The notes below the pieces were generated by a model, which saw only the letters and a program-made list of their open reading frames with translations, had not been told where the DNA came from and did not search any database. A stretch of 64,000 nucleotides of DNA, taken from assembly GCA_964016885.1 (NCBI GenBank), contig OZ024742.1, positions 127,286,001 to 127,350,000 on the forward strand. The letters run 5' to 3'. Both the position numbers and the translations under genes were made by a program. The stretch is from Eledone cirrhosa. Taxonomy: Eukaryota. Shown in pieces: positions 1-64,000 of this stretch (the first letter of the stretch is position 1; each line of letters opens with the position of its first letter).

Positions 1-130
1 GCACTTGTTATCACATCTAGGTGTTTTGCCTGCATCCCTATCTCTTTTGTGAATCAGGTATTTCGTGCTAATCTCCTGTTCCTGGATCGCAATGCGTATC
101 CTTCAAAGTGGGAGCCAATATAGCGGTTGT

Positions 131-235
131 TGGTCCCATATCATAATATCTGGTCCCATATCATAATATCTGGTCCCATATCATAATATCTGGTCCAATA
201 TCATAATATCTGGTCCCATATCATAATATCTGGTC
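131..235. repeat. 20-bp tandem repeat TGGTCCCATATCATAATATC x5 at a junction inside the RLE coding region
   Basis: Units start at 131, 151, 171, 191 and 211. The unit derives from the DIMIWDQ codons. Confidence 0.95.
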
Positions 236-542
236 TGTTATGCCTGCATTTTATTGGGGTTTTTACTGGAACATTCCACCAGTACTCTTTCATATTATGT
301 ACATGGATGTCTTCCACATTGCTGTAGCTTTTAATGTGTTTATTATCGGGGCTGTCTTTTTTACGAACTGCATTGTACAGTGTTTTGGCCACTACATCAT
401 GCCTCATAGGTAGATAGTACCGCGGTGACATTTGTGGACAGCTGCTGATGACATGGGTGATATCCTCGATGTTAGTTCTGCATCTAGGTGTTTTGCCTGC
501 ATCCCTATCTCTTTTGTGAATCAGGTATTTCGTGTTAATCTC

Positions 543-2039
543 CTATTCCTGGATTGCAAAAGCGTATCCTTCAAAGTGGGAGCCAATATAGCGGTTGTTG
601 GTCCAAGATAGACTACTTTCCTTATCTATATTACTCTCACTCTGGAGCTTCCTGGCAACATATCCATGCATGAATTTTTGCTGATAAGCATGCAGTTTTT
701 CATCCATGGATTCACTGCGATACTGCTGAGCGACTTCCCTGGGTGTGAGTTTTTGATTATCACACCGGGAATATCTCTCGAGGAGTTCCTTCCCAACTCT
801 CATGATCTTATCTGTTTCATGCAGATAGACTTGCTCGAGAAACGGGCTCCTACGCTTCGAGGTTCGTAGATGTTGTCGGAGAGATATGACGCGACATTCA
901 AATGTTGTCTGGACTGATGTTAAGCCTCTGCCTCCCTGCTTACGTTGCAAGTAAAGGCGGTCTATGTCACTGTTGATGTGGAAGTTTCCGGTGTTGTTTA
1001 GTATTTTTCGAGTTCCAATATCAACTGCTCGGATTTCGTCTATCTTCCAATTCAGTATTCCAAACGTTGGTGTTAGGACAGGCACAGCAAACACATTGTG
1101 AGCCACTGTTTTGCTTTGCGCAGAGAGCTCCGATGACCAGATCTTTCTTAATCGGGTGTAGTATTCCCAGGTTACGCGTTCTTTATTACAGATACCATTA
1201 TAGGATATGTTCTCATCTATCCCCAGGTATCTGTAGCAGTCCTCATCAGATATCGGTGAAAGAGTTAGGCCATTGATGACAATGTTGCTAGATTGGGTTG
1301 TTGTTTTTCCCCGCTTTACAGTCATGTGTGAGCATTTATCTTGGCCAAACTCCATTCCTATATCCTTTGAGAACGTAGTAACCAGGTCAAGATTTTTCTT
1401 CATCTCATCCCTGTTCTTGGCATAGAGTTTCAGATCGTCCACAAAGAAATTATGGGTTAGGTTCGTATTTCTGTCTTCCTGTGAGCCAATGATGTATCCA
1501 CATTTCTTGAGCAGAAAGGACAAGGGGTTTAATGACAAGATGAATAATATCACAGAGAGACTGTCCCCCTGAAATATACCCCTGCAGTATTTTATTTTAT
1601 CAGTGAAAATAGAGTCCTCCCTCTCTGTCTTTAACCTTAGGATAGTAGCCCAAGAAGAAGACAGCCTCTCTATGGCTCTGACAATAATGTCTGGGACTTT
1701 AGCAAGTTGGAGGGCCTCTATCATCCAAGAGTGGGGAACAGAATCGAAAGCTTTCCTGTAGTCCAGCCAGACTGTAGCCATATTCCTCCTAAGTTGTCGC
1801 ACCTCCGACATCGCAGTTTTGTTGATTAGGAGTTGTTCAGCACATCCCCAAACCCATTTCTTTCCAGCTGCTTGTTCATTTGTGATGATGTTATTATTTT
1901 CACAGTGATCTTGGAGGAATAGGTTCAGGCAGGCTGTATACATCTTATACATCAGGTTCTGGCATGCAATGGGTCGGTAGTTTTTTGCCAAGTGGGTGTC
2001 TTTGTTCTTGGGGACCAGTAATGTTTGTGCTAATGTCAA
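543..2039 (-). pseudogene. Reverse transcriptase ORF remnant of the R4/Dong element
   Basis: 498-aa ORF with non-LTR RT motifs. It ends at a premature TAG (gaa TAG gag) where the duplicate at 1-135 reads gaa CAG gag. Confidence 0.9.
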
Positions 2040-2869
2040 CCATTCTGGTATAAGTGTATCTCCCTTAAGAACTTGTTGGTAGAGGTCAGTAAGATACCTC
2101 CGATAGAATATCAGGTTTTGGACCAGTAGCCGACAATCATGTCTTTTCCTGGTCCTGGTGTTTTCTTATCTTGGAGTTTTCCGATCACAGTCTCAAGGGT
2201 ACCCGCACTTATTTCGTATGTTTTTGTTGTAGTGTAGGAGCAATAGTTCTTTCGGATTTCTCTTAGCCACACTACATCTTGGTTGAAATTCTTCTTTTCA
2301 CCCCATATTTTGCTCCAAAAGGAATCTATGTCTTTCTGGGATGGGGCCTCAGTGACACTTATTACTTTGTTCTTCATATCTCTATTGACTGATGTTTGGT
2401 TTCGTCTGAATCTTTTATTAAGCACTTTTCTCTCATCTACCTTCTTCAGGTATCGGCGTTTTTTGCTAACAGCTCTCAATTCTTGTTTGAGGGTGATCAG
2501 CTTATATTGAAGAGTTCTGGTTCTACTGTTACCAAACATCGTCTCTAATTTATTTTTCACTCTTTGTTGGTGAGGAGTGAGGTTTTTTTGTGTTTGTTTG
2601 CATTTAAGGAGCATTGTCACATATCCTATGGTTTTTCGTAGGTCAGCAATCTTTTTTTCTATTGTAGTTATATATGATGGTATTTTTGGTGGTGTTCTGT
2701 TCTTGTTAATATCTCTGTTATCACCAAGATAATGCTTTACTGTCGTTGCTAGGGCATATAAACAGGCGTTGATTTTTCCAAAATGTTGGGGTTTTTATCC
2801 GTCGTAAATATTCATCCCCAATTTCGTCAATAACACGTAATATTTCATTATTTGTTTTTTTATTAAACA

Positions 2870-3874
2870 CTAGCAGTAAAGCCCGGCGTTGCTCGGGGTC
2901 GCTCAGTAGCTGTGTTAAAGTTACAATGTTAAGTTTCTTTTTTGGCTTAAAAACTGTAGTGTCTACTGTGCAGACTTGCATGTGGTGTTTTTGATTAATA
3001 TTCCCTCAACCAACAATATGCCTTATGAAGTTAAGAAAATATAACCCGAATGTTATAACAAAAGAGGATGCTGGGGATAGAAACTGCACTGGTTATTTAT
3101 TAACAAAGATCGAAAATGTAAACACTGCAACGCAGAGAAAAACATTAGCGTAACCAAATTATCAGTTATGTCTGTCTGCACGCCTATATCACCTCTCTGC
3201 ACGACTGTCTGTCTGCACGCCTATATCACCTCTCTGCACGACTGTCTGTCTGCACGCCTATATCACCTCTCTGCACGACTGTCTGTCTGCACGCCTATAT
3301 CACCTCTCTGCACGACTGTCTGTCTGCACGCCTATATCACCTCTCTGCACGACTATCTGTCTGCACGCGTATATCACCTCTCTGCACGACTGTCTGTCTG
3401 CACGCCTAACGACGAAATATTTGCTTGTTTTACGTAGTCTTTAAATAGACTTGTTTTCAAGTAAAAATATTGTTTTAAAATGCTTTTAAATGGAAATGAA
3501 GCAAAACGGAAGCTTAGTGTTCGAACTGATGAATTTTGCAGGTCAATATTTTGCTGGCTCGACAACTGTCTGTTCGTGTATTGTGTTAATGTCATTTTAA
3601 ACGCTGAGAAAGCCAGCGTAATTTTTTACGTAAGACGCTCAATGTAAACAGAACAAAGGGAAATAACTGATAACTTACGCTCAAAAATCGATACATTATA
3701 TTCGATTTCGTCACATAGGGTGGGTGAATTTGAAATATTTTTTTTTCCGATGTCTTCGCTAGGGCTTAATGTACAAGTATAGCAATTTCGGTGCAATTCC
3801 GTGAGAGATTCTAAGAGGAGATGTGTGCCAAAAATCGATAGACAGACAGACAACCACAGTTTTATATATATAGA
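2870..3874 (-). mobile_element. Non-autonomous Helitron
   Basis: On the minus strand: 5' TCTATATATATAAAA at 3874, subterminal hairpin CCCGAGCAACGCCGGG, 3' CTAG at 2870. Inserted between A and T with no TSD; removal restores the LINE frame (KTT-MFNKKTNNE). Confidence 0.9.
3168..3407. repeat. 37-bp minisatellite (about 6.3 copies) inside the Helitron
   Basis: Unit CTGCACGCCTATATCACCTCTCTGCACGACTGTCTGT; CGCCTATA recurs at 3181 and 3218. Confidence 0.95.
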
Positions 3875-4768
3875 TTGTCGTTTTAACACGTTCAGCAAGA
3901 GAGATATTTATACACGAATTAATTTCTCTCCGGAAGATTTCGTTGAGGGAAATTTTCAATTGTTTATACTTTTGATTATTATCATTATCGATAGTATTTT
4001 CCACAACAGTCGAGGTAGACTCGGATGATACACATGGTGTCAAATTTCTTCGATTATTATTATTATCGATAGTGTTTTCCCCAGCATTCGAGGTAGACTT
4101 AGATGGTACACGTGGTGTCAAGTTTCTTACAGGCATAGTTGTTTCAAGGCGCTGTTCGACCTGGCTGCTAGGAAGTCTAGTAGCATGGCGACCTGTAGCA
4201 CGTGTTGTTGATAACATGTTTGTTGTGGGGTCTTACAATTAATAATATTTATCTTATTTTTACGTTCAACAAACGTCGCTTGTTGGCGTAATTGTTTCGC
4301 TGTGAAGTGATTTAGCTCTGGATGCATTTCGTCCCAGTGTAGCTTCATTCTATTCATATAGCCAAAGGAGGGATTGTTTTTTGCCATTTTATAACAATTA
4401 AATAAATCATCATTAAGTTCGCAAAACCAAGAGAAATGCGATTTATAATTTCGGTCACTTCTGTAGCTACAACTAAATAAAGTTTGTTTACCTTTCTTGT
4501 TGGTTGTCTTCGGTACTTCCTTAATTTTGTTCTTGGTGTTGTGTTCAGCCATGCTGCTTGTAGCAAATCCTTGTAAAATGAATTATGTATTTAGTCGGAT
4601 ATCTCTAGGAATTCGAATAAAAGGTGTCTTCAGAAGATACAGTTATTCAACATGACTGTAGTTGTGGCATTACTGTCGGAGATAGTATTCGTCTTAAATT
4701 TAATAAATAGTCTCCCACGTCAAAATATGCGACTGATCGCGTTGACTGTATAATGTATGTATGTATGT

Positions 4769-5218
4769 TCTCTCTTTCTCTTAATTTCAAGTATATTTAT
4801 GACCGGCCACCTTCCTGGTGGCAAGGTTGTAAAAGAAAAGAAATTGTCATCCCTTGAATCGCAAGAATGTTTTGCTAATTTTAAAGGTGCCAGCTATCGC
4901 AGCCATTTGTAGACTATGAATTAGGGAGCTGCGCTCTTTGTCCGCATATCCAAGTTCAGTTATACATTGGTCCAAGCGGGCTGGTATATAACCCGTAGCT
5001 CCAATAATGATGGGTATGAAGCTAAAGGTGTATCTTGGATACTGGATTTGTAAACTCCTCATCAATGGTCCGTAGATGTCCTCCTTCTCCTGTATTTTTT
5101 CTGACAACGTTTACATCAAGTGGGCAGCTGATCTCCACAACAGAACACGTTTTCAATGTGTGGTCCCAAACAACAATATCAGGCCGGTTGTGCTTTAATT
5201 TGGTGACAGTTTTTACTT
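4769..5218 (-). mobile_element. 5'-truncated R4/Dong 3' fragment (RLE domain plus 3' UTR) flanked by (CATA)n
   Basis: HNRPDIVVWD...VVEISCPLD...EKEDIYGPLMRSL...FIPIIIGATG. TATG repeats at 4753-4768 and 5219-5250. Confidence 0.88.
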
Positions 5219-5250
5219 TATGTATGTATGTATGCATATATGTATGTATG

Positions 5251-7562
5251 TCGATTAAAAAGTCGGTTTATGATGTAGGCAGGCGTGTTCTGGGATTGAT
5301 GCAGAGAAAACATCAAGACTGGTTTAATGAGAACGATGAACATATAGAAGACTTGTTGGCTGATAAGAGGCGTGCTCTGTCACGCTACTTGACGGCAAAA
5401 CCACAGCAGAAGAATATGTTGCATAAGGAACTCAATGATGTGAAATCACGTGTTAGGTGGAGTCTCTCTCAGATGAAGGATCAGTGGTGGAGTGAGAAGG
5501 CTGATGAGATACAAACTGCGTCAGATTCCAATAACACAAAGCTGTTGTACAGTCTCTTGCGTGAGGTTTATGGACCGTCTTCTTCTCTGGTGACACCGCT
5601 TCGCAGCAAGGATAGCAAAGAACTTCTTCATGACTCACAAGGAATTCTACGAAGGTGGCGAGAGCTGTTTCATGAGCTTTTGAATCAGCCCTCTGTCGTC
5701 AATGAATATTTCCTCAATCTCATTCCAGAAAGTCCTGTGAAAGTAGCTCTCGCAGAACCTCCGACGATTGTGGAGGTTGCAGTGGCTATTTCGAAGCTGA
5801 ACAGTGGAAGGTCTCCATGTATGGATGGCATACATGCAGAGCTCCTACAATTTGGTCGTGAGAGACTCCTGCAACATCTTCACTCTTTGTTTGGCAGGAT
5901 ATGGGCTAATGAATCCGTACCTGAGGACTGGAGAGATGCAGTAATGGTGGTCTTGTACAAGGGAAAGGGTAACAGGGATGATTGTGGGAACTACAGAGGT
6001 ATATCATTGCTTTCTGTCGTAGGGAAAGTTTTATGTAGGGTGCTTCTGGACCGTCTGCTGACACACATTGCAGATTGTGTTCTTCCTGAAAGTCAATCTG
6101 GTTTTCGTGCTGGACGCGGCACAACTGATATGATCTTCTCAGCTAGACAGCTCCAAGAGAAGTGCATGGAACAAGGTTTGGATCTGTATCAGGTTTTGTC
6201 GATCTGACAAAAGCTTTCGATACTGTTAACAGAAATGTATTATGGAAGGTTCTCCAGAAACTTGGTTGCCCTGATAAGTTCCTTGCTTTAGTTAGGTCTT
6301 TTCATGGCGACATGAAGGCTTGGGTTAATGTCGGAGCCTATCTCAGTAAAAAATGGAGTGAAACAGGGCATATTCCAGCACCGACCCTGTTTGCCATATA
6401 CTTTGCAATGGTTTTCTATATTGCATTCAGAAATTGCGATATCGAACATCAGGCCCTTTGCTGCAAAAACAAAAGTATTTACATCAATCATAAGAGACCT
6501 CTTGTATGCAGATGATTGCGATCTTGTAGCGCACACAGAGAGTGATATGCAGCACATTTTGAATGCATTTTCTGATGCTTGCACTGCCCTAGGATTTACT
6601 GTCAGTCTCAAGATAACCCTCGTCATGTACCAACCTGCCCTGGTAAGCAGTACAGTGAACCAAATATCTATGTGTACGGTAAACGACTTGGGGTGGTTGA
6701 TCAGTTTGTCTACCTGGGGAGCACTGTCAATCGATACAGCATCCTTTAAAATGTAATCCCACTCAGGATTAGGAAAGCAAGTGATGCTTTCGGAAAGCTA
6801 GAAAGACGACTCTGGGGACGGCGAGAGATATGCAAGAAGACAAAGGTAAAGGTGTACAAGGCATGTGTGCTCTCTTCTCTTCTTTATGCCTGCGAGACCT
6901 GGGTCACATATCGACACTACCTTAAGCAATTGGAGCGTTTCCATCAGATGTGTCTCAGACGGATCCATGGCGTTCACTGGAGGGACCACATCGGTGATGT
7001 CGAGATTTTGGAAAGCTCTCTGTGTGACAGTATAGAAGCTCTTGTGCTTAAGCAACGACTCCGTTGGAGTGGTCACCTTGCCAGGATGAAGGATTCTAGA
7101 ATACCAAAACAACTCTTTTATGGAGAGTTAGTTAAAGGAAAACGACCGCCACATAAACCAAAAAAAGAGGTATAAGGATTCCTTGAAAGCCTCTTTGAAA
7201 GACGTTAACATCTCTGCTGATACATGAGAAAATGTTGCTGCTGATCGTAATAAATGGAGAAAGACTGTATATGAGGGAAAAGTTGCCTTTGAGGCATCTT
7301 GAATCTCATATGAGAAAGTCATCTTCGCAGTCATAAAGTAAGACCAGTGGTTGACTACCAGGCTGTTGTTGGAGATGCTACTCATCATGCTTGCCAAGCA
7401 TGTGGTAGAGAATGTAAATCAGCAGGAGGGCTCAAACGACATGCAAAAGTACATGAACTACAACCACAGCCGGCTATTCCCAGTTTTGGTTGCCAACTCT
7501 GTGCAAGACATTTTAGATCATTGGCTGGGCTAAAAAGCCACATTCGATCGCAGCGCTGTTAA
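5251..7562 (+). mobile_element. RTE-clade LINE, 5'-truncated and frameshifted, with two C-terminal C2H2 fingers
   Basis: HQDWFNEN, GNYRGISLLSVVGK, ESQSGFRAGRGTTDMIF, FVDLTKAFDTV, LLYADDCDL, RLRWSGHLARMKDSRIPKQLFYGEL, CQACGRECKSAGGLKRHAKVH, CQLCARHFRSLAGLKSH. Confidence 0.92.
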
Positions 7563-7715
7563 TTGCTATCGTGTGTGTGTGTAGATATGTTTATGTTTAT
7601 GTGTGTGCGTGTATATATATATATATATGTGTATATTATTATTGTTGTTGTTGTTGTTGTCGTTATTACTATTGTTGTTATTATTATTTATTGTCATTAT
7701 TATGGGGGTTTTTTC

Positions 7716-7889
7716 GTAGAGAGTCGGACACCATGCTTTGACGCATAGAGTTACGGCCCTTGCGATTCTGAGTTCAAATCCCGCCGAGGTTAACTTTGCC
7801 TTTCATCCTTATGGGGTCGATAAAATAAAGTACCAGTAATGCACTGGGTAATTGCTGGCCTTGTGACTAAAAGTAGAAACAATTATTAT
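7716..7889 (+). mobile_element. tRNA-derived SINE (Meta-type core), head slightly truncated
   Basis: B-box GAGTTCAAATCC, core TTGCCTTTCATCCTTATGGGGTCGATAAAATAAAGTACCAG, and tail GTAGAAACAATTATT shared with the other copies. Confidence 0.9.
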
Positions 7890-7997
7890 GGGTTTGGGGG
7901 GGGGGGGCGGTTTTCTCGTTCAATGGCCATACTCGATAACCAGGGGGCAGCCATCATGTATGTATGTATGTATGTAGGTAGGTAGGTAGGTAGGTAG

Positions 7998-8464
7998 GTA
8001 GGTAGGTAGGTAGGTATGTTCTTCTGGTTTTATAATTTCACAAAGTTTTACCAATAGAGAGAGAGTCGGTTTCTAACATAGACAACAGGACTCTCTCATT
8101 GGAATTTACACAACATCAACTAGGTAGATATGTCTGCATGTATGCATGTGTAGATATGGATGTTATTGTATGTGTATGTTTTGAGTTGTATGTGTTCATA
8201 TGTATATGCTTAGTATCTGTACATGTGTATATGCAGTTATTAGATGCAACATTTTGGGAATGTTTTACATATTTTTACTGTTCCATTAATAGATTGTACT
8301 TGTAATTTCCTAACTAGTTGTGTTCTTTCTGTTCCTGTGAAGCCTAGCTTCTCAAGATTTGTATTGAGGCAGTTACTAACATATCCCAGTGCCCCAATAA
8401 TCACAGGCATAAATCTGAAGGTGTAATCAGGGTGGAGTATCTGCAGATTTCTCATCAGTTCTGC

Positions 8465-8466
<2 letters not shown>
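7998..8466 (-). mobile_element. Second R4/Dong 3' fragment (end of RLE plus 3' UTR) between (TAGG/TATG)n and (TATG)n tracts
   Basis: YAELMRNLQILHPDYTFRFMPVIIGALGYV...GTVKICKTF is homologous to 4847-5107. Confidence 0.85.
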
Positions 8467-8495
<29 letters not shown>

Positions 8496-9292
8496 TGTAT
8501 GTATGTATGTATGTATAAAAAACAAAACAAAACCTGTCAAAGGGCAAAGGAGCTCTTAAGAGTCAATGGCCATCCAAAATCACCGGGAGAGATGACCCCT
8601 TAGCCTTTGTCAAGGCACAATTCTAGGAGATGGAAAACTCTGATATAACACCTGCAACCCTGATGGTATCCAATGATGTTGACTTGTTCTTCTTTTTGGT
8701 AAATATCATCTTGGTTAAGAGAGTGGGACTGGCTTTGTGCAGTGCCTTTGCTCACTATAAAAGTTTCACGGCACAGGCATTGCTTTATAGCTGGAGATCT
8801 CTCTGTCCTTGTCGTCACATGGTACCATGGGCCCAGCACTATGTGTCAATAATTGTCACAAGTATAGTGTTTGTACCAGAGTTTTCAAGTCGCTGGCTAG
8901 ACTAAAAAGTCACACTCGTTCAGCGCATCGGTGGGGGTTCTCCTACATGGATATAAAGTAGTGGCCGTACTCGAAAACGAGTTGGCAGCCACCATATATG
9001 TATGTATGTAGATAGGTAGGTAGGTAGGTAGGTAGGTAGGTAGGTATGTATGTATGTATGTATATATCTATGTATGTATGTAGGTAGGTAGGTATGTATG
9101 CATGATATATAAAAAGAAAATGTATGTGTGTGTGACCATATGTTTTTCATGAAGTAAGTAAACCCCGAAATCAAATATGTCCTGGCAAGTTCGTATCGTT
9201 GTATAGCCGCAAAAGAAATTTTACCTTTTTATTATAATCGATTCGCTTCTCGGTACATTCCTAGAATAGAGACTATGCTGTGTCTCTGGGTC

Positions 9293-10645
9293 ACGTCGTC
9301 TTCTTCTTCTTCTTCTTCTTCTTCTTCTTCTTCTTCTTCTTCTTCTTCTTCTTCTTCTTCTTCTTCTTCTTCTTCTTCTTCTTCTTCTTCTTCTTCTTCT
9401 TCTTCTTCCTTACCCACGTATTCCTAGGAGGATCGTAGGGGGACAGAGTCCTCAGACACAACTTCCAGAGGGTCCTGTCAGAAGCAACGGTTTCCAATTG
9501 ATACGGCTGGATCCCCAATCGAGACCAGCCAAACTTATGGATGTTATTCAACCATCTTTCTTGGGGTTTACTCTTGGGCCTCCATTCGATTGGTTTTGCC
9601 CGTAAAATCTGTCACACGATTCTTTCCTGAGACACTCTAACCACATGCCCATAGTATCGGAGCTGTGATCCCTCAATTCGGAAAAGAAGCGACTCTACCA
9701 GAAGCAACCCTATGCTTTCCGAGCTATGCACTCTATCGAGTAACGTTACTCCAAAGACCCTTCAGAGGAGCCCCATTTTTGCCGCTTGTATTCATGATCG
9801 TATTCTTTCGGTCATTACATAACAATCATGAGTAAGAGTTAGCACAAATTCTGAATTGAAGATAGCGAGTTTGGCTTTTACGGCTACCTTTCTTCTTCTG
9901 ATTACCGAATGCTGAAGCTGGCGCACTATTTCTGATCTGAAGCCGGTCACAATACCATCTTCTGGTGTACATGAGGTGTATCTGGGAACGATAACTAATC
10001 TCTCGGCTGCTGAGGTCACAAGATCAATTAAATACCTCAAAAGTGGCAAGGCCATTGAGGAGGAAGAAATTCGGCCCGAGATGTTAAAAGCGTTAAATAG
10101 AAAAGGTATTCTCTGGCTGACTCGTGAGTACTGGGTGGCTTAGATCTCTGGAATGTCACCTAAGCAATTACAATCGGGAGTCATAATCCCAATTTTCAAA
10201 AAGGAAGACAAGATCGATTGTTTCAATTATAGAAGGATCTCCTTGTTAAGCCTCCCTGGTAAAGTCTATGCTAAGTGTCTGACAAAGAGATTTAGGGATA
10301 TTGCCGAATCCAAGCTAGCCGATGAACCGTGTGGTTTCCGCACTCAACGTAGCACAGTCGAGCAAATATTCACACTACGGCAGGGCTTTGAAATATCGTG
10401 GGAGTACTGCCAAGAGGTTTATACATGCTTTGTTGACCTCAAAAAGGCATTGTACCGCGTTCCACGGGACCTGCTGTGGAAGGTTCTGCAGGAGTATGGG
10501 ATCGATGGACAGCTTCCTGTTGCTTTGATGGCTATATACGAATACCCGAGTATTTGTGTTTGGATAAATGGTGCTAAATCGAAACCATTCAATGTTGGGA
10601 GTCGGACTCCGCCAGAGATTGACATGCGCATCCAGGTTGGGAGTG
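9293..10645. mobile_element. RTE-like LINE remnant: minus-strand 3' end with (GAA)n tail (9293 to about 9930) plus an inverted plus-strand RT segment (about 9940-10645)
   Basis: (TTC)n at 9298-9408. RT motifs FNYRRISLLSLPGKVYAK and [14 protein letters not shown] on the plus strand. The 3' part is homologous to 55880-56400. Confidence 0.82.
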
Positions 10646-10834
10646 CTATGTGTATATATGTGTATGTGTATGTATGTATATATATATATATATATATATG
10701 TGTATGTGTATGTATATATATATATATATATATATATACATACATATGTATATGTATGTATATGTGTATATAGGTGTGTATGTATATGTATGTGTGTGTG
10801 TGTGCATTTGTGTATATGTGCGCATGTGTATATA

Positions 10835-10913
<79 letters not shown>

Positions 10914-10990
10914 CGAAGGAATTGTGGTAAGGAACCAGATGGACCATAACGCACCAGAGTACTCAATACTTAGGGTAGTAGAGTGAGTAA

Positions 10991-11104
10991 TAGGAAAAAG
11001 TGTGACCCCGACGGCAGAGCTCAAGCAGTTTCGACGGATATTTCTGGACTGAAATGGCCGTCGAAACGGCTTGAGCTCTGCCGTCGGGGTCATACTTTTT
11101 CCTA
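10991..11104. repeat. 114-bp hairpin MITE with about 46-bp inverted arms, TA-bounded
   Basis: TAGGAAAAAGTGTGACCCCGACGGCAGAGCTCAAGCAGTTTCGACG ... CGTCGAAACGGCTTGAGCTCTGCCGTCGGGGTCATACTTTTTCCTA. Confidence 0.85.
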
Positions 11105-11114
11105 TATATATATA

Positions 11115-11655
11115 TAACTTTGATAGGTTTCGGTCAGTATTGGCCCAGGCCATGTCTAACTTAATAGCACCACCTGGCGAAGTCTTACAAACCAGTGTTT
11201 GAGCACCATGGCCCACTCGAGCAGAGAGTTATTGTTTACGGAGGCATATCCGGGTGTAGGAGGCTTATCCGGGATTTCTTGAAGGAATTTATCCAAAGAC
11301 TTCTTGAACTTGATGGGGTCTGTCTCTGCTTTGATGTGTTTTGGTGTAATGTTAAAGAGTGCAGGGCCAATACAGGTGAAATAATTGTACCGTATTGTTG
11401 TTATGTGATGCGAGTGAGATTTTTGTCGTGGGCGGATAGCACGTGGCCCAAGCCTTGGGTGTACACTAAAGGTGATGCCAACATCATTTGGGCTAAGCTG
11501 ATGGAATATTTTCCACATCATACAGATAATGTAGCGCTCACGGCGACGTTGGAGAGAATAAAGTTTGAGCTTTTCTAATCGACTCCAATAGTCAAGGCCT
11601 GTCATGCCCTCTATCTTTTTTGTAATTGACCTTTGGGGTGCTTCAACTTTCATGA
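11115..11655 (-). mobile_element. CR1/L2-group LINE 3' end
   Basis: ORF 11156-11653 with KIEGMTGLDYWSRLEKLKLYSLQRRRERY...FKKSLDKFLQEIPDKP, typical of the ORF2 C-terminus of this group; ends in (TA)n. Confidence 0.75.
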
Positions 11656-11669
11656 TACTTTTCGTGGTA

Positions 11670-12516
11670 CATTAAAAAAAGACGATATTATATATAAACT
11701 GCATTAGGAGAAAATTAGTGACGGAAATATATGAATGTTTATTTAAGCGATCGTTAACCGGAAGTATTGACATTTGAAAATTTTAAAGAAGTGAATCTTA
11801 AAATAAGCAACAAAATTATTTGTATTTAATAAAAAATAACGAAATTTAGTAGATAAATTATGTAATATTCATTCATTATTTATTCAAAATAATCCAACTT
11901 ATTTTACATACGGGATAAAAAAAATATATTCTGGACGCAGTCCCGCACTCCTTACTTTATTATAATTTAGATTCTCAAACTCCGGAGCTGGAAAGCATTT
12001 AGTTATTCTAAATAGAATATCTAAACTATAATAAAGTGCGGGACTGCGTCCAGAATATATTTTTTTATACCGTTTGTAAAATAAGTTGGATTATTTTGAA
12101 TAAATAATTGTTTCTTCTTTTGGCACAAGGCCAGCAAATACCCAGTACATTACTGGTACTTTATTTTATCGACCCCGTAAGGATGAAAGGCAAAGTTAAC
12201 CTCGGCGAGATTTGAACTCAGACCATAAAGGACCGTAACTCTTTGCTGCAAAGCATGGCGTCCGACCCTCTACCGATACTGCCAATCCACCACCATTTTG
12301 AATAAATAATGAATGAATATTACATAATTTATCAACTAAATTTAGTTATTCTTGATTAAATATAAATAATTTTGTTGGTTATTTTAGGATTCACTGCTTT
12401 AAAATTTTCAAATTACAACACTTCCGGTTAGCGATCGCTTAAATAAACAATCATATATTTCCGTCACTAATTTTCCCCTAATGCGGTTTATATATAATAT
12501 CGTCTTTTTTTTAATG
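11670..12516. mobile_element. Fully palindromic foldback/MITE with TA target duplication, carrying a SINE in its right arm
   Basis: TA|CATTAAAAAAAGACGATATTATATATAAAC ... GTTTATATATAATATCGTCTTTTTTTTAATG|TA. Arms are complementary for about 300 bp to a centre near 11990. Confidence 0.9.
12109..12294 (-). mobile_element. Full-length tRNA-derived SINE with 16-bp TSD
   Basis: TSD ATTTTGAATAAATAAT at 12093-12108 and 12295-12310. A-box TGGCAGTATCGG and B-box GAGTTCAAATC on the minus strand. Confidence 0.93.
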
Positions 12517-12703
12517 TATCATGGATTACGTTACTGATTACATAAGACAGTGTAACGCAGTCTTCGTTCAATTTCTGTGTATATTGTCAATTACGATTTT
12601 ATTTGATGTATCATATCTACATGCATATATACTTGCGTATAACATAAATATGCACACTATACATGCTAGCAGAAAACCACGCGAAGGGTGGTTTTTCTGC
12701 TAG

Positions 12704-12965
12704 TTAGTCTAATGACTTCTTTTATACCATAAACGTGGTTTTGTTTTTGCAAGAAATTGTTCGTAATTATCCTCGCTTTATTCCCGTTCATTGCCAGGGA
12801 ACGTCCTCACGAATCAAAATATCGTCTTCCTGTTTTCCTTTGGTTGTAACGTTTTTCGAAATATTTACTTCTGCGTTCACAGATTGATTTTTTTAGTTTC
12901 GGAAGATCCCGTTAAGGGTGAAAGCAGCGACTCTTTGCTTAAACTTTAATCTGTTATATTAATAT
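12704..12965 (-). repeat. Single arm of foldback family A
   Basis: Matches 19710-19990 in reverse (GATCCCGTTAAGGGTGAAAGCAGCGA...TTAAACTTTAATCTGTTAT). Confidence 0.85.
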
Positions 12966-12974
12966 ATATATACA

Positions 12975-13014
<40 letters not shown>

Positions 13015-13061
13015 ATTATTATTATTATTATTATTATGTAATAAACAACATAAGGCAATTA

Positions 13062-13121
13062 TTCCATTTACCAGTGGTTTCTTAAAACCAAAAGGTTTTG
13101 CTTTCAATCCTCAGAATGAAA
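13062..13121 (-). ncRNA. Type I hammerhead ribozyme, GUA site (PLE distal copy)
   Basis: UUCAUU-CUGAGGA-UUGAAAGCAAAA/UUUUGGUUUUAA-GAAAC-CACUG-GUA-AAUGGA. Confidence 0.85.
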
Positions 13122-13266
13122 AAATCCTGTTTTGTTTATTGAATTTGGATTTTAAAAAACAAAAATGCAATCTATATGAAAGTGAGGCTGGAGAAGGAAG
13201 AAGGAAAGGAAAAATAAAATAAAACTACACATGCAAACACACACACAAAAACACAAAAGCATACAT

Positions 13267-13299
<33 letters not shown>

Positions 13300-13416
13300 C
13301 ATATATACACATACACATATATATAAAACATACACTTATATACACATACACATACATACACATATACACATACATACATTCATACATACACACGCACACA
13401 CATATACACACACACG

Positions 13417-13452
<36 letters not shown>

Positions 13453-13802
13453 TACATATATATACATGTGTGTACAAGCATACACATACACAAACATAGC
13501 CATACACACACACATATACATACATACATTCACACAATCATACATATATACATACGTACATACATACACATACATAAATGCACTCCTCTACATATTCACA
13601 CACGCAAATAAATATAAGACACACAAAAAAACACAAAAGCATACTTACACACACATACATATATACACATATATAAATGTACGCATACACATATACATAT
13701 ACACATATATATATATATATAAAGAGCGTACACCTACACACACATACACATATATACACACATATACACATACATACATTCATACATACACACACACACA
13801 CA

Positions 13803-13898
<96 letters not shown>

Positions 13899-13900
13899 CA

Positions 13901-13955
<55 letters not shown>

Positions 13956-14337
13956 GTGTGTGTACAAGCATACACATACACACACACATATATATACACT
14001 CATACATACATTCACACAAACATACAACATACACACATACACATACATGAATGCACTCCACTACATATTCACACACGCAAATAAATATAAGAAAAAAATA
14101 TATAAATATATATTAACAAAATTTTTGACAGCGATACATGCCCCAGCTAACAGGACAGACACGCGTGGTAAGTAATACACACAAAAGCACATATACATAC
14201 GTACGAAATAGTAAACACATACACACACTCTCACACATAAATATACATATACAAATACATAAACACGTACATACACATAGATACACAAACACGTACACGT
14301 ATATAATATAAACACACACATGTATATGTAATTATAT

Positions 14338-14382
<45 letters not shown>

Positions 14383-14644
14383 CAAAAATATAAAAATATA
14401 AACGCACACACACATATAAATACGTAAACACACATATACATACATAGCTAAACAATTATACACATGCAAATACGTATATATCAAAAGCACGCACAACCAA
14501 ATACAAACACACACACACACACCCACACACACACCCACACATACATAAAAATAAATAAATACACACGCACACATATACATACATACACATACATATACAC
14601 ATATATACATATATATATATATACATATACATACATATATATAC

Positions 14645-14677
<33 letters not shown>

Positions 14678-14832
14678 CATACACACATACACGTACACAT
14701 ACACACATGCATACACATACACACACACATATACATGTGTGTATGTGTAAAGCTCAGTATTAGATAAGACAAATGAACCTTACATAAACGTATATATAGT
14801 AGTAAAGTAATAAAGCCATACAAGGCAATTAA

Positions 14833-14890
14833 TCCATTCACCAGAGGTTTCTTAAAAGCAAAAAAAGTTTCCTTCAATCTTCAGAATGAA
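14833..14890 (-). ncRNA. Type I hammerhead motif, GUG site (PLE proximal copy)
   Basis: UUCAUU-CUGAAGA-UUGAAGG..CUUUUAA-GAAAC-CUCUG-GUG-AAUGGA. Confidence 0.8.
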
Positions 14891-14965
14891 AAAAAGCCTG
14901 GTTTATCCACATATACATACATACACACACACAAATATACAATTATATACACACATACACACACG

Positions 14966-15047
<82 letters not shown>

Positions 15048-15282
15048 AACATATACGTACATATATACATATATACACATATATATATACACACAAATAT
15101 ACATACACATACACATAGGTATGTGAAGGGCAAAACAAAAAGAATATATGGGGGGGGGGGGCTAAGAGGAGGTAAAAATATAATGGGAGGTAAGGGAGAA
15201 AAAAATTTTAAATATATAAGAGTACAGAAGGTAGAATCAGCAAAATAAAAACCGTAGCAAAAGTAAAGAGCAGAGAAGGAGC

Positions 15283-17030
15283 TCAAGGCGGTTGATTTAT
15301 CGTAGGAGTGTCAATCCAGTTACAGATCAGATGCGATTTCAGATGAGGACAGCATCTGAAGATCTCAGTCTTTGAGTTAAGGCAAGCGGAAGTGGCTCTC
15401 AAGTTTAGCAAAATCCTATACTTTTCTGTGGTACACAAAGAACAATTCTTTGTGCCCCTTTGGTACTCCCTCGAATGGTCTAATATAGACCAATCAATAG
15501 AGTACGGGATATTACTATCCTTGAGATCCCATACCTTACTTGCGAGGGCCGTTGATGTTCGTTTATCTGAGTGTTTAAAAGAAGCGACATGTGAGTAAAA
15601 TCTGGTTTTAAACCTGTCCTGGGTCATACCGACATATCGCTCACTTCTGGCTGGCTGGTTGTTGATAACTGGCGTTATCTTAGCCTCATAAACGACAGAT
15701 TTTGTGTTACATTTACCCTGCAATGGGCATTCATCCGGCTTCCTGCAGCTGCATCCTGGATTTATCCTCGTACGGTTTGAACTGGTGATTTTGGACTTCA
15801 TGGATGGGCAACAAGAGTAGCTGATCTTAACTACATTCCTATTAAAAATCTTATAATATCTATGAATAGGAGGAAAATGTTTGTCTAATAGTTCAAGGAA
15901 TTTCCTTCCTACATTAGTTTTGACATTTAGAGAGAAGGGGGGTGTGAACCAAATAATCTTCCTTTTCCTGTTATTATGGTTAGTTTTTTTTTGGGGGGGG
16001 GGGAGTAGGTAAATAAGAAATATTTTCTGTAAAACCGCTGTTCTTAAGGGCTTTATTATAATAAGGGGCGGCTTTATTAAAAATGTCTATAGACGAAGAT
16101 AAGGTAGAAATCCTACGGCTAATGTTAGGAATAAGATTATTAAAAACTATAGGGGGATGGCAAGACTCTTTGTGTATATACCTAAGATTTTCATTAGGTT
16201 TATGATAGGGTTTAAAAGAGGCAGTAAGTAGATCAAGATTAATATCAAGAAAGTTAGCATTGGTAAGGTTCGTATCTATAGTAATTTTAAGGTTAAGATT
16301 AGCAAAGGTACTAATTAAATCTTTACGGAATTTATCAAGATTATGGCCGTTGGTGGTATGAGAAACTGCTAATCCGTCATCACGGTATAAACCGATATTA
16401 TGGGACGGAAATTTCTCTTTGAGTGTGTGGAGAAGGAATAATCCTACTAAGTCGCACACATCCGCACTGTCATAGGAACCCATTGCAACATCGAAAGAGT
16501 TTTCAGGGTTTGACTTTTTAACCCAAATATTAAAAGTAAAGTTTTTCTAGCATGAAAGATAATGTCCTCTTCTAATTTGGAGATATTAATGAAGGGTCTT
16601 GCAAAATCTAAGGCTTTAGTTAATAAGGAAACAGTAATAGAAGGGTAAAAATCGACAATATCAAATTGGGAAAATCTACACTTATTTTTACCTTGTATAT
16701 TATTGAACCAAGAAATAACAGAGGAAGTATTTAGCCACTGTGAAAGGACAGTGTTAGTTCTAATTTGGAGAATTATTTTTCTTAAGATTTTCTTACTAGC
16801 AAGGCCAACCTCGGATTTAGCCGGGTTAATCAGTCTACAACTAGGTCGATTAGTAAAGTCCAATTTATGGTCTTTAAGGGTAATATATTCTTTACGCTTA
16901 GCTAAGCTTTCAATCCGGTTATCTATTTGTAAAGAACTAGCTAGTTCTTTAGCTTCTTTATTGATAGTATTGTAGCTATTATTATTAGTTAATTGATATT
17001 TATTGGTAATACTATTAGTTAAAAGTTGGT
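15283..17030 (-). pseudogene. PLE RT/GIY-YIG ORF, 5'-truncated, at least two frameshifts
   Basis: CRLINPAKSEVG, QFDIVDFYPSI, MGSYDSADVCDL, GLYRDDGL, FLDINLDL, IIWFTPPFS, CSCRKPDECPLQGKC, VVYEAKI...YVGMTQDRFKTRFYSH, CSLCTTEK, LNSKTE. Confidence 0.92.
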
Positions 17031-17176
17031 TATACAAATATATACATAGATATACATATGCATACACATACACACACATACATGTGTGTATGTGTAAAAC
17101 TCAGTCTTAGATAATTCATATGAACCTTACATATACGTATATATAGTAAAGTAATAAAGCAACATAAGGCAATTAT

Positions 17177-17234
17177 TCCATTCACCAGTGGTTTCTTAAA
17201 AGCAAAAAATGTTTCCTTCAATCTTCAGAAAGAA
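17177..17234 (-). ncRNA. Type I hammerhead motif, GUG site (pseudo-LTR copy)
   Basis: Same core (CUGAAGA...GAAAC-CACUG-GUG-AAUGGA) with one stem I mismatch. Confidence 0.78.
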
Positions 17235-17550
17235 AAAAACCTGGTTTATCCACATATACATATACACACACAAATATATACATATATATACACACATACA
17301 CATACACACACATACATATATATATATACATACATATATACATATATATATATATACACACAAATATACATACACATACACATAGGTGTGTGAAGGGCAA
17401 GGCAAAAAGAATACTGGGGGGGGGGGGGGCATAAGAAAAGGTAAAATATAAGGGGAGGTAAGGGAGAAAAAAAAAGTAAATATATAAGAGTACAGAACGT
17501 AGAATCAGCAAAATAAAAACCGTAGCAGAAGTAAAGAGCAGAAAAGGAGT

Positions 17551-18340
17551 TCAAGGCGGTTGATTTATCATAGAAGTGTCAATCCAGTTACAGATCAGAT
17601 GCGATTTCAGATGAGGACAGCATCTGAAGATCTCAGTCTTTGAGTTAAGGCAAGCGGAAGTGGCTCTCAAGTTTAGCAAAATCCTATACTTTTCTGTGGT
17701 ACACAAAGAACAATTCTTTGTGCCCCTTTGGTACTCCCTCGAATGGTCTAATATAGGCCAATCAATAGAGTACGGGATGTTACTATCCTTGAGTTCCCAC
17801 ACCTTACTTGCGAGGGCCGTTGATGTTCGTTTATCGGAGTGCTTAAAAGAAGCGACATGTGAGTAAAATCTGGTTTTAAACCTGTCCTGGGTCATACCGA
17901 CATATCGCTCACTCCTGGCTGGCTGGTTGTTGATTACTGGTGTTATCTTAGCCTCATAAACGACAGATTTGGTGTTACATTTACCCTGCAATGGGCATTC
18001 ATCCGGCTTCCTGCAACTGCATCCTGGATTTATTCTCGTACGGTTTGAACTGGTGATTTTGGACTTCATAGATGGGCAACAAGAGTAGCTGATCTTAACT
18101 ACGTTCCTATTAAATATCTTATAATATCTATGATTAGGAGGAAAATGTTTGTCTAATAGTTCAAGGAATTTCCTTCCTACATTAGTTTTGACAGTTAGAG
18201 AGAAGGGGGGTGTGAACCAAATAATCTTCCTTTTCCTGTTATTGTGGTTAGTTTTAGGGGTGGGGGGAGTAGGTAAATAAGAAATTTTTTCTGTAAAACC
18301 GCTGTTCTTAAGGGCTTTATTATAATAAGGGGGCGGCTTT
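17551..18340 (-). pseudogene. Duplicated GIY-YIG part of the PLE ORF (pseudo-LTR copy)
   Basis: Near-identical to 15283-16075 and open over this span. It breaks at 18340, where the inverted copy starts. Confidence 0.9.
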
Positions 18341-18641
18341 TCTTCAGATGCTGTCCTCATCTGAAATCGCATCTGATCTGTAACTGGATTGACACTCCTA
18401 TGATAAATCAACCGCCTTGAACTCCTTCTCTGCTCTTTACTTCTGCTACGGTTTTTATTTTGCTGATTCTACGTTCTGTACTCTTATATATTTACTTATT
18501 TTTTTCTCCCTTACCTCCCCTTATATTTTACCTTTTCTTATGCCCCCCCCCCCCCATATATTCTTTTTGCCTTGCCCTTCACATACCTATGTGTATGTGT
18601 ATGTATATTTGTGTGTATATATATATATGTATATATGTATG

Positions 18642-18672
<31 letters not shown>

Positions 18673-18741
18673 GTATGTGTGTATATATATGTATATATTT
18701 GTGTGTGTATATGTATGTATATGTGGATAAACCAGGTTTTT

Positions 18742-18799
18742 TTCATTCTGAAGATTGAAGGAAAAATTTTTTGCTTTTAAGAAACCACTGGTGAATGGA
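18742..18799 (+). ncRNA. Type I hammerhead motif, GUG site (inverted copy, proximal)
   Basis: TTCATT-CTGAAGA-TTGAAGG..CTTTTAA-GAAAC-CACTG-GTG-AATGGA. Confidence 0.8.
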
Positions 18800-18932
18800 A
18801 TAATTGCCTTATGTTGCTTTATTACTTTACTACTATATATACGTATATGTAAAGTTCATATGAATTATCTAAGACTGAGTTTTACACATACACACATGTA
18901 TGTGTGTGTGTATGTGTATGCATATGTATATG

Positions 18933-18975
<43 letters not shown>

Positions 18976-19412
18976 ATATATATATATATATATCTGTGTG
19001 TGTATATAATTACATATACATATGTGTGTGTATATATTGTATATGTGTGCGTGTTTGTGCATGTATGTGTATGTATGTGTTTATGTATTTGTATATGTAT
19101 ATTTATGTGTGAGAGTGTGTGTATGTGTTTACGATTTCGTACGTATGTATACGTGCATTTGTGTGTATTACTTACCACGCGTGTCTGTCCAGTTAGCTGC
19201 CTTATGTAACGGTGTCAAAAATTTTTAATATATATATATTTTTTTCTTATATTTATTTGCGTGTGTGAATATGTAGAGGAGTGCATTTATGTATGTGTAT
19301 GTATGTACGTATGTATATATGTATGATTGTGTGAATGTATGTATGTATATGTGTGTGTGTATGGCTATGTTTGTGTATGTGTATGCTTGTACATATAATG
19401 TATATATATGTA

Positions 19413-19448
<36 letters not shown>

Positions 19449-19450
19449 CA

Positions 19451-19516
<66 letters not shown>

Positions 19517-19581
19517 AATGTATGTATGTGTATATGTGTATGTGTATATAAGTGTATGTTTTATATATATGTGTATGTGTA

Positions 19582-19626
<45 letters not shown>

Positions 19627-19709
19627 ATAATAATAAAATTGAAGACTAAAATCCAAAGAGGGATCGATAAGGAAAATATATATCAAATATATAAGAACCG
19701 TAGAGCAAA

Positions 19710-20342
19710 TATTTATTAAAATAACAGATTAAAGTTTAAGCAAAGAATCGCTGCTTTCACCCTTAACGGGATCTTCTGAAACTAACAAAGTTAATCTGTA
19801 AACGCAGAACTGGATATTTCAAAAAACGTTGCAACCGGAGGAAGACAGGAAGACGATACTTTGGTTCGTGGTAACGTTCGCTGGTAAAGAACGGGAAAAA
19901 ACGAATAATACGTCATTAATAGGAGCGGTGAAAAACAATTACGCGCAAAGACAAAACCACGTTTATGGTATAAAAGAGGTCGTAGACTAATGTTCTCTTA
20001 GGTGGTGCATAGAGACGTTCTCTGGCAATGAACGAAAAAACGAAGATAATAAGTCATATGTGGGGCGTGGAGAACAATAGCACGCAAAGACAAAACCACG
20101 TAAATGGTATAGCAGAAATCGTAGACTAAAATTCTACTATTAATGACGTATTATTCGTTTTTTCCCGTTCTTTACCAGCGAACGTTACCACGAACCAAAG
20201 TATCGTCTTCCTGTCTTCCTCCGGTTGCAACGTTATTTGAAATATCCAGTTCTGCGTTTACAGATTGACTTTGTTAGTTTCAGATGATCCCGTTAAGGGT
20301 GAAAGCAGCGATTCTTTGCTTAAACTTTAATCTGTTATTTTA

Positions 20343-20348
<6 letters not shown>
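19710..20348. mobile_element. Foldback family A element (two inverted arms plus an internal partial direct repeat) in the (TA)n of the inverted PLE arm
   Basis: TATTTATTAAAATAACAGATTAAAGTTTAAGCAAAGAATCGC ... GCGATTCTTTGCTTAAACTTTAATCTGTTATTTTAATAAATA. Absent from the mirror PLE arm. Confidence 0.88.
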
Positions 20349-20436
<88 letters not shown>

Positions 20437-20596
20437 ATGTGTGTGTATGTATGTATGCTTTTGTGTTTTTGTGTGTGTGTTTGCATGTGTAGTTTTATTT
20501 TATTTTTCCTTTCCTTCTTCCTTCTCCAGCCTCACTTTCATATAGATTGCATTTTTGTTTTTTAAAATCCAAATTCAATAAACAAACCAGGATTTT

Positions 20597-20654
20597 TTCA
20601 TTCTGAGGATTGAAAGCAAAACCTTTTGCTTTTAAGAAACCACTGGTAAATGGA
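20597..20654 (+). ncRNA. Type I hammerhead ribozyme, GUA site (inverted copy, distal); best-preserved copy
   Basis: TTCATT-CTGAGGA-TTGAAAGCAAAA cc TTTTGCTTTTAA-GAAAC-CACTG-GTA-AATGGA; long stem II and 6-bp stem I. Confidence 0.88.
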
Positions 20655-20840
20655 ATAATTGCCTTATGTTGTTTATTACATAATAATAATTAAGCTCTGT
20701 TGCCTACATAGAGCACTCTTTTTTCCTGGACTTTTCCGACGGAATTACTTCATTCACACATATATATATATATATATATATATAAACGGAAAAAATGAAA
20801 CGAAATTTCATTTCCCACTCTTAGTACGGCTGTTACTTAA

Positions 20841-21268
20841 ATATAAGTATGTATACGTACATACATATATGTATACAGACGTACAGTAGTATGTATATAT
20901 ATATATATACATACATGCACACATATATATATGTACGTATGGATTCACCAAACATTTATTATAATGCTCGGTGTGTTTGTAAACAAACATCCCGTATTAA
21001 GCCGTAGTGTCTAGCAACCACCGTTGCTGGTTCAAGCTAACAAGCTTGAAACTAGTACAGCGTTCCTTTGTCAGTGTTGAACAAACGAGCAACGGTGGTT
21101 GCTAGACACTACGGCTTAATACGGGATGCTTGTTTACAAACACACAGAGCATTATAATAAATGTTTGGTGAATCCATACGTACATATATATATATATGTG
21201 TGCATGTATGTATATATATATACATACTACTGTACGTCTGTATACATATATGTATGTACGTATACATA

Positions 21269-21275
<7 letters not shown>
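20841..21275. repeat. Palindromic foldback element with about 190-bp arms
   Basis: AAGTATGTATACGTAC...GTCTAGCAACCACCGTTGCT [about 55-nt spacer] AGCAACGGTGGTTGCTAGAC...GTACGTATACATACTT. Confidence 0.9.
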
Positions 21276-21302
<27 letters not shown>

Positions 21303-21373
21303 TATTGCTCTGGTCTCTTTTGGTCCATGGAGCGCTTGCCAACACAAATCGGAAATTGCGTTTCAATATATAT

Positions 21374-21796
21374 ATATATTCGTGTACAGATATTTTTGCA
21401 TACACAATAATAAAATATAAACAAAAGTATTTATTTCGCGATAAAGTATTGATTTTCTTCGCACGGAAAATACCCTGGTAATCTACGACGAATTTTTTTT
21501 ATAAGCACAAACTGTAGACACCATCCCGAGGCCGAGATATTCCGTACTTCCCTGTACTGTTTCAGAAAGGAGGGATAAACATGCCAATCTATGTTTAGAT
21601 CCCGAGCAACGCTGGGCCATTCTGCTAGTATATATCTAAAATAGAGAATGTCTGTCTGTCTGACTCCATAAAACTCGAGAACCACCCAACCGATTATTTT
21701 CAAACTTTACACATGTAATACTTATGGTCGTGTGAGTGTTTTGAGCAAAAATATTTCAAATTTCAATGCCCTAGGGACCGCATTAGAGGATTTAGC

Positions 21797-21879
<83 letters not shown>

Positions 21880-21985
21880 CTTTGTCTGTCTTTTTAGATA
21901 GATACATAGCTATGATATCGCACCCTTATAATATCTGTCTGTATGTCTGGCTGTCTGCATTACGACATTATCTTATGACACTATC

Positions 21986-22058
<73 letters not shown>

Positions 22059-22622
22059 TGTAACGTTTTTCGAAATATTTACTTCTGCGTTCAAAGATTG
22101 ATTTTTTTTAGTTTCAGAAGATCTCGTTAAGGGTGAAAGCAGCGATTCTTTGCTTAAACTTTAATCTATTATTTTAATATATATATAATTATATATTCGT
22201 GTACAGATATTTTTGCATACACAATAACAAAATATAAACAAACGTATTTATTTCACGAGGCTCGATAAGGATAAATATATATAAAATATATGAGAACCCT
22301 AGAGCAAATATTGTTCTCATTGCTGACGAGGCAGAAGGGGATATACACGATTGGCTGAAGAAGGACGAGACTGTGTTAGTAGTACGACCAACGGCTGCTA
22401 TCACACCAACAGCAGCAAAAACAACAACAGAGAGGGAACGCAATTACTTGCTTTTGAAAAATCTTAATGGAAAATGATTTGCCTATTCACCCAAGGCGAC
22501 TTCACTTTTTATTAGGACTTCTGCATCAATTGGTGAACATACGAAGAAACTGTTTCAGAAATGAGGGATAAACATGCCAATCTATGTTTAGAATCCCGAG
22601 CAACGCCGGGCCATTCTGCTAA
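21374..22622 (+). mobile_element. Head-to-tail non-autonomous Helitron units
   Basis: 3' end CCCGAGCAACGCTGGG-CCATTCTG-CTAG at about 21601-21628, followed by a TC-start 5' end at about 21635 that resembles 49110-49229. The same 3' end recurs at about 22595-22622. Confidence 0.75.
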
Positions 22623-22910
22623 TATTTATTAAAATAACAGATTAAAGTTTAAGCAAAGAATCGCTGCTTTCACCCTTAACGGGATCTTCTGAAATTAAAA
22701 AAATCAATCTGTGAACGCAGAAGTAAATATTTCGAAAAACGTTGCAACCGAAGGAAAACAGGAAGACGATACTTTGGTCCGTGAAGACGTTCCCTGGCAA
22801 TGAACGGAAAAAAGCGAAGATAATACGTTGTTATGTGGAACGCTGAGAAAAAATACACGCAAAGAGAAAACCAAGTTTATGGTATAAATGGAGTCAATAG
22901 ACTAATATTC
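22623..22910 (+). repeat. Single arm of foldback family A (another partial arm at about 22060-22180)
   Basis: Matches 19710-19992. Confidence 0.85.
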
Positions 22911-23107
22911 TATTTAGGAAACCGAATGATTCTCGGCTTAGGAGTTAAGAATAATGTAAATAAATTAGTTAAACGAAAATGACAGAGGTTATTAAAATCG
23001 TAAAAGTACTAAATACACATATAAATATATATATATATATGTGTGTGTGTGTGTATACATATATATATATATATATTTATTAAAATAAATATACACGCAT
23101 AAAAGCG

Positions 23108-23140
<33 letters not shown>

Positions 23141-23618
23141 TAAAATAAATATACACGCATAAAAGCGTATATAACGCACACACACACATACCCTATGTAC
23201 ACATATAGACGCCATACATACGTGCAACCACACATACACATTCATACATACCCGACGATAATCCATATATATATATATATATATATCTAACAGGTTTAGT
23301 GACCTCATAGAGGATATGTGTTTTCTAAATTTAAGACAGTAGGGAGGGTGTGTAATATGGGGGAGAGTTAGCTGCTGTTTCTAGCAGGTTTAGTGACCTC
23401 ATAGAGGATATTATTGTGTATAGTAAATAAACTGATACTTCTTTCTTCCACGTTCGTTGAGAGATGTTTTAAAAAAGATTTATCGCTTTTTTTTTTTTTT
23501 TTTTGAATAAATTTATCTGTTGCTTTTGAATAATTGTTGTTTGGTATGAAATGTAATAAGTTCTCTTCGTTGTCATTGAAGTAAATAAATGTTTCACCGT
23601 TCCACACTCAAAAACAAA

Positions 23619-23695
<77 letters not shown>

Positions 23696-24027
23696 TTCTC
23701 TCTCTCCTTCATTTCTTTCTCTCTTCCTTCTTCCGAGTTCCTAAAGGAAGTTTGTAAGGAGGGGGTTTAAGCGTATATAAGAGAAAGTTGCATGTATGTA
23801 GTTTTATCGAATTTTAAGGGGAGTAGAGAGAGGCAATCAGATTGTGTTAGAGGGGTAAAGCGTCATGTATTTAGTTTTATCGATTATTTCCGTAATTGTG
23901 GGTGAGTTAGAAAAAAATAAATAGTCGTTGACCTAAGTTAAACCATTTACAACATTCATACAGACTTTGAGTCGAATCGGTTTGAAATTGTGCAAATGCA
24001 TAAACATGGAACATGCACACACACACA

Positions 24028-24148
<121 letters not shown>

Positions 24149-24178
24149 CAACAACAACAATCTGCCTTTTATAGATAA

Positions 24179-26397
24179 CTAGCATATTTACCTGGCGTTG
24201 CCCGGGATTTGAAATTATGCTAAGAATATACAGGTGGAAGTAAAAGAAGAAAATTATTTGTCCCCAACCTGTCAAAATAAGCAGAAGTCTTCAATAAATA
24301 ATGCAAACGAATATTTAGTGCAATCTTTGTATACATAAAACTATGCTGATAATGAAGGAAAACACAGAACAGGATGTAATTATACAAATGATTAAAGACA
24401 ATACACGTTGCAAATCTGTAAAAAAAACTGGCAGTTTTGCTAAAGTACAAAAAGTTGTAATGAAAGCAGAGTTGTATACAAACAGAAAAACAATGAGAGT
24501 AGAATAAGAGAAAATCTATTCTTTGAGAACATCCTTTGCTGTGTATGGTTAAATTTTGAACTTATAATCCAAAATATCCTGCATGACATATTCATTGGTA
24601 TGTTTTGTAATGAATAAGGTGAAGTCTGTAATAAGTCTGTAATAAGTGTTTTTGTTAACACTAAAGCACTTCAGGATAGACGATATTCTTTGTTTTTCTT
24701 TTCGCAAAGAGATTATCTCGACAGCCAACTCGTGAGCAGGCAACGTAGAATTGTCCGTGCGAAAAGCAAGGTTCATCCAAGTGAATTCCAGCGACGGCAG
24801 AGTTTAACCTTGCGACTTGTTTATGGACATCGCAAAGGCAACACGAAGGGGAAATTGGGTTCGGCGAAAGGAGAAGGGAGTATCCACGCCTTATGTAGTC
24901 AGGCTAATTTTTGTTATTATCACATCCTCGCCTTTTCCACATCCGGATAGGGCAAATTAACCTTAACATTCCAGCCGATTCTCCCGCCCACCTTTTAGCT
25001 TTACAATGTTGGCAAGTATTTGACATGGCATATATTTGAATATCAGGATGGATTTGATAGTTTGAGCGTGATGCCTTTGAAATACCCCGCGATAAAGCTC
25101 TACGTTGAGCGTTACCCTCCAGCCGAATAGCTCGATTTGTTACAGTCTCTACAGCTCGTGCCGTAGCAGTAGCTGAAGCATTTCTCAAACTGCCGACTTT
25201 GACGTTCTTGCTCAGTCTCAATTGCTCTTGCTGCAACATTAGCTGAAGCATTACACGCACGGCGTGTTTCATATTTTTGTACTGTCTCTGCAGATCTTGC
25301 TGCAGCAGTATCTGTAGCATCCATAGCAAGGCGTGTTTCACGTTGCTCTGTAGTCTCTGCAGCTCGTGTTGCAGCAGTTGCTTTAGCATTATTGGTTCGC
25401 CGCACTAACCGACGCTCAGCGGCGGACAAAGATATTGCAATAACTGTATTCACCTCATTTTGTGATTGTCTATTTTCGGTTATCGGCGGAGCATCATTTA
25501 CACGCATTGTTTTCTTCGACCGAGAGGTCAAAATCAGAGAGCCAATATGTGCATACTTTCTTTTACGGGGCATATTTGGTGAAAAATTGTAAAGTCAAAA
25601 TGTATGAATTGAAGCGTTACAGTAAAATTTAAAATATACTGGCAAAACTTAAAAAATCCTTTGAATAACTACATCCTGTTCAGTATGTTCCTTCATTGTC
25701 AAAAAAGTTTGATGTATACGAATACAGCTGGAAGCATAGATAATGCCTGCCTCAAATGTGGACGAAATTACTTTAAAAATGTAAAAGTTGTAGGTCCCAA
25801 TGGTTTGAATGGAAAGTCCCATAAGGATTGTTCTAAAAATAAACAAACCATCATCAAAATCTCGTCAATTCGAGACTGCTGCGAGATTAGGCACTTACCG
25901 CGAAAATTAACACTTAATATAGTGAAACAAGTTAAAACAACAAGTGTTTTTGTAACTTTGAAAGTGCAACAAATTTTTTTTTGTATCAACATGGCTTATG
26001 AAAGTAGCGATACCGACTTTCAGAATAAACAAGAAACAAACGATAATATTAGTGATTTATCTTCAAATGAATCTGATGTTTATATTTCTGAAATTTCGTC
26101 CCACGATGATTGTTGTTTTAAAATTGAAAACGAAGGTCTCCATATCTCACTCTCTTTATAAGGATTGTCAATAAAGTTGGTTATCTCCCTTACATCAATT
26201 TTGCTACCGATAATTTTGATATCGATTTTTTATTGCTCGACGTGGGTCGATTTGAAAAATGTTTGTGATGTGACCATCTTAGCGACCTGTGCAACGTGCA
26301 CAGACAATTTGGTCAAATTCGGTTGGTAATTGTAAAAGCCTTAGGTATCCAAAGTTATACACAGACACACACACAGCCTCGCTTTTATATATATAGA
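24179..26397 (-). mobile_element. Internally deleted Helitron retaining the RepHel N-terminus
   Basis: 5' TCTATATATATAAAAGC at 26397; 3' hairpin CCCGGGCAACGCCAGG plus CTAG at 24179. ORFs 25573-24904: MPRKRK, RAAETTEQRETRLA-type repeats, MSNTCQHCKAKRWAGES zinc-finger start. Confidence 0.85.
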
Positions 26398-26578
26398 TGA
26401 TATATAGTAATAATATAAATAAGTGAAGAATAACGTGGATCGGTTGTACAATAGGGTATATTCAAAGTATTATTGTTCATATAATTAATTAAGTAATAAT
26501 TATATGTCTGCTTAAGATTTGGAAGATACATGCATTAATTTATTAAATAACTAACTGTGTTGGTCTTATTTATTATTA

Positions 26579-26647
<69 letters not shown>

Positions 26648-27264
26648 TGTGTGTTATCGAATGCCGGGCGTTTGAAATTTGGAAATGTGAGAATCCCAAA
26701 CGAAGAAAATATTTTTAATCACAGTCGATCACTATAGATAATAGCTGAGAAAATCGAATAAATTACCTCTAGAGACGGTAAAACGTGGCCTTCCTCGATG
26801 GCGCCAATGGCCAATTTTTTCCGTTTCTAGGAATATTTTACTCAATTTTCTCAAAAATGATCTATTGTAATCGACAATTATTTTCTTCTTATACTTCCAA
26901 ATTTATATATAGTTGGTTAGTTAGTTAATCAAAGAAGGGGCGCGTAGTAGTAATGAATAGCAAAGTTGCATACGAAAAAACGAAAGCATCCATCTTCTTC
27001 GACATCCACTCCCTGGGCAATGCAATTTCGTGCATATAGATGGAGTTGTATTATACTGAGCCCAGATTGCACGACGGCTTCAACAAACCGCCGGACAACA
27101 CAAAAACAAAGAATCAGAAAAAACAACGGAGTGTCTTTCTAGTAGGACAGCAAAAATAATACGTAAATAAATAACAAAAATATATAGTTTTTTCGTCTGT
27201 GTAAATGAGGTGATTAATCTCATATGAAGCTGTATAAGTTGGCTCAACTTAATATAGAATAGAA

Positions 27265-30042
27265 TTATAATTTAGCTTCCATAATAGCTGTATATAAATA
27301 TGTATTTGAATTTCGTATTTCTAAATGGCCATACACATGACCATTTACCCTCCTCAAATCTTGGAATGATTTGGGACCACGTACTTCACGCAAAATGAGC
27401 CGTAAGTAGTAGCATTCTGCTTGGCTTGGGTGGACACTGTGAACTCTTGCAAGAGTGTCAGCCCCACGTTTCCTCTTGTGCCATTTATTGTTTCTCCAGG
27501 TGTAATACTTGGGTAATTCTATGTAAAGGAGTTTTCTTGCATCTTCATCTTCTTGGCACAACTTTAAAAAGGCAGTTAGGGTAGTTTCTTTTGGAGAAAG
27601 TTCTTGTTGCAAGGCTGTTTGTTTTGTAAAGATAACCCTTTGGCCATTCTCTAGATGGACACTCAGAGGAATGATGGCTGGGTGCCTCTTATGAATGGGA
27701 AAATTGAAGATGCGGCAAAAAGCCTCATTGCAACTTCGTCATTTGTATTTATCTGCTGACTGACATTCTGCATAACAGTGTATGTTGCAGCATGGAAACC
27801 TTTGTTTATATATTTGCAAACATACTTAATAGACTTTACAGAGTTGCAGAATACAACATTAATATGAGCTTTGAAAGTTTTGGGAAGAAGAGGTCAGTAG
27901 GGTACAACCCACCAACTGTCAATGATGAAGTCTTGCCCATTTCTCATTTTTATTTTTTCGAAGGGAATCCACCATGCCCAGGTTTTCTTATCCTTTAAAG
28001 GGGGTAGCCACCTTCTCCAGTTTGGGTTTCTTGAGGGACGTGGGTAGTTCTTGGTACACTTATATCCCTCGTGTATGGGGAGGATGGATTAATTGAACCA
28101 CAGAGCTCATGAATCATCTGGGACTTGACAATTTCATGCAGCAAAGGATCTTACTGTGGATCAAGCAGTTCAGCTGAGATAAATAAATCAATATCATTTG
28201 GCCGAAGATTTTCGTGTAACCAAATTAAAATGTGGGTATGTGGCAATCCTCGTTTTTACCATTCAATTGTGTACATGCTACATTTGACTGGTCCAGAGAC
28301 TTCATCTTTTTTTATGAGATCCATCAGCTTTATAACATCCTAGCTATAATATGGCAATCTTTGGGTTCTTGATGATGATAAAGCTCACTTTTTTTGTTTC
28401 ATGTCATGTTGGGTTACATATGAATGTAATGAAGAGGTCTGGACAACTATAGTGGCTGACATATGTAAGTGCATCTTGGGTTCGCTCATGCATATACCAT
28501 GGACTTCCTGTAAAGCTTGATGGAAGAATGACACAAAGCTGTCCAGTGTTATCAGCAGCCAATCCTTCTTCATTACTGATTGAATCTCTCAGGTGAATGT
28601 AGTCTGATGCACGGAGATCTTTCTGATGTGTTCTAATGTAAAGAAGCCTTTCTCCTTCAATTTGTGCACACATATCAACTGCAAATTACTGGAAGAGCTC
28701 ATGTAAATGATAAAGAATATTGAAGTCTTGCTCTCTTAATATGAAAAGGTAATCATAGAATTGCATGCAGCTTACTGCTTTTGTCAGTGAAGAAGCTCTT
28801 GTTTTAAGATCTGTTTTTTTTTTTAAATACCAAAGTGATATCCATCTTGGCTAATACATGCATTAATGGATACTGGAGTGCAACATATGATCGGTGGGTT
28901 GCATTTATCCGCTGTATCTTATTTCCTCTACCTTGAATAATAATATCTCTCTTCCCATACTCATCGCCTGTAATAATTGCTGCTACTTCATTTGCGACAG
29001 GGGCAGTGTAGCGGCCTCTGAGTTCAGTAACATGCTTTATATCTACATCAATAACTATCTTGTATTCAGTGGGTGGAGCAGATTCTAATGCATACTTGAA
29101 GCTTCTGATGTAGCTATTGTTTGCATGCAACATATCTTGCAAATCAAAGATTAACTCTTCTTTCAAACCTGCTCCTTGTAATTTGCCACAAAATATAGCT
29201 GTAAAAACTGGGGATTTTTGCCTTCAGTTGGCAACAAAGATCCAATATGATGGTATAGTTGACCTTGAACTTTAAAAGTTGGCTTCATGTTCCTTTCTCT
29301 TATAATATTGCAATAGTCATTTGGAAAGCAGAATTATAATTCCTAATGTTTTCAAGAAGTGTATGCTCCTTGGTGTGTTTCCCAAAAGCAATGCCTTCAA
29401 AGTATCTGGGGATGTACCAAACATTGGTAAAACAACCGTTCCTCCACCACAAAACAGTGGTGGTTTCTCTTTCCCATTTCTTTCCTTTACAAAAATTGCA
29501 CTCTTTTGACATTGCTCCAATATCAATCAATTTCTCTGTAGAATAATCACGTTTTGGATCATAGTTGAAAGCTGATCTTTTCCAAGTCCCCTTGAAAGGT
29601 GCAAATCTTTTGAGAAACATATTCAGCCTATCTTCATCAAGATGCTTACGTCTCTCCTCTTAGGCGAAGTTTTGCAGCAACTGTTTGCTCCTGGTTTTTT
29701 CTTTGTCTAATCTCTCGCTGACCTATTGTCTCGTTGGCAACTCTGGCAGCTTGTCTTTGTCTTGCATTCTTTAGACGTTTTTCTCTTTCCTTTCTTGACT
29801 CTTGGCTCCTGTGGATTGCATTTTGATTGTTCTAACCGTTTTTCTCTTGCCTCTTGTGACTAATTTGCTCTGTATGCAGCAGCTCTCCTCCGGTCGTTTT
29901 CATGTCTTTGCTGTCGTTGTGCAGGGGACTCTAGTGACTTTGTTCTGGCTACTTGTACTCGTCTTTGCTTCACTGTAGAATACTGATCATCTACACCTAC
30001 CCTGTCTCCTCTTGTAGAGAGTGAGAACATTTTTCTCGGCAA
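27265..30042 (-). pseudogene. Degenerate Helitron RepHel (Rep/HUH domain; helicase not seen)
   Basis: IGAMSKECNFCKGKKW, HRSYVALQYPL, ILPSSFTGSPWYM..PDLFITFICNP, RGLPHTHILIW (HUH, about 28225-28260), KSIKYVCKYINKG, TTLTAFLKLC..LLYIELPKYYTW, ECYYLRLIL..VRGPKSFQDL. Confidence 0.88.
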
Positions 30043-30253
30043 CGTTTTTCAAAATTAAAATGAGTGAAAGTTACATGAGTGATTGAAATAAATGGATATC
30101 GTGGAACGCCGCATACACGCAAACGCACACAAGCACAAAAACGCACACACGCATGCGTGCACGTACGCACACACTCACACATATTGATAGTTTTTACTCT
30201 CTGTGGAACGCCGCACACACACACGCACACACACACACACGCACACACACACA

Positions 30254-30365
<112 letters not shown>

Positions 30366-30599
30366 TCTAAAGTGAGAGAGGCACAGAGGGAGAGTCAAAA
30401 AGAGAGAGATAGGCCGTTATACAGAGAGAGATACAGTTAAAGTGTTAGATATTCACAGATATTCACGAAAGTCTAGAAACAGCTTAAACTATAGATCCTT
30501 TGCTCTATAGGAAGGTTTAACAATATTGCGTTAGCTTTTATAAAGTCTTTTTACAGTCTTTGATTTTACAGAACAAAGGAAAGTTGATACTATTTGAAA

Positions 30600-30953
30600 T
30601 TAATCTACCCTCCAGCTTTTATCCATATACTACTTACAGACCGTACTAACGAAGCTAAACACTTCAGAAGCAATGTTATGCGGTATAATGCTGTGTTTCA
30701 GGTGACGTCCTATGGAGCTGAAAAAGATCATACTGACTATGGTTATTTCACATTTAAAATCTAAGGCTAATGCTACCATTTAATCGGCAGTTTACTCTCC
30801 CACTCTAATAAGGAAGTTTTATGATTTTTTTTGTCTCTCTCACACACATTACGGTCTCGCCTCATACCAGACAACACATCCAATACAGTCGTTTTCTCTT
30901 TTATCTGTCTTCTCTTAACTGTTCTCCCGGGTGAAACCGGGTACCTCAGCTAG
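30600..30953 (+). mobile_element. Short Helitron derivative (RepHel fragment plus 3' terminus)
   Basis: KHFRSNVMRYNAVFQVTSYG...CYHLIGSLL remnant; hairpin CCCGGGTGAAACCGGG followed by CTAG-T. Confidence 0.7.
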
Positions 30954-30991
30954 TATAGATATAGATATGAATGTGTGTGTGTAAACCAGCG

Positions 30992-31141
<150 letters not shown>

Positions 31142-31274
31142 AGATGTGTGTGTGTGTGTGTAATTTTCGTGATTAAACCAAAGAAACAATCAACCCTCCA
31201 ACCAACCAACCAACCAACCAGCCAACCAGCCATCCATCCAACCAGCCAAGAAACATCTCTCTTTTATATTATAT

Positions 31275-31458
31275 GGTGAATTGGCAGTATCGGTAGAGGG
31301 TCAGACATGCTTTCCAGCATAGTTACGTCCCTTTACGATCTGTGTTCAAATCCCGCCGAGGTTAACTTTGCCTTTCATCCTTACGAGGTCGATAAAATAA
31401 AGTACAAGTAATGTACTGGGTAATTGCTGGCCTTGTGCCAAAAGTAGAAACAATTATA
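31275..31458 (+). mobile_element. tRNA-derived SINE
   Basis: A-box TGGCAGTATCGG, B-box GTTCAAATCC, Meta-type core and the shared tail. Confidence 0.9.
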
Positions 31459-32014
31459 TATAGATATAGATATAGATTATTTATTTCATTATCGAAATGA
31501 CTTCTACATGTGTTCTGCTAGTATATACTAACAACGAGGTTGTGTAAATTTGTATGCCGTGGGAAGAAATATCTTTCAACAGAAGATTTTAGATTATATT
31601 AAGAAGATATAAATAGAGAGTGGAGTTGAAGAACAACAGAGTAAACACGAAGTGTGTGAGCAACTAATGTCTTGAAAAAAGTAATTGATAAATTCACCTT
31701 TAGTACTGTAATGTAGCTAGAGTTGCTGTGTAAAGAAGTAACAAGTTTCAGTTTGTGTAAATGTTTTGTAAATTTTCAATATTCCTATAAATACATAAAC
31801 AGATCAATGTTATCTGCAGGTGCTCCATTATATAATTATATAAGTTATGCCCCTACTTGACTCATGCATATTTAATTTTGTCCATATTGTACATTTAACT
31901 TGTATAACACAACAATACAAAATATAAATATGATTTGGTTGTTTCGATGCATTGAGACATTTGAAATTTGAAAATAAGTGTGCCCCCCCCCCCCCCCCCC
32001 ACACACACACACCA

Positions 32015-33740
<1,726 letters not shown>

Positions 33741-33967
33741 GCCGTATACATACAAGTATGTGAATTTCGTATAACAATGATATACGGTATATCGAAATCA
33801 CATACTTGTATGTATGAGCTATATCGGAGCTAACATTTTAATTCTACTTTTAAGCTGAACCAGCTCACATAGCTCCATATGGAAATGGGGTTAATGAGTC
33901 TATCTACACAGGTGAAAAACTATATATTTTCGCCTGTTTCAAGCTCCAGCAGAGAGCAAAGGAAGCA

Positions 33968-34008
33968 CTGTTCTGCTGATGACCAGAGCCTGAAATGTAC
34001 ATTGACAG
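33968..34008 (+). ncRNA. Decayed minimal hammerhead motif
   Basis: CTGTT-(ctg)-CTGATGA-ccagagcct-GAAA-TGTACA-TT-GACAG. Palindromic stem III; TGTACA is consistent with CpG decay of CGTACG. Stem II is poor. Confidence 0.5.
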
Positions 34009-34378
34009 TTGTCCCCCTCTGCTTCAGCTAGAATCCGCTAGACGACGCTAGCCGTCAGCCTTTTCTTTATTCATAGCTAGAAGGCTTTCCAAATGTTTAT
34101 TTGTTAAACATATCCATAACATTGGATATACGAAATTCACATACTTATATGTATACAGCTATGTCGGAGCTAAAATGTTAATGGGACTACCCATGTAAAC
34201 TCTCATATCTGAAGAAGTGTCGATTAAGAGTCGGGATCCGATCGCATGATCAAACCCGAGCTGATCGATATCAGTTAAAAGATTTTTCTTCCCACGGCAT
34301 ACATATTTACACAACCTCGTGAGCTTCAATGTGTAATTTTGATCATTCTAGTCACTATCATTTTTTCAGACTATTTTT

Positions 34379-34431
<53 letters not shown>

Positions 34432-34436
34432 GTGCG

Positions 34437-34630
<194 letters not shown>

Positions 34631-34735
34631 CGAAACTAATAAGACTTTTTGTACCTGTTTGTTGTCTAACTATATATATATATAAAATAAATTAAAATAA
34701 ATAAGTCAAATATTTAAAATTTGGCTTCGTTTATT

Positions 34736-34790
34736 ACTGCTATATATATTTCGGTGACAGCCATCTTTGGCTGTGACCTCTTCAGGCAGT
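34736..34790 (-). ncRNA. Intact minimal type I hammerhead ribozyme (AUA site) in a short PLE-like 3' fragment
   Basis: ACUGC-CUGAAGA-GGUCACAGCCA aaga UGGCUGUCACC-GAAA-UAUAUA-UA-GCAGU, then AAUAAA. Confidence 0.9.
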
Positions 34791-34888
34791 CCGAATTAGT
34801 GTGGTAGAGACGAGTACACATGTTGTTGAGGTGTATAACTTCGTCAATACTCTGATATGTTGTTGTTTCTATGAGGAATTGGAATCAG

Positions 34889-34933
<45 letters not shown>

Positions 34934-35299
34934 CATAAATATACGGAGTGTGTGAGAAAGATAGAATTAAAATTTCTTTCAAGAGAAAAACAATAGGTTA
35001 TTGTTGTGAAAGAAATACAAGGAGAAAGAGTGTGTGTGTGTGAAAGATATATAGATAAGTAGAGTATTGTCACCATAGCTAACGGGTGTTGATTGAAAAC
35101 GCGGGAATTTTAAGTGCAATTCTTTTAACACGTGTGAAAAAACGTGTGTGTTTGTGTGTGTTTGCATGTCCTTCAATATATTGACAACACAACACAAACT
35201 TCAATATATATGACTCATATATATATAATGAGAGAGTTGTCTTTCTAATAATAATTGATATAAAAACAAAAATAGAAAGTACAGAACTCCTAACAATGG

Positions 35300-36979
35300 T
35301 TTGCTACCCACCCCTAGCAATGAGTGCAACATTAATTCTAGTAGACATCCTAACCAACCACTTTCCCGTAATAGTAAAATTTCATGCATTAGTACGAATA
35401 ACTTAAAATATACTCCACATGTACCAATAAACCCTCCTTATTCTACAAGTACTCCTCACCGTAAAAGGTCTAGAAATTTTTCCTGGTATAATTCTCCGTT
35501 CTCCCGTAGCGTCGCGTCTAACCTCCCCCGAAAGGTTCTTCTCCATCTTGCGCAGCAACTTTCCTCCTAGCCATAAGTACTATAGATTATTTAACAAAAA
35601 TAATGTTAAGATTTCTTTTTCTACTACCCTAACCTTGCTGACCATATTGCTTTTAGTAACCATAAGAAACTAAACAACATCGTGCCTCCCTTTCTGTTAA
35701 TCTACCTCTACCATTTAACCCTTTCAATACTAATAATTCTAACTTTAATAGGTCTGCCTTTAACTCCCCTATCACCTCTCCTTCAATTGACACCAATACC
35801 TCTAACCGTAACTGAAATTTTAGAAATCGTAATAACTGCCCTCTTGATGGTCATTGTCTTACTAATAATGTAGTATATAAATGCACTGTTAACACCCATA
35901 GTGCCCCATAGTACCCCTCCATCTTAATACTATTTAGTATTAACTCTTACTTTGAAGGTCCTTTTCCTCCATATGTGACAGATTATCTACTCTTTGACCA
36001 CATTCTTTATAACCCTTTTCTATTTACTTTTTTATTTTTATTTTTATTTTTATAATTAGTATTCTTAATGCTTTATCTCTTCCTGCCTTAGCTTAACAAA
36101 TTAACACCTTTTTTCATCTTTTAATTTTTTAATTTTCTTCTTTCCTTTTCTTCTTTACTCAATTTTTTACACCTATGTATGACCCTTAACTTAGACCTTT
36201 CCCTCTTACTAAACTTAACACAAGCACTGGATGAACACATGTTTAATACTTTAACGTCTTATACCCTGATATACCTAGCTTGGTCAGTAAATATGATAAT
36301 TATGCTTTTCTTCTATCTTTATCTAACCCTTTATTTTATAATATATATTATAATATATTTTTACTCCGTCTGTCAAAATATACATTAGTTTCTCTAATTA
36401 CTTTTTTCTTAATGGTTCCTCTCAAATTAACTCCCTTGAGTAATTTTGCACGTTATATTTTTTCAGACCTATATTCATATCTTAATTCTACCGTAATGAA
36501 TAATAATAACACTTATCATCCTTTTTTAATTATCTCCTCATTATATCAACATTAATTTCCATTAACTTCCAAATTTTAAAATCTTTTTATTAACAAATAG
36601 TCTCCCTTTCATTATATTTATGTCCCTTGCTATTTACACCTGCTTACTTCCTCCATTACTTAAACGTATAACCGGCTTCTTTAAATTTAGAATGCATTAT
36701 ACTTCTGTTTCAGCCCTTCCATTGACAAGTGGTATGGTTTGTGTTTCATGTTCTTTGTAGTCCCCACCATCAATGACATGCATTTTTTAATTTTATGTTT
36801 ATTTTCTTTTTGGTTCTGAAGATGAGGTCAGTTCATAGTTCGGTTTTAATATCATCCGTTCTTATCGATTCTATAATTGATAAATTTTATTTTTGCGAAC
36901 TGAATTATGGTCTGGCTTCTAAAACAATTGTAAACCAATAAATATATATGTTTAAGAATTTGGTACTGTATTCTCTAAC

Positions 36980-36985
<6 letters not shown>
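35300..36985 (+). mobile_element. Degenerate Penelope-like 3' fragment (second family)
   Basis: RKRSRNFSWYNSPFSRSVASNL, IFNKNNVKISFS, NNCPLDGHCLTNNVVYKCTV. Long pyrimidine-rich 3' UTR ending in a hammerhead, AATAAA and (TA)n. Confidence 0.75.
36811..36937 (+). ncRNA. Hammerhead motif with about 100-nt stem II and a mutated core (GAAA to AAAA)
   Basis: TGGTT-CTGAAGA-tGAGGTCAG...CTGGCTTCt-AAAA-CAATTG-TA-AACCA. Confidence 0.72.
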
Positions 36986-37041
<56 letters not shown>

Positions 37042-37149
37042 CATATAGTTATTTTTGTGTGTGTGAGAGTGTGCATTTTACCAGCAGTGTAGCGACTGGT
37101 AACGACCTAGTGATGGTGTCACGATAAAAATACTGGTAGTTGTACAACC

Positions 37150-39770
37150 TCACAAATGCAAAACTTCTATGAGTAAAATGTCAAAACAAAGTATACAAAA
37201 CAACGACGAAAATGGAACCGAAACCCGATACGGTGAAGGTGCCTGGTCCGGCAGTCTAGTACACCTGGTCCGGACCGAGTCGGTCGTCATCCCGCATCGA
37301 ACCAAAGAATAGGAAGAAAGAAGTGGGAGAAAGCAGTAAACAAGGTTGTAATAGAATGTTGGATTTAAAGTGACCCCACAACTAGAGGGTACCGAAAGAA
37401 AATGAAACAAATATAGGATGAAAAGGGACTATTTCTAGCTAGAAGGATTCGGTGAAGATGAAAAGCAGCTTGTGAAAGATGTGGTGAACAATATCAGAAA
37501 CAATCCACACAAGATTCCACTAAATTTATAATAAATCGAAAGGAAGAAATTTAAAGCAGCAGCAGTTAAGATGAATGAAATTATCACTATTATCCTGACA
37601 GAAACTATAACAGAAACAAATGCACTAATATGAGCAGCAGACAATAGTGTAGCAGATATGTTGGATACAAGAAAAGGGAGAGTATTGAAAAGAGAGAACC
37701 ATATTAAAGAAAGAGAATTTTGGAGAAGCAAAAAAAAATTACGTAAAGATCTAGGACATATAAATAGGATGAAAACAATGAAAAGGTCAAAGAAAGTCTT
37801 GAAAGAACCTATTGTGTTCAAGAACAAGGTTTCGAAGTTATACTCGAGTAAATACAACAGAGGCTGATTGTTGTAGGTGCAAAAATTGAAAGATATGACA
37901 ACAGAACAAAGTAGTATAAACAGAATCGAGTATTTGAATCAGAAAAGTTGTTTGATGAATTGGAGGGACGAGAAAGAGATGCTGTACCTGGTGCAGAAGA
38001 GTGTAGGCTATTTTAGAGTGAAATACGTGATCAGTCAGTAAGACAGAATGAGAATGCAGAATGGTTGGGGGGAAATGGAGGAAGAATTTATTGACATAGA
38101 GATGCAGGAAAATGTACAAATTGAGCTGGGAAGTGTGAAGAAACAGATCAAAAGAATGCCTAACTGAAAAAGCGCAGGACTAGATGGTGTTCAGGGATAC
38201 TGGATTAAGAAACTGACATCAATATACAGTAGAATAGTAAATCAACTGGATGGATGTTTCCATGAAAATAGAATGAACATTAATCGGCGTAAAGGAAATA
38301 GAAAAATAGAATATAGTATCTAATTTTAGTCCGATCATTTGTCTATCTCTGTTATGGAAACTATTAAGAGGTGTATTAGCTGAAGAATTGTACAGACATT
38401 TGGAGGAGAAACACTTGTTGCCATGGGAGCAGAAAGAATGCAGAAAGAGGCACCAAGAATCAATTACTGATCGACAAAATAATAGTGAAGAATTGTAAGA
38501 GAAGATTAACATCATTGGGAGTTGCAGTGATAGATTATAGTAAGACGTATGATATGGTGCCTCAGTTGGATTGAGAAATCAATGGAATTATGTGAAGTGG
38601 CAATAAATATGAGACAATTTATTACGAGACAGTAGAATATTGAATTAGTCACTGGCAATGGAAAGTTAGTAAATATGAAGATAAGACGTGGAATATTCCA
38701 AGGAGACAGTTTGTCACCATTGTTGTTTGTGGTAGCGATGATTCCACTGATACTGATATAGAGAAAAATGAAAATATTTTATAAACTAAAGAAGGGAGGA
38801 AAGAGGGTCAATCATCTTCTCTTCGTGGACGAACAAATTGTTTGCGAAAAATGAAGATCAAATAAACAGCTTGGTAGATGCTGTTAGGATATTTTCAGAT
38901 GATATCAAGATGGAATTTGGATTGTCAAAATGCGTTATGCTGGTTATGAAGAGGGGAAACGTTGTTCGGAGAAAAGGAATTGTGATGTTAGATGGTAACA
39001 TGATGAAATGCAGAGAAGAAAGAGGATATAAATATCTTGGAATATTGGAAACAGTTGGAATAAAACATAAAGAGATGAAGGATCAGACAAGCAAAGAGTA
39101 TTATGACGATTGAGGACAATATTTAAATCAAAACTCAACTGTGGGAATATTATCTCTGCTATCAACTCAAGAGCAGTGTCTATCATTAGATATGGGGCTG
39201 GCATCATAGATTGGATGAAGGCAGAGTTGGAGGCTTTGGATGACAAAACGAAGAAGCTGCTGACGTTGTATGGAGCACATCACCTCAAGCCAGATGTGGA
39301 CCGATTATATATGAAAGAGCAAATGGAGACCGAGGTTGGATTGGGATAGAAGATTGTGTTAGAATAGAAATAGAAGAGTTAAAGCAATATTTACGTATAC
39401 CCAAAGAGGTGTTACTGAGAGAAGTGAAGAGAACGGGTTTGTTTGGCAAAAGTAAAGCAAAGGTACAGAATGAACACCAAACTGCATATAAGGGCAAGAC
39501 ACTACACAGAAGGAGTATTTGAAAAAGTAAACATAAAACACCATAATTGTAGCACAAGATTCGGCAATTTACACGAATAACATCAGAAAAGCAATGTATG
39601 GAGAAGATGTATCTCCTCTGTGTCAATTGTGTGGCGGTGCAGTTGAAGCACGCTGTCTAGGAATGCTCGAAATGGGTATAAAAAGGTGTGACATGATAGT
39701 GTGGCCAAAGTAATCCACTGGAGACTGTGCAAGAAGTGGGGATTTGTAAAAGCAAGTCAATAAATTAACC
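37150..39770 (+). mobile_element. Highly degenerate R4/Dong-type LINE
   Basis: RGIFQGDSLSPLLFV, HLLFVD, IFSDDIKMEFGLSKC, YKYLGILE, AINSRAVSIIRYGAGIIDW, DVDRLY. Confidence 0.85.
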
Positions 39771-41320
39771 AACCAGAAATGGCTGAAGTACCATAGTGGT
39801 TGACACAAGGCAACACGGTTCTAATAATGAAAGACCAAGCTAAGAGAAAATTACGTTAACAACTATAAGCCTATCACATGTCTGTCCTTGATGTAGAAAT
39901 TGCTAACAAGCATTATGTCTGAGGAAATCTACAACCACCTAGGCATAAACAACTTATTGTCAGCGGAACAGAAAGGATGCCGAAAGAAGTCCCATGGTAC
40001 AACAGAGCAGTTACTTATTGACAGGATGAGGATAAGGAACTGCAAGAGAAAGCATATTAGTCTTTCCATGGGATGGATAGATTACAAGAAGGCATTCGAC
40101 ATGGTTCCTCATTCTTGGATAACCAAGTGCCTAGAAATCTTCAAAGTCGCGGACAACATTAGACTGCTTTCAAGCATGAAGAACTGGGAGACAAAGTTAA
40201 TATCGAGGGGAGAATCCTTGGGAGGAGTGAAAATCAAGAGTGGTATGTCCTTTATTGTTTGTCCTTACCCTCATAGCCTTGTCCGTTGTATTGAGAAGAG
40301 TGAAGGTAGGATACGAACTGGGAAGATGAAAGCTTATCATCAACCACCTCCAGTTCATGGATGACCTAAAACACTTCGGGAAGAACGAGAAGGAATTGGA
40401 TGTACTTGCTAATACTGTTCGTATTTTCAGCAATGATATAGGTATAGAATTTGGTATTAAGTGTAGAGTCCTAGTGATGAGGAGAGATAAGTTGAAGAAA
40501 GGCAAAGGAATCGAGAAACCAGTGGGTGAAGTGATAAAGGAGGTAGACACCGAAGAAGAATACAGGTATTTGAGTGTTTTGGGAGTAGATTTTATCAAGG
40601 ACAATAAAATGAAGGAGATGATAAGATCTGACTACATAAGGAGACTAAGAAAAATACTAAAATCTCATTTGAATAGTAGGAATGCCATAAGTGCAATAAC
40701 TTTCCGAGCTGTGTCTATTATTAAGTACAGTGCGGGAATTCTTAAATGGAATGTAAACGAGCAAAAAGAAATGGACAGAAAGACAAGGAAATTAATGACT
40801 ACCTACAGTATGTTTCACAAGAAAAATGATGTTTATAGACTCTATTTAAAGAGAGCTGAAGGCGGGAGAAGACTGTGTACAGATGGAGTAGAGCTGCTTA
40901 CATAAATATGTGTCTGAGAGTAATGAGCCAATGTTTAAGGCTGTATTGAAGGGGGTGTCCAAGAAAAGAAGTAACGACAAACAGGAAGAACAACCTGAAT
41001 GAAAAAGCCATTCATAACGTCTGCTTGAAGAAAACAGAATTCAGAGATCCGCAGACGCCTAACTGGTTTAAAAAATGGAACCTTAAAAAAGCTACAGATA
41101 AATGCTGCTGGCTGCACAGTAGCAAGCCCTCAGAACGAAGTGGGTGAAACACCATATTGTCAAGGAGGAAGCTAGCCCACTCTGTAGGATCTGTGGAGAG
41201 AGAAAGGAAACTGTGGCTCTCATCGTATCCCAATGTAAATACCTAGCCCAGATTCATTATGGAGGCATGATATCATAGGGAAAGTGATCCACTAGCATTT
41301 ATGCAAACTGAATGATTTAC
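39771..41320 (+). mobile_element. Second degenerate R4/Dong-type LINE (RT to CCHC)
   Basis: EQKGCRKKSHGTTEQLLID, WIDYKKAFDMVPHSWI, MDDLKHFGKNE, YRLYLKRAEGGR, CRICGERKETV. Confidence 0.85.
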
Positions 41321-41341
41321 CCCCTTCCGGCTATAGGAAGA

Positions 41342-44300
41342 CGGTGGGACAATCTTCACGATGGACTCAGCTGATAGCCGGATCCGTCATACACGCGACA
41401 GCAATTATTCGACATAAACCCACAAGTCAGCAATGCTCGGACACTGGACGAGTGTGTGCAGGACGGTGTCCTCGCCGCAGATGGATCTACTGACCATCGG
41501 AGCACGTCCCTTCCACAAAAGGTGAGAGAGCAAACGCTCCAGCACAGTCAGGCGAGGCTTAGGACAAGGCACGACGGTAAAGGCGGGAGTAGATAACAGA
41601 TGCAATGTACGCGTTCGCCACCTCCGCTCGACCTTTCAGGGATAGCTTCCTCTCGGCCCATTTCTGGGTGAGAGAGGCCATCCTGCTCGTCACCTCGTCC
41701 CAGTTTTTGCTCGTCTGGATGTCCGGGCCGACCCAGACCCCTAGCAATTTAACTGGTTCGTCCGTCCAGCGCCCGACGACGCTATTGGACGGTAAGGACC
41801 TGCCTCTCTAGGTGCCAAGCCGCAGGCCCACTGACTTTGACTGGTTAATCATTACTCCTCGTATTCTCTCAGTGTGGTGCCGATTGCCTCGATACGTTTT
41901 GGCATTCGACACCGCTACGGTGACGTCATCTGCATATGCTGACACGGTTCTCCCGCATCCTAGTTCACGCGGGACGCCCCTCAACGTCTCCATTTTGTGC
42001 AGTAATGGCTCGAGAGTCAATACGTACAAGGACGAGAGAGGACATCCTTGGCGGACCGAACGCATGATGTTGAACGGTTCCGAAAGGTGACCGTTCACTC
42101 TCACCACAGAGCAGATGTCTCTGTGCATGGCAGCGATCCAGCCTCTGAAGACGGGCCCAAAGCTAGTCGCCCTCAGGACCGCCGCCAGATAACGATGGTC
42201 GACCCTATCGAAAGCTTTCGACTGATCTCAATTGATCTCAGGTTCCCTAGCTACCCTCTCTACGATGTATCGCATGAGGTGGAGGTTGTCGTGGATGGAT
42301 CTGCCTGGAATGGCGCATGTATGTGCCTCTCCCATCAGACCATCGACAACAAACGTCAACCTCTTTACTAGTACCTTGGCCAAAATCTTGAACTCTGAGT
42401 TATGTACCTGAAATTATCTATCTTGTCCCCCTTGTTAGAGTCCTTTTTCAGCAGCGCTACTATTCCTCGGCTCACAGAGCTGGGAATTTTCCGGTTCTGC
42501 TGCCAGTTGCAGTGGACGTCCGCCAAGAGGTCTCCGGACAAGTCTGACGTAAAGCTCGTAGGGCAAACTATCCAAACCAGGCGATTTACCCATCGTGCAT
42601 TGCTACCCGTATTTCAGATGCTGTTATCGGCTTTTCGCAACGCTCCGCGTCAGTGGCCGAGAGCCGCGGCAGTCCATCGTGGTAGGCGCTAAAGTTCATC
42701 CTACGATCCGACTCACTGCTTCCCCCGAACAGCTGAGCCAAGTGCCGCTGAAAAGCCGCACACATTTTCTCGGGTTCGAGTAACATGCGCCCTTCGTGGT
42801 CCTCCAAAGACCGGATCATGGCTTTGTTGCCATGTCACGCCTCCGCCACTTGGGCCCATCGAATGGCTTTTGTCCCTTCGTTTCTGAGAGCACGCGCCCT
42901 ACTTCTGACAACGCAGCCTACGTGCTTTGCGTTGAAGAATTGGTCGAGGGTCAATTTCGCCGCAAGCACGTCGTTCGCGATGCCTTTACTAAGCGCCTCG
43001 TCTAATTTTCTTAGTTCTCCCTCTACTCTATTTTTCTCTATTGTTAACGCCTTACTAAACTTTATGGACTCTATTCTAATCGCTCTTTTCAGGGCGAACC
43101 ACCATTTGTTGTTGATGATTTCCCCCGTCAACACCCGCTTAACTAGTTCGCTAATCCGGTCTCTGTATGCTTTGCGCGCTGTCAACGACGCGTTTAGCTT
43201 CCAGTAGCCGGGTCCTGTCTATGAAGCCTATCTAAGTCAACCACACAGGTCACGAATTTGTGGTCTGTGTAGTCGACTATTTTGAATTGTGGACAACCTA
43301 TGCTATAACTATCTATTTCCTTGCAAAATACTCTATCCAGATACGATCTGGATGACCCGATGCGATTTGTCCATGTCCACATTGGCACGTTCGAGAAATC
43401 CAGTCGGTACCTGTCAGACAGTTGGAAACGTCTGAGCAGGTTTGCGAGGCTTTTACACCCTCTTCCCCTATCCACTTATCCCACACAATCGCAGCGTGCA
43501 TCCAAGATCCCGTTCCAATCGCCCACTTACATTGAAGAGCGGGACGTTCCTAGGAAGGTCTCCAGTCGCCTGAAGAAATCAGGCGGTCCTGCCCCTGTCG
43601 GAGCATAAACAGCCACTAGCCTAAAAGCATAGCCTTCGCTGCTGGTCACGTCCAGCACCACCGACTTACCTTCTGGGTTCGGGAAGATGGTCCGTATCAC
43701 GAGACCCAGGCCTCTCCGAAACAACACAGCGACTCCGTCTCCCAATCCCGGCCAGCTTGGAGATGCGTAAACAACCTAACCGCCGAAGATGGGTACGAAG
43801 GCATGTGCCTCGGAAATTCTGGTCTCGCTGATGGCCACCACATCTATGTTCATTGACCTGAGGTCGTTTGGCTGGTGGCCCCGCTTCCATGACGACCCAA
43901 GCCACGCGCATTTATGCTGCCTGTTCTGAGTACGGTCATGTTGAAAAGGAGTGGAAAAAGATGGGAAAGACCACTTACCTCAGTTCTTGTGGAGGAAGGA
44001 TGGTTTTTCTGTCTTTCTGACTGTTTGTGGCCCCCTCTGGGAGGATGTCTTTATGTATCCTCTTGGAAAGTGTTTGCCGGAAATCTCCGATGATCTTGGG
44101 GAATTCTAATTTTAGTGTTGTGTATGTTTTCTGTGTGATACGAGTGATTTGTATGTGTGTGGGTGGTGTGAATTTTGGGGGTGTTGTATAGTTGTTTTCT
44201 GTAATGCTGGTGCTGTGTTGGATGTAGTGTAATAATTGGTTGTTGTTCAAATTAATTGTTTCTACTTTTGGCACAAGGCCAGCAATTACCCAGTACATTA

Positions 44301-45133
44301 CTGGTACTTTATTTTATCGACCCTGTAAGGAGGAAAGGCAAAGTTAACCTGTTTCTGTTTCGCTTGTTGGTGATGGTGGTGTTGGGGTTGATGATGGTGA
44401 TGGTGTTGGTGTTTGTGGTGATGGGGATGGTGATGCTGGTGGCTAGATGTCTTAACTTTTTGTTAGTTTGTTTGTTTCGCCCTGTATTTTGGTTTTGGAG
44501 GGCGAAGTTGTGAGAAGTCGGGGAGTGCAAAGTCCTCCACAGGCGTTGGTGTTGGTTGTGGCATAGTGGATGGTGGAGGCGCTGGTGCTACTTCTGGCGC
44601 CGTGGTCGGTGGTGGTGTTGGTCATGCTACTGTTGTTGCTATAGTTGTTACTGCCATTTCTGCCACTGGTTTTGATGGTTGAGTCACTGGGCTTGGTAGG
44701 AGAGGTGGCCTCAACGTTTTAGCCATCTCCTGAGGGCAGAAGGCCTTTAGGTGGGTTCCTTCGCCATAGACGACACACCTAGGCCTTCTACCTTTAACGA
44801 TTACGGTGAGGTGGCTGCTTTCATTGGGGTCTATCACCTCTGGAATCTCTTGATATTTTTTTGGTCCGCTTGGATCAGGAGCTCCATCCCAGATCCGGAC
44901 CAGTTTTCCTGTTTTGCTCTAATCACCTCGATCACTTTTGTGTCGGCCTCGATGTCGGCGAGGACGACAGCCATCAGCCAGGGAATTTCAATATCCGACG
45001 GAACCTGGGTCACCCTGATTCTTACCAGCTTCTGACCACGACAGCTAGGGACGAGTCTGAACTCGTCACTTTTTAATGGGGCCATGGAGTGCTCTCTGGC
45101 TTCCTGTTGGGTTTCAAAGAACACGTCCATGTC
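41342..45133 (-). mobile_element. Tx1/L1-clade LINE remnant (ORF1 with zinc knuckle; ORF2 APE plus RT)
   Basis: ORF1 GRRPRCVVYGEGTHLKAFCP. APE FRLVAVYAP, SRSYLDR, YTDHKFV. RT SVRQGCPLS, AYADDVT, WAERKLSLKGRAEVAN. Confidence 0.85.
44252..44350 (-). mobile_element. 3' half of the SINE inserted in the Tx1 element
   Basis: AATTGTTTCTACTTTTGGCACAAGGCC...GAAAGGCAAAGTTAACCT. Confidence 0.85.
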
Positions 45134-46750
45134 GTGCTTGGCGTTGGCAAATTGGTCGAAGGCCAATCTCGCTGAAACACGTCGGTTCCGATGCCTTCAC
45201 TAAGCGCCTCATCTAATTTTCTAACTAGTTCTCCCTCTGCTTTTTTTTCTTTAGTGCTGCAGCCTTACTAAACCCAATGGATTCTATTCTAATCGCTCTT
45301 TTCAGGACGAAATACTATTTGTTGTAGACGACTGCCCTCGTCAACTCCCCATTAACTAATTCACTAATCTGGTCTCTGTAGTCTTTGCGCGCCGGGAGCA
45401 ACGCGTTCAGTTTCCAGTGGCCGGGTCTATGAAGCCTATCTAGATCGACCACACAGATTACAAATTTATGGTCTGTGTAGTCGACTAGCTTGAATAACCT
45501 ATTCTAGACTTATCTATTTCCCTAAAAATTATCCTATCAAGATACGATCTGGATGACCCGATGCAGTTTGTTCATGTCCACATTGGCACTTCTAGAAATC
45601 AAGTCGGTACCTGTAAGACAGTTGAAAGCGTCTGAGTAGGTTTGCGAGGCTTTTACACCCTCCTCCCCAATCCGCTAGTCACACACAGTCCCAGCATGCA
45701 TTCAAGATCCTGTTCCAATCGCCCTCTAACAGTAAAGAGCGGGACGTTTCTATGAAGGTCTCCATACGTCGGAAGAAATCAGGCCGCTCAGCCAATGTCG
45801 GGGCATAGACGGCCACTAACCTGAAGACGAGCTCTTCGCTACTGGTCATGTCCAGCACCACCAACTTACCTTCTGGGTCTAGGAAAATGACCTGTGTCGC
45901 GAGATCCAGACCTCTCCGAAACAACAGAACTACTCCGCCTCCAGATCCTGGACGTCTTGGAGGTGCAAACACATAGTAGCCGCCGAAAATGTGTGCGAAA
46001 AGCTCCTGCCTCGGAGATTCTGGTCTCACAGAGAGCTACCACCTCTTTGATCAGTTATCTGAGGTCGTTAAGCAGATGAACCTGCTTCCAAAATGACCCC
46101 AAGACAAGTGCACTTATACTGGGTATTCTGAGAGAGGATCTGTTTAATGAAAGAGGAAACAAATGAGAGAGAGAACTTACCTCTAGCTTTCTGGTGGAGG
46201 AGTGGTTACTTCGTACATCTGGCTAGTTGTAGCTTTCTCCACAAGGATATCTCTGTATATTCTTCTGGAGAAGTGGTGCTGGTGAACGAGTTTTGTGGCG
46301 TTGAAGTTTTTACTTTTTTGTTTGTTTCGCCCACTTTTTTATGGCGAAGTTGGTAGGTTTTGTTTTATTTTTTCCACCTCTCATCGTCGTCGCAATCTGT
46401 GTCCAATTGTGTGATGTCGGGGAGGAGTATGTCTTCCATAGGCATTGGTGTTACAGTTGGTGTTGGAGTTGGGGTTTTGTTGTCGTTGTTGATGCTGGTG
46501 CTAATTTTTTGCTGCGACGGTGGCCGCAATTAGTTGGGTTGCTCCCAACATGGGATCCGGCATGGGAAGAACAGGGAGCCTGCCCTTGCCATTGTTTGGG
46601 GCAGAAGGCCTTTATGTGGGTTTTCTCCCCACAGATGTGGCACCTTGGTTTTTTACCCTCGACGCTCATGAATAGAAGAGTACCGTCGTTGACCTCTATC
46701 ATATCGGAGATGGCCTCTATGTTTTACTGGTTCGTTTGGATTAGTAGTTC
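45134..46750 (-). mobile_element. Second diverged Tx1/L1 copy (end of ORF1 plus APE) abutting the first
   Basis: GKKPRCHICGEKTHIKAFCPK, FRLVAVYAP, LLEGDWN. Homologous to about 42920-44850. Confidence 0.82.
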
Positions 46751-48728
46751 TCCATAAAAACACAGTGGAACCATGATGCAAAACAATAGTGAAATATTTA
46801 ACGGCGTTAATGAGGCTAGAATCAGTGATGGCGAAGGTCCCTTTCCCGGCATGTTTTGAGCCCCCAACAACAGAGAAAGTGATCTGGCTCCGGACAATCG
46901 TTACCAAGCAACAGTATGTGCGCACAGCTAGACACAAATAGACAAATAAAGAGTACACTACACTGATTTATGCCATAAAAGAACAAAAATGGAAGGAAAT
47001 CGTGGAGTAGGATGATGCTCTGTGGACTTTTGGACGGAAAAGATCACGTTTGAAATGTCTGAAAGTAAACTAATGAATCAAGTGAGGGTGATTAGGAAGA
47101 AGAGCTGGTTAACTGACGTAGAAATATATAGGATTTGTGAATGCTTAAAGTAGCTTGAATATGTACAACAAATAAAGGTTAGAGCAGAAGCTGAAGCTGT
47201 GTCTACGGTTGAAGGTAGAGAGAAAAATGACCAGCAGGGGCAGGAAAATTGTGAAGAGACTGTTAGGGCTGCTGAAGAGGAATGTTATTCATTGAACCCT
47301 GGTATGGCTGAGGATAAGAATGGTGACGTAAGAGGAGGGAGTCACTTGGATGATGAGTTGCTTGAGTTACGTAGAAGGTTTTTGGATTTGATGAATGTCC
47401 TAGAAGAAAGAATCCCAATGAATATGAGAAGAGTAGATAGGAAGATGATAATTGAAACTACAAAAAAATATATTTGCTCTCATACAACACATCCAGACAG
47501 AAGACATAACGCAAACTCGGGACCTCATCCGAGCTGTTGCACTTCTTGTAGAGGAACAAATGGGACTGACGAGTACTAAACAAAGTAAGGCAAAAGAACC
47601 GTGGTGGAAGAGACGCATTGAAAATGCCATAATGCGGTTAAGCGAGGATCTAAGTAAAATTGACCAATGGTTTAGAGGAAAGTGAGAAAATTGGGAAAAT
47701 GCTGATCGAGAAGCACTAGACAAGACATAAAATATAGAAGAGTGGATTCTATACAGTAATAGAACAGATAAAACAGAGAATTCTCTCGAAAAGCCAGATG
47801 ATAAGGAGATGTGTCAATAGAAATAAACAGTTCAAGGAAAATAAATTGTTACAAAATAATACAAAACAATTATTCCGTACTTTGGAAGGAAACAATGGGA
47901 ATGGGAAGGACGCTATCCCTAATGATGATAAGGTCAAGGAGTTCTGAAATGGGATATGAGGAAACAGTATGAGGCACAGAAAAGATGTCATGTGGATAGA
48001 CACCATCAAGACAGACTGGCGAGGAGGAAATACACAAAAAGATATTACAATAAGCACAGTCGATGTGAGGGATCAAGTAGCCAAGATACCAAACTGGAAA
48101 GCCCCCGAACCAGACGGGGTCCACAGCTTTTGATTGAAGAGATACAGTACAATACATGAAAGACTGGCAACACAATTGAAGGAATGTGTCCAGAGAGGTG
48201 CAGTCCCCACCTGGATGGTTACAAGGAGAACAACGCTTATGGTAAAAGATAGAAGTGGAGTGCTGTAGGAAACTACCTCCCTATAGCATGCCTAAACATT
48301 ATATGGAAGGTTATCACAGGGATATTTGCAGGGAAGGCACATGTTTTCCTGTCACGTGAAGAAATACTACCAAAGGAACAAAAAGGATGTAGGAAGAAGT
48401 CCCGGGGTTCCAAGGACCACCTGGTTATTGATAAGACGGTTTTAAGGCATTGTAAGAAACATCATACAAACATGTCCTGAGTTGACTTTAAGAAAACATA
48501 TGATATGATGCATCATTCTTGGATTAGTGAATTTCTGCGGATGTTTGGTATTGCTGACAACATTACAAAGTTTCTGCTCAATGATATGCCAGAGTGGAGA
48601 ACCAAGTTATACTCAAGCAACGTCTTTCTGCGAGAATTAGAAATTAAAAGAGGTTTCTTCTAAGAGGACTCATTCTCACTGTTATATTTGTTATAACACT
48701 GATAGCTATAACACTGTTATATTTGTTA

Positions 48729-49229
48729 CTAGCAGTGGTACCCGGCGTTGCACGGGATAAGGTATTTTGGAACGCGGGCCGCCAACAGACCTAATCATGG
48801 AAAAACTGCATGCATGGACAATATGTAAAGAAAATAAACCGAATACTCTGATGGCTGGATAATCTTTAAGATTTTCCTAGATGAAGCAGGAAAAATGCAG
48901 GTTTTCACCTAATGCGGGCCCTAGGCCATAAAAAAGTTGGATTTTCAGAGACTGACTAATACATAGTTACAATTTCAAGGAAATCGGTCTGATGTAACAC
49001 GTCAAAAAACCCCTAAAAAACTGAAAAAACGCAGTTTTTCACCTAATGCCTAGAGTAGCAAAAAGTTGAACTTTTTTGTGTGCATAACACTCCCTGAAAC
49101 ATAAGTAATACACATGTAAAGTTTGAAAAAAATCGGTTGGGTACTTCTCGAGTTTTAGGGATTCAAACTCACAGACAGACACACACAGACACACACACAG
49201 ACAGACATCCTCAGTTTTATATATAGAGA
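48729..49229 (-). mobile_element. Non-autonomous Helitron (501 bp)
   Basis: 5' TCTCTATATATAAAAC at 49229; hairpin CCCGTGCAACGCCGGG plus CTAG at 48729. The empty site TTGTTA|TAACAC matches the local repeat unit. Confidence 0.9.
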
Positions 49230-49309
49230 TAACACTTATACCTATAACACTGTTACTATTTGTTATAACACTGATACCTATAACACTGTTATATGTGTTA
49301 TAACATTGA

Positions 49310-50148
49310 AGACAAAAATGTTGATAAGTAGACAAGAGGACAAAACTCTGGTCATGTTCGATGTGCAGAAAAGGAACTGGTATAAATTCTATAAAATGTA
49401 CACAATGCAGATCTTGGGTACACAAGAGATGTAGTGGGATAGCAGGCAAACTAACAGGTAGGGAAAACTACATATGCAGTAAATGTACAGGGAAAGTTGG
49501 CAGTAGTAATCGCAGTGATAGACACATTTTTCCAATGCAGGTGGGTTCTATAGAAGTGGTTGATAGCTTCCGGTACCTAGGTGATCAGATTAGCATGGGA
49601 GGGTTGTTTCGAGGCCATAGTATCTAGAATAAGAATGGGTTGGAAGAAGTTTAGGGAGCTGCTTCCTCTGTTGACAAAGAAGGATTTCTCCCTGCATACG
49701 AAAGGCCGGTTATATGATGCCTGTGTTAGGAGTGCGATGCTGCTTGGTAGTGAAACATGGGCAGAAACTGCAGAAGATATGCGACGGCTGGAGAGAAATG
49801 AGGCAAGCATGCTCCGTTGGATGTGCAATGTGCGACCAAGCATAGACGATTTGAGAGAGAAATTGTGTATAAGAGGGATAAGTTGTGGTGTGCAGGAGAG
49901 AAGACTGAAATGGTATGTACATATGATGCGCATGGAGGATGACCGCTGAGTAAAGAAGTGCCTATAAATCCCAATAGAAGGAAGACGCAGTAGAGGAAGA
50001 CCACGAAAAACATGGGCGGAGGTAATGGAAGCAGACCTCACGGAGGAAATGAAGGACCGTGACAAGTGGAGAGATGTTGGGCTTAATAGGACCCGTCCTA
50101 CCCTTGCAAGCAGGGAAAAGCGGGCGTAAAATGATGATGATGATGATT
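49310..50148 (+). mobile_element. RTE LINE 3' portion with PHD-like cysteine cluster and (GAT)n tail
   Basis: CSMCRKGTGINSIKCTQCRSWVHKRC, VDSFRYLGD, KGRLYDACVRSAMLLGSETW, RGRPRKTW. Confidence 0.85.
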
Positions 50149-51269
50149 GATATCTACAACACTTACTATTTGTTATAACACTGATACCTATAACACTCAC
50201 ACTCAGAAAATTAAAAATAAGCTACCAATTTGAAAAGCAAGGGCCATTCATAAACCACCTTCTGATCATCGATGACATGAAACTACTTGGGAAGACTGAA
50301 AACCAAATAAACAGTTCAGATATATAGCAATGACATTGGCATGGAATTTGGGATTTCTAAATGTTCTGTTCTCAACATGAAAAGATTGAAGAAAACAACC
50401 TGTAGTGGACTACGACTGCCATCGGGAGAAACCATGAGAGAACCAGAAAATAATGGCTATAAATATTTGGGCATCTTAGAGCTAGTGATATTTTACACGC
50501 AGAAATGAAAGAAAAGGTTAAAGGGATATATTTAAAAATAATAAAAATGATTTTAAAATCTAGCTTTTAAATACGAGAAATCTGGTCACAGCAACGAATA
50601 TCTGGGCAGTTGCAGTGTTTAGATATAGTGCATCTATTCTCAGTTGGACTGTCAAAATTAGATAGAAAGGTAATGACATTGTACGGAGCTTTACACCTAA
50701 AAGCAAATATAAATAGATTGTACACGAAGAGAAAGAATGGTAGCAAAAGCCTCATCAGTGTAGATCATTGTATAAGGAGTGGAAGGAGAACAGTTGCTGA
50801 ATATTTGATAAACAGTAACGAAGAGTTGTTGCAATATGCAGCAGAAGGTATGAGTATAAATGCAGTAGAAATGGTTGGAAAGGTACAGTTTAACCAAAGA
50901 GTAGAAGAGAAAAGAAAATATCTTCTTGGAATAGCAATGTATGGTCAATTTGAGAGAAATATACAGAATATCAAAGATAAAACAACACCATGGACATGGC
51001 TTAAGCAAGATTTAGAATGTGTTACTGCGCCTTATACTTTCAGCAGAAGACCAAGCTCTTGCTGCCAATTCGGTTAAGTATAACATTAACAAAACTTCTG
51101 ACACTCAGAAATTTAGACTCTGTGGAAAGAATGTGGAAAATGTGGCCCACCTGGTAAGTGGCTGTGACAGCCTTGCACAAAAAGAATACAAGTGCCGCCA
51201 TGATAAAGTGTGTCTATACCGTCGTTGGCTTTTGTGTCGTAAATACCAATATGAAGTCATACAGAATTA

Positions 51270-51617
51270 GTATGTTGGTGATGCTTAATTACTCTATCAG
51301 TTTGAAAGTCATAATCCCAGAATATCCTGGCTTTCCTATCCTCCTGCATTACTTTAGAAGACACATGCTCATACCAATTCTGTATGACTTCATATTGGCA
51401 TTTACGACACAAAACCCAATGAAGGTATAGACACACTTTATCATCGCGGCACTTGTATTCTTTTTGTGCAAGGCTCTCACAGCCACTTACCAGGTGGGCC
51501 ACGCTTTCCACATTCTTTCCACAGAGCCTACATTCGGCGGGATTTGAACTCAGAATGGCAAAGGCCGTAACTCTATGCGTCAAAGCATGGCGTCCGACCC
51601 ACTACCCATACTGCCAA
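51270..51617 (-). mobile_element. SINE head (A and B box) joined to an inverted Dong CCHC/RLE segment
   Basis: Minus strand reads TGGCAGTATGGG...GAGTTCAAATCCCGCCG then ECRLCGKNVESVAHLVSGC...FWDYDFQTDRVIKH; inverted relative to 51115-51268. Confidence 0.8.
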
Positions 51618-51696
51618 TAATAATAATAATAATAATAATATAATGATATTATTAATATTCGCTTCGTTTGCAAGCAAACAGCCTCATAACACCATG

Positions 51697-52208
51697 TGTT
51701 TTCTAGCCGTCATCCTTTTGTATTAAGCGGTTGCAGAGAAAAAACAGTTGACAATTGTTTCAGAGTTATTGCCCGTTATCGAGACTGTATCCTCGTCGCT
51801 GCTACCCGCTGGAATGCTGGGAATACATAGTATTCTCAAAGGTATACATCGGCTAGTTAGCCTAATTTGCATACCTAAAGATTTTACGACTGCCTTTGCC
51901 GAAAATTAAAAACAAAATTTGTTTTTGCTCTAATTCGGTTGGTTTGCAAGCAAGCAGCCTCAATTTTAGGCAAAACCGGATGTAAAATCGCTAGGTATGC
52001 AAATTAAGCTAATCATCCGATGTATACCTTTGAGAATACTCTGCTACCCGCTGGAAACTGCTGAAACTACAGTGACGAGGATACGCAGTTTCCAGCGGGT
52101 AGCAGTGACGAGGATACACAGTTTCGATAAGCGGCAATAACTCAATTGTCGACTGTTTTCTCTCTGTTACTGCTGGAATAAAAGGATGATGTCGTCAACT
52201 AGAAAACA
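51697..52208. repeat. Imperfect foldback element with arms over 200 bp
   Basis: TGTTTTCTAG...AGTATTCTCAAAGGTATACATCGG..TTTGCATACCTA versus TAGGTATGCAAA..CCGATGTATACCTTTGAGAATACT...CTAGAAAACA. Confidence 0.85.
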
Positions 52209-52462
52209 TGATGTAAGTTAGATGTCTCGAATCCTTTCGTATTTATTTGATTGACTCCTTCATTGAAGGAAAGGCAAAATCAATTGAGCGGAAGTAGAAT
52301 TCTGTATCTAAAAATTCTCTAGGGCATTTTGTCTAATCTTTTACCGTATCTACGGATCATTGTCGACGTCACCATCATCATCATCATTATCGTTGTCATT
52401 ATCATCGTCATCATTCCTGATTTATTGAGTATAATACCAGATGGTTTCTTTCATCTTTAAAG

Positions 52463-52742
52463 ATTAAGGAGCGCATGTTACAGAGCATTCAGGAAGCCTG
52501 CAAAAATGATTTGTTTTCGACATGCGAACTATACAAAGAAATATTTCACTTCGACATTCCATCTGCCACCATCAAAGATATGGATAAACCACTATATTCT
52601 GGCTTGATGATATTTCTCTATATATTATCACTGGATGATCCTGTGCCAGAGAACCGTAGAGAACAAGCAATATATTGGAGAAAACACATTGAGTTATATG
52701 GAAAATTGAACAAATATTTAACACACTCCGATAAAATTCTCG
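52463..52742 (+). CDS. Probable internal coding exon of the chitin-binding-domain gene
   Basis: Acceptor TTTCTTTCATCTTTAAAG, open frame IKERMLQSIQEACKNDLFSTCELY...HSDKIL, and phase-1 donor G|GTGAGT matching the phase-1 acceptor at 53510. Confidence 0.65.
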
Positions 52743-53085
52743 GTGAGTTATTGAGAAAATCATTTTACTTTTATTGTTATATTTTTACACTTTTCAAATC
52801 TAAAATTTATCGTGATGATCAAATTCTTCTATCAAAGACCTGTGACATATTAAAGTGGTGGTGATTGACTGGGATGTAGCCAGAGACCCATTTAAGTGTT
52901 ATACCAGGTACCCCATACTAGTTTAATCTTCTGCTTCGATATTATTTCTTTAGTAGAAAGATTTCATTATTTTTGTGTGTTTGTTTTGTGGTCTCTTACT
53001 GTGAATAGTCATATCTACTGTACAACGTTATTACTACTCGTGTGTGTATATATATACACACGTATACATGTGTGGGTATATATAA

Positions 53086-53277
53086 GGGCGGTGAATTGGC
53101 AGTATCGGTAGAGGGTTGGACGCCATGTTTTCTAGCATAGTTACGTCCCTTTACAGTGTGAGTTCAAATCCCGCCGAGGTTAACTTTGCCTTTCATCCTT
53201 AGGGGTCGATAAAATAAAGTACCAGTAATGTACTGGGTAATTGCTAACCTTGTGCTTAAAGTAGAAACAATTATTAC
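53086..53277 (+). mobile_element. Full-length tRNA-derived SINE (intronic)
   Basis: GGCGGTGAATTGGCAGTATCGG...GAGTTCAAATCC...core...GTAGAAACAATTATT. Confidence 0.92.
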
Positions 53278-53509
53278 TACTCGTTCTAGTTTCTTTTTTC
53301 GTTTTACATGCCATCTGTGAGACCTAGCGTCCTAAGATTTTATCACACCACTTTTTCCCATGTTTTTCTCTTACACTGGTCTTTGAAATTCAAACGTTTC
53401 AACCTGGAGTGCCTGAAATTTGGAGGAAATCCCTATTCAATCCCATACTCCCGGAGAAACTTTTATCTATTGCCAAATGTCCCGTTAAATAATTTGTTTT
53501 CTCTTTCAG

Positions 53510-53883
53510 GTTTTGAAAATATCGAAACACCATGTTCTGGAAATTTAGTAAACTCAAGCGGACCACCACACTGCAAAATGCCAAATGTCTGCAGTCGAAA
53601 AGCTATTGAAAATGAAGATATATATTTTCCTTACACAGACCCCAGAATATTTGTGAAGTGCTTGGACACCTATAAATATTATATAATGTCTTGTCCACCA
53701 AAGTTTGCTTGGTCCCAGTCTACTGATGCCTGTGTTCCCGTGGACTCCGGGAACGACAATAAAGCTTATCAATATTCACGAGACACTGGTGGTTCCTCAA
53801 TTATTGTCAACAGCTGGCGGTTGATTTGGCTCTCTTTATCGATATATTTTATTGGTTTATACCAACAATTCCAACTTATTTGA
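53510..53883 (+). CDS. Terminal exon: chitin-binding type-2 (peritrophin-A)-like domain plus hydrophobic C-terminus
   Basis: Acceptor TTGTTTTCTCTTTCAG; C..YFPYTDPRIFVKC..YIMSCPPKFAWSQSTDACV; tail SSIIVNSWRLIWLSLSIYFIGL; AATAAA at about 53911, 53976 and 54079. Confidence 0.75.
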
Positions 53884-54485
53884 TTTGTCTTTGGCTTTAC
53901 AAAACTATGTAATAAACCTATTAATCTTCATAAGTCCTCTACGGCATAGAAATGTAAATGAAAATCAGAATATTCAATAAACCAATATTTATCGTTATTT
54001 TGTATCATGTCATGGAAATACTTCACAAGATTTGTATAAATGAACATATTTAATTGGTTTCCTTCTATAAATACATGTAATAAATACAATTTGGTGGGTG
54101 GGGGTCATAAATAGAGTATTTTGTAAGCTGGAAATGTCTAAATAGTTTATATCAAATAAAATTAAATGCTTTTATCAATCTATCAACACATATAAAGCAT
54201 TATGTTTATCCGAGATTTCTTTAAGTTTGTGTATCATACTTTCGGTATTTGCCTTATCATCCTTATATAGCAAATGGAATGACATCAATAGGTAAATTAG
54301 AATTAGCACTAATATAGCATTATAGGGGTGTATATGAAAGCATACAATGTATGTTTATATATAATAAACATACGTGAGTCTCACTATGAATGTTTTAAGC
54401 CGTGGCTGTCATAGAAGCCGGTGAGAATGTCAGGCAGTTGATTCATACACAAAAACCATATATGCTTTAGCCCATTCTTGTCTAA

Positions 54486-54526
54486 GTCGCTGATGAAAGA
54501 TAAAAATCCAGAAACAGCTGTCTGGC
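54486..54526 (+). ncRNA. Minimal hammerhead motif (GUC site), partly decayed, inside an inverted-repeat element (about 54329-54638)
   Basis: GTCG-CTGATGA-aagataaaaatcca-GAAA-CAGCTG-TC-TGGC. Palindromic stem III; weak stems I and II. Confidence 0.7.
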
Positions 54527-55019
54527 ATTCTCCTCGGCTACTGAAATAGCTGTGACATAATCACATTTCAAAAACTTCATAGCGAGACCCTCATGTGTTT
54601 ATTATACATAAATATATCGTCTATGCTTTCATATATATCACTATTACCAATAGATAAAGTCATTAATCCAAATTGTAGTTATTTCTGCAAATTTCTCATA
54701 TAATTTCTGTATAACCGCAGAGAATAAAATGAAGTGGAATAGATAGTTCGAAGCATAAGAATTTAGAAATATAAGATTTCATACATAGAATATAAATGAA
54801 ACATTCTAGATCAGCTTTATCAATTTCATCATAATTAAGAGTTCCTTTGGGCTGTACTGTCATTGTCAACTATTAGAGATTGACCTAGAAAGAAAAGCGA
54901 CTGATATGGCGAGCTTGTGATGATGATACCCAACATATATTCATGGATACTATAGATCACTAAACAGTCATGGAAGTGACTCTATCATTTCTCCACAAAT
55001 GAATGGGTAAATAAATAGT

Positions 55020-55657
55020 AATAATGATTTCTGATTTAAGCACAAGGCCAACAATTTGAGGGGAGTGGAAAGTCGATTAAATCGACCCCAGTGCATTACT
55101 GGTGCTTTATTTATCGACCCCGTAAGGATGAAAGGCAAAGCAAACCGCGGCGGGATTTGAACTCAGAACGTAACTCTATGTCACGAAGTATGTTGTCCGA
55201 TGCTCTACCGATTCTGCCAATCCACCACCCTAATAATAATGGTTTCTTATATAGGCACAAGGCCATCAATTTTGGGGGAGGGGAGGGGAAACTCGATTAA
55301 ATCGACCCCAGTGCGTGACTGGTACTTTATTTTATCGACCTCCGTAAGGATGAAAGGCAAAGTTAACCTCGGCGGGATTTGAACTCAGATCATAAAGGGC
55401 CGTAACTCTACGTTGCAAAGCATGGTGTCTGACGCTCTACCGATTCTGTCAACCCACCGCCCTGTTAATCATAATAATTGTTTCTACTTTTGGCACAAGG
55501 CCAGCAATTACCCAGTGCATTACTGGTACTTTATTTTATCGACCCCGTAAGGATGAAAGGCAAAGTTAACCTCGGCGGGATTTTGAACTCAGAATGGCAA
55601 GGGCCGTAACTCTATGCGTCAAAGCATGGCGTCCGACCCTCTACTGATACTGCCAAT
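55020..55657 (-). mobile_element. Three head-to-tail SINE copies
   Basis: The core TTTATCGACCCCGTAAGGATGAAAGGCAAAG and B-box recur at about 55110, 55330 and 55535. Confidence 0.92.
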
Positions 55658-55861
55658 TAATAAGAATAATTGTTTGAAACATAACTGCAATGTGTTCTTT
55701 TATCACTCAATAGGATCTTATTATCTTTGTCAAACATCTCGAGATAGGAATGGGAGAGTTACCTCCCTTGTACTCATGCATCTGTAAGCTATCAGAGTTA
55801 TGTCCCATTCACTTCTCAATGATAAGTGAAGTGATCTTTCAGCACACGTCTATATGTACAA

Positions 55862-56790
55862 TGGTCATCATCATCATCATCATCTTCTTCTTCTTCTTCT
55901 TCTCTCACCTTCCTGGGAGGGTCAGAGTCTTCAAACACGCCTTCCGAAGGGTCTTGTCAGAAGCAACCGTCTGCAACTGATCCAGCTGGATCCGCAAGCG
56001 AGACCAGCCAAGCTCATGGATGTTATCCATCTTGCTCGAGGTCTACACCTGGTTCTCCTATCGATTAGTTTTGCCCGTAAAATCTGCCCAGTCATTCATT
56101 CCTGTGACATTCTAACCACATGCCTATAGCATCGGAGCTGTGATCTTTCAATTCGGAGAAGTAGAGGCTCTACTTGGAATGACTCTCTGATCTCTGAGCT
56201 ATGCACTCTATCAAGTAACGTTACTCCGAAGACCCTTCAGAGGAACGCTATTTCGGCCGCTTGTATTCGCAATAGTATTCTTTCGGTCGTTACTCAAGAT
56301 TCATGACCATAGGTACGGGTTGGCACGAATACCGAATTGAAGATAGTGAGTTTGGCTTTTACACCTACCTCCCTTCTGATGAAAGAATGCTGAAGCTGGT
56401 ACAATTACTGAATCAGCTCCTTTAATTCTTGCACTTATGAACATGGTCCCGGTATACTTAAACCTCTCCACCCAGGTTTCCTTGAGTGGATGAGCGTTTC
56501 TGTCTTCGCAGCACTGATTTTTATTCCAGGTCTCGGCAGCAAACCTATCAAGTGTATGTCATCTACAAATGCCAACCGACTGATGCTTCACCCGCCAGTC
56601 TCGATACCGCTTCCACTCGGCTGCCCATGGAGTTTATGAACAGGAGAGCGACAGCACGCACTCTTGGCAGAGTCAAACACCTACATTGAATTATTTTGAT
56701 TTAGCACCATTTATCCAAACACAAATACTAGGAGACATCGGGGCAACAAGAAGCTGTCCATTGATCTCATACTCCTGCAGAAACTTCTGG
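55862..56790 (-). mobile_element. RTE-like LINE 3' remnant with (GAA)n/(GAT)n tail
   Basis: Homologous to 9410-9930 and to the reverse of about 10480-10600. Confidence 0.8.
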
Positions 56791-56896
56791 TGTCATCACT
56801 TTAATTGCTCTTGTGACCTCAGCCTCCGAGAGGTTAGTCATTGCTACCAGATACACCTCATGTACATCTTAAGACACTGTTGTGAGAAGAAATTAA

Positions 56897-58355
56897 CACC
56901 ATCACACCCTTTTGTTAATACTACCATCACACCCTGTTGTCAACACTACCATCTCACCCTATTACTGCCACCACCATCTCACCCTATTAGTGACACCACT
57001 ATCCTACTCTCTTGTCAACACCACCATCCTACCCTATTACTGACACCACAATCACACCCTGTTGTCAACACTACCATCTCACCCTATTACTGCCACCACC
57101 ATCTCACCCTATTAGTGACACCACTATCCTACTCTCTTGTCAACACCACCATCCTACCCTATTACTGACACCACAATCACACCCTGTTGTCAACACTACC
57201 ATCTCACCCTATTACTGCCACCACCATCTCACCCTATTAGTGACACCACTATCCTACTCTCTTGTCAACACCACCATCCTACCCTATTACTGACACCACA
57301 ATCACACCCTGTTGTCAACACTACCATCTCACCCTATTACTGCCACCACCATCTCACCCTATTAGTGACACCACTATCCTACTCTCTTGTCAACACCACC
57401 ATCCTACCCTATTACTGACACCACAATCACACCCTGTTGTCAACACTACCATCTCACCCTATTACTGCCACCACCATCTCACCCTATTACTGACACCACT
57501 ATCCTACTCTCTTGTCAACACCACCATCTCACCCTATTACTGACACCACCATCCCACCCTGTTGTCAACACCACCATCCTACCCTATTACTGACACCACC
57601 ATCCCACCCTGTTGTCAACACCACCATCCTACCCTATTACTGACACCACCATCCCACCTTGTTGTCAACACTACCATCCCACCCTGTGTCAACACCATCA
57701 TCTCACTCTGTTACTGACATCCCCATCTCACCCTATTACTGACACCACCATCCCACTCTGTTGTCAACACCACCATCTCACCCTATTACTGACACTACCA
57801 TCTCATCCTGTTGTCAACACCACCATCTCACCCTGTTGTCAACACCACCATCCTACCCTATTACTGACACCACCATCCCACCCTGTTGTCAACACTACCA
57901 TCCCACCCTGTGTCAACACCATCATCTCACTCTGTTACTGACATCCACATCTCACCCTATTACTGACACCACCATCCCACTCTGTTGTCAACACCACCAT
58001 CTCACCCTATTACTGACACTACCATCTCATCCTGTTGTCAACACCACCATCTCACCCTATTACTGACACTACCATCTCATCCTGTTGTCAACACCACCAT
58101 CTCACCCTGTTGTCAACACCACCATCACCTTGTTGTCAACACTACCATCTCACCCTATTACTGACACCACCATCCCACCCTGTTGTCAACACCACCATCT
58201 CACCCTATTACTGACACTACCATCTCATCCTGTTGTCAACACCACCATCCCACCCTGTTGTCAACAGCACCATCACCTTGTTATCAACAATACCATCACA
58301 CTCTGTTGTCAACACCACCATCACACCCTGTTGTCAACACCACCATCTCACCACC
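56897..58355. repeat. Minisatellite of about 22-25-bp monomers with a 125-bp higher-order repeat
   Basis: Monomers CACCACCATCTCACCCTATTACTGA and CACCACCATCCCACCCTGTTGTCAA. Near-identical ORFs recur at 57012, 57137, 57262 and 57387. Confidence 0.95.
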
Positions 58356-58399
58356 TAACATGTCACAATTATGCAATAATTGGTGGGAACCTTTCATTT

Positions 58400-59570
58400 T
58401 TCTCATGTTTCTCAGAATCATCTTGGGAAACATTGCCATGATCTTTGGCGCTGATTTTAGCCTAAATTCCAGTCTGGCATGACAGTATTTCTGGCTCTTG
58501 TATCCACAGTTTTCCAGTCACATGGAGCTGCAGATATACTTACTTTAATTTGACCATCATAGAAGCTCCCATCATTTACCTTCGCTCTCAGAATATCAGG
58601 AACCTCTCTTTCCCTCCCACCATGTGACACAATACTTTGTTATTCGGCTCCTGAAATTTAATATTGGCAGAGCTTTACTTTTTATTGGTTAAACCACTGC
58701 CATCACGGGCAGTACCTCACTCTTGGATCCATCTTTCCACTTCTCCCTCAATCTCATCCCTGGCTCCCCATTTTAGGGTATACTCATAACAAATTTTATT
58801 CCTCAATGTCAGAGGCTCTCACCTCCAGAACCACTCGACTGTCACACTCTGTCTGGAAATCTTTCATCTTCAGTTCTCTATACTTTTCTGTTACATGGTC
58901 TCTATACTTTTCTGCTACCCTACCCATGTTGACTGTAACACCTACCAGTTGGCTAATCCCATCCATAACCCATCACATCAACATAAACTACAATATAGTC
59001 AATGACAAGTGCTTGCACCATTATTTGCATTCCCTGTACTACCACCACCTCTTTACTGATGATGCCTCTACACATAACCTCCCTTCCATCAACAGCCCTT
59101 ATATTGCTCATCCCACTCTAGGTGTCAACCAACTTTCAGGTTACAAGGGTTGTTCTGCAGATCTTATCCATGTGGGCTATTGAACACCCAATCCACTACA
59201 GACAGCACCTCTATTTGCTTGTAAGAGTAGCAACTAGTGCAGTATCCCCCACCCAACTCCTCGTCCATTCTCCCTGGCTGCAATATCTGGTGATAGGACC
59301 TGCTTGATTACATCAGAAACATATTACCATAGGCTTTTTACTGTTCCTAATCATGTACAGACCTCAACATCTGAAACACTGTCCCTTAAACATCTGTCTG
59401 CACCTTCCACTACTACCAATTAACTTTGTAATCAGCTGGTCTATCTCATCTAACTCTAAATACAGTGCTATAAAACCATGAGACTCACCAAGTTGTTATC
59501 CCTTGCATCCTTCACTTCTTTATCCAGACATCTATGTCTTTTTCACCAGAAAATGCCCTGAGGACATCAC
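58400..59570 (-). mobile_element. Old, heavily decayed RTE-like LINE fragment
   Basis: Purine-rich minus strand with remnants such as VKDARDNNL and NYRFMLMWWVMDG; no intact frame. Confidence 0.45.
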
Positions 59571-60064
59571 TATTGTATCTTAATTTTGTTGACCTATCAA
59601 TCATAGAAGAAAATCAATGTCAAAATAGCTTGTGGTAGAAATGCAAATTACTTACCTTAGAGAGTCCTTGAATTCTTAGTTTCTTTATCTAACTGCGCAC
59701 CCAAGAATCACACACACACACACTGCAAGCCAGTGATTAGATTTTTTTGTGAGAGTCTGTTTCCCAGCTCAATGGCTCCCATATGAAAGAGGCACCCTCT
59801 TGATTCCTTTTGCTGATGTGGTATCTATTTTCTCTTTCACAACTATACAAACAGGTTGGCCATAACTATATTGATTAAATGCATTATTCAATCAACTATT
59901 TTATTGACATGACTCTATTGAAGAAAAGCTGAGTCTGTAGTGTATCAAATAGAAGATGAATTTGCCAAAAACTTATTTTCAAGTGGTTTTGTTGGAAGTA
60001 AATCACTTGAGTAGCACAGCTGGTTCTGGACATGAAACACTTCATATTATTTCCATAATGTGGA

Positions 60065-60205
60065 TTGGTAGGATCGATAGATAATTGGACAACATGCTTT
60101 GTTATCTCCCTTTATGTTCTGAGTTCAAATCTCACTGAGGTTAGCTTTGCCTTTCATCCTTACAGGTTCAATAAAATAAAATGCCAGTAACACACTGGGG
60201 TCAAT
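60065..60205 (+). mobile_element. Diverged SINE copy
   Basis: GAGTTCAAATC...TTGCCTTTCATCCTTACAGG. Confidence 0.75.
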
Positions 60206-60749
60206 TTAAGAAACCATCATTTACATTAACCCTTTCAAGGCTACAATAGCTGGAAACATTTTCAATGAGTATGAGAGCAATAACTAAGACTTCTAATAAA
60301 TAAAATCCCCCACTCCCTCCAACACATACATATATACTATAACACCTTTAATCATGAAAAGTACACAACTAAAATCTTCACCAACATTTCAAATACCATT
60401 TCATAACAGCCATACATCAATAAAATAACCAAAATGGATATATCTTCATTACACTAGGATTTAATGATTCTCAGAACACTAAATTAACAAAACTGTGATA
60501 CAGCCCCATCTAAACAGTCAATACACTGATTTCTCTTCTTGTCTTCTTCCTCAGAATTGAAACTCACACTTTTCCTATATACATTAGCCTACAATATATA
60601 GCTGCTGCTAACATTAAAGAAATGTTAATCCAGATCATGAAGGGGTAAAACTAAATACAGTTGGGTCTTTATTATGATTCTCCTATCATTCAGTCACTGG
60701 TATAATGGTTTCTCTCATTGGCATCAGATGAAAAATTTATAAAAGTATA

Positions 60750-61618
60750 TGAGGTGTGTCAGAGAAGAAGCAGGGACTAGGGTCACGCAAAAAAAAAAAA
60801 AAAATTTCAAATCCAAACTACAAGTTTGGAAATAAATAACCCTCAAATCTAACTCACTTGCTCATCCTTCTCCACCATGCCTCCAAGCCCTCCTGGAAGG
60901 ATTCTCTGCAGCACCGATGTCACATCCTTCTTGATGACTTCCATGTTCGGAAAACGGGTCTCCTTGATGACCTGCTTGAGCTTGGGGAGAAGGAAAAAGT
61001 CTAGTTCGGCTTCAAGACACTCAAGGATGTCCTGACACATCTGCATACACCGCTCCCTCAGGTCATCATTCAGCAGCTTTGGAACCATTTTTGCACAGAT
61101 CTTCCGCATGCCCAAATCTTTGGTGATAATCTTCCAAACACTGTCATGGTTCATGCCCAGGTCACTCGTGATCAGCCAAACAGTCAGCCGACGATCACCA
61201 CACACCACCTACCTCATGCGCTCAACATTGGCCTCAATCCTGCTCATTGAAGGCTTTCTGCTCCTGGGGTCATTTTCCACACCCTACGTCCCTCTTTGAA
61301 CCTTTTGTGTCACTCATAAACCCATGAGCACAACATCGTCTCATCTCCGTACACTTGCTGCAGTATTCCAAATGTTTCTGACAGAGTTTTTCCCAGCAGG
61401 ACCAGAAACTTCAGGTTGGTTTGTTGCTTTGTACCCATCGCACAACGGCCTAAAATTTAGGAGCTGTTAACAAAGGTACATGAAAAGAAACATATAATGG
61501 CTGCAGAGAGCTGAGATCACAGTTATATACTGCCCAGATATCACGGCACAAGGTGACGCAACCCGCTAATCCCTACCCCACTCATGGCTCACACAACACA
61601 CTTTTCTGGCACACCTCA
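60750..61618 (-). mobile_element. Internally deleted mariner DNA transposon with TIRs and TA TSD
   Basis: TA|TGAGGTGTGTCAGAGAAG ... CTTTTCTGGCACACCTCA|TA. Transposase remnants QQTNLKFLVLLGKTLSETFGIL, DLGMRKICAKMVPKLL and DFFLLPKLK; the catalytic middle is missing. Confidence 0.9.
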
Positions 61619-61679
61619 TAAAGCAACAGAATCAATCACAATATATATGACTAGAATTTATTTTATCTATTAGCATTAT

Positions 61680-61842
61680 AAGGATGGTGACTTGTTAGTA
61701 GAATTAGTTAAACATCGGACATGCTTTGTAGCATATAGTTACTGCCCTTTACATTCTGAGTTCAAATTCTGTCGAGTTTGACTTGGCCTTTTATCCATAA
61801 GGGATCGATAAAGTACCAGTAATGCACTGGGATCAATTCAAT
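61680..61842 (+). mobile_element. Diverged SINE copy
   Basis: CTGAGTTCAAATTC...GGCCTTTTATCC..GGGATCGATAAAGTACCAGTAATGCACTGGG. Confidence 0.75.
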
Positions 61843-62164
61843 CAACTTTCCCCTTCCCTTCCCTCAATCAACTTTCCCCTTGCCTTCAATTTTGGGAAAA
61901 TGAAAAACAAAATCAATCGGAAATATCGACCATGATAATATACCACATGCATTTGTATATTAACATATATCTGTAACTCTTTCAAATGTACACACACAAT
62001 GCATTTCTTATCTACAATAAGTTCATTTTCCAATCACAAGATATTGGGTTCTAACCCTACATTTGTCCCTGTAAATAATTATTTCTCCAAAATTACTCAT
62101 ACATTCCATCCTGTATGTCATGTGTACATATGAGTTCTCTTGATCCACTAATATATATATGTAT

Positions 62165-62745
62165 CTCATTACCGTTTAACATCCATTTTGCCACGCTGGC
62201 ATGGGTTAGACAAGTTATCCTGTTGTGAGCAATGCCAGGTCAGGTGACAATGTCTTGTTCATACAGAACTGATTCTGGCTTGGTTTCTACAGCTGGATGC
62301 CCTTCCTAGTGCCAACCTCATTTACAGTGAGTGCTGGTTTCTTTTTGCCGTGACACCTACACAACTACTTTACAGTGTGGGCTGGGTGATTTTTGTCATG
62401 TCACCTACATGACCACTTTATAGTGTAGGCTGTGAGCTTTTTGATCATGTTGCAATCATGACCACTTTACAGTATAGGCTGGAGGTTTTACTTGAATACT
62501 TCAGCTTGTCCACATGGGTGATGTATGGGAGCAGGTGGGGTGGGAGACTGCATAATATATATATGCTTCAGCTTCGGCCTGTGCCTGTGGGAAGTCGGAT
62601 CTTATATATATTATATATATATATATATCATCATTCATCATTTCATTTTACGTCTGCTTTTTCCCTGCTTGCAGTTGGATGCCCTTCCTAACACCAACCT
62701 CATTTACAGTGAGTGCTGGGTGCTTTTTTGCCGTGGCACCTCCAC
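62165..62745 (-). repeat. Two copies of a short interspersed repeat of a different family
   Basis: GGATGCCCTTCCTA..CCAACCTCATTTACAGTGAGTGCTGG..TTTTTGCCGTG at about 62295 and 62677. Confidence 0.6.
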
Positions 62746-64000
62746 GACACAAATATAATTTCAGCGAGATCATATTTCGGCTGTGGTAAAAAAACAAAGT
62801 GAAACGCAATTTTCGAGATATGCGACAAGCGCTCAATGGACTAAAAGAAGACCAGAGCAATTAACATACATTATAGAGGCCATACAAACTGAAAACGGCA
62901 GTCATGAAGCTATCAGCCACCGGAGCCAAAAAACAAAGCAAGCTAAACAGGTTAAACAAAAGAATTTACCTGGACCTCCTGGAAATTGATGGTATAATCC
63001 AGTGGGAGGTTTCTGTGACACCTAAATCAATTATATTGCCTGCTTTCATTGTAAGCTTTTGGTATAACGATCGAACAAGGCTGCCATTTCTTCAACAAGT
63101 ATTTTGTTCTCAGCCGGCGAGCGGGTTCCAATGCATTAGTAGTGTTGGAGTGATTACCCCACGTGTTTACCCTGCTAGGGAGGTAACCCCGGTTTTGGCG
63201 GATGGATTCAGAATGTGTAAAATTATTGCAAGAATTGCAAAAAACTGCTCAAATCGAATTAAGCTCTCGACCGGGTTGTTTTTAAATAAACTTAAGCAAT
63301 TAATCAGTCAATAGAATTGTCTAATAGAATTAACAAATTAATTGCTAGGCCCGGGAGATTAATACAAATATAATTTCAGCGAGATCGTATTTCAGCTGTG
63401 GTCAAAAACTAATATATATGTACAGCCACCGGAAATAACATGTCCTTACCAGTGAAATAAACAATTCTTCTATCTGCTTATGTAGCTACCTCACCCCAGT
63501 GAAACAAACAACCCTTAAGCCACCAAAATAAAACGCCTACGCAGCGGCTAAACATCAAACAATTATTTTTGTATAAATAGAGTGGTTCCAAACACTTTCG
63601 CCAGTCGACTTTTGACAGAGTCAGCTAGCATATCGTTGTTCCTCTCCTCTGCCACACCTGTCACTCACACACACCTTGTACCTCTGTATCGTCGCTTCAT
63701 GTATGAAAATAAATAGCTGACCGAAACTACATCTCTCGCCTTGATCGTCCTTTCAACTTCTTTCGTCTGTTCATCCTTATTGTATGCGATAACAGTCCTT
63801 TTAAGGGCTATTCTCAGATTCGATCAGAAGTAGTGACCAGACTCACTAACCACGTCATTACATATATATATGTATATAAGCATTTGTGAGTGTATGAGTA
63901 TGAGTGAAATATCAGGCAGTGGAAAGGAAAAAAATAAAAGATGAGTAATAAACAAATCAACCTTCACCATCACCAATATCTAGCATGAAAACCAACACCA

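Follow-up and report, generated by a model that had tools for sequence, protein, structure and literature searches.

The window analysed here, 64,000 nucleotides of the Eledone cirrhosa genome, carries parts of a Penelope-like retrotransposon (PLE) whose 3' untranslated region (UTR) holds two related hammerhead motifs, an inner one with GUG at the cleavage triplet and a terminal one with GUA, and it poses the question of why an element should keep a hammerhead whose own triplet departs from the NUH rule. A sequence-only reading of the locus had suggested that the GUG copy serves as a non-cleavable catalytic partner which exchanges strands with the GUA copy, cutting the RNA once and thereby defining the element end. 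Motif scanning of the window confirmed the hammerheads that it had placed at 13062, 14833, 17177, 18742 and 20597, with GUG at 14833, 17177 and 18742 and GUA at 13062 and 20597; the scan misses the 17177 copy because of a private A>U in stem I, and to this extent stem I is not shared by all copies as had been stated. All five keep CUGANGA and GAAA, with CUGAAGA, the form described earlier, in the GUG trio and CUGAGGA in the distal pair. Stem III, also described as common to all, is ACCACUGGU (ACC-ACU-GGU) in the other copies and ACCUCUGGU (ACC-UCU-GGU) at 14833, while stem II of the window motifs is 7-11 bp long and closed by U-A. The spacing given as about 1.8 kb was measured as 1770 and 1855 nt, and the later insertion in the right arm was recovered as an inverted-repeat insertion of ~730 nt at about 19620-20350. 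No hammerhead family appears among the 150 listed of the 156 Rfam matches to the window. The features of the locus are:

13062..13121, minus strand: terminal (distal) type I hammerhead of the older insertion (stage G4, left arm); CUGAGGA/GAAA, ACCACUGGU, GUA, N17 at 13069
13027..13061, minus strand: stretch between the cut and the short element end, with (TAA)n/(TA)n target beyond
13144..13235, minus strand: unique UTR block U2 upstream of the terminal hammerhead, stage G3/G4 type
13619..17039, minus strand: stage G5 copy of the younger subfamily, 5'-truncated, lying in the left arm and without a terminal hammerhead of its own
14833..14890, minus strand: inner hammerhead of the G5 copy; CUGAAGA/GAAA, ACCUCUGGU, GUG, N17 at 14839
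15283..17020, minus strand: reverse transcriptase (RT) and GIY-YIG portion of the open reading frame (ORF), 5'-truncated and with the frame broken here; Hydra-clade CxCX5C, CxxC and CxH
17177..17234, minus strand: inner GUG hammerhead in the left arm of the older insertion; N17 at 17183, stem I with a private A>U
17551..18340, minus strand: 3' part of the ORF (endonuclease region) in the older left arm
18341..18741, plus strand: right inverted arm with the last ORF codons, unique UTR block U1 and microsatellite
18742..18799, plus strand: right-arm inner hammerhead with GUG; C3 at 18748, N17 at 18793
19620..20350, no strand assigned: later insertion in the microsatellite spacer, with an internal 217-nt inverted repeat, foreign to the element
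20597..20654, plus strand: right-arm terminal hammerhead with GUA; C3 at 20603, N17 at 20648
20655..20754, plus strand: tail from the cut site to the long element end ~106 nt downstream; (TA)n follows

These copies had been taken to come from a single insertion, which proved wrong: comparison with subfamily consensus sequences revealed two subfamilies. The older one is present as a two-armed insertion, whose left arm runs on the minus strand from 18340 to 13027 and whose right arm reaches from 18341 to about 20754, and a younger 5'-truncated copy (17039 to 13619) has been spliced into that left arm. The ORF end, U1, inner motif and M2 of the younger copy are all 97-100% identical to the G5 consensus. 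As the 14833 motif and its ORF belong to this spliced-in subfamily, the 14833/13062 pair is a chimera. The 18742..18799 motif belongs to a block of ~95 nt duplicated from the short end of the element itself.

Judged by protein motifs read by inspection, the element is a Hydra-type PLE. Complete units of 4.25-4.29 kb (~4.3 kb) occur elsewhere in the 3.0-Gb genome, and in one of them (L065) a GUA motif is followed after 226 nt by the AUG of an ORF of 709 amino acids; ~400 nt past the ORF comes the GUG motif, then 1.45 kb that is mostly microsatellite, a second GUA motif and the end. This layout in complete copies marks the terminal GUA motif as the ordinary pLTR hammerhead and the inner one as the extra. 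The 709-aa single ORF is intact in L065 and in other copies, and the family is evidently young, since many copies retain the frame at 98-100% identity. The protein displays the RT core YRDD together with RWK (as MRWKA), DKT (as SDKTK), CxCX5C (as CSCRKPDEC), CxxC (as CSLC) and CxH (as CPH), and on inspection lacks CCHH inside the endonuclease core, as is typical of the Hydra clade. A Pfam search with the element protein gave no direct match; a relative, P0002, carries the GIY-YIG domain PF01541. As described by Craig et al. 2021 (PMC8557442), Hydra-clade PLEs likewise combine a C-terminal GIY-YIG domain with RWK, DKT, a CxCX5C linker, CxxC, CxH and (TA)n targets, and carry, close to the 3' end, a type I hammerhead whose near-palindromic stem III has an odd length (for example acca-a-tggt), as well as a one-sided tail. 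The insertion habit fits as well, with (TA)n targets, partial tandems, inverted 5'-truncated arms and a tail on one side. In contrast, the Hydra elements in File S2 of that work are mostly shorter than 3 kb and have one sense hammerhead whose cut-site base is A, C or U, whereas the unit of 4.25-4.29 kb found here has two sense motifs and G17 in the inner one. The size below 3 kb and single hammerhead per unit are general rather than diagnostic traits, and the ancestors of the present family had one motif. The terminal copy is a type I hammerhead with CUGANGA, GAAA, stems I-III and an NUH triplet, its stem II being closed by U10.1-A11.1 and not by G-C; the inner copy keeps the core and the three stems with a triplet that is not NUH. 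Identity as a non-LTR retrozyme was rejected, as the element is coding and its motif-to-motif spacer is single and microsatellite-rich and not made of tandem non-coding units.

To establish how general the GUG/GUA asymmetry is, we counted it across independent insertions, and found it fixed family-wide across hundreds of them. The family pattern has 5165 matches genome-wide (none for the reversed control), 582 of which have GUG at the cleavage triplet. Anchoring on the ORF end (526 matches), we sampled 98 distinct sites (L001-L172), nearly all from the first 100 matches on one contig, C1; this sample, which takes the place of a tally of core-mutated copies over the whole genome and in which the oldest stages are under-represented, has inner GUG in 85 of 98 copies, GUA in 3, GUC in 2 and no motif within 900 nt in 8, so that GUG accounts for 85/90 of the inner motifs. 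Most of the 8 copies without a motif are interrupted or deleted. The young inner type CUGAAGA-UUGAAGG shows a base other than G at position 17 in just 2 matches, by one point change and one inserted base. Terminal copies have GUA in 143/150, some of these loci having been chosen for carrying GUG, and the inner-to-terminal spacing has a median of 1354 nt over 87 pairs. Among other organisms, represented by contigs of six runs, position 17 reads A in 230.8 of 274.9 depth in run X5, with G retained, and A alone in the examined contigs of runs X6-X8, which are mostly of terminal copies; contigs of all these runs are too short to link motif and position.

Comparison of copies from the whole genome shows a three-stage history, from a single hammerhead, through a self-inserted copy of the end that gave a GUA/GUA pair, to the change A17G in the inner motif. 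The upstream context of the inner motif combined with GUA has 23 matches, most of which belong to an older subfamily whose inner and terminal motifs both have GUA; complete GUA/GUA pairs make up 8/87. In these copies the inner block corresponds to the final ~95 nt before the element's short end, with (TA)n flanks, and in two of them (L184 and L191) its stem II marker is the same as that of the terminal copy. A marker of the old stage just downstream of the inner position has 168 matches and finds a still older form: among 30 such loci, 17 have an uninterrupted ancestral spacer, without an inner motif, right before the marker (four of these being one local tandem), 4 have an inner GUA and 9 begin in other sequence, and 10/15 longer stretches run from the ORF end or U1 through the spacer to a single terminal motif. 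Further, a tree built from the ORF end and UTR blocks, with the motifs themselves excluded, separates single from dual copies (95/85) and places 29 GUG copies together in a single clade (100/100), arranged like the rungs of a ladder that ends in the youngest copies. The direction of this history is read from the divergence of the youngest group (0.2% from its own consensus), the early identity of the blocks and a sister family sharing U7, rather than from a formal outgroup. By this account, a 5'-truncated copy of the element's own end would have landed in its target-like (TA)n tract, giving the second hammerhead, and A17G would have followed, turning the inner GUA into GUG; A17G was fixed in the lineage ancestral to all later subfamilies. 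Occurrence of GUA at the proximal position in other copies had been named in advance as evidence against a partner role for the GUG copy. It does occur, in the older subfamily, but there it is the ancestral state and GUG the derived one. One locus, L378, has GUG in both arms and nests among GUA copies in the tree, which suggests a second origin of GUG (AU p 0.057, not established); A-to-G editing was rejected as its source, as the sense strand shows no A>G excess. The converse history, with the inner motif as the original end, was also rejected, given a long tail in 0/154 inner copies and ancestors without the inner motif; one apparent long-tail inner copy was a misclassed terminal copy. Insertion of the element's own 5'-truncated end is an event seen thousands of times elsewhere in the genome.

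The proposal that the cut defines the element end was not borne out. Of 144 terminal copies, 71 end 30-49 nt past the cut and 61 end 100-119 nt past it, that is 132 end in one of these two downstream positions; 7 run into the next ORF, one ends between and 4 are unscored. The cut does not mark the 5' end of integrated copies either, there being no peak at it (39 matches, adjacent control windows giving 19 and 65, with detection odds of the 5'-junction patterns differing somewhat between cut and control windows). In the initial set, 9/30 loci began at the cut. Two ends past the cut, and no sign of ends at it, are also features of the anole Poseidon element PAc (Frangieh et al. 2024, PMC11167929), where two reverse-transcription start sites define the tail. 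PAc differs as described there in having one hammerhead per unit that overlaps the start codon, whereas in the present family 226 nt separate the terminal motif from the AUG and there is a second motif. Cleavage at the terminal motif would shorten the RNA to a point 226 nt before the AUG of the next unit, or feed circularisation.

What the inner motif does after losing its NUH triplet can be approached through its conservation. All 41 core and stem sites stayed the same through the six GUG stages, versus changes at 21/64 free sites of the block (Fisher p 8e-6; 14 free-site changes when one upstream replacement is set aside), the free-site count being inflated in that the stage groups are partly set by inner-motif markers. 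Over the same span, 32/135 synonymous sites and 8/57 four-fold non-CpG sites of the ORF end differ, a divergence of 14-24%, and the UTR blocks differ by 9-28%. Hence, the absence of change at 41 sites while synonymous sites diverged by 14-24% points to selection on the fold, and the data support its conservation as a fold in the GUG motif. Singletons arising after insertion fall on 29 constrained versus 27 free sites, and fixed steps on 0 versus 8 (p 0.006). Random core decay, which had been named as a sign against the partner reading, was not seen: no core variant is common to two GUG copies in 124 grouped copies, and N7, the sole free core base, changed twice. The 11 core bases taken alone are not significantly conserved (P 0.05-0.17), for which reason a fold kept for binding or stability fits equally well.

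We give an even chance to the reading in which the inner GUG copy is the predicted catalytic half of a strand-swapped double hammerhead that cuts the neighbouring terminal GUA site. The inner core would cut the GUA of the adjacent terminal motif and leave the ORF joined to the remaining RNA. Cleavage at the inner site would presumably be harmful, as it would part the ORF from the region where reverse transcription starts and copies end, and this would be a reason to select G17. The reading supposes that the strand swap would form in the RNA and that G17 would block cleavage in a motif with a long stem II. The rule that hammerheads need NUH, invoked earlier as established, is too strong: G17 strongly impairs minimal hammerheads, and slow cleavage persists in tertiary-stabilised ones, G17 variants of four of which cleave 8- to 100-fold more slowly, with 1-12% of the rate left, and are active in cells (PMC3884650). 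As G17 need not abolish cleavage, calling the GUG copy non-cleavable is itself a prediction. A somewhat bolder form of the reading, in which one of the two hammerheads turned into a subunit for catalysis only, its core active and its site uncleavable, within an obligate heterodimer with a predicted division of labour, we hold a little more tentatively, at slightly under even.

Predicted folds are consistent with such a partnership. Stem III of the monomer is marginal (+0.4 kcal/mol, pair probability 0.12-0.52), and the strand-swapped double hammerhead is predicted to lie 7.8-10.8 kcal/mol below two monomers at all stages, the cost of closing the 1.2-1.5-kb loop being left out. With this cost excluded, the weak near-palindromic stem III is predicted to pair better between motifs than within them, as would be expected of a dimer, and PLE hammerheads are reported to work in dimers (PMC4209133; PMC6765202). 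The predicted swap places the inner core opposite the terminal GUA site and the terminal core opposite GUG, and in the youngest stage the inner 5' strand would pair over 9 bp with the terminal 3' strand and over 6 bp with its own. The minimum free energy structure of the whole 1.5-kb span pairs the inner 5' and terminal 3' strands, with the full double hammerhead not formed. Several observations speak against the partner reading. Ancestors with a single motif spread widely without a partner (168 matches to the old-stage marker), so that a partner is not required for mobility. An L3 A>U change in the youngest stages weakens the predicted heterodimer helix on the would-be active side, from -8.2 to -7.0 kcal/mol, although a sister family uses ACCUCUGGU together with GUA. 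Side branches amplified despite mismatches in the inner stem II (4 copies with U10.1>C and 4 with G>U), although mismatches at the base of stem II are common in listed Hydra motifs (PMC8557442). Both motifs acquired N7 U>G at about the same stage, which hints at short conversion between them. Finally, the anole PLE inserts in vitro without hammerhead cleavage, and cleavage there needs protein (PMC11167929).

The alternative that best survives, though we consider it unlikely, is that a non-catalytic structural role maintains the GUG motif, with the core conserved as a component of the fold, for example as an additional site at which the element's protein binds or is loaded, or as an organiser of the long microsatellite UTR. 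It would account for the stems holding most of the conservation signal (30/41 sites) and for wobble pairs being kept at the level of sequence, and it has a parallel in the anole PLE hammerhead, which is protein-assisted and lies within the region that the protein needs (PMC11167929). However, the downstream flank of the inner motif has decayed, with 7-8 fixed steps, while the equivalent flank of the terminal motif is invariant and holds the element ends, and hence a start signal has not been kept at the inner motif; the lack of a core variant shared among GUG copies is also not what a purely structural role would lead one to expect.

Slightly less probable still is that GUG was selected as an off-switch of a harmful internal cut and the rest of the motif is a relic, its apparent conservation stemming from short conversions and few sites. 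The early fixation of GUG on one branch and its possible second origin in L378 would suit a switch, and the shared N7 U>G, together with recombinants that join inner 5' and terminal 3' parts (L177), shows that blocks are exchanged. Against this, several bases specific to the inner motif (a stem II G, A7, the L3 U, G17 and a stem I U) interleave with the conserved sites every 6-13 nt and persist through many stages, so that conversion would have to spare each of them. Moreover, 0/41 has a P of 0.001-0.013 at neutral rates of 0.15-0.10, and the upstream replacement in the youngest stage halts just before stem I. Least probable of all is a slowed self-cleaver, cutting few transcripts after the ORF and so tuning full-length template against cut RNA, for while G17 variants keep 1/8 to 1/100 of the wild-type rate and are active in cells, and such a role would put every core base under selection, the 7-11 bp stem II and marginal stem III are those of the minimal type that G17 strongly impairs (PMC3884650), and a tertiary contact was not identified in these motifs.

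Returning to the partner reading, the pair resembles the minimal PLE dimers of Cervera and de la Pena 2014 (PMC4209133; see also PMC6765202) in its weak palindromic helix III, long helix II and capacity for a swap on one RNA. The dimers described there pair motifs that are equal and both cleavable, one in each pLTR of tandem copies, whereas this pair is unequal, lies within one UTR and has one site that is not NUH. The G17 variants of Kalweit and Hammann 2013 (PMC3884650) also have G at the cleavage site and an intact core, but as presented they are engineered mutants of tertiary-stabilised motifs, with neither an evolutionary series nor a partner role; presumed natural G17 motifs are mentioned there as unpublished. 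We found no description of an unequal GUG/GUA pair in a PLE in the literature searched, and an earlier mention may exist in Lunse et al., the Terminon paper or supplements. The purpose of hammerheads in PLEs, and whether they act as dimers in cells, are open questions in the accounts available (PMC8557442, PMC4209133, PMC11167929). The present family offers a natural experiment on them, with single, GUA/GUA and GUG/GUA versions of one element and selection on a motif without a cut site of its own, and the three versions of its UTR lend themselves to direct comparison as transcripts. Should the partner model hold, this would be a natural ribozyme duplicate that divides the roles of enzyme and substrate; should the heterodimer form of it hold, there would be direct evidence of selection for dimeric PLE hammerheads in vivo, its steps kept as dated copies in one genome. 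The element also has a non-coding hammerhead-to-hammerhead segment like that of the non-LTR retrozymes tied to PLEs (PMC7229834; bioRxiv 10.64898/2026.07.22.740005), although here it is non-tandem and part of a coding element, and the GUA/GUA stage could have released a retrozyme-like piece of 1.2 kb.

Roughly 300 nt of the spacer in the older arm, the microsatellite-rich stretch between the inner and terminal hammerhead motifs, is replaced by a copy of the younger subfamily (13619-17039) that is without an end of its own. This arrangement does not look like a plain nested insertion; it has more the look of recombination between subfamilies or of template switching. Elsewhere in the genome, at loci L175/L176, L177, L128 and L148, copies stop directly past a motif that occupies the inner site, or have no spacer; these are likely to be recombinants of the two homologous hammerhead blocks, or to stem from starts at the inner one. 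A further repeat uses (TA)n tracts as its insertion sites, is also found at loci L136 and L012, and interrupts the PLE UTR in two cases:

19620-20350, the repeat itself, which contains a 217-nt inverted repeat
12762-12978 and 22059-22918, pieces related to this repeat

The window also carries a type I hammerhead from a family other than the PLE under study, with a palindromic stem III (AUAUAUAU) and a relative at locus L022:

34735-34791, minus strand, hammerhead with CUGAAGA, a 26-nt stem II and an AUA triplet

At least eight additional hammerhead families occur in the same (TA)n-rich loci (e.g. L013, L026, L042, L114, L124, L126, L197, L253, L308), most of them combining AUA, GUH or CUH triplets with a palindromic stem III. 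Sister families have a GUA triplet with UUU or UCU in L3, the stem III loop.

The remaining features of the window include LINE-type reverse transcriptase fragments, which bear no relation to the hammerhead pair, and an open frame whose cysteine-spaced stretch is similar to a chitin-binding-type domain:

543-2794, 5026-6207, 10144-10773 and 39897-40905, LINE-type reverse transcriptase gene fragments
20838-21278 and 11674-12511, two more inverted-repeat elements (195-nt and 217-nt arms)
56772-57900, 25/125-nt minisatellite
3132-3427, 37-nt tandem repeat
53290-53883, 197-aa open frame with the cysteine-spaced stretch
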